Origin: an uncultured Gammaproteobacteria bacterium
Lineage (GTDB): Bacteria; Pseudomonadota; Gammaproteobacteria; CAWCPV01
Assembly: GCA_963797555.1 (NCBI GenBank)
Contig: CAWCPV010000010.1
Location: 1 to 64,000, forward strand
DNA length: 64,000 nucleotides
Direction: 5' to 3'
Part shown: positions 1 through 64,000 of the stretch, piece after piece
Layout of the letters: the number at the start of each line of letters is the position of its first letter
Position numbering within the stretch: the stretch's first letter is position 1
Translations under genes and position numbers: made by a program
Notes under the pieces: generated by a model
Databases searched by the model: none
What the model saw: the letters and a program-made list of their open reading frames with translations, nothing else
Told to the model about the DNA's origin: nothing

Positions 1-1254
1 TGGCTCTTGCCGGGACGACGGGAGATCTATGAGCTACAGTTGGCCGCGCTGGAGGCCGCTGCCCTGACCAGGCGGCAACTGGTCGATCAGGGGGCCTACT
101 TCTATTCCATCGACGGCGTTCCGACCCGCCATTCACTGATCTGCTCCGGACGGCTTAAATCTTTCTTCGCGAACAACGGCTTTCGCACCGGATACGCGAC
201 ACACGGTCTTTTCCCCTACCGCGGAAAATTTCATCCACAAATGGTGCGGGGTATCCTTAACGCTATGGGAATCCAACAGGGCGATACTGTGCTGGACCCA
301 ATGATGGGATCTGGGACGACGCCCGTAGAGGCAGCTCTCATGGGCATAGACTCCATCGGCCTCGATGCGAGTCCGTTTTGTGTCTTTATGGCCGAGACCA
401 AGGGATTTGGCTTGACGATGTCTCTGGCCCGCGCCCAGGGCGCGTTGCAGAACATACAGAGGGTTTACGGGTATTTCGCAAACAAGTACGGGGCGCCGCA
501 GCTCGCGGAGGGTGCGCCTTCGGATCTCGATCGAGGCCTCGTGCGTGTTATGGGGGAAGGTGAAGAGTATGTGATCTCGGGGCAGCGCTTTCGCGACAAA
601 GGGACCGCCGACACTTACGCTTTGCTTTTCCTCGCCTTCCTGGATGCTATGGGCTATGCGCAGCGTACCGCGCGCAAGAATCCGCTGGATCTGTTCCGAG
701 GCATCCTAGAACGCTATCTCCACACGTGCAAGAAGTTCCAGACTGTCCGCAAGGCGCACGACATAAACCTGGGCAATATCACGGCGAGACGCGGGGATGC
801 AAGAGCGATGGATCTTCCGGCGGCATCCATCGATGGCATCTTGTTCTCGCCGCCGTATAGCTTCGCCATCGATTATGTCGGCAACGATGCGTTCCACCTG
901 GACGCCTTGGGGGTGGACCGTCGAGAGCTGAATGCGATGATGATCGGTATTCGCGGCGGAACCAAGCTTGCAGACAAATATGTCTGCTACGTCGAAGACA
1001 TGCGTCAGGTGCTACAGGAATGCTACCGCGTGCTTCGGGCGGGGCGCTATTGCGTGATCGTGATTGGCACCAACAGCAACCAATTGAGCAAGGTACTCAA
1101 AACGTCAAGAGACGAGTTGACGGGGCTTCAGGAGGTCGTCCGCAGCGAGGCCCAAGCCGTCTGGTTCTCGTTCGTCACTGAGATCGAGCGGCTGATCAAC
1201 GGGATCTCGAACACGATGCGCGAAGAGTTCATCGTGTTTCTGCGGAAGCTTTGA
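1..1254 (+). CDS. Amino (N4-C/N6-A) DNA methyltransferase, alpha-type motif order; probably 5'-truncated by window edge
   Basis: HGLFPYRGKFHPQ, SAM-binding motif I DPMMGSGTT, then catalytic SPPY further downstream; frame is open to position 1. Confidence 0.88.
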   Translation, partial: WLLPGRREIYELQLAALEAAALTRRQLVDQGAYFYSIDGVPTRHSLICSGRLKSFFANNGFRTGYATHGLFPYRGKFHPQMVRGILNAMGIQQGDTVLDPMMGSGTTPVEAALMGIDSIGLDASPFCVFMAETKGFGLTMSLARAQGALQNIQRVYGYFANKYGAPQLAEGAPSDLDRGLVRVMGEGEEYVISGQRFRDKGTADTYALLFLAFLDAMGYAQRTARKNPLDLFRGILERYLHTCKKFQTVRKAHDINLGNITARRGDARAMDLPAASIDGILFSPPYSFAIDYVGNDAFHLDALGVDRRELNAMMIGIRGGTKLADKYVCYVEDMRQVLQECYRVLRAGRYCVIVIGTNSNQLSKVLKTSRDELTGLQEVVRSEAQAVWFSFVTEIERLINGISNTMREEFIVFLRKL

Positions 1255-1351
1255 ACCAAGCAGTGCCTGCCCAGTCGAGGGTTCGAATGAACAGGAGTCC
1301 CGGTGCCTGAAGCTGGCCCGGTAACACTTGACCACGTCCCAGGATCTTGCG

Positions 1352-1970
1352 TCACCTTCTGGCCCGCCCATCGGTGCCCTTTGGAATTCTTGGCACGGCG
1401 AAGCTTTCGGCGTCGTGCTCGACCACCACGATACGCAGCGCACCCTTTATCCGCGTGAGACTGCGCCACAACGGAAAGTAGGGCTGAAGCTCGCCGATGT
1501 TGCCGATCCGGTCCGTCAGGTAGACCTTGAGGCGGTTACTCGGAACGACCAGGAAGCTGGCGAGGGTATCCGTTTGCTGCATCGCGAGAAACAGCTTGTT
1601 CAGCGCCCGATGGCTGGAGGAGATGTTGCCGGCCTCCCACTCGAAGGCGATGTAGCCCTTGCCAGTGAACTTGAGTGCGTCCAGGTCGCCGGTGCCAAAC
1701 ACGCTCGAGCCGATACTCGGTAACTGCTCTACGAGCCAGCCCCTGGTCTGGAGCGCCCTGATGCACGGGACCTTGATCATTTTGACCCCGTTCCCTTGCC
1801 CGCTCTTCTTGCCACTCTCGGGGTAGATCGTGAACGACCCGGAACCGTGGGGCCAGTCTGTCAGAGGCAATGGCCTGCTCCACATCGCTCCACGCCTGTT
1901 GCAGGCTGGCGGACGTGGAAAACAGGTGCTCGTTCAGGATGTCGTGGTACTCAAGAAGCTTCACCGCCAT
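1352..1970 (-). CDS. BamHI-family type II restriction endonuclease, with a +1 frameshift near 1861-1866
   Basis: N-part (..LQQAWSDVEQAIA) joined to C-part (DWPHGSGSFTIYP..NGVKMIK..GDLDA..FEWEAGNISSSHRALNKL..YLTDRIGNIGELQPYF..VPRIPKGTDG) mirrors BamHI motifs EFETGNISSAHRSMNKL, YLTDRV and VPLIPKGSDG. Confidence 0.9.
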
Positions 1971-2202
1971 CCCCCTGTTCGGCGAGCATGTGCGTGACAG
2001 AGGCGACCAACTCTTCCGGAGTGACCTCCAGCGCCTTGGCGATCTGCAGAATCGTGGTCAGAGATGGCTGGCGGAGACCACGCTCGAGAAGGGAGATGAA
2101 GGTTCGGTCCAATTGGCTTTCGAGAGCCAAGCGCTCCTGGGAGATCGTCCGTCGATGCCTCAGCTCGCGAACGGCAAGGCCAAAGGCCTGCTCGGGCTTC
2201 AC
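1951..2202 (-). CDS. Controller (C) protein of R-M system, XRE HTH
   Basis: ISQERLALESQLDRTFISLLERGLRQPSLTTILQIAKAL; overlaps endonuclease start; GAGGAG RBS upstream of GTG. Confidence 0.9.
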   Translation of the reverse strand: MKPEQAFGLAVRELRHRRTISQERLALESQLDRTFISLLERGLRQPSLTTILQIAKALEVTPEELVASVTHMLAEQGDGGEAS

Positions 2203-2246
2203 TCGTGACTCCTCGTGATGGATGCGAAGAGGATAGGAATCGCTCA

Positions 2247-2270
2247 GACTAAGGTCGACGGACTATAGTC
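2247..2270 (-). promoter_or_regulatory. Tandem C-box operator
   Basis: Minus strand GACTATAGTC-CGTC-GACCTTAGTC: one perfect and one imperfect GACT..AGTC palindrome 45 bp upstream of the C gene. Confidence 0.8.
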
Positions 2271-2290
2271 TTCATCGCGAACCATGGTTG

Positions 2291-2299
2291 TGGTACGAT
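2291..2299 (+). promoter_or_regulatory. Putative extended -10 promoter of the methyltransferase
   Basis: TG-G-TACGAT 27 bp upstream of the reconstructed MTase ATG at 2327. Confidence 0.4.
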
Positions 2300-2326
2300 G
2301 CGGGCGGTTGCCAACGGGGGTGCGGG

Positions 2327-2360
2327 ATGGGTTTTTCGGGACAGTTCTTCAGGGCGCTAG
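2327..2360 (+). pseudogene. Original 5' end (MGFSGQFFRAL) of the M.BamHI-like gene, separated by IS insertion
   Basis: Removing the IS and one CTAG copy joins ATG 2327..CTA G to GG GTC GAT CCC at 3927 in frame. Confidence 0.8.
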
Positions 2361-3922
2361 GAGGCTGTCGGACTTGGAGCCGACTCGGGGGTAGAATAGG
2401 CGCACTGTAGCGGGCCACCGCCTGGGGAGCAAGATGGCTGTTGAATTCATCCCGATAGACCGCGATACCCCGTATATTTTCCCGCCTTGCGTGCAGGACT
2501 ATCTCCCGGAAGGGCACTTGGCTCGATTTGTGGTGGAGATTGTGGAGCAGTTGGAGCTGAGGCATCTGTCGGCGGTGTACGGGGGTAAGGGGTCGAAGCC
2601 CTACCACCCGGCGATGTTAGTGGCGTTGCTGTTCTACGGCTATGCCACGGGGGTGTTTTCCAGTCGCAAGCTGGAGAAGGCGACCCATGATTCGATCGCG
2701 TTTCGGTATATCTGTGCCAACACGCACCCGGACCATGACACCATCGCGCAATTCCGCAGGCGGTTTCTGAAGGAGCTGGAGGGGCTGTTTGTCGAGATTC
2801 TGCTGGTGGCGGCAGAGATGGGGCTGGTGAAGCTGGGCACGATTGCGCTGGATGGGAGCAAGGTCAAAGCAAACGCCAGCAAGCATAAGGCGCTGAGTTG
2901 GGAGTACGCGAACCGGCTCGAGGCGCAGCTTCAGGAGGAAGTGCAAGCCCTGATGCGCTTTGCCGAGCAGGCCGACCGGAGACTCACTGGCGGAGGAGAT
3001 GGATATTCCCGCCGAGATCAAGCGTCGCGAAGAGCGACTGGCGGCGATTGCCCAGGCGAAAGAGGAGATCCGGACCCGGGCGCAGGCGCGTTTTGAGCGC
3101 GAGCAGGCGGAGTTCGAACAGAAGCAGGCCAAGCGCGAGGTCTATGAGAAACACACCGGCAAGAAGGCTCGGGGCAAGGCGCCGAGTCCTCCGACACCTG
3201 GCCCGCAGGCCAAGGACCAAGTCAATCTGACGGATGAAGAATCACGCATCATGCCCACCTCCAGTGGAGGGTTCGAACAGGCCTACAACGTGCAGGCCGG
3301 GGTGGATGTCGAGACGCATCTCATCGTGGAGCACCACGTCACCCAGCACCCCAATGACAAACAGGAGATTGCGCCGGCGTTAGAGAACATTGCCCAGTTG
3401 CCCGAGGCGCTGGGTCAGGGCGAATCCCTCCTCGCCGACACCGGCTACTTCAGCGAGGCCAACGTTCAGCGGTGCAAAGACGCTCGCATCGCGCCGCTCA
3501 TCCCGGAAAAACGCGAGAAGCACAATGTTCCCTTACAGACGCGCTTCGCCGAAGACCCTAAACCCCCTCGCAATCCCACACCCGTACAGGCGATGCACCA
3601 CCGCCTGCAAACCAAGGAAGGTAAGGCACTTTACGCCAAGCGCAAATCTTCCGTGGAAACCGTCTTCGGTATCCTCAAACACGTGCAAGGGTTCAGGCAA
3701 TTTCTGCTTCGCGGCTTAGACGCAGTCCGAAGTGAATGGGCTTTAGTATGCCTTGGGTGGAATCTGAAGCGGATGCATGCCCTGAACGGGTGAAAAGAAG
3801 GCACGTGAAGGGTCTTGCCACGCAAAAAAGATAGCTTCTCACCCATACCTGAGCCACATGGTCAAGATTCCCCCCTTGGGGCGTTGCAACACCCGCGTTT
3901 CTACCTTAAGTCCGACAGACTC
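2361..3922 (+). mobile_element. IS1182-family insertion sequence
   Basis: TIRs GAGGCTGTCGGACTT (2361-2375) and AAGTCCGACAGACTC (3908-3922), 14/15 match; CTAG duplicated at 2357-2360 and 3923-3926. Confidence 0.92.
2434..3793 (+). CDS. IS1182-family DDE transposase, frameshift near 2977-2980
   Basis: PYHPAMLVALLFYGYATGVFSSRKLE, PDHDTIAQFR, LDGSKVKANAS, LADTGYFSE, YAKRKSSVETVFG across ORFs 2434..3096 and 2960..3793. Confidence 0.92.
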
Positions 3923-5116
3923 CTAGGGGTCGATCCCGGCAAACGCGGGGCGGTGGCTCAGCTCTCCAGCCGTCTCGGGGTGCCTGTCAGCAGATTGCGA
4001 TATTACAACGATGCCAATATCTTGCCTTCCGGCGACGATCTGGACCGAATACTCCAGGCGTGCGGGATCAGCGAGGTCGAACTGATGCTCGCCATGGGGC
4101 GATTGTCGAGGCAAGTCCTGGACGCACTTCAGGCGAAGGCGGGGATGGTTGCGGACCTGATCGGTAGTCCGGCAGCGGAAGAGTCGGACGGAACGAGCAC
4201 GAATCTGGTTATGGAGACCGAGCTTGGCCGGCTGTACAAAGGCGACTGCGTCACCCTCATGCATACGATGCAGAGCGATTCGGTCGATATGATCTTTTCC
4301 GATCCTCCCTTCAATTTGAACAAGCTCTACCCTTCGAGCATCGACGACAACTTGAAGACGGAGCGGTATCTTGAATGGTGCGAGACGTGGCTCCGGGAAT
4401 GTGTAAGACTCCTGAAGCACGGCGGGGCTCTATTCGTCTGGAACCTTCCGAAATGGAATGCGGAAATTGCGAGCTTTCTGCAAGGGCGACTGACCTTTGT
4501 TCATTGGATTGCGGTGGACATAAAGTACAGTCTGCCGATTCAAGGAAGGCTCTATCCTTCCCATTATTCCTTGCTCTACTTCGTGAAGGGCGGGAGCGCG
4601 CGGGTCTTCCACCCGGATCGGCTCCCCATGCAGATCTGCCCTCATTGTTACGGCGACTTGAGGGACTATGGTGGCTACAAGGACAAAATGAGTCCCAAGG
4701 GCGTCAACCTCACCGACGTCTGGTGGGACATATCTCCGGTGAGGCACGCCAAGTATAAGCGGCGCAATGGTGCGAACGAGCTTTCGCTGAAGATCTTGGA
4801 CAGGGTCATTGCGATGTCGACCGACGAAGGCGATCTGGTGCTAGACCCATTCGGCGGGGCTGGAACGACGTATATGGCCGCCGAACTGAAGGGCGGGCGT
4901 TGGGTTGGGGTGGAGATAGGACCGACTGAGGACATCGTCAGGCGATTCCAGGATATCGAGCAGGAGCGAAAGATCCTGAACCACTATCGCGATGGCACGA
5001 ATGTCCTATTCACCGAGGATGCACGAAGAGGACGAGAACGGGCGGGGTGGTGGACGTGCGAATCGGTTCGGCGCGAGAAAGATCACGGGAAGAACATCCC
5101 CTTGGGTCTCGAATAA
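3815..5116 (+). CDS. M.BamHI-like beta-class N4-cytosine methyltransferase with N-terminal HTH-like region; first 36 codons of this ORF lie inside the IS
   Basis: FSDPPFNLNKLY, LPIQGRLYPSHYSLLY, CPHCYGDLRDYGGYKDKM, DPFGGAGTT; divergent from C-R as in the BamHI locus. Confidence 0.92.
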   Translation: MPRKKDSFSPIPEPHGQDSPLGALQHPRFYLKSDRLLGVDPGKRGAVAQLSSRLGVPVSRLRYYNDANILPSGDDLDRILQACGISEVELMLAMGRLSRQVLDALQAKAGMVADLIGSPAAEESDGTSTNLVMETELGRLYKGDCVTLMHTMQSDSVDMIFSDPPFNLNKLYPSSIDDNLKTERYLEWCETWLRECVRLLKHGGALFVWNLPKWNAEIASFLQGRLTFVHWIAVDIKYSLPIQGRLYPSHYSLLYFVKGGSARVFHPDRLPMQICPHCYGDLRDYGGYKDKMSPKGVNLTDVWWDISPVRHAKYKRRNGANELSLKILDRVIAMSTDEGDLVLDPFGGAGTTYMAAELKGGRWVGVEIGPTEDIVRRFQDIEQERKILNHYRDGTNVLFTEDARRGRERAGWWTCESVRREKDHGKNIPLGLE

Positions 5117-5323
5117 AGGAGCAGCACAAACTTGCGCTTGGATGGTCAGGGCCATCTCCAGCGCAGAGCGGCAGGTCGACGCTTCGATCCGGCGCTCGGA
5201 GTGCACCATCATCAGATGATGGCACTGAAATGAGTAGACCAGGTGCAAGTTTGGCAGAGACGATCGTGCTTGACGAGGGCCGGTCTCCGACGGGCGGCGG
5301 ACGCGTCATGTCGTGGCCCGGTC

Positions 5324-5354
5324 GGGCGGACCGCCCTTGGGGCATCCGCCCTAC
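5324..5354 (-). repeat. Single REP-like palindrome
   Basis: Minus strand GTAG-GGCGGA-TGCCCC-AA-GGGCGG-TCCGCC: GTAG tetranucleotide followed by an imperfect hairpin. Confidence 0.35.
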
Positions 5355-5496
5355 GCGAGGTTGCACTATCCGAGCTTGTTGCGCGATGGCGCATCGTCCA
5401 GTGGCCATCGGGCCTGCAGGCCGGCATCACCCAAGCGATTTCGTCTGGGCGGGCCGGTGGTACACTGAGGAGCGATGGTGAGCCGGAGAAGCGACG

Positions 5497-5759
5497 ATGG
5501 CGGATGATGTCGAAAACCTCCTCCTTGAAATGCTCAAGGCGCTCCGTAAGGAGGTCAAGTCCCTCGGCGTCAAGATGGATGAGCAATTCGAATCCGTGCG
5601 TCTCAGACTTGGGTCAATGGAAACCCACTTACCGGCCTTCAACGCGAGGTCACCGGAATCCACGCGGACGTCGCAATCGTGCACGGACGGATGGACAGAT
5701 TCGAGATGCGCCTCGACCGCATCGAACGGCGTCTGGACCTGCGTGACGAACCTGTCTAG
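5497..5759 (+). CDS. Small coiled-coil hypothetical protein, one-base frameshift near 5628-5631
   Basis: MADDVENLLLEMLKALR..METHL continues in another frame as TGLQREVTGIHADVAIVHGRMDRFEMRLDRIERRLDLRDEPV*; GGAG RBS. Confidence 0.65.
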
Positions 5760-6681
5760 CGCCGCGCCGGAGGCAAACCCCTGGGCGGAATACGCTTCAC
5801 GATGGCCTCGCGGCACGGGCAGAAGGCGCGGGAAGTCCGCCAGCAGGTGTACGCAAGGCGTGTGGCGCTCTCCGACGGCAAGGGGGGTCACGTGGAGGCC
5901 ACCTGTTAGCATCGCCGCCTAAGCTCACCAGCCGAGGCGGGGCTGCTCGAATCTCGCCTGGCAGGCCCTCGCGGCTGGGAGTCAGGGGAAGGCGCCGCCG
6001 CCCGGGGGCTGGACGATTCGTCCGGCGCGGGCTGGCGGAGCCGGTGCTACGCCACTACTTACCCGGGGCGGCCCCCCACGGGCTGACGGAGCAGGCCCAG
6101 GATGCCCCGCTCCTGGTACTGGGCTCCCGCTGCTCATCGCACCCCCTCTCGCAACGCTCGCGTTTCGCCGCGATGATACGCCGCAGAACGACCCCTCCAA
6201 GCGCTTCGTTGGCGCCTTCAAATGGAGCGGATCTGTTGGCGCATCTAGCGGCGATCCTGTGGAGGTGATGCACACGCTGCGAGTTGGTGTATACGATAGA
6301 CATTCCCGTCCTCTGTTTCGGCGGGATCGCCGATTTGCGCGAAGAGTTGCGGCTGCTGCGTGCCAACCTGTTCTTCGAGCGGAACGAAATCGTGGACAGA
6401 CGGCCTGTATTCCTGAAACAATTCCGCTGGAGCGGCCCCCGACTTCTGCTGGACGTTGTCGATAGTGGCGGGGGCCGCCGCCCGAGAGGTTACGGCGCAT
6501 CGGTGATTTGTAATCGGAACGCGAGAGCTATGCTGCGCCAAGAGAGGCGACACCGGGCCAGTCTGGTGGCAGCGAGTGGGAGTACTGCCCGGGCGCCGTC
6601 TGAGACGAGAAATGTTACAAACGTGCGGCACACGTCTATGCCGCTGGGGCGTGCCGTCACCCTGAAGGAGGAGACCTATCC

Positions 6682-7587
6682 ATGAGAAAAGTGCTCGCGA
6701 TTCTAGCCGTGCTGTTATGGACTCCATTGGCGCACGCGCTCAACCCTTATGTACAGGGGGACAGCCTGCCGGGCGGCGACGTAGACCACCTTCGACAGGA
6801 GGTCGCCAATAGGCTGCATGCGGCTGGCCTGTCGGTAGTGGGAAGTTACACGCCGAAGGGGCTTGAGCAATATGGTGTCGTGGTCGCCACGGATGATGCG
6901 ATCCTGAAAGCGATCCGGGCGATTGGGGGCGCGTCTATCGTTGGTGCAGGCCTCCGGGTAGGCGTCAAGGCGGACGGGATGGTCACTTACATGAACCCGG
7001 ATTACTGGTACCGTGCCTATTTCCGCGATAAGTTCCGCCGTTACCAGGACGCTGTGAAGGACGCGCAGAGCCGCCTCCAGAAAGCCCTGGGTGCAAAGGG
7101 GGTGTTAGGCGGCAACGTCCCCGCAGGCAGCCTCGCGGGGTATCGCTACATGTTCGGGCTGGAGACTTTCGAGCAGCCTGTGCTGCTGAAGAGCCAAACG
7201 AGCTTCGAGGCGGCAGTCTCGACCATTCAGAGGAACTTGGGACGGGGTGACAAGCAGGCTGCCAAAGTCTACGAGGTGGTCATGCCGGACAAGCAACTGG
7301 CGGTGTTCGGCGTCACCATGAGCAACCGGACCACGGGGGAAGGCGCCTGGGTGAATAAGCTGGTGCCGGACCAGATCGCTGCCCTGCCGTACGAAATCTT
7401 CGTGGTGGACAACAAAGCGTACACGTTGCATCCCAGGTTCCGCATCGCCCTCTCCTGGCCGGCGCTCAGCATGGGAACGTTCCTGAGGATAGGGAACACG
7501 CCCACTGAGATAATCGCGACCCTGACGACGGTGGCGGGCGGGACGTACCGGGCGCAGGGCGGGTTCGGCGAGGAAGGGTGGTACTAA
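6682..7587 (+). CDS. Secreted/periplasmic hypothetical protein
   Basis: Strong AGGAGGAG RBS; signal peptide MRKVLAILAVLLWTPLAHA; 301 aa with coding-like composition. Confidence 0.85.
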   Translation: MRKVLAILAVLLWTPLAHALNPYVQGDSLPGGDVDHLRQEVANRLHAAGLSVVGSYTPKGLEQYGVVVATDDAILKAIRAIGGASIVGAGLRVGVKADGMVTYMNPDYWYRAYFRDKFRRYQDAVKDAQSRLQKALGAKGVLGGNVPAGSLAGYRYMFGLETFEQPVLLKSQTSFEAAVSTIQRNLGRGDKQAAKVYEVVMPDKQLAVFGVTMSNRTTGEGAWVNKLVPDQIAALPYEIFVVDNKAYTLHPRFRIALSWPALSMGTFLRIGNTPTEIIATLTTVAGGTYRAQGGFGEEGWY

Positions 7588-7597
7588 GCTTCGGGTT

Positions 7598-8189
7598 TCA
7601 GGGCACGGATTCCACGGTGTAACGGGACACTTTCAGGGTTGGTGACCAGTACTCTGCCGGGAGTCCGGCCTTGACCTTGAGCTGGGCGATGAATTCGCGG
7701 GGCTCGCGTAGGGTCTCCCATACCGCCGGGAGGAACGTGGCGCGGTGCCCGCCCTCCACGATGACGACGCCGTCCAGTCCTGGTTTCAGGCGGCGGAACG
7801 AATCCTCCTCGGAGTGCACCGCCAGGAGCGTGGGCCGGCTGAGGACCGCGATATGGATGTCCAGCTCCGCAATCTCGTCACCGCGCAACGGGGCGAAACG
7901 CGGGTCCCGGAAGGCGGCCGCATAAGCGTTACATGCGAACGTCCATCAGGAGGGGACGCGTGGCCTCGAGGGTTCCGATGCAGCCGCGCAGCGCCGCCAG
8001 GTGGTGAAGGGTCACAAAGGTGGCGCGCGTAGCCAGCAGCGCTTCGTCGTGGCCTTCGGGGGAGATGGCGGGCGGCCCGCCGTGGGCTAACCCGTATTCG
8101 ATGGCACTGCGGGCTACCCTCAAGAGAGCCCGCCGCTGGTCCGGATTGAGCTCTTCGGCCGCCCTGTCAGGAGAATGCGTAGGCTCCAT
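7598..8189 (-). CDS. amrA: AmmeMemoRadiSam protein A (AMMECR1 family), frameshift near 7938-7941
   Basis: ATFVTL..LRGCIG, then in shifted frame NAYAAAFRDPRF..ATFLPAVWE..LKVKAG. Confidence 0.9.
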
Positions 8190-8958
8190 ACCCGACCACT
8201 TGGTCGCGCGGACCGGCAGTGTCTCCGGAATTGCGCAGGTCCAGCGTCGCCGCAGCGAGCCCGTGGGCCTGCGCGGCCACGAGGAGGCCGGTGATGGGGA
8301 TGCGCCCGCAGGCCTGCTGGTAATCGATATCGGCGGGCCGCAACTGCTCGATGGCGCGCGAGGTATCGCGGTCCATGCGGCGCGCGGTGTCGTAGTCATG
8401 GTAGTGGCTCAGGTCGGAGCTGATCACGAGAACGGTCTCGGCTCCACCCCAGAGGCGTTCCAGAACTTCCGCTACCTCCTGGGGCGACGCGTCGCCGACC
8501 ACCAACGGGGCAAGAGAGAATTCCCTCAGCACTTCCTGAAGAAACGGAAGATGTACCTCCAGACTGTGCTCCCACGCGTGGGCGGAGTCCATCACCTGTA
8601 CCTGGGGCAAATCCACTAGAGCGGCCGCTGCTGTCTTGTCGACGAGCACGTCACCGAGGGGTGTGTTGAACACGTCCGCGCTGCTCGTGGCCAGTCCCCG
8701 CAACGGCACGCGGTGGGACGGGCCGATCAGGACGACCCGACGGACAGTGTCGCGGGCTGGCCACAGCCGGGCATACGCCGTGGCGGCGACGGGGCCGGAG
8801 TAGATGTATCCCGCATGAGGTGCGATCAGGGCCTTGGGCAGAGTGCCGGGCGCTCGGTCGAGGGCACCCCGGAGGTAGCGTTGCACCATAGCTCGAAGCT
8901 GCTGAGGGTCGGCGGGGTAGAATGTCCCGGCGACCGCCGGGGAGCGCGTCACGCTCAT
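8167..8958 (-). CDS. amrB: AmmeMemoRadiSam protein B (MEMO1 family)
   Basis: PAVAGTFYP, PHAGYIYSG, GPSH, EHSLEVHLPFLQ, SSDLSHY, NSGD..VVGY. Confidence 0.95.
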   Translation of the reverse strand: MSVTRSPAVAGTFYPADPQQLRAMVQRYLRGALDRAPGTLPKALIAPHAGYIYSGPVAATAYARLWPARDTVRRVVLIGPSHRVPLRGLATSSADVFNTPLGDVLVDKTAAAALVDLPQVQVMDSAHAWEHSLEVHLPFLQEVLREFSLAPLVVGDASPQEVAEVLERLWGGAETVLVISSDLSHYHDYDTARRMDRDTSRAIEQLRPADIDYQQACGRIPITGLLVAAQAHGLAAATLDLRNSGDTAGPRDQVVGYGAYAFS

Positions 8959-9035
8959 ACGCATCAAGTCCGTTCTGGGGGGTCCCTTCGTCATCGTAGG
9001 GCGCCGCATCGATAATTTCAAGGACGGCGGTGCGG

Positions 9036-9390
9036 TGTTAGCCCCAAGTAGTAATGTCCCCTCTGTAGGGGATAGAAATCTCCCCTTTGGCACTCGAAAG
9101 GGGACGTATGAGAGAGGGGTGATCGCGATGAGCCGGCGAGAGTTGGAGCGACTGGAGGTGGTGCAGCGGGTGGCAGGCAGGCGGATCAAACAGGGCGATG
9201 CGGCCTACATGCTGGGGCTATCGGTTCGGCAGGTGAAGCGCTTGTTGGGTGCGTATCGGCAGGACGGGGCAGCGGGCTTTGGTAGAGCAAGCGTCGGGGC
9301 CTCTGACCCCTTCGGTGCATCCCGGAGGCGGAGAAGGCGGGTTTTCTTGCCATCGTCCAGTCGCAGTACCCCGACTTCGGCCCAACGCCG
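9036..9390 (+). mobile_element. Truncated IS481/ISNCY-like element (left end and transposase N-terminus)
   Basis: End TGTTAGCCCCAAGTAGTAATGTCCCC..ATAGAAATCTCCCC with repeated submotif; ATG 9128 MSRRELERLEVVQRV..LGLSVRQVKRLLGAYRQDGAAG and out-of-frame YPDFGPT. Confidence 0.75.
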
Positions 9391-9394
9391 TGCC

Positions 9395-9515
9395 CAATCG
9401 GCAATCGCCGTGCTGCTGCGCGAGCGTGGTCGCGGGAAGCACTTGTGCGGACGCATTGTCGTGACGCCGTCGCACAACCCGCCGCGGGACGGGGGCTTCA
9501 AGGACAACCAACCCG
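9395..9515 (+). pseudogene. pgm: Phosphoglucomutase fragment
   Basis: AVLLRERGRG..IVVTPSHNPPRDGGFKDNQP resembles the PGM phosphoserine loop [21 protein letters not shown]. Confidence 0.75.
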
Positions 9516-9782
9516 CGTGCGAGGTTGTGCTCGCTCCGCCACGCGCCGACCCCGGAGGACCGGTCCGTGGTAGCCAATCGATACCGCGTGATACTTCCTG
9601 GAGCCCATGGAGCTGGGCCACCTGCCTTACCAGAAGAGTACCTGCGTGTCTTATCCCGGACGACCATATAGACAAGAGACCTTTTCCGTTATTCTTGGCC
9701 CGGGACGTTTTGAGTGGGCTGATCCGGCAGTGGTCGGCAGGAAGCGAAGGGGGAAGAGCCACATGTTGATTGCCCTGCACCA

Positions 9783-10001
9783 AGCGCCGGGCACTTCGTC
9801 AAGATGGTGCACAACGGCATTGAGTACGGCATCATCGCCGCATACGCCGAGACGCTCGGCATCCCACGCGCCCCCAACGTTGGGAAGCAGGCGCACGAGA
9901 CGGCCGCCGAGACGACGCCCTTGCGCGACCCCGCACACTACCAGTACGACCTGGACCTGCCCGACATCGCCGAGGTGTGGCGGCGCGGCAGCGTGATCGC
10001 C
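9783..10001 (+). pseudogene. gnd: 6-phosphogluconate dehydrogenase fragment
   Basis: AGHFVKMVHNGIEYG..AETTPLRDPAHYQYDLDLPDIAEVWRRGSVIA. Confidence 0.85.
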
Positions 10002-10031
10002 ACACCCGGTGGGTCATGCTGCGCGCTTTGC

Positions 10032-10136
10032 CCGGAGAAGACGCGCTGTGAGGCGCGTGAGGTTGCGCTCGGCGTTCGCGGCGGGCGCGACGCGCTCGTC
10101 CACCTGGAACACCTGCACGTTCTCCCGCCAGGGCAC
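10032..10136 (-). pseudogene. pgl: 6-phosphogluconolactonase / glucosamine-6-P isomerase family fragment
   Basis: Minus-strand frame VPWRENVQVFQVDERVAPAANAERNLTRLTARLL with the DER motif. Confidence 0.7.
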
Positions 10137-10288
10137 TTTTTGGGCTCGGTGTCTGGCAGGACGGCCGGATGCGTGCCCGCCGTGCCCACTGTCTGCGGCT
10201 TGACGGTTCCGTGCCCTCGGGCCAACATTTCGTCCGGGCAGTCCGGTTCAATAGGCTGTGATTGGGGTCCGACGGGGCGAGGAGCGTG

Positions 10289-10492
10289 ATGAGCACGGCT
10301 TACCTGCTGTGGTCGGTGCTGTTCAGCGGTATCGGTCTTGGGTACTTCGTCTACGGGAAAAGACAGCAAAACCTCAGCGCGTTGCTCGGTGGCATAGCTC
10401 TAGTTATGGCTCCGTATTTCCTACCGAGCACCTATGTCTTGGTCGGCGTCAGCGCCGCATTCATGGCCCTGCCCTTCATGCTGGATTTTTGA
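10289..10492 (+). CDS. Small membrane protein (conserved hypothetical)
   Basis: GAGGAG RBS; LFSGIGLGYFVYGKRQ..MAPYF hydrophobic pattern. Confidence 0.8.
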   Translation: MSTAYLLWSVLFSGIGLGYFVYGKRQQNLSALLGGIALVMAPYFLPSTYVLVGVSAAFMALPFMLDF

Positions 10493-10636
10493 GCGGGTCG
10501 GACCCTGCGGTCGCATCGCCCGTTCAGAGGGCTTGCAGCCCGATCGGCGCACACCTATACCGAAAGGACTCCCCGTCCTGCCGGCCGTCCCCGTGAACCC
10601 TCACGTCCTTGACGGGGCAATGACCGTGCCGCGATA

Positions 10637-10668
10637 GGCAAGGCAACAGGCTCGCCCATTGCCTTGCC
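10637..10668. terminator. Hairpin between convergent genes
   Basis: Perfect 10-bp stem GGCAAGGCAA/TTGCCTTGCC; no U-tract. Confidence 0.4.
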
Positions 10669-10820
10669 ACTCGTGGAGCAGGAACAATCGCCTACTCCAT
10701 GTGCCGCACCAGACGCCCAGCGTCCAACGCGCCGACACGTACCCAGCTTCCCGCGCGGGGAGGCGCTGCCAGATCGCGCAGCGCCGATTAGCCGTCACGT
10801 ACCCCGTGCGGCGGTCTCGG

Positions 10821-11402
10821 TCAGGCCGCTTGTCCGAGCCGGGTCGCCTCGGCGACCTCGGTAAGCCTACCGCTCTTTACGTCGTAGATGTACCCGTACA
10901 CGCCGATGTCGTGTGGCACGAGGGGATGCGAGCGGATCCGCTGGACGTCGTCCAGGACGCTCCGCTCCAAGTCCGAGATGGTCAACCACTTCACGTAGCG
11001 ACCCTCCGGGGAGCCCGCACCCACGCCGGAGTCACGCCACCGTCCGCCTTCCAGCACAGCGGTCTTCAAGCTGCTCGTCAGCAGGTCACCCATGACTTCA
11101 TCGGTGAACGTTTGCATGCCGCAGTCGGTGTGGTGGATAACAAACCACTCGCGAGTGCCAAGCAGCTTGTAGGAGATCGCCAGGGAACGGATGGCGTCGT
11201 CACTCGCTCGTCCGCCCGCATTCCGTACCACGTGGGCATCCCCCTCCGCGAGTCCAGCGAACTTAGCCGGGTCGAGGCGGGCGTCCATGCACGTCAGCAT
11301 AGCGAAACGACGGCGGGGAGGCATGGCCAATGCAGCCTTGTCACCGAAGGTGCTCGCATAGGAGCGATTCGCAGTCAGCACTTCTTCCAGTATTTTGCTC
11401 AT
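10821..11402 (-). CDS. Beta-class carbonic anhydrase, clade D-like
   Basis: CMDAR and HHTDCGM zinc ligands; [23 protein letters not shown]. Confidence 0.92.
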
Positions 11403-11935
11403 TTTAGGACCTCCGCGGGTAGTTACCGCATCGAACTACCCTATAGCCTAAGTATAGGCGAGATACCCGACTTCTTCCGTCGGGTACCGCCACCCTGTCG
11501 GCCTAGCGCGTCACCCCCGAACGCCCCTGGCGGCAGCAGCCACGGCCGGAGTTGAGCTGGTCACCGTTCCAAGATCGCGGGCTTGCCATGGACGGTTCAC
11601 GGTGCGCCAGCCTCGGGTGCGGGGCGGAAAGAGGGTTCGCTGTGGGGCATTGCGCGCCGCACCCCTGGGCGGAGAGCGTTTCCTTGAGCGGACGCTCTTT
11701 GCTCTTCCCAGAGGCCCTCGTCTATCCGGCCCACGATGAGCGGGCCGGACGAGTCTCCGGCATCACGCCCTATCGCCTAACCGGGGCTTTGTCGACGAGA
11801 GCTGCAGCGACGCTGCCGAAGCCGTTGCCGCCGGGCTCCGTCGATAGACTCTCCTCGCTTAACGTGAAAGAAGCCGGTTTTTGGGCGTGACGGAGCCTGG
11901 CCGATGAGGGCCATAGGAGGGAGGGGGTGAAGGGT

Positions 11936-13157
11936 TCAGGCGGCGGCTGGCAGGAAGCCGTAGCGGCTGAGGGCCTTGATCCAGCGTGGGGCGTTGCGTT
12001 TCACAAATAGGGCTTCATAGTCAGTGGCCGAATCCCGGTAGTGTTGGCCGCGCGAGAGCATGCAGAAGATGATACGCAACATCTTGTGGGCCAGAGCGAT
12101 GATGGCTCGTTTGCGGCCGCGGCGCACCACCAGAGTCTGGAGCTTCGTCTGCAAGGCGCAGCGGGTACGGCTTGCGGCATGGGCGAACTCGCACAGCAGA
12201 CGACGCACATAGGGGTTGCCCTTGCGGGTGCGCCCCGATTGGCGCTTGCCGGCCGACTCGTGGTTGCCGGGGCAGATACCCACCCAGGAAGCGAGCCGCT
12301 CGGCATGACCGAAGGCGCTCATGTCGCTACCGATTTCCACCAGCAGCATGGCGGCACCGATGACATTGACCCCTGGTAGGGTCTGCAACAACAGCAGGCT
12401 GTTGGCCTCCTCCTTCAGGCCTTCGAGCAAGCGAGCATCGAAGCGGGCGATGCGGGCTTCGAGCTCCTCGATGTGGCGCATCAATTCATCGAGGACGAAG
12501 CGATGAGACTCGGTCAGGTCCCCCTGCAGGGCATCGAGCAGCTCCTCGCGGCTCGCCTTCAGCCGGCGGCTGGCCAGGGGGAGGACCTCGTGGGCAGCAG
12601 CCCCCTGGATGAGGGCTTTCAGCATGGCACGGGCCGACTGGCCGTGGATATCGCTCACCACCACCCCCAGGCGGATGCCACCATCGGTGAGCACCTTGTG
12701 CAGCCGGTTCTTCTCCGAGGCAGCCAAGCCCACGAGCTTCTGTCGCTGCCGGGCGATCAGGCGCAGCTCGCGCAGTTTGGCCTTCGGCACGAAGGAGGCG
12801 CGCAACAGAGCGGCGCGAGCCAACATGGCCAGCCACTGGGCATCGCCGATGTCGGTCTTGCGTCCCGGGACCTGCTTGACGTGGCGGGCGTTGACCACCT
12901 TGGCTTGGATGCCGTGCGCCTTCTAGGGCTGCGTAAGGACTTTTCCAGTAAATGCCGGTGCTCTCCATGACCACCTCCTCCGGGCGAAATCCCGCGCACC
13001 ACTCCGCGAACGCCCGGCGGTCTTTCTTGAAGGCACCGAATTGGCGTTGCTCGATGTAGACTTGGCCGTCGGCCTCCTCAAGGATGGCACAGGCGGTCAC
13101 TTGCCCCTGATGCACATCCAGACCGATGACACGCTTGAAGATCGCTACCAGTTCCAT
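11936..13157 (-). CDS. IS110 DEDD recombinase/transposase, +1 frameshift near 12919
   Basis: GLDVH, MESTGIYW, KTDIGDAQW (DEDD RuvC-like); LPGV..EIG..ICPGNHESAGK (Tnp20 serine); GGGAG RBS. Confidence 0.95.
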
Positions 13158-13187
13158 GTCGTCTCCCGTCGCAATACACTCAAGAGA

Positions 13188-13361
13188 TGGGAGACGGCGG
13201 GTGCCGGACCGAGTGAGCCTGAAGGCGGCAAGCCGCCGACGGCCTGTTTAACGTGCGCTCTGTAGGGAAGCAATCCGGGGTACGAGTCGGTCCGGCGGGT
13301 CACGTTAGGTTGCGGGGTCGAGCCGCCAAAAACTTGCGCGACCTCTTCCCGCCGTCTCCCA
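13188..13361 (-). ncRNA. Putative IS110 bridge RNA
   Basis: Perfect 14-bp closing stem (13188-13201/13348-13361), 10-bp stem (13203-13212/13287-13296), and two internal-loop domains, one containing the element-end sequence CACGTTAA. Confidence 0.7.
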
Positions 13362-13431
13362 CCCCACAGCTTCTTTCATCCTCTGGGGTGGCGCCAGACG
13401 CAATGATCGTTAGTTAGGACTACGGATGGCG

Positions 13432-14208
13432 TCAGGTATGCACGTTTGCGGCGCGCGCGAGCGGGTCTTGGCGGTAGAACGCCCGCAGCTCGCCGTACAC
13501 GTCGGGGAACTCCGCGGCCAGTCGGGCGGGCGCATCGAAGAAGGTCTCGGTGAGGACCGCGAAGAACTCCGCCGGGTCCGTCGCCCCGTAAGCGTCCACC
13601 GCGGTCGGCAGACCGCGAGCGACCTGTGTCCGCAGGCTTTCGTATGCCTGCGCGAACACACGGGTCCAACGACCGACATCCATTTCCCGGTGCAGCGCAG
13701 GAAACCCGTTGGCCGGGCCGTTCAGCATGTCCAGTTTATGTGCGAACTCGTGGAGCACGACATTGTAACCTTGGCCGGGAGAGTCCAAATCCTCCCTGAC
13801 CTCCTCCCACGACAGGATGACCGGCCCCCGCAGCCACGCTTCGCCGGAGAGTGCACCCACCTCCTCGTGGACCACCCCGGCCTCGTCGCGGAAGCGATGA
13901 CGCGCCGAAAAGCCTGCCGGATACACCAGGACCTCCACCCAGCCGTCGTAGTAATCCAGTCCCAGCCGCAGGACCAAAAGGCACGCCTGGACGCCGATCA
14001 CCACGCGCATCAGCGGGCTCACCTCCAGGCCGGCTGCGCCCTGAAACACCTTCTCGTGCAGGAAGATCACCAGCAGGTCATGGAGCATTCCCCGCTCCTC
14101 GGAGTCGAGTCCACTCACGAGCGGAACGTTGCGCAGTGTCGCCTGCCACAGCTCCGCGGGCAGTCGGTCGCGGCGTAGCCAGCGCCTGCGGCGCCATGCG
14201 CGAAACAT
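13432..14208 (-). CDS. M90 family zinc peptidase (MtfA-like)
   Basis: GEAWLRGPVILSW, NVVLHEFAHKLD, DAYGATDPAEFFAV. Confidence 0.92.
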   Translation of the reverse strand: MFRAWRRRRWLRRDRLPAELWQATLRNVPLVSGLDSEERGMLHDLLVIFLHEKVFQGAAGLEVSPLMRVVIGVQACLLVLRLGLDYYDGWVEVLVYPAGFSARHRFRDEAGVVHEEVGALSGEAWLRGPVILSWEEVREDLDSPGQGYNVVLHEFAHKLDMLNGPANGFPALHREMDVGRWTRVFAQAYESLRTQVARGLPTAVDAYGATDPAEFFAVLTETFFDAPARLAAEFPDVYGELRAFYRQDPLARAANVHT

Positions 14209-14218
14209 GGCCACTCGC

Positions 14219-15430
14219 TCAGTCGGTCCGCAGGCCCAGGATCAAGTCCATGACGTTGGCGCCGGTGGGCCCGGTGGTCAAGAGATCCCCGGAGGCGGCC
14301 AGGAACGTACCGGCGTCAGCCGCCTCGAGACAACGTGCGGCACTAAGTCCTGCACCCTCGCCCCGAGCCACTGTGTCGCCGTCCACCAGAGCCCCAGCAT
14401 CCCGCGTGGGTCCGTCGGTTCCGTCCGTGCCGCCGGCAAGCAGGACGACCTCACGGCATTCGCGCAACCCGAGGGCCGCGGACAGCGCCAGGTGCTGGCA
14501 GCGCCCGCCCCGTCCGGGTTCGAGCGGAAGGCGCACGGTGGTCTCCGCACTCCATACGTCGAGACCCACCGAGCCTCCCCGCAGATCCTGGCTCAACCGC
14601 ATCCCGGTCGCCGCTGCGTCCTCCGTCAGGACCGCGTCGTGCACGCGCACCCTATACCCTAGGCGCCGACCCGCCTCTGCTGCCGCCCGCCGCGCATCGA
14701 TCGAACGCGCAACGATATGCGTCTCCACGTTAACCGCTGGCTGGTCGCCCGGCGGCGCACCCGCGGCGAGGAGGGCCAGCACCCAGTCCGGAAGCACCAT
14801 TTCCTCCGCGCGCAACGTATCGAACGGCGGTACCAGCAGCCCGCCGCCGATGACGGCGGGGTCGTCCGCGGGCACATCGGACATGAGGAGGTTCAGGGCT
14901 GGACGCCCCTCCAGGAAGAACGCCAGTCGCCCCCCTTTGATCAGGGAGAGAGAGCCGCGCACCCGGTTCACGGCGTGGATATCCAGCCCCGAGCCCAAGA
15001 GCCAGCGATTGACGCGCTGCAGGTCGGACAGGACCACGCCATCCGGCAGCGACTCCACCAGGGCGGAGGTGCCGCCGGAGATCAGAAACAGGAAATGGGC
15101 ATCGGAGGGGGCCGCCCGCAGGAATGCCTTCAGGGCACTGCCGGCTGCGAGACTGCGCCCGTCCGGAACGGGATGACCCGCCTCCAGACAGGTCGGACCT
15201 GGAAGGCGCGTGCAGTGACCGGTCTTCGTGATCACCAGCGTGGCCGCCACCGAGCCTCCGAGGGTGTCCGTGGCCCCCTGCATCATGGCCGCAGCGGCTT
15301 TGCCGACGGCTACGACGTGCCAGGGATGCCCGGCCGCGCGCTTTTGCAGGTATCGAGCGACGCACTCGCGACCGTGCACTGCCCTCACGGCGGCGCCAAA
15401 GATCTCGGCCAAGTGACTACGGGTATCCAA
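14219..15430 (-). CDS. Glycerate 2-kinase (DUF4147/MOFRL)
   Basis: GKAAAAM, AGHPVPD, LISGGTSAL, IKGGRL, SDV, GTDGTDGPT, TGPTGANVMD. Confidence 0.92.
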   Translation of the reverse strand: MDTRSHLAEIFGAAVRAVHGRECVARYLQKRAAGHPWHVVAVGKAAAAMMQGATDTLGGSVAATLVITKTGHCTRLPGPTCLEAGHPVPDGRSLAAGSALKAFLRAAPSDAHFLFLISGGTSALVESLPDGVVLSDLQRVNRWLLGSGLDIHAVNRVRGSLSLIKGGRLAFFLEGRPALNLLMSDVPADDPAVIGGGLLVPPFDTLRAEEMVLPDWVLALLAAGAPPGDQPAVNVETHIVARSIDARRAAAEAGRRLGYRVRVHDAVLTEDAAATGMRLSQDLRGGSVGLDVWSAETTVRLPLEPGRGGRCQHLALSAALGLRECREVVLLAGGTDGTDGPTRDAGALVDGDTVARGEGAGLSAARCLEAADAGTFLAASGDLLTTGPTGANVMDLILGLRTD

Positions 15431-15432
15431 CC

Positions 15433-15487
15433 TCAGAGCGGGTCAGGAAATCGTCCGGCGGCAGATTTTGTTCATTCACGAGATCTC
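15433..15487 (-). repeat. Collapsed partial copy of the MITE at 34401
   Basis: Minus strand GAGATCTCGTGAATGAACAAAATCTGCCGC versus GAGATCTCGTGAACAAATCTGCCGC at 34399; other end shares CTCAGAGC. Confidence 0.6.
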
Positions 15488-15586
15488 GGACTGCTCATAC
15501 CCAAGCAGTGCGCTTGCGAGTCTTGCCCCAACGGGCGTAATAAGCTAGCCTTCGACCTACACCGTGTCCACCAGGGAGAAGGCGCC

Positions 15587-16642
15587 GTGAAAAGATTCCT
15601 GTTGCTGTGGCTCGCCGGCTTGGTGGGCGTCGCCTCGGGCAGCGACGACCTGATGCAGAAGGCTCAATCGATCTTCAAGCCGATCCCGACCCAGCCGCCG
15701 GTCCTCGAAGGCAACCCCGCCAGTGCGGACAAGGTGGATCTCGGCAAGATGCTTTATTTCGAGCCGCGCCTCTCGGCCAGTTGGCTGGTGAGCTGCAACA
15801 CGTGCCACAACATGGGCCTGGCCGGCGTGGACCTGCTGGAGACATCGATCGGCCACGGCTGGCAGAAGGGTCCGCGCAACGCCCCGACCGTCTTGAACGC
15901 AGTGTTCGACATCGCGCAATTTTGGGACGGCCGAGCCCGCGACCTCGAAACACAGGCCAAGGGACCCGTCCAGGCGACAGTGGAGATGAACAACACGCCG
16001 GAACGCGTGGTCAGCACCCTGAACAGCATGCCCGAGTATGTCGCGCGGTTCCGGAAGGCGTTTCCCAATGAAGCCGAGCCGGTCACCTTCGACAACATGG
16101 CCAAGGCCGTTGCCGTCTTCGAGGCGACTCTGATCACCCCTGGCTCACGCTTCGACCGCTACCTCGAAGGGGACAGCCAAGCCCTGACGCCGGATGAGAA
16201 AAAAGGTTTGCAGCTGTTCATCGAGAAGGGTTGCAGCAACTGTCACGGGGGCATGAATGTCGGCGGCAGCGGCTACTATCCGTTCGGCGTGGTGCAGAAG
16301 CCCGGCGCCGACATACTACCTCCGCACGACAAGGGGCGCTTCGCGATCACCAAGACCGCGAGCGACGAGTACCGGTTCAAGGCGCCCTCGCTCCGCAACG
16401 TCGCGCTCACCCCGCCCTACTTCCACTCGGGCAAGGTATGGAGCTTGAGGCAGGCGGTGGCCATCATGGGAGCCGCCCAACTGGGAGTCCAACTCGGGGA
16501 CGAAGAAACGAGCCTCATCGCCGCATTCCTCAAGAGCCTGGACGGCCCTCAACCGAGGATCGAATACCCCATCCTGCCGGCCTCTACCGAGGGCACACCG
16601 CTGCCGCAATGGGCGGTGGAGGCGTTGAAACAGGGACGCTGA
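15587..16642 (+). CDS. Di-heme cytochrome c peroxidase
   Basis: Signal peptide; CNTCH and CSNCH heme motifs; RNAPTV, QFWDGRA, FKAPSLRNVALTPPYFHSG. Confidence 0.95.
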   Translation: MKRFLLLWLAGLVGVASGSDDLMQKAQSIFKPIPTQPPVLEGNPASADKVDLGKMLYFEPRLSASWLVSCNTCHNMGLAGVDLLETSIGHGWQKGPRNAPTVLNAVFDIAQFWDGRARDLETQAKGPVQATVEMNNTPERVVSTLNSMPEYVARFRKAFPNEAEPVTFDNMAKAVAVFEATLITPGSRFDRYLEGDSQALTPDEKKGLQLFIEKGCSNCHGGMNVGGSGYYPFGVVQKPGADILPPHDKGRFAITKTASDEYRFKAPSLRNVALTPPYFHSGKVWSLRQAVAIMGAAQLGVQLGDEETSLIAAFLKSLDGPQPRIEYPILPASTEGTPLPQWAVEALKQGR

Positions 16643-16684
16643 ACTTGGCCCCCGCGGGGGGTGCGACGCGCCTCCCACCGCTGT

Positions 16685-17875
16685 CTAACCAAAGGCGCTG
16701 TCGAACCCCCGGCGCAAGTCGCGCTTGATGTCGGACAGGTCCTCGAGGCCGACGGCGACGCGTACCAGCCCCTCGCCGATGCCGGCCGCCTCGCGGTCGT
16801 GCGCCGAGAGGCGGCCGTGAGTGGTCGTGGCGGGGTGCGTAATCGTGCTCTTTACGTCCCCCAGATTGGCGGTGATCGAGATAAGCCGGACGGCGTCGAT
16901 GAAGCGCCAAGCCGTTTCTCTGCCGCCTTCCAGATCGAACGCAAGCAGGCCGCCGAAGGCCTTCTGCTGGCTCGCAGCGAGCGCGTGCTGCGGATGGGAC
17001 GGCAGGCCCGGGTAGTGGACACGGCGGACACCGGGCTGTTGCTGCAGCCAGAGCGCCAGCTCCAAGGCATGGGCCGAGTGAGCCTCAATGCGTAGCCGCA
17101 GGGTCTCCAACCCTTTGAGGAACACCCAGGCGTTGAACGGGCTCATCGATGGGCCCGCCGTCCGCAGGAAGCCGTACACCTCCTCAATGATCGCGGCCGG
17201 TCCCACTACGGCGCCCCCGATGCAGCGGCCCTGACCGTCCAGGTATTTCGTCGCGGAGTGGATGACGACATCCGCCCCGAGCGTGAGCGGCTGTTGGAGC
17301 GCGGGGGTACACAGACAGTTGTCCACGGCCAGTCGACAGCCGTGAGCGTGAGCCAGCTCGGCCAGTCGCTGGATATCGGCCACCTCCAGCAACGGGTTGG
17401 ACGGGGTCTCCAGGAACAGCAGACGGGTATTGCCGCGAAGCGCCTCTTGCCAGGCACCCGGGTCCGTCAAGGGCACGAATGTGGTCTCCACCCCGAAGCG
17501 CTGCAGGTACTTCGAGAACAGCAGCACCGTCGACCCGAAAATACTCCGGGAGGCCACGATGTGCTCGCCCGCACGCAGCAGCGCCAGGCAGACACTGAGA
17601 ATGGCGGCCATCCCGGAGCTCGTGGCGACACAGCGCTCGCCCAGTTCCAGGCCAGCCAGCCGCTGCTCGAAGGTCCGGACCGTGGGATTGGTGAAGCGCG
17701 AGTATATGTTGCCCGGCTCTGCCCCGCTAAAGCGGGCGGCCGCCTGCGCGGCGCTTTGGAACACGTAGCTGGATGTGGTGAAGATGGGCTCGGCCTGCTC
17801 CCCCTCTGCGGTGCGCTGCTGACCACCCCGCACCGCCCGCGTGTCGAAGCCGTAGCCCCCCTCGTCTTCAGACAT
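16685..17875 (-). CDS. metZ: O-succinylhomoserine sulfhydrylase
   Basis: YSRFTNPTV, HSATKYLDGQGR, ITANLGDVKS; follows purF. Confidence 0.95.
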   Translation of the reverse strand: MSEDEGGYGFDTRAVRGGQQRTAEGEQAEPIFTTSSYVFQSAAQAAARFSGAEPGNIYSRFTNPTVRTFEQRLAGLELGERCVATSSGMAAILSVCLALLRAGEHIVASRSIFGSTVLLFSKYLQRFGVETTFVPLTDPGAWQEALRGNTRLLFLETPSNPLLEVADIQRLAELAHAHGCRLAVDNCLCTPALQQPLTLGADVVIHSATKYLDGQGRCIGGAVVGPAAIIEEVYGFLRTAGPSMSPFNAWVFLKGLETLRLRIEAHSAHALELALWLQQQPGVRRVHYPGLPSHPQHALAASQQKAFGGLLAFDLEGGRETAWRFIDAVRLISITANLGDVKSTITHPATTTHGRLSAHDREAAGIGEGLVRVAVGLEDLSDIKRDLRRGFDSAFG

Positions 17876-17911
17876 CGCCGCCCTCTCCACCGCTCACTGA
17901 GTGGGCACCCA

Positions 17912-19423
<1,512 letters not shown>

Positions 19424-19487
19424 ATGCGCGCCTCGGCTTTACTGCCTACGCCACAGATCCCGCGCCACGACCATCGCTCGGGAGCGC

Positions 19488-19979
19488 TCACTCCAGCTTG
19501 AAGTTCTTCGCCACGTCCGCCGGCAGATAGTCGCGGATCCACACGGCCAGGCTGACGAAGTGGTCGAGGAGGGTCGATTCCTTCCACCATGGCTCCTCGG
19601 GGATGGAGGTGAGGCCGGCAAGCAGCACCAGCAGGGCTACTATCAATACCCCCCGTGCGATGCCGAACACCATGCCGAGCATCCTGTCAGTACCGCTGAT
19701 GCCGGTCTTGTCGACCAACTGGACGATGAGGTAGTTCACCAGCGCCACCACCAGCAAGGTCACCAAGAACAGCACGATGAAAGCCGTGGCTTCCCGCACA
19801 GAGGGGTTGTGGATGTAATTCGTGGCGTAGTCGGCCGCCTGGTGAGAGAACTTCAGGGCCACCCAGAACGCGGCCACCCACGCCACCAGCGACAGGACCT
19901 CGCGTACGAAGCCACGGATGACGCTGGTTACGGCAGAAACGGCGATAATTCCTATGATTGTGTAGTCCACCCAGTTCAT
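19488..19979 (-). CDS. cvpA: Colicin V production protein
   Basis: MNWVDY..RGFVREVLSL..DRMLGMVFG; upstream of purF. Confidence 0.95.
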   Translation of the reverse strand: MNWVDYTIIGIIAVSAVTSVIRGFVREVLSLVAWVAAFWVALKFSHQAADYATNYIHNPSVREATAFIVLFLVTLLVVALVNYLIVQLVDKTGISGTDRMLGMVFGIARGVLIVALLVLLAGLTSIPEEPWWKESTLLDHFVSLAVWIRDYLPADVAKNFKLE

Positions 19980-20122
19980 GCGCTATGCCCTTTCTTGAAG
20001 TGACGATGTATCTGCGAGGAAGGAACGGGCACCGCAGCGCGCCAAGGCGCCTAAACGCGGTCCCGACGAGGGACTCATGGCGGACCGCTGGTGCGCTCCG
20101 CTGTCTGTTGCGCGGCCCGATC

Positions 20123-20878
20123 TCACGGGTAGCGCATCACCAGGGCGTCGAGGTGCAGATCCTTTCTCAGCTTCCCACGCAACGCCTCCGCCGTCTCGCG
20201 GCGCAACTCGGGACCTACCCGCACCCGATAGAGCATTCCCTGCGCGCCCTTCAGTACCTCGATGAATGCGGAGTGCCCGCTGCGACGTATTCGGTCTCGC
20301 AGCTCCATGGCGTTGCCCGCATTGCTGAAGGTGCCCACCTGGATCACCCAGGCCGACGGCTCGTGCTTCTTCGAAGTGGCACCCAGGGCACGCGGCGGCA
20401 GGGGGACGACCTCGACGGAATGGGGCGCGGCCTTGGCCTCGGCAACTCCAGCCCTGCGAGTCTTCCGCGGCTCGGCCGCTGCCTTTGCCCGGGGGGATGC
20501 TGGGCTTCCCTCGCCAGCGGCCTCCTGAGACCCCGAACCGCTCGCATCGAGTCCCGTCGACTCGGCCGCGGGCATCCCGGATGTCGAGAGAGCCTCTCCT
20601 GCCGACTGTTGCACCACGGTCGATGGCGTCGCGACGGCCCCCGCTGCAACTCCAGTTTCAGGCTTGGACGACGTTGCGGCGGGGGGCACGGAGGCGGCGT
20701 GCTTGTGCAACGGAATGACGATAGCCGACGTCACATCGGAGGGCGGGGGTGGAAGCGCGGGGAGCTTGACCTTCGGGGCGCCTTCTTGCCGCTCGAAGAC
20801 CATGGGCACGAAGATAACTACCACGGCCACCAGGACTATCGCACCGACCAGGCGTTGTGTCATCCGGTTATCAGCCAT
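20123..20878 (-). CDS. dedD: SPOR-domain cell division protein
   Basis: QRLVGAIVLVA TM anchor, Pro/Ala linker, WVIQVGTFS..YRVRVGP. Confidence 0.9.
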   Translation of the reverse strand: MADNRMTQRLVGAIVLVAVVVIFVPMVFERQEGAPKVKLPALPPPPSDVTSAIVIPLHKHAASVPPAATSSKPETGVAAGAVATPSTVVQQSAGEALSTSGMPAAESTGLDASGSGSQEAAGEGSPASPRAKAAAEPRKTRRAGVAEAKAAPHSVEVVPLPPRALGATSKKHEPSAWVIQVGTFSNAGNAMELRDRIRRSGHSAFIEVLKGAQGMLYRVRVGPELRRETAEALRGKLRKDLHLDALVMRYP

Positions 20879-20936
20879 CTCCGAACAGCCCCGCTCTTTG
20901 TTGCCGAATCACAGGGGATGGGCACGCGAAGCACAA

Positions 20937-22196
20937 TTATAGGTCCCCCCGCACCACCTCGGCCACCGTGTGAAACGAGCCGAAGACCAGCAAGCGATCA
21001 CCCTCCGTGGCCTCCGCCAAGGCGCCTCGATAAGCATCCATGACATTGTCGAACACATGGAGCGGCGCTCCGGACTGAGCGGCTATCTGCGCGGCGAGCC
21101 GTTCCCGCGAGGCCGCTCGCGCCGTATCCAGCGGTGCCACATACCAGCCGTCCACCGCCGGGCGCATAGCCTGCGTCACACCAGCGATGTCCTTGTCCCC
21201 AAGCATGGAGAACACGGCAAGGGTTCGCCCGCGGCCCGGAGTGCCGAGCAGGGCGGCAGCCAGGGCACCGGCCGCGTGGGGGTTGTGGGCCACATCCAAG
21301 ATGCGCTGCACGCGCCCACCCGACACCTGGAAGCGCCCCGGCAGTTGCACGGTGCGGAGTCCTTGGTGCAGGCGCTCAATCGTCCACGGGAGGTCATCCC
21401 GCAGGGCAACCAAGGCCGCAACCGCGCCAGCCGCGTTGTCGAGCTGGAACGCGCCGCCCAGCGCAGGTAAGGGGAGCTCCTCGAACGTGTGTTCCAGCCC
21501 GCTCCACCGCCACGCGCCGCCCTGCCGTTCGTAATCGAAATCTCTCCCCAGCACGCGCAGAACTGTACCGAGCTTCGCGGCGTGCGTCGCGAGGGTTCCT
21601 GGCGGTCGGCGATCGCTACACACCGCCGGCCGCAGGGGGCGGAAGATGCCCGCCTTCTCCCGTGCGATACTTTCGCGATCCGGCCCCAGCCACTCGGTAT
21701 GGTCGACGCCTATGGCTGTCACGATGGCCAGATCCGCATCCACGCAGTTCACGGCATCCAGTCGACCTCCCAGCCCCACCTCGAGCAGCGCAACGTCTAA
21801 CCTTGCGCCGGCAAACACCAGCAAAGCCGCCAGGGTACCGAACTCGAAGTACGTCAGCGCGATGGTACCACGCGCTTGGTCGACGACCTCGAAGGCCTCA
21901 CAGAGCGCTCGGTCGCTCACCGCAGCCCCGTCAACCCTCACACGCTCGTTGTACCGGACGAGGTGCGGAGAGGTGTACGAACCCACCCGATGACCCGCGG
22001 CGCTCAGCACCGATGCCAGCATCGCGACCGTGGATCCCTTGCCGTTGGTTCCGGCCACGGTCACGATGCGACGGGCCGGGGCCACCCCGCCCAGACGGGA
22101 CACAACCTCCGTCACACAATCGAGCCCCAGGTCGATGGGCCGAGGGTGTAGCCGCTCTTGCCAGGCAAGCCAGCCTTCAAGGGTCGCGAAACGCAC
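20937..22196 (-). CDS. folC: Folylpolyglutamate synthase/dihydrofolate synthase
   Basis: VAGTNGKGS, EVGLGGRLDA, LDVAHNP, FGSFHTV. Confidence 0.96.
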   Translation of the reverse strand: MRFATLEGWLAWQERLHPRPIDLGLDCVTEVVSRLGGVAPARRIVTVAGTNGKGSTVAMLASVLSAAGHRVGSYTSPHLVRYNERVRVDGAAVSDRALCEAFEVVDQARGTIALTYFEFGTLAALLVFAGARLDVALLEVGLGGRLDAVNCVDADLAIVTAIGVDHTEWLGPDRESIAREKAGIFRPLRPAVCSDRRPPGTLATHAAKLGTVLRVLGRDFDYERQGGAWRWSGLEHTFEELPLPALGGAFQLDNAAGAVAALVALRDDLPWTIERLHQGLRTVQLPGRFQVSGGRVQRILDVAHNPHAAGALAAALLGTPGRGRTLAVFSMLGDKDIAGVTQAMRPAVDGWYVAPLDTARAASRERLAAQIAAQSGAPLHVFDNVMDAYRGALAEATEGDRLLVFGSFHTVAEVVRGDL

Positions 22197-22248
22197 GGCC
22201 GGGGTCCGGGGCTCTAACCGCGAAGGGCACCGCACATCGAGGCGGAAG

Positions 22249-23157
22249 TCACGCTTCGGGGGTGGTGACTGGATGGTCCGCGGGCTGCACCGGAACATCA
22301 CCCACCACCCCGTGTGTGAGCATCGATATCAGCCGGGCCACCCTCGGACGCAGCTCGCGGCGGTCGATGATCAGGTCGACCGCCCCATGCTCCAACAGGA
22401 ACTCACTACGCTGGAAGCCCTCCGGAAGGGTCTCGCGGACGGTCTGCTCGATGACTCGCGGACCAGCGAACCCAATGAGTGCCCCAGGCTCTGCAATGTT
22501 GATGTCCCCTAGCATGGCCAAGCTTGCGGACACCCCGCCCATGGTTGGATCGGTCAGTACCGAGATAAAGGGGATACCTCGCTGCTTCAGGCGCGCCAGC
22601 GCGGCACTGGTCTTAGCCATCTGCATGAGCGAGATGAGCGCCTCTTGCATACGTGCTCCACCGCTCGCAGAGAAGCAGACTAAGGGCACAGCCTGCTCCA
22701 GGCAAACGCCCACTGCCCGCACGAATCGCTCGCCTACCACCGACCCCATGGACCCACCCATGAAGCGGAACTCGAAGGCAACGGCCACGACTGGAAGGCC
22801 CAACACCTGACCCCGCATCGCTACCAGCGCATCCAGCTCGCCCGTGATTTTCTGCGCCTGGGCTAAGCGATCCTTGTACTTCTTGGTATCTCTGAACTTC
22901 AAGGAATCGACCGGCTCCAACTCGCCACCGATCTCCGCACGCGGCTCGAGGTCCAGGAAACCGTCCAGGCGCCTGCGCGCGCCGATCCGCATGTGTGATC
23001 CACACTTAGGGCAGACTTCGAGGTTGCGTTCCAGCTCTGCCCGGTAGAGCACGGCATTGCATGCGGCGCACTTGATCCATAGCCCCTCGGGAACTGCCTT
23101 CTTGCGGATGCCGTCGGTGCGGATCTTGGTCGGCAATAGCTTCTGAAACCAGCTCAT
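22249..23157 (-). CDS. accD: Acetyl-CoA carboxylase carboxyltransferase beta
   Basis: VPEGLWIKC zinc finger, [15 protein letters not shown]. Confidence 0.97.
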
Positions 23158-23189
23158 GGAAGGGAGTACCGATGGCCCTGCAAAGGGCC

Positions 23190-23996
23190 TCATGCCCCAT
23201 CCATGGCCTGGCGCATCCCGGCGACTGCCGCCGACAAGGCGGCCGGCACCCGCTCAGGTTCATCCAGCAGCGACTCGATTCGTCGCACCAGGGCGCTGCC
23301 GACGACGACGGCATCCGCAAACTGGGCCACCTGTGCGGCCACCTGGGGGCTGCTGATACCGAAGCCAACCCCGATGGGGATGTGGATCGACGTTTTCAGC
23401 TGAGCGATCCTAGCCGCCACGGCCTGCACATCCAAGTGACTCGCTCCGGTAACTCCTTTGAGGGACACGTAGTAGACAAAACCGCCGGCGTGCTTGGAGA
23501 TCGCTGCCACCCGGTCAGCGGAGGTGGTCGGCGCCACCAGGAAGACGGGGTGCAATCCCTCGGCACGCAGTGCGCCAACCAGATCGCCCGCCTCCTCGGG
23601 AGGCATGTCCACGGTGAGTACGCCGTCTACACCGGCCTCCCGGGCGGACTGAGCAAACGCGCAGTAGCCCATGACCTCCACCGGGTTCAGGTACCCCATC
23701 AGCACCAACGGCGTGCGTGCATCCGCCGACCTGAACTCCCGAACCATGTCCAAAACGCGGTGCAGACTCACGTGGTGGTCCAGGGCACGCTCGCTCGCCC
23801 TCTGGATGACAGGACCGTCCGCCATAGGATCGGAAAAGGGCACGCCCAGTTCGATGATATCGGCGCCAGCCTCAGCAAGGCGGTGCAGTATCGGAACGGT
23901 CAGCCCCGGAGCCGGGTCGCCGGCGGTCACGAAGGGTAGCAGTGCCTTGCGCCCCTGTGCTCTCAGGGCGGCAAAGCACGTGTCGATGCGGTTCAT
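23190..23996 (-). CDS. trpA: Tryptophan synthase alpha
   Basis: [23 protein letters not shown]. Confidence 0.97.
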
Positions 23997-25234
23997 ACCT
24001 TGATGCCTGCGTGCGCCGCCACGGTGTGGATGTCTTTGTCACCACGGCCGGAAAGATTCACGATCAGAATTGCTTCCCGACCGAGACTGGGCGCCAGCTT
24101 GGCGACATACGCGAGCGCGTGGCTGGATTCGAGGGCGGGGATGATGCCCTCGATGCGCGTGAGGTCGTGGAACCCCTGCAGGGCTTCCTCGTCGGTTATC
24201 GCCACGTAATGGGCGCGGCCGGTGTCCTTTAGCCAGGCGTGCTCGGGGCCCACACCGGGGTAATCCAATCCGGCCGAGATGGAATGGGTAGGCAGGATCT
24301 GCCCGTCATCGTCTTCCATCAAGTAGGTGCGGTTTCCATGCAGGACGCCGGGGCGACCGGCGCACAGCGGCGCGGCATGCTCCCCAGTGGCCAGCCCTCG
24401 CCCGGCTGCTTCCACCCCATAGAGCGCGACGTCTCGCTCACCGAGAAAGGGGTAGAACAGCCCCATGGCATTGGAGCCACCCCCGACACAGGCCACCAGC
24501 GCGTCCGGCAGACGCCCAGCCTGCTCCAGGATCTGGGCTCTCGCTTCCCGTCCGATCACCGCCTGGAAGTCCCGGACCATGACTGGATAGGGATGCGGTC
24601 CCGCAACCGTTCCGATGATATAGAAGGTGTCGTCGACGTTGGTGACCCAGTCGCGCAACGCCTCGTTGAGCGCGTCCTTGAGTGTCTTCGACCCTGAAGT
24701 GACCGCCACTACCTCGGCACCGAGCAGCTTCATGCGGTAGACGTTGATCGCCTGACGCTTGATGTCCTCCGCGCCCATATACACGACACACTCCAGACCC
24801 AAGCGGGCTGCCACGGTGGCGGTCGCCACGCCGTGCTGGCCGGCACCCGTCTCCGCAATCACCCGGGACTTCTGCATGCGCTTGGCCAGCAACGCCTGGC
24901 CCACCGTGTTATTGATCTTGTGCGCCCCGGTGTGGTTCAGATCTTCTCGCTTCAAATAGATCTGGGCACCGCCTAGCTGCTGGCTCCAGCGTCGGGCGTG
25001 GTATAGAGGACTGGGCCGCCCGACGTAGTGCCGCAGGTCTTCATCCAACTCGGCGAGGAAAGCGGGATCATCGCGCATTTGGCGGTAAGCGCTTTCCAAC
25101 TCGGCCAGGGGCTCCATGAGGGTCTCCGCCACGAAACGGCCTCCGTACACGCCGAAGTGGCCTTGCGCATCTGGCAGAGCATGCGGGGCCGGCGCGGGAT
25201 CGAGAGAATGCAGGGGTATGGACACGCTTTGCAC
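23993..25234 (-). CDS. trpB: Tryptophan synthase beta (start approximate)
   Basis: [34 protein letters not shown]. Confidence 0.97.
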
Positions 25235-25238
25235 CTCG

Positions 25239-25868
25239 CTAGAGGTCTCTGGACGCCTCATGCACTTGTTGGATGAATGCCCCCATTCGGGCAGGATCCT
25301 TGATTCCCTTCGCACGCTCCACGCCGCTGCTGACGTCCACTGCGTAGGGGTTCACCTCGCGAATCGCCATAGCCACGTTGGCTGGGTTCAAGCCTCCGGC
25401 AAGCACCAGCGGCGTCCGCAACCCCTTGGGGACCAATGCCCAGTCGAAGGTCGCGCCGGTTCCGCCGGCAAACCCTTCGCGAAAGGCATCCAGCAGGAGC
25501 CCAGAGGCATCCCGGTAACGCTCCGCCAAAGCCCGCAAGTCTATTCCCGGCTTCACGGGCAGCGCCTTGATGTAGCGCCGCCCGAAGCCCTGACAAAACG
25601 AGGGATCCTCCTCCCCGTGGAACTGGAGGAGGTCGACAGGAACGGCGCGCAGCACGTCTCGTACCATCTGGGCCGACGGATTCACGAACAGGGCAACCAC
25701 CGATGTGAATGATGGAAGAGCGGCCACGATTGCCGCCGCCCGGGAAATCGACACCGCTCGAGGGCTGGGGGGATGGAACACCAAGCCGACGGCATCCACC
25801 CCCAGCTCCGATGCCCGTTGGGCATCTTCCGCCCGAGTGATGCCGCATACCTTGACGCGGATGCGCAT
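25239..25868 (-). CDS. trpF: Phosphoribosylanthranilate isomerase
   Basis: VKVCGIT, QFHGEE, LAGGL, DVSSGVE. Confidence 0.96.
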
Positions 25869-25889
25869 GGCCGCAACAAAAACAACATT

Positions 25890-26684
25890 TTAGCAGATCA
25901 ATGGAGCGCCAGGAAGGCTAGGCAACCCGTAGTGCTTCGGGTATTGCACCCCCACCAGGTACAGTCCCTGGGCAGACGCGGTAATGCCGCCTAGAGTCCG
26001 GTCCCGCGCATCCAGCACCTCCCTGGCCCAGACCGGCGGTCGCGCCCCCACGCCGATGCCCAAAAGTACGCCAGCGATATTGCGTACCATGTGGTGCAGG
26101 AAAGCGTTCGCCTTGATGTCGAGCACCACGAGGTCGCCGTTGCGCACCAACTCAAGGCGGTGCACGTGCCGTACCGGGCGCTTGGCCTGGCATGCGACGG
26201 CGCGGTACGCGGAGAAGTCGTGCTCTCCGATGAGGTAGCCGGCCGCCTCTTGCATCGGTGCAAGCGACAGCGGTCGGCACTCCCAACACACCCGGTCCGC
26301 GAGCAGAGCTGGGCGGCTCCGCCGATTGAGGATCAGATATCGGTAGTGGCGCCCGGTCGCCGAGAAACGCGCGTGAAAGTCCGGGGCGACCGGCTGCGCC
26401 CAGATCACGCTTACGCCGGGGGGGAGGTGGGCGTTGGCGCCCAACACCCAAGAGCGGGGAGAACGCTCGGCCCAGGCGTCGAAGTGCACCACTTGAGCGG
26501 TGGCATGGACGCCGGCGTCGGTGCGGCCGGCACAAACCGTCCCGACGGGATGGTCCGCCACCTGCTCCAGCGCGTACTCGACGACGCCTTGCACCGTTCT
26601 GGCACCCGCCTGCGCCTGCCATCCCACGAAGTGGGTGCCCTGGTACTCGATAGCGAGGGCGATGCGGGTTGGCTGCCGGCTCAC
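25890..26684 (-). CDS. truA: tRNA pseudouridine(38-40) synthase
   Basis: AGRTDAGVHA, FHARFSA, AFLHHMVRNI. Confidence 0.96.
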   Translation of the reverse strand: MSRQPTRIALAIEYQGTHFVGWQAQAGARTVQGVVEYALEQVADHPVGTVCAGRTDAGVHATAQVVHFDAWAERSPRSWVLGANAHLPPGVSVIWAQPVAPDFHARFSATGRHYRYLILNRRSRPALLADRVCWECRPLSLAPMQEAAGYLIGEHDFSAYRAVACQAKRPVRHVHRLELVRNGDLVVLDIKANAFLHHMVRNIAGVLLGIGVGARPPVWAREVLDARDRTLGGITASAQGLYLVGVQYPKHYGLPSLPGAPLIC

Positions 26685-26777
26685 GGAGAAATCAGGCAAA
26701 GGCGGGGGGCCAAGAGTTGGCCGCAGGACGTACTTCAAGTGGCCCTGGCGAACGCCGGGCCGGCCCGCATACGGGCG

Positions 26778-29294
26778 TCAGGCTAAGCGGGCCAGCAGTG
26801 TCTCCGCCTCGGTACGGGCCGCGTCGTCGCCGTCGCGGCGGACCTCTTCCAGCAGGGCGCGCGCGTCCTCGGTGTCTCCGAGGTCCATGTAGGCCTTGGC
26901 AAGCTCGATGCGGTTAGCTATGACGTTGGCCGCGGCCTCGGCCAACGCTGACTCGTCGGCCTCCAACTCGGAGCCCTCCTCTAACGCCTCCCGACCGAGG
27001 TCCTGCTCCGTCGTGGGCTCGGTCTCCACGCGCTCCGTAAGGTCCCAGTCGAAGGCCATCCGCTCGAGCTGTTCCGCCTGCTCATGTTCTTGCTTCCCGG
27101 CCACCTCCGCACCGGGGGCTATCGGCGCCTCCGGCGGAGCCTCCGCGCGCGTCGGCGCCAATGGCTCGGTCACCTCCAAATCCAAGTCCAGATCCGGTGG
27201 CGTCTTCTCGGTCGGCGCGGAGAGCGGTTCCTTGAGGCCCCATTCGAGATCCAACGCTTCCCCCTCCTGCAGGGAGGGCAGCAATATCTCCTCGGCCGCG
27301 GCCTCGCCCTCGGCTGCGCGCCCGGACTCGGGCTTGCCTTCCGCGGTCGGCCGGTCGGCAAGCGACCAAAGTTCGTCGAGATTCAGATCCTCTGCCGGCG
27401 CGCCAGCGCCAACCGCAGCCCCTGCCTCCCTCCCTCGATCGAGCGCTACCACCTCGGCGGCGATCTGAGCTGCCGTTCCGCCGAATAGCGGCTCCTCGGG
27501 CGCAAGCTCGCGACCCATGCGAGCAACGTTTTCCCGCGCGGTGCCCGCCGCGAGGGCAGGGAGCACCCGGCGCGCCAAGGCGACGAAGCTGTCTCTGCGT
27601 TGCTCCCCGTGATAGACCTCCAGCAGCTTGACCCCCAGGTCTTGCCGTTCCGGCCGTCGGTTAAGCGCCCCTTCGAGCAGGCGCTCGGCCTCTGCATAGC
27701 GGTGTGCTGCCAACAGACCATCGGCCTGCGCCAACTCATCTTGCGGCTCCGCTCGTTCACCCAGCGCGAAGGCCTCCCGGCCCGGCACCTCAGCCTGCCG
27801 CGCGGTCACCTTGGCCTCCTGAGAGCGCGGCGCCATACGCGTGGCCATGGCCGCACGACGTCCCCGCACAGCGAACAGCGAGAGTGTACCGAGGATCAGC
27901 AGCGCAGCGATCACGGAGGCCACGATGATCGGATTTTGTGTCCACGTTCCCCAGGCAGACTCGAGCACGGCCAGCACGCCGCCGAACGCCGGCGGGGACT
28001 GCGATCCTTTCTCGGTCGGTGTCACCGTCGGCCGTACTGGGCCTCCCCCTACCGGAGCGGAGGACGCTGCCGGCTGCTCCTGGGCCTCGCCCGCGGCTGG
28101 TGGTTGCCCTCCCTGCGTCTCGCCCAACTTGGCTTGCAGGCGGGCGAGATCCTCATCCCGCAGAGTCAGCAGCCGCTGCATCGTCGCGACCACACCTTCC
28201 AACTGCTCGACGCGGCCCCGAAGCTGAGCCGCCTCCTGGTGCGAGCTGTCGAGGTCCTCGGTGGCGAGGGTCAGGCGTTCCTGCAGCGACTCCGCGCCAC
28301 CACCGCCCGTGGCTCCGGCCTGACCGGCGCCCGCCGGAGCAGGAGGGGGCGCCACCAGTCTAAGGCGCATCTCTTCCGTCTTCGTCTGGGCCTCTGCACC
28401 GGATGGGGCAGCGGACTTAGCCTGGGCGGTTGGCGTTTCGGCCGGCGCCACGTGGACAGGTGCCTGTTCCCGTTGTGGCGCTGTTGGCGCCGGCTGCCGG
28501 GCCGCGGTCTCGCGCCACGATGCACTCTGAGCACGCACTTCTTCGACAGCCTTGCGTTGGGGTGTAGCACCGATAGTGGCGATGTCGGGGACACGCAACT
28601 GCGCACCCGCCTTCACCAAGTTGATGTTGTCCCCAATGAAGGCCCTCGGGTTGGCCTTGAGGAGCGCCAGCATCATCTGCTGCACGGAGATCGACTCATC
28701 CGGCCTGAGTCGCTGGGCAATGGCCCACAAGGTCTCGGCCGGGCGAACCGGGCCGTAGACCTCGGGCAGCGGTCCCGGCGGGGTCGGCCCCTCCGGCGCT
28801 GCGAGCGCGTGACGGGGCACCGACGCGGGGCCGGCTGCCCGTGGCCTCCCCTGTTCGGCTCGAGCCAATGGCAGCCTGACCGTCGACTGTCTCGCGCGCG
28901 TGCGCGGGTCGAGCAGCAAAGTATAGCGACGCTGTAGGTGCCCCTTGGGCCAGCCTGCTTCGATCACCAGATCGACGAACGGCTCTCGCACCGGCTGGGT
29001 CGACGTCACATGGATGTACGGCACCCCACCCGGCCGTTCCAGGACTTCGAAGCGCAGCCTGCTAAGAAAGAACGGGCGTTCCATGCCGCTGCGTCGAAAC
29101 GTGGCCTCGGGGGCCACACTCACGTCCAAGTTGTGCAGCTCGTCCGGCCGCGCCGCCACAATCGGAATGTCAGCATCCAGCGGCTCGTTCAGCGCCGAAC
29201 GCACCGTGATCTCGCCGAGTCCCAGAGACAGCGCGCTGCAAGGGTATGGGCCTATCATCAGCGCGCACAACAAGAGGATCCATCTACGCCCCAT
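26778..29294 (-). CDS. fimV: FimV/HubP polar landmark protein
   Basis: LGLGEITVRSALNEPL, LysM-like TLWAIA, TM segment, C-terminal IELAKAYMDLGD..ARALLEEV. Confidence 0.93.
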   Translation of the reverse strand: MGRRWILLLCALMIGPYPCSALSLGLGEITVRSALNEPLDADIPIVAARPDELHNLDVSVAPEATFRRSGMERPFFLSRLRFEVLERPGGVPYIHVTSTQPVREPFVDLVIEAGWPKGHLQRRYTLLLDPRTRARQSTVRLPLARAEQGRPRAAGPASVPRHALAAPEGPTPPGPLPEVYGPVRPAETLWAIAQRLRPDESISVQQMMLALLKANPRAFIGDNINLVKAGAQLRVPDIATIGATPQRKAVEEVRAQSASWRETAARQPAPTAPQREQAPVHVAPAETPTAQAKSAAPSGAEAQTKTEEMRLRLVAPPPAPAGAGQAGATGGGGAESLQERLTLATEDLDSSHQEAAQLRGRVEQLEGVVATMQRLLTLRDEDLARLQAKLGETQGGQPPAAGEAQEQPAASSAPVGGGPVRPTVTPTEKGSQSPPAFGGVLAVLESAWGTWTQNPIIVASVIAALLILGTLSLFAVRGRRAAMATRMAPRSQEAKVTARQAEVPGREAFALGERAEPQDELAQADGLLAAHRYAEAERLLEGALNRRPERQDLGVKLLEVYHGEQRRDSFVALARRVLPALAAGTARENVARMGRELAPEEPLFGGTAAQIAAEVVALDRGREAGAAVGAGAPAEDLNLDELWSLADRPTAEGKPESGRAAEGEAAAEEILLPSLQEGEALDLEWGLKEPLSAPTEKTPPDLDLDLEVTEPLAPTRAEAPPEAPIAPGAEVAGKQEHEQAEQLERMAFDWDLTERVETEPTTEQDLGREALEEGSELEADESALAEAAANVIANRIELAKAYMDLGDTEDARALLEEVRRDGDDAARTEAETLLARLA

Positions 29295-29456
29295 CTCCCT
29301 CTATCCTCCTCCTTGTCTTGTCTACCCCGCCGGCACGATCCGGGACTCGCGCATTGTACTTTGTCAGTTCGCTCGTACGACACCCGGTCCGGATTGCAGC
29401 CGTCTGCCGCGCAGGACGCCACCCTCCTCGCGGGAAGCGCCGCCACTTACTATAGA

Positions 29457-30479
29457 CTACAAGTATTCCTTTACCAAGCGCTCCGCAATCTGAATACTGT
29501 TCAGCGCCGCGCCCTTGCGGACATTGTCTGCGACAATCCATAGGTCCACCCCGCGCGGGTGGGAGATGTCCTCGCGGATGCGGCCGACGTACACCGGGTC
29601 CTTTCCAGCAGCCTCGGTAACGGGCGTGGGGTAGCCACCTGACCGACGCTCGTCCACGACCTGAACCCCAGGAGCGGCGCGCAACAGATCCAGCACCTGC
29701 GCGGCGCTAATCTTCTCGCGGGTCTCCACGTGTACCGCCTCTGCATGACCATAGAAGACGGGCACGCGCACGGTGGTGGGGTTTACCATGATGTGGTCGT
29801 CACCCATGATCTTGCGGGTCTCCCACACCATCTTCATTTCTTCCTTCGTATATCCGTTTTCCATGAAAACGTCGATGTGGGGCAGCACATTGAAGGCGAT
29901 CTGTTTGGGATAGACCTTGGCCTCGATCGGCCGGCCGTTGAGCAGTTGGGCGCTTTGAGCGGCCAGCTCCTCGATGGCCTCCTTTCCCGTACCCGACACC
30001 GCCTGATAGGTCGCGACGTTGATGCGCTCAATCCCCACCGCGTCATAGATCGGCTTCAGGGCCACCACCATCTGGATCGTGGAACAGTTAGGGTTCGCAA
30101 CGATCCCGCGGGCACGGTACTGCTCCAGCGTGTGCAGATTGACCTCCGGTACCACCAGAGGGATATCCGGCTCGTAGCGGAACTGGGACGTGTTGTCCAC
30201 CACCACGCACCCCGCCGCGGCGGCCTTGGGAGCGTATTCCGCGGACACCGAGGCCCCAGCCGAGAACAGGCCGATCCGGGCTCTCGAGAAGTCGAAGGCA
30301 GCCAAATCCTGGACGCGGACATCCTCGCCTCTGAAGGACACGACTTTCCCGGCCGAACGCTCGCTGGCTAACGCATACACCTGCTCGACGGGGAAGCCGC
30401 GCTGCTCGAGGATTTCGAGCATGGCTTCGCCGACGGTCCCGGTAGCACCCACCACGGCCACGCCGAATCGCCTATCCAT
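29457..30479 (-). CDS. asd: Aspartate-semialdehyde dehydrogenase
   Basis: VGATGTVG, ANPNCSTIQ, DNVRKGAALN. Confidence 0.97.
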   Translation of the reverse strand: MDRRFGVAVVGATGTVGEAMLEILEQRGFPVEQVYALASERSAGKVVSFRGEDVRVQDLAAFDFSRARIGLFSAGASVSAEYAPKAAAAGCVVVDNTSQFRYEPDIPLVVPEVNLHTLEQYRARGIVANPNCSTIQMVVALKPIYDAVGIERINVATYQAVSGTGKEAIEELAAQSAQLLNGRPIEAKVYPKQIAFNVLPHIDVFMENGYTKEEMKMVWETRKIMGDDHIMVNPTTVRVPVFYGHAEAVHVETREKISAAQVLDLLRAAPGVQVVDERRSGGYPTPVTEAAGKDPVYVGRIREDISHPRGVDLWIVADNVRKGAALNSIQIAERLVKEYL

Positions 30480-30492
30480 CCGCAATGCCCCT

Positions 30493-31569
30493 TCAGTGAC
30501 CCCGAAATGCGGCTAGCACCGCATCTCCCATCTGGCGCGTCCCCACCTTTTCCGTACCCGGCACCCAGAGATCCGCCGTCCGCAGCCCCCGTTTCAGCAC
30601 TGCGCGCACCGCCCCGTCAAGTCGTGTCGCGAGATCGGGCTGCCCCAGACTGTATCGCAACATCATCGCAACCGACAGCAAGGTCGCCAGCGGATTCGCC
30701 ACACCGCTACCCGCGATATCGGGTGCCGAGCCATGGACCGGCTCGTACATGCCCTTGGCGGCGGCATCCAGCGACGCCGAGGGCAGCATGCCGATGGAGC
30801 CGGTGAGCATCGCCGCACAGTCCGACAGAATGTCGCCGAACATGTTTGTGGTCACGATGACGTCGAACTGCTTGGGCGCGCGGATGAGCTGCATTGCTGC
30901 GTTGTCCACGTACATGTGGGAGAGCGCCACGTCGCGGTAGTCTCGGTGGAGCTCTGTGATGACCTGGCGCCAGAGCTCCGTGGCCTCCAGAACATTGGCC
31001 TTGTCCACCGAGCACAGCCGTCCGTTGCGCTTGCGAGATGCTTCGAAGGCTACACGCCCAATGCGGCGAATCTCGGATTCACTGTACACGAGCGTGTTGA
31101 AGCCCTGCCGCTCGCCGTTATCCAGGCGGCGAATGCCGCGCGGCTGGCCGAAGTAGATGCCGCCGGTCAGCTCCCGCACGATCAGGATGTCCAGACCGGA
31201 CACCACTGCAGGCTTCAGGGTCGATGCTTCCGCCAGCTCGGGATAAAGGACGGCCGGCCGCAGATTCGCAAACAAACCCAGCCCGGCGCGCAGGCCCAGC
31301 AGACCCTGCTCGGGCCGTCGCTCCCGTTCCAGACCGTCCCACTGAGGTCCCCCAACGGCCCCCAGGAGCACGGCGTCCGCCTCCTGCGCCAGCTTCAGGG
31401 TCCTTTCCGGCAGGGGCCAACCCGTCGCTTCAACGGCGGCGCCACCGATCAGCTCGTGCTCGACCTCCACCGCGAACCCGAAGTCCTGACGCAGACAGTC
31501 CAGGAGCTTGAGGGCCTCCGCGACAATCTCGGGGCCGATTCCGTCACCCGCGAGTGCGGCGATCTTCAT
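30493..31569 (-). CDS. leuB: 3-isopropylmalate dehydrogenase
   Basis: [36 protein letters not shown]. Confidence 0.97.
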
Positions 31570-32250
31570 GCCTCGTCAGCGTCCGATCCGACGCCGCCTT
31601 CGCGCCCTGCGGCGCTAAACAGCCACGGCGCTTCCCGCTTACGCCGCTGCTCGTAGGCCTGGATCTCCGCGACGTGCTGCAGGGTGAGTCCGATGTCGTC
31701 CAGACCTTGGACCAGGGAGTCCTTGCGGAAGGAGTCCACAGCGAAGGGGATGGCGTCTCCCGTGGGCGTTGTGATGGTCTGAGCCGGCAGATCGATGACC
31801 AGATGATAGCCCGTGGTGTCCTCCACCGCTTGGAACAAGCGGTCCACGACTTGAGTATCAAGAACGATCGGCAACAGCCCATTCTTGAAGCAGTTGCTAT
31901 AGAAAATATCCGCAAAGCTCGGCGCAATGAGAGCGCGGAAGCCATACTCGTGCAACGCCCAGGGGGCGTGCTCGCGGCTCGACCCACAGCCGAAATTCGC
32001 TCGTGCCAGCAAAACCTGCGCTCCCCGATAGCGGGCATGGTTCAACACGAAGTCCCGGGTTGGCCGGCCGCTGGCTGCAGTCCATTCCGGGCTCGCCGTG
32101 ATCGAGGTAGCGCCACTCGTCGAACAGATAGGGCCCAAAACCGGTCCGCCGGATGGACTTCAAGAACTGCTTGGGAATGATCGCGTCGGTGTCAACGTTG
32201 GCCCGGTTCAGCGGCGCCACCAACCCATCGAAGACGGTAAAGGGTTCCAT
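31566..32250 (-). CDS. leuD: Isopropylmalate dehydratase small subunit, +1 frameshift near 32057
   Basis: [14 protein letters not shown] in one frame; [15 protein letters not shown] in the other. Confidence 0.95.
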
Positions 32251-32252
32251 GG

Positions 32253-32486
32253 TCAGCGTGCGGACTTCTCGATGGCCTCCCCCGCTCCTTTGATGTCCTT
32301 TCTCAAGCCCGCTACGGTATTGCACCCTGCCATCGCGACCATCACAGCGCCTAGCATGCCCGCCCGGGCTAGGCGGGCTCTGGCGCGCCCACCCGCGGAT
32401 CCTGGGGCTCCCCGGCTTGGCACCCCGCCATCGTCGGCGACGCTCCGGCCGCTCGCGGTCGCTACCATTCTCAGCACCGTATCCAT
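32253..32486 (-). CDS. Entericidin A/B family lipoprotein (start uncertain)
   Basis: [25 protein letters not shown] between leuC and leuD. Confidence 0.8.
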
Positions 32487-32498
32487 GGCCCACCTCGC

Positions 32499-33902
32499 CT
32501 ACAGTTGTCTTACGTCCACGAAACGGCCAGCGATGGCAGCCGCAGCGGCCATCGGCGGGCTGACCAGGTGTGTGCGTCCGCCCTGACCTTGGCGACCTTC
32601 GAAGTTGCGGTTGGACGTGGATGCGCACCGCTCCCCCGGGGCCAGGCGGTCTGCATTCATCGCCAGACACATGGAGCAGCCCGGCTCGCGCCACTCGAAC
32701 CCGGCCCGCAGGAACACCTCGTCCAGCCCCTCCGCCTCCGCCTGCCGTTTGACCAGGCCCGAGCCAGGCACCACCATGGCGAGCCGAACATTCGAGGCCA
32801 CCTTGCGCCCGCGCACGACCTCGGCGGCAGCGCGCAAGTCCTCGATGCGAGCGTTGGTGCAGGATCCGATGAATATCTTGTCGAGGACGATATCCGTCAC
32901 GGCCGTGCCCGGCTCCAAGCCCATGTACGCCAGCGCCCTCTCCATGCTCGCTCGGCGCACTGGATCGACTTCCTGGGCGGGGATCGGGATGCGCCCGTCC
33001 ACCGACACCACCAACTCCGGCGACGTTCCCCAGGTAACCTGCGGCTGGACATCGGCGGCATCCAGACGCACCACCTTATCGAAGCGGGCGCCCGGGTCAC
33101 TGTGCAGGTCCTGCCAGGCCCGGACGGCGGCATCCCAGAGGGCTCCCCTCGGGGCATAGGGCTTACCCTTCAGATACTCCAAAGTCTTATCGTCCGCGGC
33201 CATCATCCCTGCCCGCGCCCCTGCCTCAATGGCCATGTTGCAGACCGTCATGCGGCCCTCCGGGGAGAGCGACTGAATCGCACGCCCGGCGAATTCGATG
33301 GCGTAACCGATACCGCCGGCAGTGCCGACATATCCGATGATGAACAGAACCAAGTCCTTCGCAGTCACCCCGGGCGCCAGGACGCCGTCCACCTGTACCA
33401 GCATGTTCCTGGATTTTCTCAACAACAGGCATTGGGTGGCGAGCACGTGCTCCACCTCGGAAGTCCCGATGCCGAACGCAAGAGCGGCGAATGCACCATG
33501 GGTGGAGGTATGCGAATCGCCGCATACGATAGTCACACCGGGGAGCGTGAATCCTAGCTCGGGCCCGATGACGTGTACGATGCCCTGACGCGGGTCGAGC
33601 ATGTCGAACTCTGTGACACCGAAGTCCGCGCAGTTCTGGTCCAGTGTCTCCACCTGAATCCGCGAGACGGGGTCTGCGATCCCGGCACTACGGTCGGTGG
33701 TGGGCACATTGTGGTCCGGCACTGCCAGGTTGGCGTCCCGCCGCCACGGCTGTCGGCCTGCCAGGCGCAGCCCCTCGAAGGCCTGGGGCGAAGTCACTTC
33801 GTGCAACAACTGGCGGTCGATGTAGAGCAGCGTCATACCGTCTGGAGACACGCGCACCACGTGCGCGTCCCAAAGCTTGTCGTAAAGGGTCCTCGGAGCC
33901 AT
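32499..33902 (-). CDS. leuC: Isopropylmalate dehydratase large subunit
   Basis: [37 protein letters not shown]. Confidence 0.98.
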
Positions 33903-34187
33903 GGTCGGTCAGCGGGCGTAAATGATTATTGTAGAAGAACGCTGGCCCGCGGGGAAACAGCGCCGAGCACAGGCGGGACCTGAGGCGGACAGGGAGTGGC
34001 CGCATCATTCAGGTGCTCGCGGACGGATTGCGCGAGAGCGTTCACGGAGGGTATAAACGGACGGTCGAGGCACGAGCCAGTCTGCGTCTCGGCCCGTGTC
34101 GCACCCGGCGTCGGCGGCACTGCAGCGGGATGTGGTGCGTGCGCCCGCCAAGTGCCGCTCGTGGCGCCATTTCTATGGAGAATGCCC

Positions 34188-34400
34188 ATGTCCCGCCTCA
34201 GCCGCTTCTTGCCCGCGCTGCTCACCCTGTACCTTGGAGCTTGCTCCGGTCCTCCCCAGCAGAGCGCTGCCCCGGCCGGGGCCCAAGATCATGTCTGGAA
34301 GGACCAAACCGGGGCCATCGAGAAGGCCAAGGGAGTCGAGCGTACGCTCCAGGACGCGGCCGCGCAACGGGACAAGGCACTGGAACAGGAAAGCCGCTGA
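34188..34400 (+). CDS. Small lipoprotein
   Basis: GGAG RBS; lipobox LGAC; HVWKDQTGAIEKAKGVE. Confidence 0.75.
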   Translation: MSRLSRFLPALLTLYLGACSGPPQQSAAPAGAQDHVWKDQTGAIEKAKGVERTLQDAAAQRDKALEQESR

Positions 34401-34564
34401 GATCTCGTGAACAAATCTGCCGCGCGTGCGGACCGCGGCGTTGTGCGGTGTTCATGGCGTACCTCCCTGTACGCCACCCCTTCGGGGCGTCCCGCCGACG
34501 TGCCGAATGGCTGTCCGCCATTCGGTCGCTCCCCGCCCGTCTATCGGATTCTGTTCACAAGCTC
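34401..34564. mobile_element. 164-bp MITE-like element
   Basis: Imperfect TIRs GATCTCGTGAACA-AATC / GAGCTTGTGAACAGAATC (reverse complement); TGA on both flanks; internal 8- and 9-bp perfect hairpins. Confidence 0.65.
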
Positions 34565-34618
34565 TGAGTCCTGCGCTCGGGCTCGTATGATAGGTAACAT
34601 CGTGGACTAGGCAGCGTC

Positions 34619-35951
34619 ATGGACACCCACCTCCGGGAACCTATCTCTGAGCCTGCGGACCCTGCTCCGCATCGGCTGTCGCCAACTGCGATGCGGGACT
34701 TCGGCGCGCGATACCGGGCGACGCGCCGCGTCACAGAGCGCCTCTGCGAGCCCCTGTCTGCCGAGGACTGCACGGTCCAGTCCATGCGAGACGCGAGCCC
34801 AGCGAAGTGGCACTTGGCGCACACCACTTGGTTCTTCGAGACCTTCGTCCTCGACAACGGAGTGAAAGGTTATCGGACCTTCGCTCCCCACTTCCGCGTG
34901 CTCTTCAACTCCTACTACCACACGGTGGGCAGACGACATCCTCGGCCGGAGCGCGGGATGCTGACGCGGCCGGGGCTGGAGGGGGTCCTCGCCTACCGCA
35001 GGCACGTGGATCAGCATATGCTGGCGTTGCTGGAGCAAGCGCACATCCCACAGGCGCTGGCAGAGGCTCGCGGAGCTGGGTCTGCAGCACGAGCAGCAGC
35101 ACCAGGAGCTCATCCTGACCGACATCAAGCACCTGCTGTACTGTAATCCACTGCGCCCGGCCTACGCCACCCGTGCGGTTTCGCCCGAAGGCTCGGCCGA
35201 CTCTTTTCGCTGGAGAGTTTACGGCGAGGGCCTGGCGTGGATCGGCGACAAAGGCGTGGGGTTCGCCTTCGACAATGAGCGACCGCGGCACCGGGTGTTC
35301 TTGGAGGCGTTCGAGCTGACATCGCGCCCGGTCACCAATGCCGAGTTTGCAGCGTTCATTGAAGACGGAGGCTACCATCGCCCCGAGCTATGGCTGTCGG
35401 ACGGGTGGGATGCTGTCCGGACCCAGAACTGGGCCGGACCTCTTTACTGGGAGAGGCATGATGAGCTGTGGTACCAGTACACTCTCGGCGGGTTGGGGCC
35501 CTTGCGGCACCACGAGCCCGTATGCCACGTGAGCTATTACGAGGCCGATGCCTTCGCCCGATGGGCGGGCGCGCGCCTCCCCACGGAAGCGGAGTGGGAG
35601 CTGGCCGCCGCAGCGGTGCCCATGGAAGGCAACTTCCAGGAGAGCGGATGGCTTCAGCCCGTCCCGGCCTGCGCCGCGGAGACCGGCACACCACTGCAGC
35701 AACTGTTTGGGGATGTCTGGGAATGGACCCAGAGTGCCTACCATCCCTATCCCGGCTATCACGCCCCGGTCGGCGCACTCGGGGAATACAACGGCAAGTT
35801 CATGTGTAACCAGATGGTGCTGCGGGGAGGCTCCTGCGTCACCCCCAGTTCCCATATTCGATGCACCTACCGCAACTTCCTGTACCCCGACGCCCGCTGG
35901 CAGTTCAGCGGCATCCGGCTTGCCCGCGACCCCGCCGGAGATCGCTCATGA
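34619..35951 (+). CDS. egtB: Ergothioneine sulfoxide synthase, +1 frameshift near 35065
   Basis: [27 protein letters not shown] iron ligands, FGE-sulfatase domain, [17 protein letters not shown]. Confidence 0.93.
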
Positions 35952-36087
35952 GCTGACATTGCCCCCAGTGGGCCCGCTCGGGGCGAGCGAGGGATTTTGG
36001 AGGCTGTCCTCCCGACTGCAGGGAACAAGGCGCAAGACGGGCTTGCCATAAATGGCATTCACCCACCAGACTGAGGAGGAATGACGC

Positions 36088-36606
36088 ATGCGTGCGCTGC
36101 CAATGATCGTACTCACTCTGCTTGCCAGCGCTGTCGCTGGCGCGGATTCCGTCTCCGTCGACATGCACCTCATCACCAACAACGGAATCGGCGAGTCCGT
36201 CGGAACCCTGCGCGCGGAGGACAGTCCGTACGGACTGCTGCTCAGTCCGAAGCTCGCCGGCTTGCCAGCCGGGCTGCACGGGTTTCACGTCCATGAAAAG
36301 CCCGACTGTAGCGTCACCGAAAAAGACGGCAAGAGGGTGGCTGGGCTCGCCGCCGGCGGACACTATGACCCCGCCGGGACCGGGAAACACGAAGGCCCCT
36401 ACGGCGCGGGCCACCTGGGAGATCTGCCCGCGCTGTTTGTGGAGAGCGACGGGAAGGGTTATACACCACTCTTGGCACCGCGGCTGAAGGTCTCTGGCAT
36501 CAAGGGCCACTCGCTCATGGTCCACGCCGGTGGAGACAACTACTCCGACGAGCCAAAGAAGCTGGGCGGCGGTGGCGCCCGCATCGCCTGCGGCGTGGTG
36601 CCCTAA
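36088..36606 (+). CDS. sodC: Periplasmic Cu/Zn superoxide dismutase
   Basis: HGFHVH, GGHYDP, GHLGDLP, GGARIACG. Confidence 0.97.
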   Translation: MRALPMIVLTLLASAVAGADSVSVDMHLITNNGIGESVGTLRAEDSPYGLLLSPKLAGLPAGLHGFHVHEKPDCSVTEKDGKRVAGLAAGGHYDPAGTGKHEGPYGAGHLGDLPALFVESDGKGYTPLLAPRLKVSGIKGHSLMVHAGGDNYSDEPKKLGGGGARIACGVVP

Positions 36607-36637
36607 CGTCCAAGCCGCGAGGACACTTGGCCCGCGG

Positions 36638-37036
36638 ATGGAGCAGGCACGCCGCATCCCGGCTTGGTGGGTATCCGTAGCAGCTCTGAACGGGCTGCTC
36701 GCGGTCGCCGCCGGTGCCTTCGCCGCACACGCCCTAAAGCATTCCCCCGACCCACAGGCGGCCACGTGGGTCGAGACGGCTGCCACGTATCAGATGTGGC
36801 ATGCCCTCGCCCTGTTAGGGGTTACCGCAGTGCGGGACCGCGGGCCAGGAAACAGATGGGTACAAATCAGCGCTTGGCTGTTCGTGACCGGAATCTTGCT
36901 CTTTTCTGGCAGCCTCTATGTTCTGGCCCTAAGCCACGCCAGATGGGTGGCGTGGATTACCCCGTTCGGAGGAACGGCGTTACTGCTGGGTTGGCTCGCC
37001 CTCGTCGTACACGGCTTGCGCAGGGCTGGACCTTAG
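36638..37036 (+). CDS. DUF423 (YgdD/TMEM256) membrane protein
   Basis: [28 protein letters not shown]. Confidence 0.9.
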
Positions 37037-37638
37037 CTGCGCTCGTCCGGCTCGCCCCGCTGTCGCCACAGCCGCACCGGTGCAAAGCTGAGGCGATGAA
37101 TGGGTGAAGGGCCGAGGCGCTGGAGTGCCTTCAGGTGCTCCGGCGTACCGTAGCCCTTGTGCCGCGCAAAGCCATACCCTGGGTAGCGCTGGTCTAGCGC
37201 CTCCATCTCTCGGTCACGCGTAACTTTCGCCAGAATGGAGGCGGCGCTAATCGCAGGCACCGACGCGTCCCCGCCTACCACGGCTTCGACTGGGCAGCCG
37301 ATGGCTGGGCAGTGGAGTCCGTCCACCAACACTCGGTCCGGTAAGCAGCCGAGCGCGACGCAGGCGCGTTGCATGGCAAGCAGCGTAGCTTGCAAGATGT
37401 TGAGCGCGTCGATCTCCTCGACTTCGGCACGCCCGACCCCCCATGCCCGAGCCCGCCGGCGGATTTGGACGGCCAACAGCTCTCGCTGGCGTACGGCGAG
37501 CTGCTTGGAGTCGGCTAGGCCCGCAATCGGGGAACCGGCGTCCAAGACCACCGCCGCCGCCAGAACGGGACCGGCCAGGGGACCCCGCCCTGCCTCGTCC
37601 ACCCCGGCCAGTACGGGCGTGTCCCTCTGCCGCCTCAC
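37033..37638 (-). CDS. rnhB: Ribonuclease HII
   Basis: [26 protein letters not shown]. Confidence 0.96.
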
Positions 37639-38033
37639 GGAACTTCGGGGACCTTCGGTTGGTGAAGTACTTCGATGAACTCCAAGGCGTTGCCGTCCGG
37701 ATCCCGGCAGAATAGCGCCCGTCGCCCCGAACGACCGAGGGTGACGGGAATGCCGGCCCGGGACAGGCTCTCGCGGAGCGAGTCAAGGTTCGAGACCGCC
37801 AAGGCGATATGCCGGTCGCGCCCACCGTGGTCGGGCCGCCCGGTCACGGGGTCTGGGTTCGGAAGCTCCAGAAGGTGGATCTGCTGCGCTCCGACGCGCA
37901 GCCAAGCTCCCGGATAACCGAGATCGGGACGGCTGTCGTCCTGATCGAGCGCCAGGAGCCCCACGTAAAAGTTCAGCGCCCGCCGAGTGTCCTGAACGAC
38001 GACACTGACGTGGTGGATACCTCGGTACTGCAA
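37635..38033 (-). CDS. VOC/glyoxalase family protein
   Basis: [23 protein letters not shown]. Confidence 0.9.
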
Positions 38034-38117
38034 GGCTTCTCCAGATTGGCGGTAGGGTACCTATCCCCTATACTACCGACCGACTAGCCTAGCGGCGTCG
38101 CCCGGCGAACTCAACCG

Positions 38118-39314
38118 ATGAACCCCAATCTCTTGCGCTTGCAGCCCTATCCGTTCGAAAAGCTTGCGAGCCTGACCGCGGGTATCACGCCCCCCTCCGA
38201 TAAGTCGCCCATCGCCTTGTCTCTGGGCGAGCCCACACACCCAGCGCCCAGCTTCCTGGTCGAGGAGATCATAACTCATCTGCACGGCGTTTCCACCTAT
38301 CCCACCACTCGGGGGACGCCCGCCCTGCGCCGCACGATCAGCCAGTGGCTGGTGCGGCGTTTCGGGCTGAAACCGGACAGCGTGGACGCGGAACGGCACG
38401 TGCTGCCGGTGAATGGGACGCGCGAGGCCCTGTTCGCCTTCGCCCAGTGCATGGTTGATCCGCGCACCGGGCCTGTGGTCATGATGCCGAACCCCTTCTA
38501 TCAGATCTACGAAGGGGCCGCTTTGTTGGCGGGAGCAGAGCCCTACTACGTCAACTGCACGGCGGGAACGGACTTCCTTCCCGATTTCGATGCCGTGCCG
38601 CAGCGGGTATGGAAGCAGTGCCAACTCCTTTACCTGTGCTCGCCGGGCAACCCGACGGGCGCAGTACTGGACATCGCCGCACTGCAGGGTCTCATCGAGA
38701 TCGCAGAGGAACATGAATTCATCATCGCGGCGGATGAGTGTTATTCGGAGATTTATCGGGATGAGGCGCATCCACCCCCGGGCTTGCTGGCCGCCGCAGC
38801 CGCTATGGGCAACGAGGATTTCCGGCGCTGCGTCGCGTTCCACAGCCTGTCCAAGCGCTCCAGCGTGCCGGGCCTGCGCTCGGGCTTCGTGGCCGGAGAC
38901 GCGGCACTCATAGCCCAGTTCCTACGCTACCGTACTTACCACGGTTGCGCCATGCCGCTGCACACCCAGGCAGCGAGCGTCGCCGCCTGGGCCGACGAGC
39001 GGCACGTCGCCGTGAACCGCCGCGCTTACCAGGAGAAATTCGCGGCCGCGATGGGGATCCTCCGGCCGGTGCTGGAGGGGTATGTCCCTGCGGGAGCCTT
39101 CTACTTGTGGCCCGAAACTCCCGTGGACGATCGCGAATTTACGCGCGCACTCTATGCGCGCGAGAACGTTACCGTACTGCCGGGCAGCTATCTCGCACGC
39201 ACCGCCCAGGACATCAACCCGGGCCGGCAACGGGTGCGCATCGCCCTGGTGGCGCCACTCGATGAGTGCGCCGAGGCCGCCTGGCGGCTGCGCAATTTCC
39301 TTGCCGCCCTGTAA
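38118..39314 (+). CDS. dapC: Succinyldiaminopimelate transaminase
   Basis: [28 protein letters not shown]; precedes dapD. Confidence 0.95.
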
Positions 39315-39328
39315 GAACGGAGAACCGC

Positions 39329-40150
39329 ATGGAGGACTTGCAAGAGATCATCGAGGAAGGGTTCGAGCGCCGTGGCGAGATCACACCGCGCACGGTGGAC
39401 ACTCTCGTGAAGGAAGCGGTGGACGAGGCTATCCACGCCTTGGACTCCGGACGCGAGCGGGTCGCGGTCAAACGGAACGGAGAATGGATAGTCAACGAGT
39501 GGCTCAAGAAGGCCGTTCTGCTCTCGTTCCGCATCGAGGACAACCGCTTCATGAAAGGCGGCTTCACCAACTACTTCGACAAGGTCTCGCCGAAGTACGC
39601 CGACTTCAACTCGCGGGACTTCCGGGACACCGGCGTCCGCGTGGTGCCGCCGGCCACAGTGCGCCGTGGCGCGTATATCGCGCCTGGGGTGGTGCTCATG
39701 CCCTCCTACGTCAACATAGGCGCATACGTGGACAGTGGAACCATGGTGGATACCTGGGCGACCGTCGGCTCCTGTGCTCAGATCGGCAAGAATGTCCACC
39801 TCTCGGGCGGCGTCGGCATTGGCGGAGTGCTCGAGCCGCTGCAGGCAAGCCCCACCATCATCGAGGACAACTGCTTCATCGGGGCGCGCTCGGAGATCGT
39901 CGAGGGCGTGATAGTGGGCGAGGGTGCGGTCATTTCGATGGGTGTCTACATCGGGAGCAGCACGCGAATCTACCATCGGGAGAGCGGCGACATCCTCTAC
40001 CGTCGCGTGCCGCCGGGGTCGGTCGTCGTCCCTGGCAATCTTCCTTCCAGCGACGGAAAATACAGCCTGTACTGCGCGGTGATCGTCAAGCAGGTCGATG
40101 ACAGGACGAGGAGCAAGGTGGGCATCAATGAGCTGCTGCGCGATATCTAG
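39329..40150 (+). CDS. dapD: Tetrahydrodipicolinate N-succinyltransferase
   Basis: [32 protein letters not shown]. Confidence 0.97.
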
Positions 40151-40207
40151 TCCGCGGCCTCCAAAGCCACAAGCCGCGGACACCGCAACGCCGGGCGCAC
40201 GGGGTAG

Positions 40208-42795
<2,588 letters not shown>

Positions 42796-42811
42796 CACCC
42801 GCTGACCGCCC

Positions 42812-42930
42812 ATGGCACATCGGACGGTGCGCACGGTGAGTGCCGAACAGCCGCCGCGGGACTACCGGCAGAAACAGCCATTGCTCGCGCGTGGGGCCAA
42901 CGCGGGCGTTCGGGACCCGGCGTCCTCACA
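42812..42930 (+). pseudogene. Vestige of RoxA/YcfD cupin N-terminus
   Basis: VSAEQPPRDYRQKQPLLARGA..RDP resembles FLRDYWQKKPLLIRGA; usual position after purB. Confidence 0.6.
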
Positions 42931-43021
42931 TACACATACATCTAAGCTTGTAGGGTCGGTTCGCTGTGCGTTACCCTGCAAGCTGCCGACCCCGGCGTTT
43001 CCGGCCCATGCCGGCAGATTG

Positions 43022-43552
43022 ATGAGGACGAGTGGAGCGGTGGAACAGTTAGAGCGGCGGATCCTAGGCGAGGACGCGGGACCGCTGATGCTCAAGTCGG
43101 GGCAGGACGGCGCGGCGGCGGCGCTGGCTTTGGTCTCGCAAGCGAAAAGAAGCATCCATATCCTCAGCTACGACCTAGATCCCCAGCTCTACGACAACGA
43201 ACCGTTCGTGGCTGCGCTGAAGGAGTTTTGCCTGCGCAGTGGTTACGCCGAGGCGAGGCTCCTGTTACGGGACGCGACCTACGCCATCAATCATGGTCAT
43301 CGCGTGATCGGTCTCAGCCGACGACTCACCAGTTGCATTCAGATTCGCAAGCCACTCGCAGAAACCCGAGAAGTGGAGGGGAGCTTCCTCGTGGCGGATG
43401 GGATCGCGGTCCTGTCTCGCAAGCTGGCGGCCGACCCCGCAGGCACGGTGGATTTCCGGACACTCGGCGAAGCGCGCCGACTGTTGGATCTCTTCGCCGA
43501 CCTCTGGGAGCGCAGCGCGCCTGACCCAGAGTTGCGCCGTTTGCACATCTAA
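43022..43552 (+). CDS. Conserved hypothetical protein, PLD-like fold suspected
   Basis: AKRSIHILSYDLDPQLYD..ARLLLRD..GHR..LSRRL..FADLWE. Confidence 0.7.
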   Translation: MRTSGAVEQLERRILGEDAGPLMLKSGQDGAAAALALVSQAKRSIHILSYDLDPQLYDNEPFVAALKEFCLRSGYAEARLLLRDATYAINHGHRVIGLSRRLTSCIQIRKPLAETREVEGSFLVADGIAVLSRKLAADPAGTVDFRTLGEARRLLDLFADLWERSAPDPELRRLHI

Positions 43553-43657
43553 CGACTACCGAATACCGGACGACTGCGGAGCGCTGGGCTCGATCCTCTG
43601 CGGGGCAAGCCCTCAACCGGCAGCCTCGGTCTGCCCGGTGTCCCCGCAGACCGGTGG

Positions 43658-45112
43658 CTATTCTCTCTGGCTCCTGCCATAGGCGTCATCAAAGCGTACG
43701 ATGTCATCCTCGCCCAGATAGCCCCCGGACTGCACCTCGATGATCTCCAAAGGCAGTCGGCCGGGATTCTCCAGGCGGTGGGCACTGCCAATGGGAATAT
43801 ACGTGGACTCATTCTCGGAAAGCAGGAAGACCTCGTTGCCCCGCGTCACCCGGGCCGTGCCCCGAACGACGATCCAGTGCTCAGCCCGATGATGATGCAT
43901 CTGCAGCGACAGTGACGCCCCGGGCTCCACCACGATGCGCTTGACCTGGAACCGATCCCCCTGATCCAGAGCCTCGTAGCAGCCCCACGGCCGATGAACG
44001 CGTCGGTGGGTTAGATACTCGGAACGCTGGTGTTTCTTCAGATGCTCGACGACCGCCTTGACCTCCTGAGCCTTCTCCCGATGGGCTACCAACACGGCGT
44101 CGGCGGTCTCCACCACGATCATATCCTGAACTCCCACCGTAGCGACTACTCGGTGACTGGCCATGACTAAGGTGTCGCGCGTCTCGTACGTGACAACGTC
44201 ACCCTTGACCGTATTACCGTCGGCGTCTTTGGGGCTCACCTCCCAGAGGCTAGACCACGCGCCCACGTCCGACCAGCCGGCGCGCAACGGCACAACGACC
44301 ACTTTGTCGGTCCGCTCGGGCAGTCGTTCCATCACCGCATAGTCCACCGATTCGGCCGGACAGGATCGGAACCTATCGGCGTCGACGCGGTAGAAGTCGC
44401 CGTCGCGCCTCCCACCAGCGACCGCCGCACGACACGCCAGGGAAATGGCGGGCCGCTCCTGCTCTATCGTCTCCAACCAGAGCGAGACCCGCATCATGAA
44501 GATCCCGCTGTTCCAAAGGTAGTCGCGGGAAGCTACGTAGGACTTGGCAAGCTCGCGGTCTGGCTTTTCTACGAAGGCCGCTAGCCGCCGCGGTAGTGGC
44601 GACGTGGCATGCCGCGGGCTCAGCTCGGGCCCAGTCCGTAGATACCCATAACCTGTTTCCGGCGTGGTGGGCTCGACCCCGAAGGTCACCCAATGGCCCT
44701 CCTGCGCCCACGCGAAGCCTTCCCTTACCGCTGCGAGAAATGCTGCTCGATCCCGGACGACATGGTCGGCAGGCATCACTATGGCAACCGCATCCTGGTC
44801 TGTCCTGACGCTCAGAAGGGCGGCCAGAGTCAGGGCGGGAGCGGTGTTCCGCCCCTCGGGCTCCAGAACGATGCTTGCTGGGCTGCAGCCAACGCGGCGC
44901 AATTGCTCCGCCACCAGGAAGCGGTGCTCTTCGTTGCACACGACAAGGGGCGGCGCGACCTCCTCCGCGAGACCTTCCAAGCGTCCGGCGGTCTCTTGCA
45001 GCATCGCCAGATCTCCCACCAAGGGGAGGAGTTGCTTCGGGTAGTGCTCCCTCGATAGCGGCCAGAGGCGGCTGCCGGAGCCGCCCGAGAGGATGACAGG
45101 TCGGATCACCAT
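43658..45112 (-). CDS. manC: Mannose-1-P guanylyltransferase/mannose-6-P isomerase
   Basis: PVILSGGSGSRLWPLSR, EPEGRNTAPA, WSDVGAW, SLQMHHHRAEHW. Confidence 0.96.
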   Translation of the reverse strand: MVIRPVILSGGSGSRLWPLSREHYPKQLLPLVGDLAMLQETAGRLEGLAEEVAPPLVVCNEEHRFLVAEQLRRVGCSPASIVLEPEGRNTAPALTLAALLSVRTDQDAVAIVMPADHVVRDRAAFLAAVREGFAWAQEGHWVTFGVEPTTPETGYGYLRTGPELSPRHATSPLPRRLAAFVEKPDRELAKSYVASRDYLWNSGIFMMRVSLWLETIEQERPAISLACRAAVAGGRRDGDFYRVDADRFRSCPAESVDYAVMERLPERTDKVVVVPLRAGWSDVGAWSSLWEVSPKDADGNTVKGDVVTYETRDTLVMASHRVVATVGVQDMIVVETADAVLVAHREKAQEVKAVVEHLKKHQRSEYLTHRRVHRPWGCYEALDQGDRFQVKRIVVEPGASLSLQMHHHRAEHWIVVRGTARVTRGNEVFLLSENESTYIPIGSAHRLENPGRLPLEIIEVQSGGYLGEDDIVRFDDAYGRSQRE

Positions 45113-45486
45113 GGATACGCTCTGGCGCATCCCTGGCAATTCCGGCCGGCCCCACCCACTGTACCGGTCGCACGCAGGATCAAGGTGTCGTGCCGCCAGC
45201 GGTCACGTGGCCGCGGTTCTCATCGAGGTGATGCTTTGGACTGGTCCCTGGAACATCGAGCAGCGGGCGACGGTTCGGCGAGCACCCGGATATGACCGGA
45301 CACACTTGTCGTGAACGCGGACATGTTTCTTCCCACACCTGTCTGCGTTTACCCCCTCTTCCCACACACAAGACCCCTCACCAGCGCCACCGCTCCCACC
45401 ACCACGGACGCCCCACTTGGAACGCGCCTCCGGCAGCCGTTCTTGATGCTGCGGGCAGAGGGGACGGCCGCGCCCAATGCGCGGGG

Positions 45487-46746
45487 CTACGGCAAGGGAG
45501 TGAGGTCGAGTTTGTCAAAGTCGACAGCACGGCGCTGGCGAACGGCGTAAGCAGGCCGGGCAGCCGGCTGCGCACCTGTCTCTATACCATGGACCTGAAC
45601 CTGTGCCGGCCTCAGGGCACTCCAGCTCTTGCATCCGGGACACTGCCAGTAGAGTGCCATGGCCTCGAACCCACAGCGCTCGCAGCGGTAGAGTCCGCGC
45701 TCCGGCAAGAGCCTTTCCACGACCGCCTTGAGGACTAGGAGGGAATCGCGAAGCTCGCCCCCGCTGTTGGTGACGTTCAGGACGATGAGCTGGTGCAGCC
45801 CGCGTAACGAAGGCGATCGTTTCAGCCACTCGGCGATGAACTGTGCCGCTGCATGGTCGCCGCGCTGCTCTCGCAACAGTTCCGTGAGAGCGAGCAAAGG
45901 CGCAACACCGCCATAGGTTGCGAGTATACGCTCCAGATACGGGACCATGGCAGCCGCGTCCCCTAATCGCCGGTAACACGCAAGCATCGGAGCGATCGTC
46001 TCCGAGAGATACCCCGGATCCTGGTACTCGACGCGCTGGTATGCCTCGATGGCTGCATGCCATTCACCACGCGCGCTGGCCAGCTCCGCGCGCATGAGAC
46101 TTGCCCGCACACTCCGTGGATCGCACGCCAGCGCTTCGTCCAGCCGACGCGACACAGACTCCTGATCGCCCTTCTTCGCAGCACAAGCCGCCAGCTCACA
46201 ATAATAGTGGGCGATGGCCGATGACTGTGAGGCGTGGCTCACTTGCTCGAGCTGGTGCGCCGCCCGGATTGCGCTCTCCCAATCCTTCTCCTGCTGATAG
46301 ATATCCATCAGCTGCCGCAGAGCGGGCACCACGTATTCCCGCAGATCGAGCAGCTCGAGGAACAACCCCTCGGCACGATCCAGCAAACCGGCACGCATGT
46401 AATCCAGGCCCAGATCGAGCAGCGCATGCGTGCGTTGCCCGCGGCTCAGCGTTGTGCGGGCGATCAGGTTCTGATGTATGCGGATGGCCCGGTCCACCTC
46501 ACCTCGCCGGCGATAGAGATTCCCCAAAGCCAAGTGAGTCTCGACTGTGTCCCGGTCCACCTCGACCATTTTGATGAACACCTCGATGGCCTTGTCAGGC
46601 TGCTCGTTGAGCAGATAGTTCAGACCGCGGAAGTATTCCGGTGCCATCGAGGCGGCGTGAGCCGCAGCGTGATATTGACGGTCGCGCCGCCCGACCACCC
46701 AGCCGGAGGCCGCGGCAACCGGCAGCAGCAACCACAGCAGATTCAT
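45487..46746 (-). CDS. lapB: LPS assembly protein B
   Basis: LLLPVAAASGW, YFRGLNYLLNEQPDKAI, TPRs, rubredoxin CERCG..CPGC. Confidence 0.95.
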   Translation of the reverse strand: MNLLWLLLPVAAASGWVVGRRDRQYHAAAHAASMAPEYFRGLNYLLNEQPDKAIEVFIKMVEVDRDTVETHLALGNLYRRRGEVDRAIRIHQNLIARTTLSRGQRTHALLDLGLDYMRAGLLDRAEGLFLELLDLREYVVPALRQLMDIYQQEKDWESAIRAAHQLEQVSHASQSSAIAHYYCELAACAAKKGDQESVSRRLDEALACDPRSVRASLMRAELASARGEWHAAIEAYQRVEYQDPGYLSETIAPMLACYRRLGDAAAMVPYLERILATYGGVAPLLALTELLREQRGDHAAAQFIAEWLKRSPSLRGLHQLIVLNVTNSGGELRDSLLVLKAVVERLLPERGLYRCERCGFEAMALYWQCPGCKSWSALRPAQVQVHGIETGAQPAARPAYAVRQRRAVDFDKLDLTPLP

Positions 46747-46817
46747 CACGTCCGCTGGCTCCTCACGCCGTGAGGACGTTCTCGATGCCTCGCTGGGCAG
46801 ACGAAAGCCCTCCGCCA

Positions 46818-47105
46818 TTAGCTCTTGGACTTGTCCACGCGTTCCCGGAGATCCTTGCCGGGTCTGAAATGAGGGACATACTTCCCGGGTAAGGGGACCG
46901 GTTCGCCGGTCTTGGGGTTGCGTCCCACACGAGGCGGACGATAGTGTAAGGAGAAACTCCCGAACCCCCGGATCTCGATACGCTCGCCCTTCGCCAACGA
47001 CTCAACCAACTGTTCGATGACGGTCTTCACCGCCAACTCCACATCCTTCGGGAGCAATTGCTGGAGCTTTTGTACGAGCCGCTCTATCAACTCCGACTTG
47101 GTCAT
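46818..47105 (-). CDS. ihfB: Integration host factor beta
   Basis: [25 protein letters not shown]. Confidence 0.97.
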
Positions 47106-47210
47106 GCACTCCCCCCCTGGGCCGCACGAGCACCCGTCTCATCCACAGACGCGCAGTGTGACTGATGAGAGTGGATCAACGAAGAGCGTCAAGGACAGCT
47201 CGCGATGGCT

Positions 47211-48890
47211 TCATGAGCCCTTGTTTTCCATCTGCTCCTTCAGCAGATCCCCGAGGGTGGCACTGCCTGCGCTGCCCGAGCGTGTCGTATAGTCCTGCAC
47301 TGCCTCTGCTTCCTCTTCGCTCTCCTTCGCCTTGATGGACAGCGTGATGGTGCGGTTCTTGCGGTCCACGCCAATGAACTTCGCCTCCAGTTCGTCGCCG
47401 ACCTTGATCATGGTGCGAGCATCCTCGATCCGATCACGGGCCAGTTCGGAGGCACGGAGGTGCCCTTCCACGCCCCCGCCCAGCTGGAGCACGGCTCCCT
47501 TTGCCTCCACCGCCGTCACCAAACCCCTCACGACGCTCCCCTTGGGGTGCTCGGCGACGAAGCTCGCGAACGGGTCCTTGTCTAGCTGTTTAATACCGAG
47601 GGAGATGCGCTCCCGCTCCGGGTCGACCGCGAGCACCACGGCTTCGATTTCGTCGCCCTTCTTGTAGTTTCGCACGGCTTCCTCGCCGGGTTGGGCCCAG
47701 GAGATGTCCGAAAGGTGCACCAAGCCATCGATTCCTCCGTCGAGACCGATGAAGATCCCGAAGTCGGTGATGGACTTGATCTTGCCCGCCACCCGGTCCC
47801 CCTTGTTATGCCCGGCGGCAAACTCGTCCCACGGATTGGGCAGACACTGCTTCATCCCCAGCGAGATGCGGCGGCGCTCCTCGTCGATGTCGAGAACCAT
47901 CACTTCCACTTCGTCTCCGGGCTGCACCATCTTAGCTGGGTTGACGTTCTTGTTGGTCCAATCCATCTCGGAGACGTGCACGAGGCCCTCCACGCCCTCT
48001 TCGATCTCGACGAAGCAGCCATAGTCGGTAATGTTCGTGACCTTGCCGAACAGCCGCGTCTGGGGTGGGTAACGCCGCGCGAGATCCACCCAGGGATCCT
48101 CCTCCAGCTGCTTCAGTCCCAACGAGACGCGCTCGCGTTCGCGATCGAACTTGATGACCTTCACCTCGATCTCATCGCCGACGTCCACTACTTCGGACGG
48201 ATGCTTGACCCGTTTCCATGCCATGTCGGTAATATGCAGCAACCCGTCGAGTCCGCCCAAATCCACGAAGGCGCCGTAGTCCGTCAGGTTCTTGACGACG
48301 CCTTTCAGCACCTGCCCTTCTTCCAGCCGATCGAGCAGGGCCTGGCGCTCGGCACTCGTCTCGCTCTCGACCACCGCGCGCCGTGAGACAACGACGTTGT
48401 TGCGCTTGCGATCCAGCTTGATGACCTTGAATTCCAACTGCTTGCCTTCCAGGTAGGAGGTGTCCCGCACGGGCCGCACGTCCACCAGTGAGCTGGGTAG
48501 GAAGGCACGCACGTCGTCGATGTCCACGGTGTAACCACCCTTGACCTTCCCGCTGAACAGACCCGTTACCGTCTCACCCGTCTCGAACGCGTGCTCCAAG
48601 CGGTTCCATGACTTGGCGCGCTTCGCCTTCTCCCGAGAGAGACGCGTCTCGCCAAAGCCGTTCTCCACAGACTCGACCGAAACTTCGACGTGATCACCCA
48701 CCGCCACGTCCGGCACCCCTTCCTCGTTCAGAAATTCCTCGATGCGGATGATGCCTTCCGACTTTAGGCCGGCGTTTACTACCACCGCCTCCAAGGTCAC
48801 CTCCACCACGGTCGCACGGACTATGGCGCCTGGCTTCAGGTGCCGCGTGTTGAGACTCTCTTCCAGTAGCTCCGCGAAACTTTCGTTCAT
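47211..48890 (-). CDS. rpsA: 30S ribosomal protein S1
   Basis: Repeated S1 domains ([27 protein letters not shown]). Confidence 0.98.
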
Positions 48891-49011
48891 TGCCTCGATT
48901 GCACCCATAATGACAACACTGCGTGGATCCACCGGCGGCCGGAGCCACGATGGTTCCTTAAACAAATAGCCACACCTCGGCGAGCGCCTGCTCCACCGAC
49001 GGCCTGGATAT

Positions 49012-49698
49012 TCACCCTTTCCGGCCGAGCCTTTGGCGTACCAGCGCCATGACAAGCCCTACCACCGCCTCCACTCCGAGGCCGGTAGTATCTACGATGG
49101 ACGCATCGGAGGCCGGCCGCAACGGCGCAATCGCGCGTTGGATATCGCGGGTGTCGCGCTCGACAAGGTCCTGCAATATGCAGCCAAGGTTAGCACCCAT
49201 GCCTAGTTCCTTCAACTGCTTATGGCGTCGCCGCGCACGCTCCTCGGCGGTTGCGGTCAGGAACACTTTGACGTCGGCCTCCGGAAACACCACTGTTCCC
49301 ATGTCCCGCCCGTCTGCAACCAAGCCGGGGGGCAGACGGAATTTGCGCTGGCACTCGAGCAGCGCATCGCGCACTTCCGTCACGGCCGCCAGCCGCGATG
49401 CCAAGCGCGCTATCGCCTCGGCGCGGAGATCCGTAGACACATCGCGGTCACCCCAGAAGACTCGCGCCGGCGCGACACTCGCAGCGTCGGGCTCGAAGCG
49501 CGGATCCAGCCCGCGCGCGAGTGCGCACACGGAGTCTAGATCCTCGTGCGCCAAGCCCTCTCGCTCCACCGCCAGGGCGAGCAGGCGGTATAGGGCGCCA
49601 CTGTCCAGCAGGCGCCACCCGAGTCGACGTGCCACCAAAGTGGCCACGGTGCCCTTCCCTGAGCCACTCGGACCGTCCAAGGTGAGCACTGGGACCAC
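49012..49698 (-). CDS. cmk: Cytidylate kinase
   Basis: [29 protein letters not shown]. Confidence 0.97.
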
Positions 49699-49761
49699 AA
49701 GCCGCGGGTTAGGATACCGTACTATCTGCGTCCCTCCCGGGCGACGCCGCGACTGACGCGA

Positions 49762-51093
49762 TCAGGTCTCCTCCACGGTGATACGCAGCCCTGCACCCGT
49801 CGCGACAGACACGAACTTCGGAAAAGAGGTGTCCACGTTGCGGCAGTCCAGGATGCGGACCGGCTCGTTGGCACGCAGGGCCGCGACCGCAAATGCCATG
49901 GCTGCGCGATGGTCGCCGCGGCTGTCCACGGTCGCGCCTCGCAAAGTAGCACTGCCCTGGATAACGATACCGTCCTCTCGGGGATGTGCCTCCACGCCCA
50001 TACGCTGCAGGCCCTCCGCCATCACTTGAATGCGATCGCTCTCCTTCACCCGCAGTTCCCGTGCGCCCTTCAGCACGGTCGTCCCTCGCGCGCAGGCCGC
50101 AGCCACGAATAGCGCGGGAAACTCGTCAATGGCCAGCGGCACCTGTTCCGGCGCGATGGTCACGCCGTGGAGCTGGCTCGTCCTGACGGCAATGTCCGCT
50201 AAGGGCTCACCGCTCGCTTGACGGGGGTTGGAAATCTCGATATCCGCTCCCATCGCGCGCAGGATCTCGATAACCCCGGCGCGGCTCGGGTTGACCCCAA
50301 CACCCTCGAGGACCACGTTTGACGCAGCCCCGATCGCAGCTCCGACCATAAAAAACGCGGCCGAGGACAGGTCGCCGGGAACCTCGATTCGGGCACCTCG
50401 GAGCTGGGCGCCGCCCTGCACGCAGACCGTACTGTCCTCGCGTCGAATGGGGCAGCCAAAGGCCTGCAGCATGCGCTCGGTGTGGTCACGGCTTGGAGAG
50501 GGCTCGGTCACACAGGTCATCCCCCGGGCATACAGGCCAGCTAGCAACACACTGGACTTTACCTGGGCGCTCGCCACGGGCATGTGGTAATGGATCCCGC
50601 GGAGTTCGTCAGTCGGACGAACACTGAGAGGCGCAGTACCGGCCGCCGAGGTTTCGATGCGCGCGCCCATCGCGCCGAGTGGCTCGCTCACGCGACGCAT
50701 CGGCCGGCGCGAGAGCGAGGCATCCCCCTCCAGGGTAACACCGAACCGCTGACCCGCCAGCAGGCCGGCCAACAGGCGCATGGAGGTCCCAGAGTTACCG
50801 AGATAGAGGGGTCCGTCAGGCGGACGCAGGCCGTACCTGCCGACCCCTTGCACCACGAGTCGTCCTCCATCGGGTCCCTGGACGATCGCGCCCATCGCCC
50901 GCAGAGCAGCCAGCGTCGCCAGGGTGTCCTCCCCTTCCAAGAAGCCGTCGATAAGCGTCTCGCCCTCCGCCACGGCACCCAGCATCAGCGCCCGGTGCGA
51001 AATGGACTTGTCTCCCGGGACCTTCAGGCGCCCTTGCACGCGACCCCCGGGAGCCACCCGGAACAGAAGCTGTCCGGCCGGACGCTGCGTCAT
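49762..51093 (-). CDS. aroA: EPSP synthase
   Basis: PGDKSISHR, GNSGT, SAQVKS, LRVKESDR, DHR. Confidence 0.97.
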   Translation of the reverse strand: MTQRPAGQLLFRVAPGGRVQGRLKVPGDKSISHRALMLGAVAEGETLIDGFLEGEDTLATLAALRAMGAIVQGPDGGRLVVQGVGRYGLRPPDGPLYLGNSGTSMRLLAGLLAGQRFGVTLEGDASLSRRPMRRVSEPLGAMGARIETSAAGTAPLSVRPTDELRGIHYHMPVASAQVKSSVLLAGLYARGMTCVTEPSPSRDHTERMLQAFGCPIRREDSTVCVQGGAQLRGARIEVPGDLSSAAFFMVGAAIGAASNVVLEGVGVNPSRAGVIEILRAMGADIEISNPRQASGEPLADIAVRTSQLHGVTIAPEQVPLAIDEFPALFVAAACARGTTVLKGARELRVKESDRIQVMAEGLQRMGVEAHPREDGIVIQGSATLRGATVDSRGDHRAAMAFAVAALRANEPVRILDCRNVDTSFPKFVSVATGAGLRITVEET

Positions 51094-52037
51094 GGCTCGG
51101 AGGCATCTCGGTGCTGGGCCGCACTCGCCGGGACGACCTCGCTCAAGCGGTTTCGCGCGGCACGGGCCAGTGCGAACGCAGTCCACAGGCGCCGCCCGTC
51201 AGCGGCGAGTAATGCTTCCTCAAGACCGGTCAACTCCGCCGTGAAACGCCTCAGCACCTTCAACAGGGCGTCACGGTTTGCCAGGCAGATGTCTCGCCAC
51301 AGATCGGGGTCGCTGGCGGCTATGCGCGTGGCATCGCGGAGGCCCCCGGCCGCATAGCGGAACAGCCCGCCGTCCGAGTCCATGCTTGCCAGGGTGTCCA
51401 TCAAAGCATAGGCGATCAAGTGCGGCAGGTGGCTGGTCGCCGCGAGCACCTCATCATGCCGGTGGGGCTCCATCTCCACGACTTCCGCTCCCGCGGCTGT
51501 CCACAGCGCGCAGACCCGGGCCAGGGCTGAGGGATCGGTGCTCGGCAGCGGAGTGAGTACCACGCGGTGAGATCGAAACAGGTTCCGGTCGGAGGCATCC
51601 ACTCCGCTCTTCTCGTTCCCCGCGATGGGATGTCCTGGAACGAACGCCGGCGGCACGTCGCCGAAAGCCTGCCGTGCGGCGTCGATGACGAACAGCTTGG
51701 CGCTGCCGGCGTCCGTCACGACAGCCCCGGGCGCAAGAGAGCCCCTCATGGCCTGGAACACATCAGGCATCGCAGTCAGGGGGACGGACACCAAGACGAG
51801 GTCCGCACCGCGTATCGCGTCCGCAATATCGAATTCGTAGCGGTCGATCACCCCGAGCTGCGCGGCCCTGTCCAGATGCGCACGCTGTCGGCCGCAGCCG
51901 ATAATCTCCCCGCAGACCGCACGCACGGCGCGTGCGAGGGACCCGCCAATGAGCCCGACTCCGATGATGGTCAACCGTTTCGCCACCCAGGGGGCGGCCG
52001 GAGACCGTTCGCAATCGTGGAGCACCACACCTGCCAT
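51090..52037 (-). CDS. tyrA: Prephenate dehydrogenase (start approximate)
   Basis: GVGLIGGS, DAGSAK, GHPIAG, SHLPHL. Confidence 0.93.
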   Translation of the reverse strand: MAGVVLHDCERSPAAPWVAKRLTIIGVGLIGGSLARAVRAVCGEIIGCGRQRAHLDRAAQLGVIDRYEFDIADAIRGADLVLVSVPLTAMPDVFQAMRGSLAPGAVVTDAGSAKLFVIDAARQAFGDVPPAFVPGHPIAGNEKSGVDASDRNLFRSHRVVLTPLPSTDPSALARVCALWTAAGAEVVEMEPHRHDEVLAATSHLPHLIAYALMDTLASMDSDGGLFRYAAGGLRDATRIAASDPDLWRDICLANRDALLKVLRRFTAELTGLEEALLAADGRRLWTAFALARAARNRLSEVVPASAAQHRDASEP

Positions 52038-52040
52038 TGC

Positions 52041-52412
52041 TCAGAGCTCTCGGCCGGGCCCACCAGCACGCCCGCAACGAGCGCTCCAAGGCTTACTGCA
52101 AAGGCGCATTCCCCCTCTTCCCGTCCCGGGCTGGCCCGCGCATGGCGCGACATCCCGCGACCGCCCAGCGGAATAGTTCGGTTTGGCGCTATACACCGCG
52201 AGGCTTCGGCACCACTGCCAAGCGCAGGGCCTCCATCCAGCGAGATCGCCCGCGCTGCCTCCGGAGGCGGTCTTGCGGCGCAGGGGGTTCGGGTTGGGGG
52301 TCGGCTTCGGCATCACGGAGCCGCACTCCCGCTCCAGCGCCTCCGCGGGCTTGCCAAGCTCCTGCCGGCTGAGGGTCCGCGACAGACCCGTGTCAAGCGC
52401 AGGCCGGAGCAT
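52041..52412 (-). pseudogene. hisC: Eroded histidinol-phosphate aminotransferase vestige
   Basis: ATG directly after pheA stop; GKPAEALERECG..KPTPNPNPL resembles GKPIEELERELG..KLASNENPL; PLGGRGMSRHARASPGREE resembles the C-terminal P..GYGM..HLRVSIG.EE. Confidence 0.65.
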
Positions 52413-53513
52413 TTAGCCCACCGCCCTCGGGTAGGAGCCGAGGACCTTCAGGACGGACGCTTGCTCCGCCAACTCCTGCAGGGCTTCCGCCACGGGCGGG
52501 TCGGCGGCGTGACCCTCGATGTCGATGAAAAACAGGTAGTCCCAGATGCCGCGCCGCGAGGGGCGGGATTCGATGCGGGTCATGCTGATGCCGCAGCGGG
52601 CGAAGGACGCCAGGAGCCGATACAAGGCGCCCGGCCGGTTCGCGGTGGAAAGCATGATGGATGTCTTGTCCTCGCCGCTCGGACGACTTTCCTGCCGCCC
52701 GATGACGAGGAAACGCGTGGTGTTGGTTGGCTCGTCCTCGATATTCGCAGCAAGCACATTCAGTTCATACAGTTCCGCCGCGGTAGCCCCCGCGATCGCG
52801 CCGGCACCCGCCTCCCGGGAGGCTCTGCGCGCAGCCTCTGCGTTGCTACTCACGGGTATGCGCTCGATTCCGGCAAGGTGGGTCTGTAACCACTCGCGGC
52901 ACTGGGCGAGCGACTGCTGATGAGAATACACCCGCGAAAGCTGCGCCAAGCTCTCCTCCTTGGAGAGGACGTGGTGATGGACACGCAGCTCCACCTCGCC
53001 GCAGATCTTGAGCGGCGATAGGACGAAGCGATCCAGAGTGTGGGTGACGACGCCCTCGGTGGAGTTCTCCACTGGTACGACGCCGAAGTGGGCCGCGGCA
53101 GCTTCCACGTCTCGAAACACCTCCTCGATGCTGCCGAGGGGGACGGTCTGCGCCTCGCGACCGAAATGCTTATGCGCGGCGCTCTGGGTGAAGGTGCCGG
53201 GCGGCCCCAGAAAAGCCACCTTCAGCGGCTGCTGGAGCGCCAGACACGCCGACATCACTTCACGAAACAGATGTACCATGACGCCGTTGTCGAGCGGACC
53301 GCGGTTGCGTGCCACGACCCTGCGCAACACCTGGGCCTCGCGCTCCGGCCGGTAGTACGCGTCTTCCTCGCTGCCGCTCTGCTTTAGCCGCGCCACCTGC
53401 TGAGCGCAGGCAGCGCGCTCGGTGATCAGCCGCTGAATCTGCTCGTCCAGCGCGTCGATACGCGTCCGAATGGCTGTGAGCTGATCCTGCTCTGGCACCA
53501 TGAATGCCGTCAA
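52413..53513 (-). CDS. pheA: Chorismate mutase/prephenate dehydratase
   Basis: RIDALD, YRPERE, GVVPVENS, NTTRF, IESRPS. Confidence 0.97.
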   Translation of the reverse strand: MTAFMVPEQDQLTAIRTRIDALDEQIQRLITERAACAQQVARLKQSGSEEDAYYRPEREAQVLRRVVARNRGPLDNGVMVHLFREVMSACLALQQPLKVAFLGPPGTFTQSAAHKHFGREAQTVPLGSIEEVFRDVEAAAAHFGVVPVENSTEGVVTHTLDRFVLSPLKICGEVELRVHHHVLSKEESLAQLSRVYSHQQSLAQCREWLQTHLAGIERIPVSSNAEAARRASREAGAGAIAGATAAELYELNVLAANIEDEPTNTTRFLVIGRQESRPSGEDKTSIMLSTANRPGALYRLLASFARCGISMTRIESRPSRRGIWDYLFFIDIEGHAADPPVAEALQELAEQASVLKVLGSYPRAVG

Positions 53514-54676
53514 TCGATAGGGCGAACCGCCAGCACGCCATCAATGCCGGCGATGTCCCGAACCACCGCCTCGGACAGGGGACGGTCTACGTCGGTAAGC
53601 GTATAGGCCATCGTCCCGCGGGACTTGTTCAACATGTCGATGATGTTCAGGCCCGCACGGGCCATCGCCGTCGAGATCTGACCCACCATGTTGGGCACGT
53701 TCGCGTTCACGATAGCGATGCGGAACCCCTCCGTCCGAGGCATGAGCACCTCGGGGAAGTTCACCGAGTTGCGCACGTTGCCGTTCTCGAGATAGTCACG
53801 GAGCTGATCGCAGGCCATGATGGCACAGTTGTCTTCCGCTTCCCGAGTCGAAGCGCCGATGTGGGGCAGTGCCACGACCCGCGGATGTCCTTGAAGACGG
53901 CTGCCCGGAAAATCGCACACGTAGGCATACACCCTGCCGCCGTTGATGGCCTCCAGCACGGCGAGTTCGTCCACGATCTCCTGGCGGGCGAAGTTGAGAA
54001 TCACCACCCCTGGCTTCAGGAGCCTCAATCGGTCGGCGTTGATAAGACTCTTCGTACGCTCGTTCAGAGGTACGTGGAAAGAGATAAAGTCCGAATGCGC
54101 CAGGAGATCATCGACACCGGCCGCCTGCTGCACCTGGGAAGAGAGCTGCCAGGCGCGTTGCACCGTGATGTCCGGGTCGTAGCCAATCACCTTCATGCCG
54201 AGATTAATCGCCACGTTGGCGACCTGAACTCCGATGGCGCCCAGCCCGATGACGCCCAGGGTCCGCCCCGGAAGCTCGAAACCCACGAACTGCTTCTTGC
54301 CCGCCTCGACTTCGCGATATTGGCTGGCGTCATCCCCCTGCAAGGACCGCGCAAAGTCCCATGCCTGGCAGATGTTGCGGCAGGCGAGCAGCATGCCGGC
54401 CACGACCAACTCCTTCACGGCGTTGGCGTTTGCGCCCGGGGCATTGAATACCGCCACCCCACGTCGATCCATGGCCTCGACCGGGATGTTGTTGACCCCA
54501 GCCCCGGCGCGGCCAACCGCCTTCAGGGTCTCGGGGATCTCCATGCGGTGCATGTCGGCGGAGCGCACCAAGATGGCATCGGGATGCCGGATCTCGGACG
54601 CCACCTCATAGCGGTCGCGCGGCAGGCGCTCCAAACCTGCCACCGAGATGTTATTCAATGTGAGAATCTTGAACAT
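53510..54676 (-). CDS. serA: D-3-phosphoglycerate dehydrogenase
   Basis: RAGAGVNN, GLGAIG, PHIGAST, C-terminal ACT domain; follows serC. Confidence 0.9.
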   Translation of the reverse strand: MFKILTLNNISVAGLERLPRDRYEVASEIRHPDAILVRSADMHRMEIPETLKAVGRAGAGVNNIPVEAMDRRGVAVFNAPGANANAVKELVVAGMLLACRNICQAWDFARSLQGDDASQYREVEAGKKQFVGFELPGRTLGVIGLGAIGVQVANVAINLGMKVIGYDPDITVQRAWQLSSQVQQAAGVDDLLAHSDFISFHVPLNERTKSLINADRLRLLKPGVVILNFARQEIVDELAVLEAINGGRVYAYVCDFPGSRLQGHPRVVALPHIGASTREAEDNCAIMACDQLRDYLENGNVRNSVNFPEVLMPRTEGFRIAIVNANVPNMVGQISTAMARAGLNIIDMLNKSRGTMAYTLTDVDRPLSEAVVRDIAGIDGVLAVRPID

Positions 54677-54716
54677 GTCGTTGTCGGAGCCTGAGTTGGG
54701 CGACCCGCCGCTAACC

Positions 54717-55799
54717 TCAGCCATGGCGGCGTTCGAACCCGGTCATGAAGCTCACCAAGGCGTCCACCCCTTCTTCGGGCATGGCATTATAAATGCTCGC
54801 CCGCATCCCGCCTACGGACCGGTGGCCCCTGAGAGAGACCAGCCCCGCCTCTTTGGCCTGCTTCAGGAAGACATCGTCCAGCTCCGGGCGTGCCAGCGTG
54901 AACGGGACGTTCATCCACGAGCGGCATGCGGGGTCGACTGGGTTGGCATAGAAGTCGGAGCGGTCGATGGCCGCATACAGCTTCTCGGCCTTACGTAGGT
55001 TTCGCTGCGCCATGGGAGCGAGACCTCCCCGGCGTTTCAGCCACTGGAACACCAAGCCCGCGACGTACCACGCGTACGTGGGAGGCGTGTTGTACATGGA
55101 CTGGTGGTCTGCCTGCACGCGGTAGTCGAACATTGCAGGGGTCGCGGGAACGGTCTCACCGATGAGATCATCCCGCACGATCACCACGGTCAAGCCCGCA
55201 GGGCCGATGTTCTTCTGTGCCCCGGCATAGATCACACCGAATCGGGAGACGTCCAGGGGACGCGACAGCAGGGTGGAGGACATGTCCGCGACAAGGGGCA
55301 CGCCTCCCGGCTCCGGGAGCCAATGGAACTCGACTCCCCCGATGGTCTCGTTGGGGGTGTAGTGGACGTAAGCGGCGCCAGGGTCCAGGCGCCAACTGTC
55401 GCGGCGAGGAATGGTGGTAAAGGCGCTTTCCTCGGCGCTCGCCGCCACATTCACGCGACAGAAGCGTTTCCCCTCCCCGATCGCCTTCTGGGACCACAGC
55501 CCGGTATCGATGTAGTCCGCGCTCGCCGCTCCCCGCAGGAGATTCATGGGAACCATGGCGAACTGAGCGGAGGCTCCCCCCTGCAGGAAGAGCACCCGAT
55601 AGCTTTCCGGTATCCCCAGCAGCTCCCGCAAATCCCTCTCGGCACGCTCCGCGATGCCTACGAACTCCTTCCCCCGGTGACTCATCTCCATCACCGACAT
55701 GCCACTGCCGCGCCATTCCGCCAGTTCATCCCGCGCTTGGTGCAGGACCTCTTCGGGCAATACTGCCGGACCTGCGCTGAAGTTGAACACTCGCGCCAT
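54717..55799 (-). CDS. serC: Phosphoserine aminotransferase
   Basis: NFSAGPA, EMSHR, YAGAQKN, GHRSVGGMRAS. Confidence 0.98.
   Translation of the reverse strand: MARVFNFSAGPAVLPEEVLHQARDELAEWRGSGMSVMEMSHRGKEFVGIAERAERDLRELLGIPESYRVLFLQGGASAQFAMVPMNLLRGAASADYIDTGLWSQKAIGEGKRFCRVNVAASAEESAFTTIPRRDSWRLDPGAAYVHYTPNETIGGVEFHWLPEPGGVPLVADMSSTLLSRPLDVSRFGVIYAGAQKNIGPAGLTVVIVRDDLIGETVPATPAMFDYRVQADHQSMYNTPPTYAWYVAGLVFQWLKRRGGLAPMAQRNLRKAEKLYAAIDRSDFYANPVDPACRSWMNVPFTLARPELDDVFLKQAKEAGLVSLRGHRSVGGMRASIYNAMPEEGVDALVSFMTGFERRHG

Positions 55800-64000: not shown

Follow-up and report, generated by a model that had tools for sequence, protein, structure and literature searches.

A 64,000-nucleotide stretch of DNA from an uncultured Gammaproteobacteria bacterium (contig CAWCPV010000010.1, positions 1 to 64,000; the window in what follows) carries an IS110-family element whose transposase gene is preceded by a non-coding region. 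The question raised by this locus is whether the region is the gene of a bridge RNA and, if it is, which bases of donor and target DNA the RNA would read. The protein family is already named "IS110 family RNA-guided transposase" in NCBIfam. Bridge RNAs are being actively developed into tools for genome writing, and what is known of their rules derives from the IS621/ISCro4 clade. The original prediction, made from the letters of the window, had described the left end as a bridge-RNA gene with a target-reading and a donor-reading domain. The element consists of the following parts.

11859 to 13413, minus strand: whole IS110-family element, 1555 bp, delimited by its copies
13158 to 13413, minus strand: left-end non-coding region, the probable bridge-RNA gene, upstream of the transposase ATG at 13157, kept in 130 parsed homologous loci and with a fold backed by covariation
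11936 to 13157, minus strand: IS110-family DEDD transposase gene, split in two frames (13157 to about 12922, and about 12920 to 11936)

The ends were examined in other copies, a check that had been proposed with the prediction. A search of the same genome with positions 11800-13450 returned 34 matches. The full-length ones all end at the equivalents of 11859 and 13413, and the flanks of the copies are unlike one another right up to these two positions. The homologues agree on both ends, which have in common the sequences CTAACG.. and ..CACGTTAA. In soil runs X1 and X2, contigs break at 11859 and 13413, and the ends are supported by four soil runs in all; one loose contig end at 13413 continues into the flank of another copy. 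The soil-run contigs contained no joint indicating an empty site or a circle. An empty site was also sought among class-level relatives and none was obtained, the flanks there matching weakly and without synteny. With these ends the non-coding lengths are 256 nt on the left and 77 nt on the right. The ends of the element, together with the core described below, are now fixed, which is a gain for its annotation.

Homologous loci were collected in two scans. Genome contigs yielded 288 relatives, of which 79 loci were retrieved, at 72–81% protein identity, with hosts that include Aromatoleum, Accumulibacter, Acidithiobacillus, Nitrosomonas and Methylomarinum. The metagenome scan, seeded with locus L080, found 199 relatives, of which 80 loci were retrieved. 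The 130 parsed loci consist of five copies from the genome itself, 71 of the 79 genome loci and 54 of the 80 metagenome loci. Eight genome loci were dropped, either as regex mis-hits (L041, L052, L077, L107) or for want of a recognisable left end (L051, L058, L059, L068); of the 26 metagenome loci dropped, 20 were short of upstream DNA and six failed the TA or left-end checks. Loci with a flank that is the end of another copy were excluded from the left-flank tests (L085, L166) or from the right-flank tests (L101, L197). Plain mutual information was dominated by clades and was replaced by position-specific tests with class permutation, which lessens the non-independence due to the kinship of related sequences and does not eliminate it.

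The left end was analyzed as an RNA with the elements listed below.

13348 to 13361, minus strand: 5′ arm of the closing stem, a perfect 14 bp with 13188-13201
13188 to 13201, minus strand: 3′ arm of the closing stem, TGGGAGACGGCGGG, exact reverse complement of 13348-13361
13298 to 13343, minus strand: domain 1, the putative target-binding loop (GGUCGC at 13338-13343 with GUGACC at 13298-13303; inner hairpin at 13312-13327)
13204 to 13295, minus strand: domain 2, the putative donor-binding multiloop (outer stem, 13287-13295 with 13204-13212)
13256 to 13272, minus strand: hairpin B of domain 2, conserved
13216 to 13244, minus strand: hairpin C of domain 2, GGCGGC/GCCGCC

Recomputation returned the predicted 14-bp closing stem without a mismatch, and the other stems and strings described for the left end were all found where they had been placed. 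Domain 2 also holds GGAUUGC and CACGUUAAAC (13246-13255). Hairpin B had been overlooked in the prediction. The fold of the single sequence is modest, with a minimum free energy of −109.6 kcal/mol and a z-score of −2.21, and 6 of 200 shuffled sequences were equally stable. It is the comparative evidence, rather than the single-sequence fold, that is the real support for the structure. Applied to 31 representative homologous left ends, RNAalifold predicted 49 pairs, and compensatory changes were seen in 20. A user-specified structure of 54 pairs was evaluated on the same number of homologues: 93.3% of the cells are paired, against 39–45% when the partners are slid by one to three columns, and 21 pairs show changes on both sides. 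None of 500 shuffles reached the values of four of the five measures, and one of 500 did so for further pair types. The fold is thereby demonstrated by covariation.

Support was obtained for the closing stem, for the stem and hairpin of domain 1, and for the outer stem and hairpins B and C of domain 2. In the closing stem (helix 2), 7 of 11 pairs have changed on both sides and 92.9% of the cells are paired. The proportions are 97.6 and 98.7% for helices 3 and 4 of domain 1, and 95.1, 100 and 96.4% for helices 5, 7 and 8 of domain 2, which also show compensatory changes. The 5′ stem-loop that appears when the sequence is folded alone does not hold up as a conserved helix: 69.8% of its cells are paired and one of its six pairs has changed on both sides. 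A scan of positions 11500-13800 against Rfam 15, with E-values up to 10, gave four matches at chance level, none of them relevant.

The same region could act as DNA or as a 5′ untranslated region, with recombinase sites, a promoter or translational control, in which case the loops would be internal copies of the terminal sites and no RNA would guide the reaction. The first 58 nt or so (CATTGC, CCACCCC, ATGAAAGA), conserved in sequence without a supported RNA helix, and the invariant 5′ side of the donor-binding loop (..GGAUUG) speak for such a function. However, seven helices pair through compensatory changes, which DNA-binding sites do not require; the target loop covaries with the host flanks at 124 different sites, which a terminal binding site cannot explain; and members of the protein family have been found experimentally to be RNA-guided (PMC11208160, PMC11187229). 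A role as DNA or leader sequence is on these grounds highly improbable.

The region is instead very probably the gene for the bridge (seek) RNA of an insertion sequence of the IS110 family, an RNA whose closing stem holds a target and a donor module. The prediction of such a gene is borne out by the 256-nt left end, its 93.3% of paired cells and its 21 compensatory pairs. By analogy with IS621 and ISEc21, we infer that the RNA is made, is bound by the recombinase and pairs with DNA in the manner proposed below.

The strands of the target loop that bear on recognition are the following.

13328 to 13337, minus strand: 5′ side of the target loop, GCAAGUUUUU together with G13327, a proposed partner of the top strand at TA and one or two bases rightward (G.T, U-A, U-A)
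13303 to 13311, minus strand: 3′ side of the target loop, AACCUAACG, A-ACC-UA-ACG, in the sense of the left flank, TA and the first three bases of the element

The triplet just 5′ of UA on the 3′ side of the loop varies in step with the left flank, in agreement with the predicted reading of the target by domain 1. Among 124 unique sites in 37 guide classes, the flank matches the guide in 124/124 sites at position −1, 92/123 at −2 and 59/121 at −3, numbers that were each reached by 0 of 4000 class permutations. From −4 outward there is no overall signal in these sites; the L080-type family has a longer conserved CCACCC in its left flank. The left flank of the window copy itself matches its guide at −1 and −3 and mismatches at −2. 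On the other side of UA, the 3-nt extension of the target guide is identical to the first three bases of the element (RD1-3) in 124 of the 130 loci, and the match extends to the variants ACU (24 loci), AGU (5), ACC (1) and ACA (1). This extension was also tried as a guide for the target bases right of the core (RT1-3) and gave no class-specific signal.

The base RT1 is mostly A. It is complementary to the hairpin-adjacent U of the 5′ side in 106 of 114 sites, which no class shuffle out of 4000 reached. RT2 pairs with the 5′ side of the target loop in 47 of 109 sites (p 0.015), which is weak support, and pairing of the U-tract past RT2 was discarded, as there was no signal at RT3-RT6. In the one family whose 5′ side ends in ..AUCGUG, TA is followed by CG at 7 of 8 unique target sites. 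In a divergent clade, C is frequent at RT2, and none of the proposed pairings explains it. Target recognition spans only about NNC-TA-A(R). As only about three target bases and the core are guide-specified, specificity is low, and the insertion sites are scattered because the target guide has only three programmable bases.

The core is the dinucleotide TA. It is found at both junctions of the element, in both 3′-side guides, and at RE-TA-LE junctions with a single TA. To its left, donor and target have different bases, and each junction carries the ones expected of it; to its right, the donor and the majority of targets have A. A TAA or AA core had been predicted, and this is corrected by 15 parsed loci (5 of the genome set and 10 of the metagenome set) in which the left junction reads TA-A but the right one TA-C or TA-T; the exchanged core is TA and not TAA. 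Nine of the 15 belong to the L080-type family, in which 7 of 8 unique sites have CG at RT. An abutted RE-TA-LE junction with a single TA is present in L085, L166 and L197; these junctions are circles, tandems or wrap-arounds of the assembly. In the model used here, the TA cores of the window copy are at 13412-13411 and 11861-11860, C13413 is derived from the target, and A11859 is ambiguous, from donor or target. No literature on IS110 with the full-text wording "TA core" was found, and novelty is not claimed for the TA core or for the layout.

Recognition of the donor involves two segments.

13246 to 13255, minus strand: donor guide, CACGU-UA-AAC, in the sense of the right end plus TA, beginning one base 3′ of hairpin B
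11860 to 11866, minus strand: right end, CACGT plus TA, the left-donor half-site that the donor guide would read

The 8-mer of domain 2 that had been matched to the opposite end of the element is confirmed: CACGTTAA stands at 13248-13255 and at 11859-11866. It occurs three times in the window against 0.35 expected, and one of 100 shuffles reached three matches. The reading of the donor by domain 2, also predicted, agrees with the covariation of the guide CAC[G/A][U/C]-UA with the right end. Over the last five nucleotides, 82 of 90 cells are identical in 18 unique combinations, a value reached by 0 of 5000 shuffles. Each of the right-end haplotypes CACGT, CACAT, CACGC, CACAC, CATGT and CACAG is accompanied by a guide that matches it fully or nearly so. 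At RT2, agreement with the tail of the donor guide is seen in 49 of 109 sites (p 0.002), and there is no signal farther out; in the L080-type family this tail (AGA or AGC) mismatches the CG at RT. When RNA columns were tested against bases 4-6 of the element, no covarying segment was found, and the search for a top-strand guide for the left end of the element (donor) gave no convincing candidate. A test of the RNA against target and donor had been called for, and both loops covary across the 130 loci, which demonstrates which DNA positions covary with which RNA positions.

In the mechanism that we propose, the 3′ strand of the target module, ACC-UA-ACG, would pair with the bottom strand at three bases of the left flank, at TA and at the first three bases of the element. 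A second, U-rich strand (..UUUG), located on the 5′ side of the target hairpin, would pair with the top strand at TA and the next one or two bases. In the donor multiloop, the strand CACGU-UA-AAC runs in the same sense as the five terminal right-end bases followed by TA. The circular RE-TA-LE junction and a target NNC-TA-A(R) would then exchange strands at their common TA through the DEDD/Ser recombinase.

The left and right ends contain a further complementarity, outside the two guides.

13369 to 13378, minus strand: left-end arm, UGAAAGAAGC, element nt 36-45, beginning 33 nt after the left TA core
11865 to 11874, minus strand: right-end arm, GCTTCTTTCA, 6-15 nt from TA, abutting the donor half-site

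Nucleotides 36-45 of the left end are the reverse complement of the subterminal right end over 8-10 nt. From 120 loci, 65 unique arm pairs were obtained, in which 578 of 650 cells pair, and this was reached by 0 of 5000 shuffles. Positions 1-7 are Watson-Crick pairs in at least 62 of the 65. Position 3 is A-T in 48 pairs and G-C in 17, all compensated. At position 8, all four types of Watson-Crick pair occur, together with 11 cases of G in the left arm opposite T, against a single A.C or C.A. In this family, then, the two ends of an element share an additional complementarity that covaries strongly.

One reading of the arms is that of a subterminal inverted repeat bound by the recombinase at the DNA level, as in IS1111, without RNA pairing. 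IS1111 elements are described with subterminal repeats of 7–17 bp and IS110 elements with repeats of 2–3 bp flanking the donor site (PMC11208160), and the right-end arm adjoins the donor half-site. The arms, however, are placed asymmetrically, the left one 33 nt past the left TA and the right one separated from the right TA by 3 bases, and the excess of G opposite T at position 8 would be expected of wobble on one RNA strand and not of a duplex site. With these points on either side, the inverted-repeat reading is given a little less than even chances. A more speculative reading, which we consider rather unlikely, takes the complementarity as an extra donor guide or as an RNA hairpin specific to the junction, and sees in the combination of an upstream guide RNA, as in IS110, with a guide order, multiloop and repeat as in IS1111 a link between the two types.

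The proposed bridge RNA resembles that of IS621 in its general plan. It occupies the left end, ahead of the gene of a DEDD recombinase that contains PF01548 and PF02371, and has two modules, target and donor, each of which would read both DNA partners around a shared 2-nt core. The core-adjacent bases of one loop match the other DNA partner, in the manner of the handshake guides. In IS621, each stem-loop has its bottom-strand guide (LTG, nt 50-58; LDG, nt 123-130) on the 5′ side (PMC11208158) and its top-strand guide with the handshake bases on the 3′ side, and the element's right end serves as the left donor (PMC11208158, PMC11208160). Here the guides of the same sense, for the bottom strand, are 3′ of the hairpin. 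Both begin one base 3′ of it and have UA six bases after it (C-AACC-UA-ACG and C-ACGU-UA-AAC). The placement of same-sense guides on the 3′ side, contrary to IS621 as described in PMC11208158, had been part of the original prediction and holds; the RNA does not have the IS621 layout, with bottom-strand guides on the 5′ side of the loops. When read on the opposite DNA polarity, the layout is that of IS621, the 3′ side then holding the right guide, the core and the handshake bases. Further differences from IS621 are a TA core instead of CT, a target guide of 3 nt plus core instead of 7 plus 2, a donor module that is a multiloop with two hairpins, a top-strand guide for the left end of the element that was not found here, and a distantly related recombinase (E-value 8.6e-8) of 406 residues instead of 326–328.

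The seekRNA of ISEc21 likewise comes from an upstream non-coding region and has a guide with short matches to both target strands, the top-strand match being 3′ of the bottom-strand match there (PMC11187229) and 5′ of it here. The order found here is that of the IS1111-type seekRNAs (PMC11187229; review table in PMC13604230), as in ISEc11, ISPa11 and ISKpn4. The reversed guide order is therefore not unprecedented, having already been reported for the IS1111 type in PMC11187229. The location of donor bases in a multiloop, described for many IS1111 orthologues (PMC11208160), is also shared with IS1111. The subterminal inverted complementarity of at least 7 nt resembles the IS1111 repeats in length, although its arms are asymmetrically placed here. 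In contrast, the RNA gene is upstream of the transposase in this family and downstream in IS1111 (PMC11187229), and the protein has 406 residues against 330–350 (PMC11187229), a comparison by length. The length of 406 residues fits the IS110-proper subgroup as defined in the same article. A 2026 preprint reports 86 covariance models of bridge RNAs, many deviating from IS621, with 12–40 programmable nucleotides; the present family may well be among these 86 models. What the family shows is that the machinery tolerates a swapped guide order, a palindromic TA core, a three-base target guide and a multiloop donor module.

Both frames of the window gene match the Pfam domains of the family, PF01548 (E-values of 6.1e-7 and 1.8e-13) and PF02371 (1.9e-22). 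An intact homologue of 406 residues (L031) scores 290.8 bits against NF033542, "IS110 family RNA-guided transposase", for which the cutoff is 140, and matches the transposase structures of ISCro4 (E-value 1.5e-9) and IS621 (8.6e-8); judged by sequence, the protein is far from the solved IS110 structures. The motif G--P----S(G), as defined in PMC11187229, is present with its catalytic serine in the translated GICPGNHESAG, with S-A in place of S-G. Compared with plasmid-borne IS110 proteins, one match has 66.5% identity, and the other matches listed (29 of the remaining 3656, at even steps) have 35% or less, so that the protein is distant from nearly all of them.

The window copy lacks an intact reading frame because of a one-base frameshift at about 12921, which is shared by four siblings. 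The site is given below.

12917 to 12926, minus strand: frameshift context CTAGAAGGCG, one base longer than the open allele

The five frameshifted copies, C10 (the window copy), C14a, C5, C14b and C16, have in common the one-base-longer CTAGAAGG, and C3a and C3b have CTAGAGGCG (CTAGAGG) and are open over 435 and 428 residues. The left ends of C3a and C3b are truncated at about element nt 171-179. C3b is interrupted by a 2.46-kb insertion with proteins that appear IstA/IstB-like from their translation, and upstream of C3a is a frame whose translation reads as an IS200/IS605-type TnpA-like protein. One contig of soil run X4, which extends through the left end as far as 13395, is short of one base at 12921; the window allele is carried by other contigs of X3 and X4. 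Decayed copies deviate from the match between donor guide and right end, as in C9, which is 81% identical.

With its frame broken the window copy is non-autonomous, and it might be an inert relic, its RNA gene intact but unexpressed or unused, the identical copies having arisen by duplication of a larger segment. C10, C14a, C5, C14b and C16 are all frameshifted, and a scan for sigma-70-like promoters in the integrated context found no site; as reported in PMC11208158, the natural promoter of IS621 arises only at the circle junction. Against the relic stand three near-identical copies, 99.9–100% identical and frameshifted, whose flanks are unrelated up to the ends, which indicates separate insertions. 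Open alleles occur in the same genome (C3a and C3b) and in run X4, where a single contig has the open allele and a full left end, and the bridge RNA of IS621 functions in trans (PMC11208160). An inert relic thus appears improbable. The presence of the three copies at unrelated sites points to recent mobilisation in trans, which is also how any movement of the window copy would take place, its recombinase being frameshifted.

The suggestion that the element is a candidate new programmable recombinase is not upheld: the window copy is frameshifted, about three bases and the core are guide-specified, and the kind is already known. It is not a strong candidate as a tool. A cultured test system for the family is offered by Aromatoleum anaerobium LuFRes1, in which seven parsed loci have identical guide segments and ends, and the one that was translated, L031, has the open 406-residue reading frame.

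The ends of the element covary with each other through two short arms:
window 13369-13378, left-end arm of the covarying complementarity (element nt 36-45)
window 11865-11874, right-end arm of the same complementarity, in the subterminal right end

This complementarity of 8-10 nt is present in all related loci. The asymmetry between G.T and A.C combinations suggests pairing of the RNA type between the two arms. Two further motifs lie close to the left tip:
window 13385-13391 and 13400-13404, CCACCCC and CAT(T/G)G, respectively

They show almost no variation across the element family and lie outside every supported helix. They may serve as a binding site for a protein or as an element of a promoter.

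Two groups of related loci have distinctive target sites:
L123-L130, L151, L069 and L080, subfamily with a specific target
L155-L202, divergent metagenome clade, right end ..TCTTCCACAT

The target of the subfamily is CCACCC-TA-CG, with a much higher specificity, and both sides of the target loop (domain 1 of the bridge RNA) are changed to match it. This subfamily is a natural example of retargeting inside the element family. The divergent clade is set apart from the other clades by a C at the second base right of the TA core, found in about half of its sites, which is accounted for by none of the proposed pairings.

An open transposase frame is found in two copies from the genome of the window:
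G000:C3:589091-590468, copy with open frame
G000:C3:306514-307863, with G000:C3:303877-304052, copy with open frame

In both, the bridge-RNA gene is interrupted, with the cut near element nt 171-179. A 2.46-kb insertion divides one copy and carries two ORFs of 526 and 354 aa that look like IstA/IstB of IS21, and an IS200/IS605-like TnpA frame lies directly upstream of the other, these labels being assigned by reading the translations rather than by family search. The defects are complementary: copies with an open frame have a broken RNA gene, and frameshifted copies an intact one.

One sequence of the ends recurs outside the element:
window 14726-14733, plus strand, third CACGTTAA

This is probably a chance occurrence. 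Copies arranged head-to-tail were found in four loci, which are circles, tandems or assembly wrap-arounds. In L085, L166 and L197, the right end, a single TA and the left end are abutted; in L101, the second copy begins 3 nt after the first.
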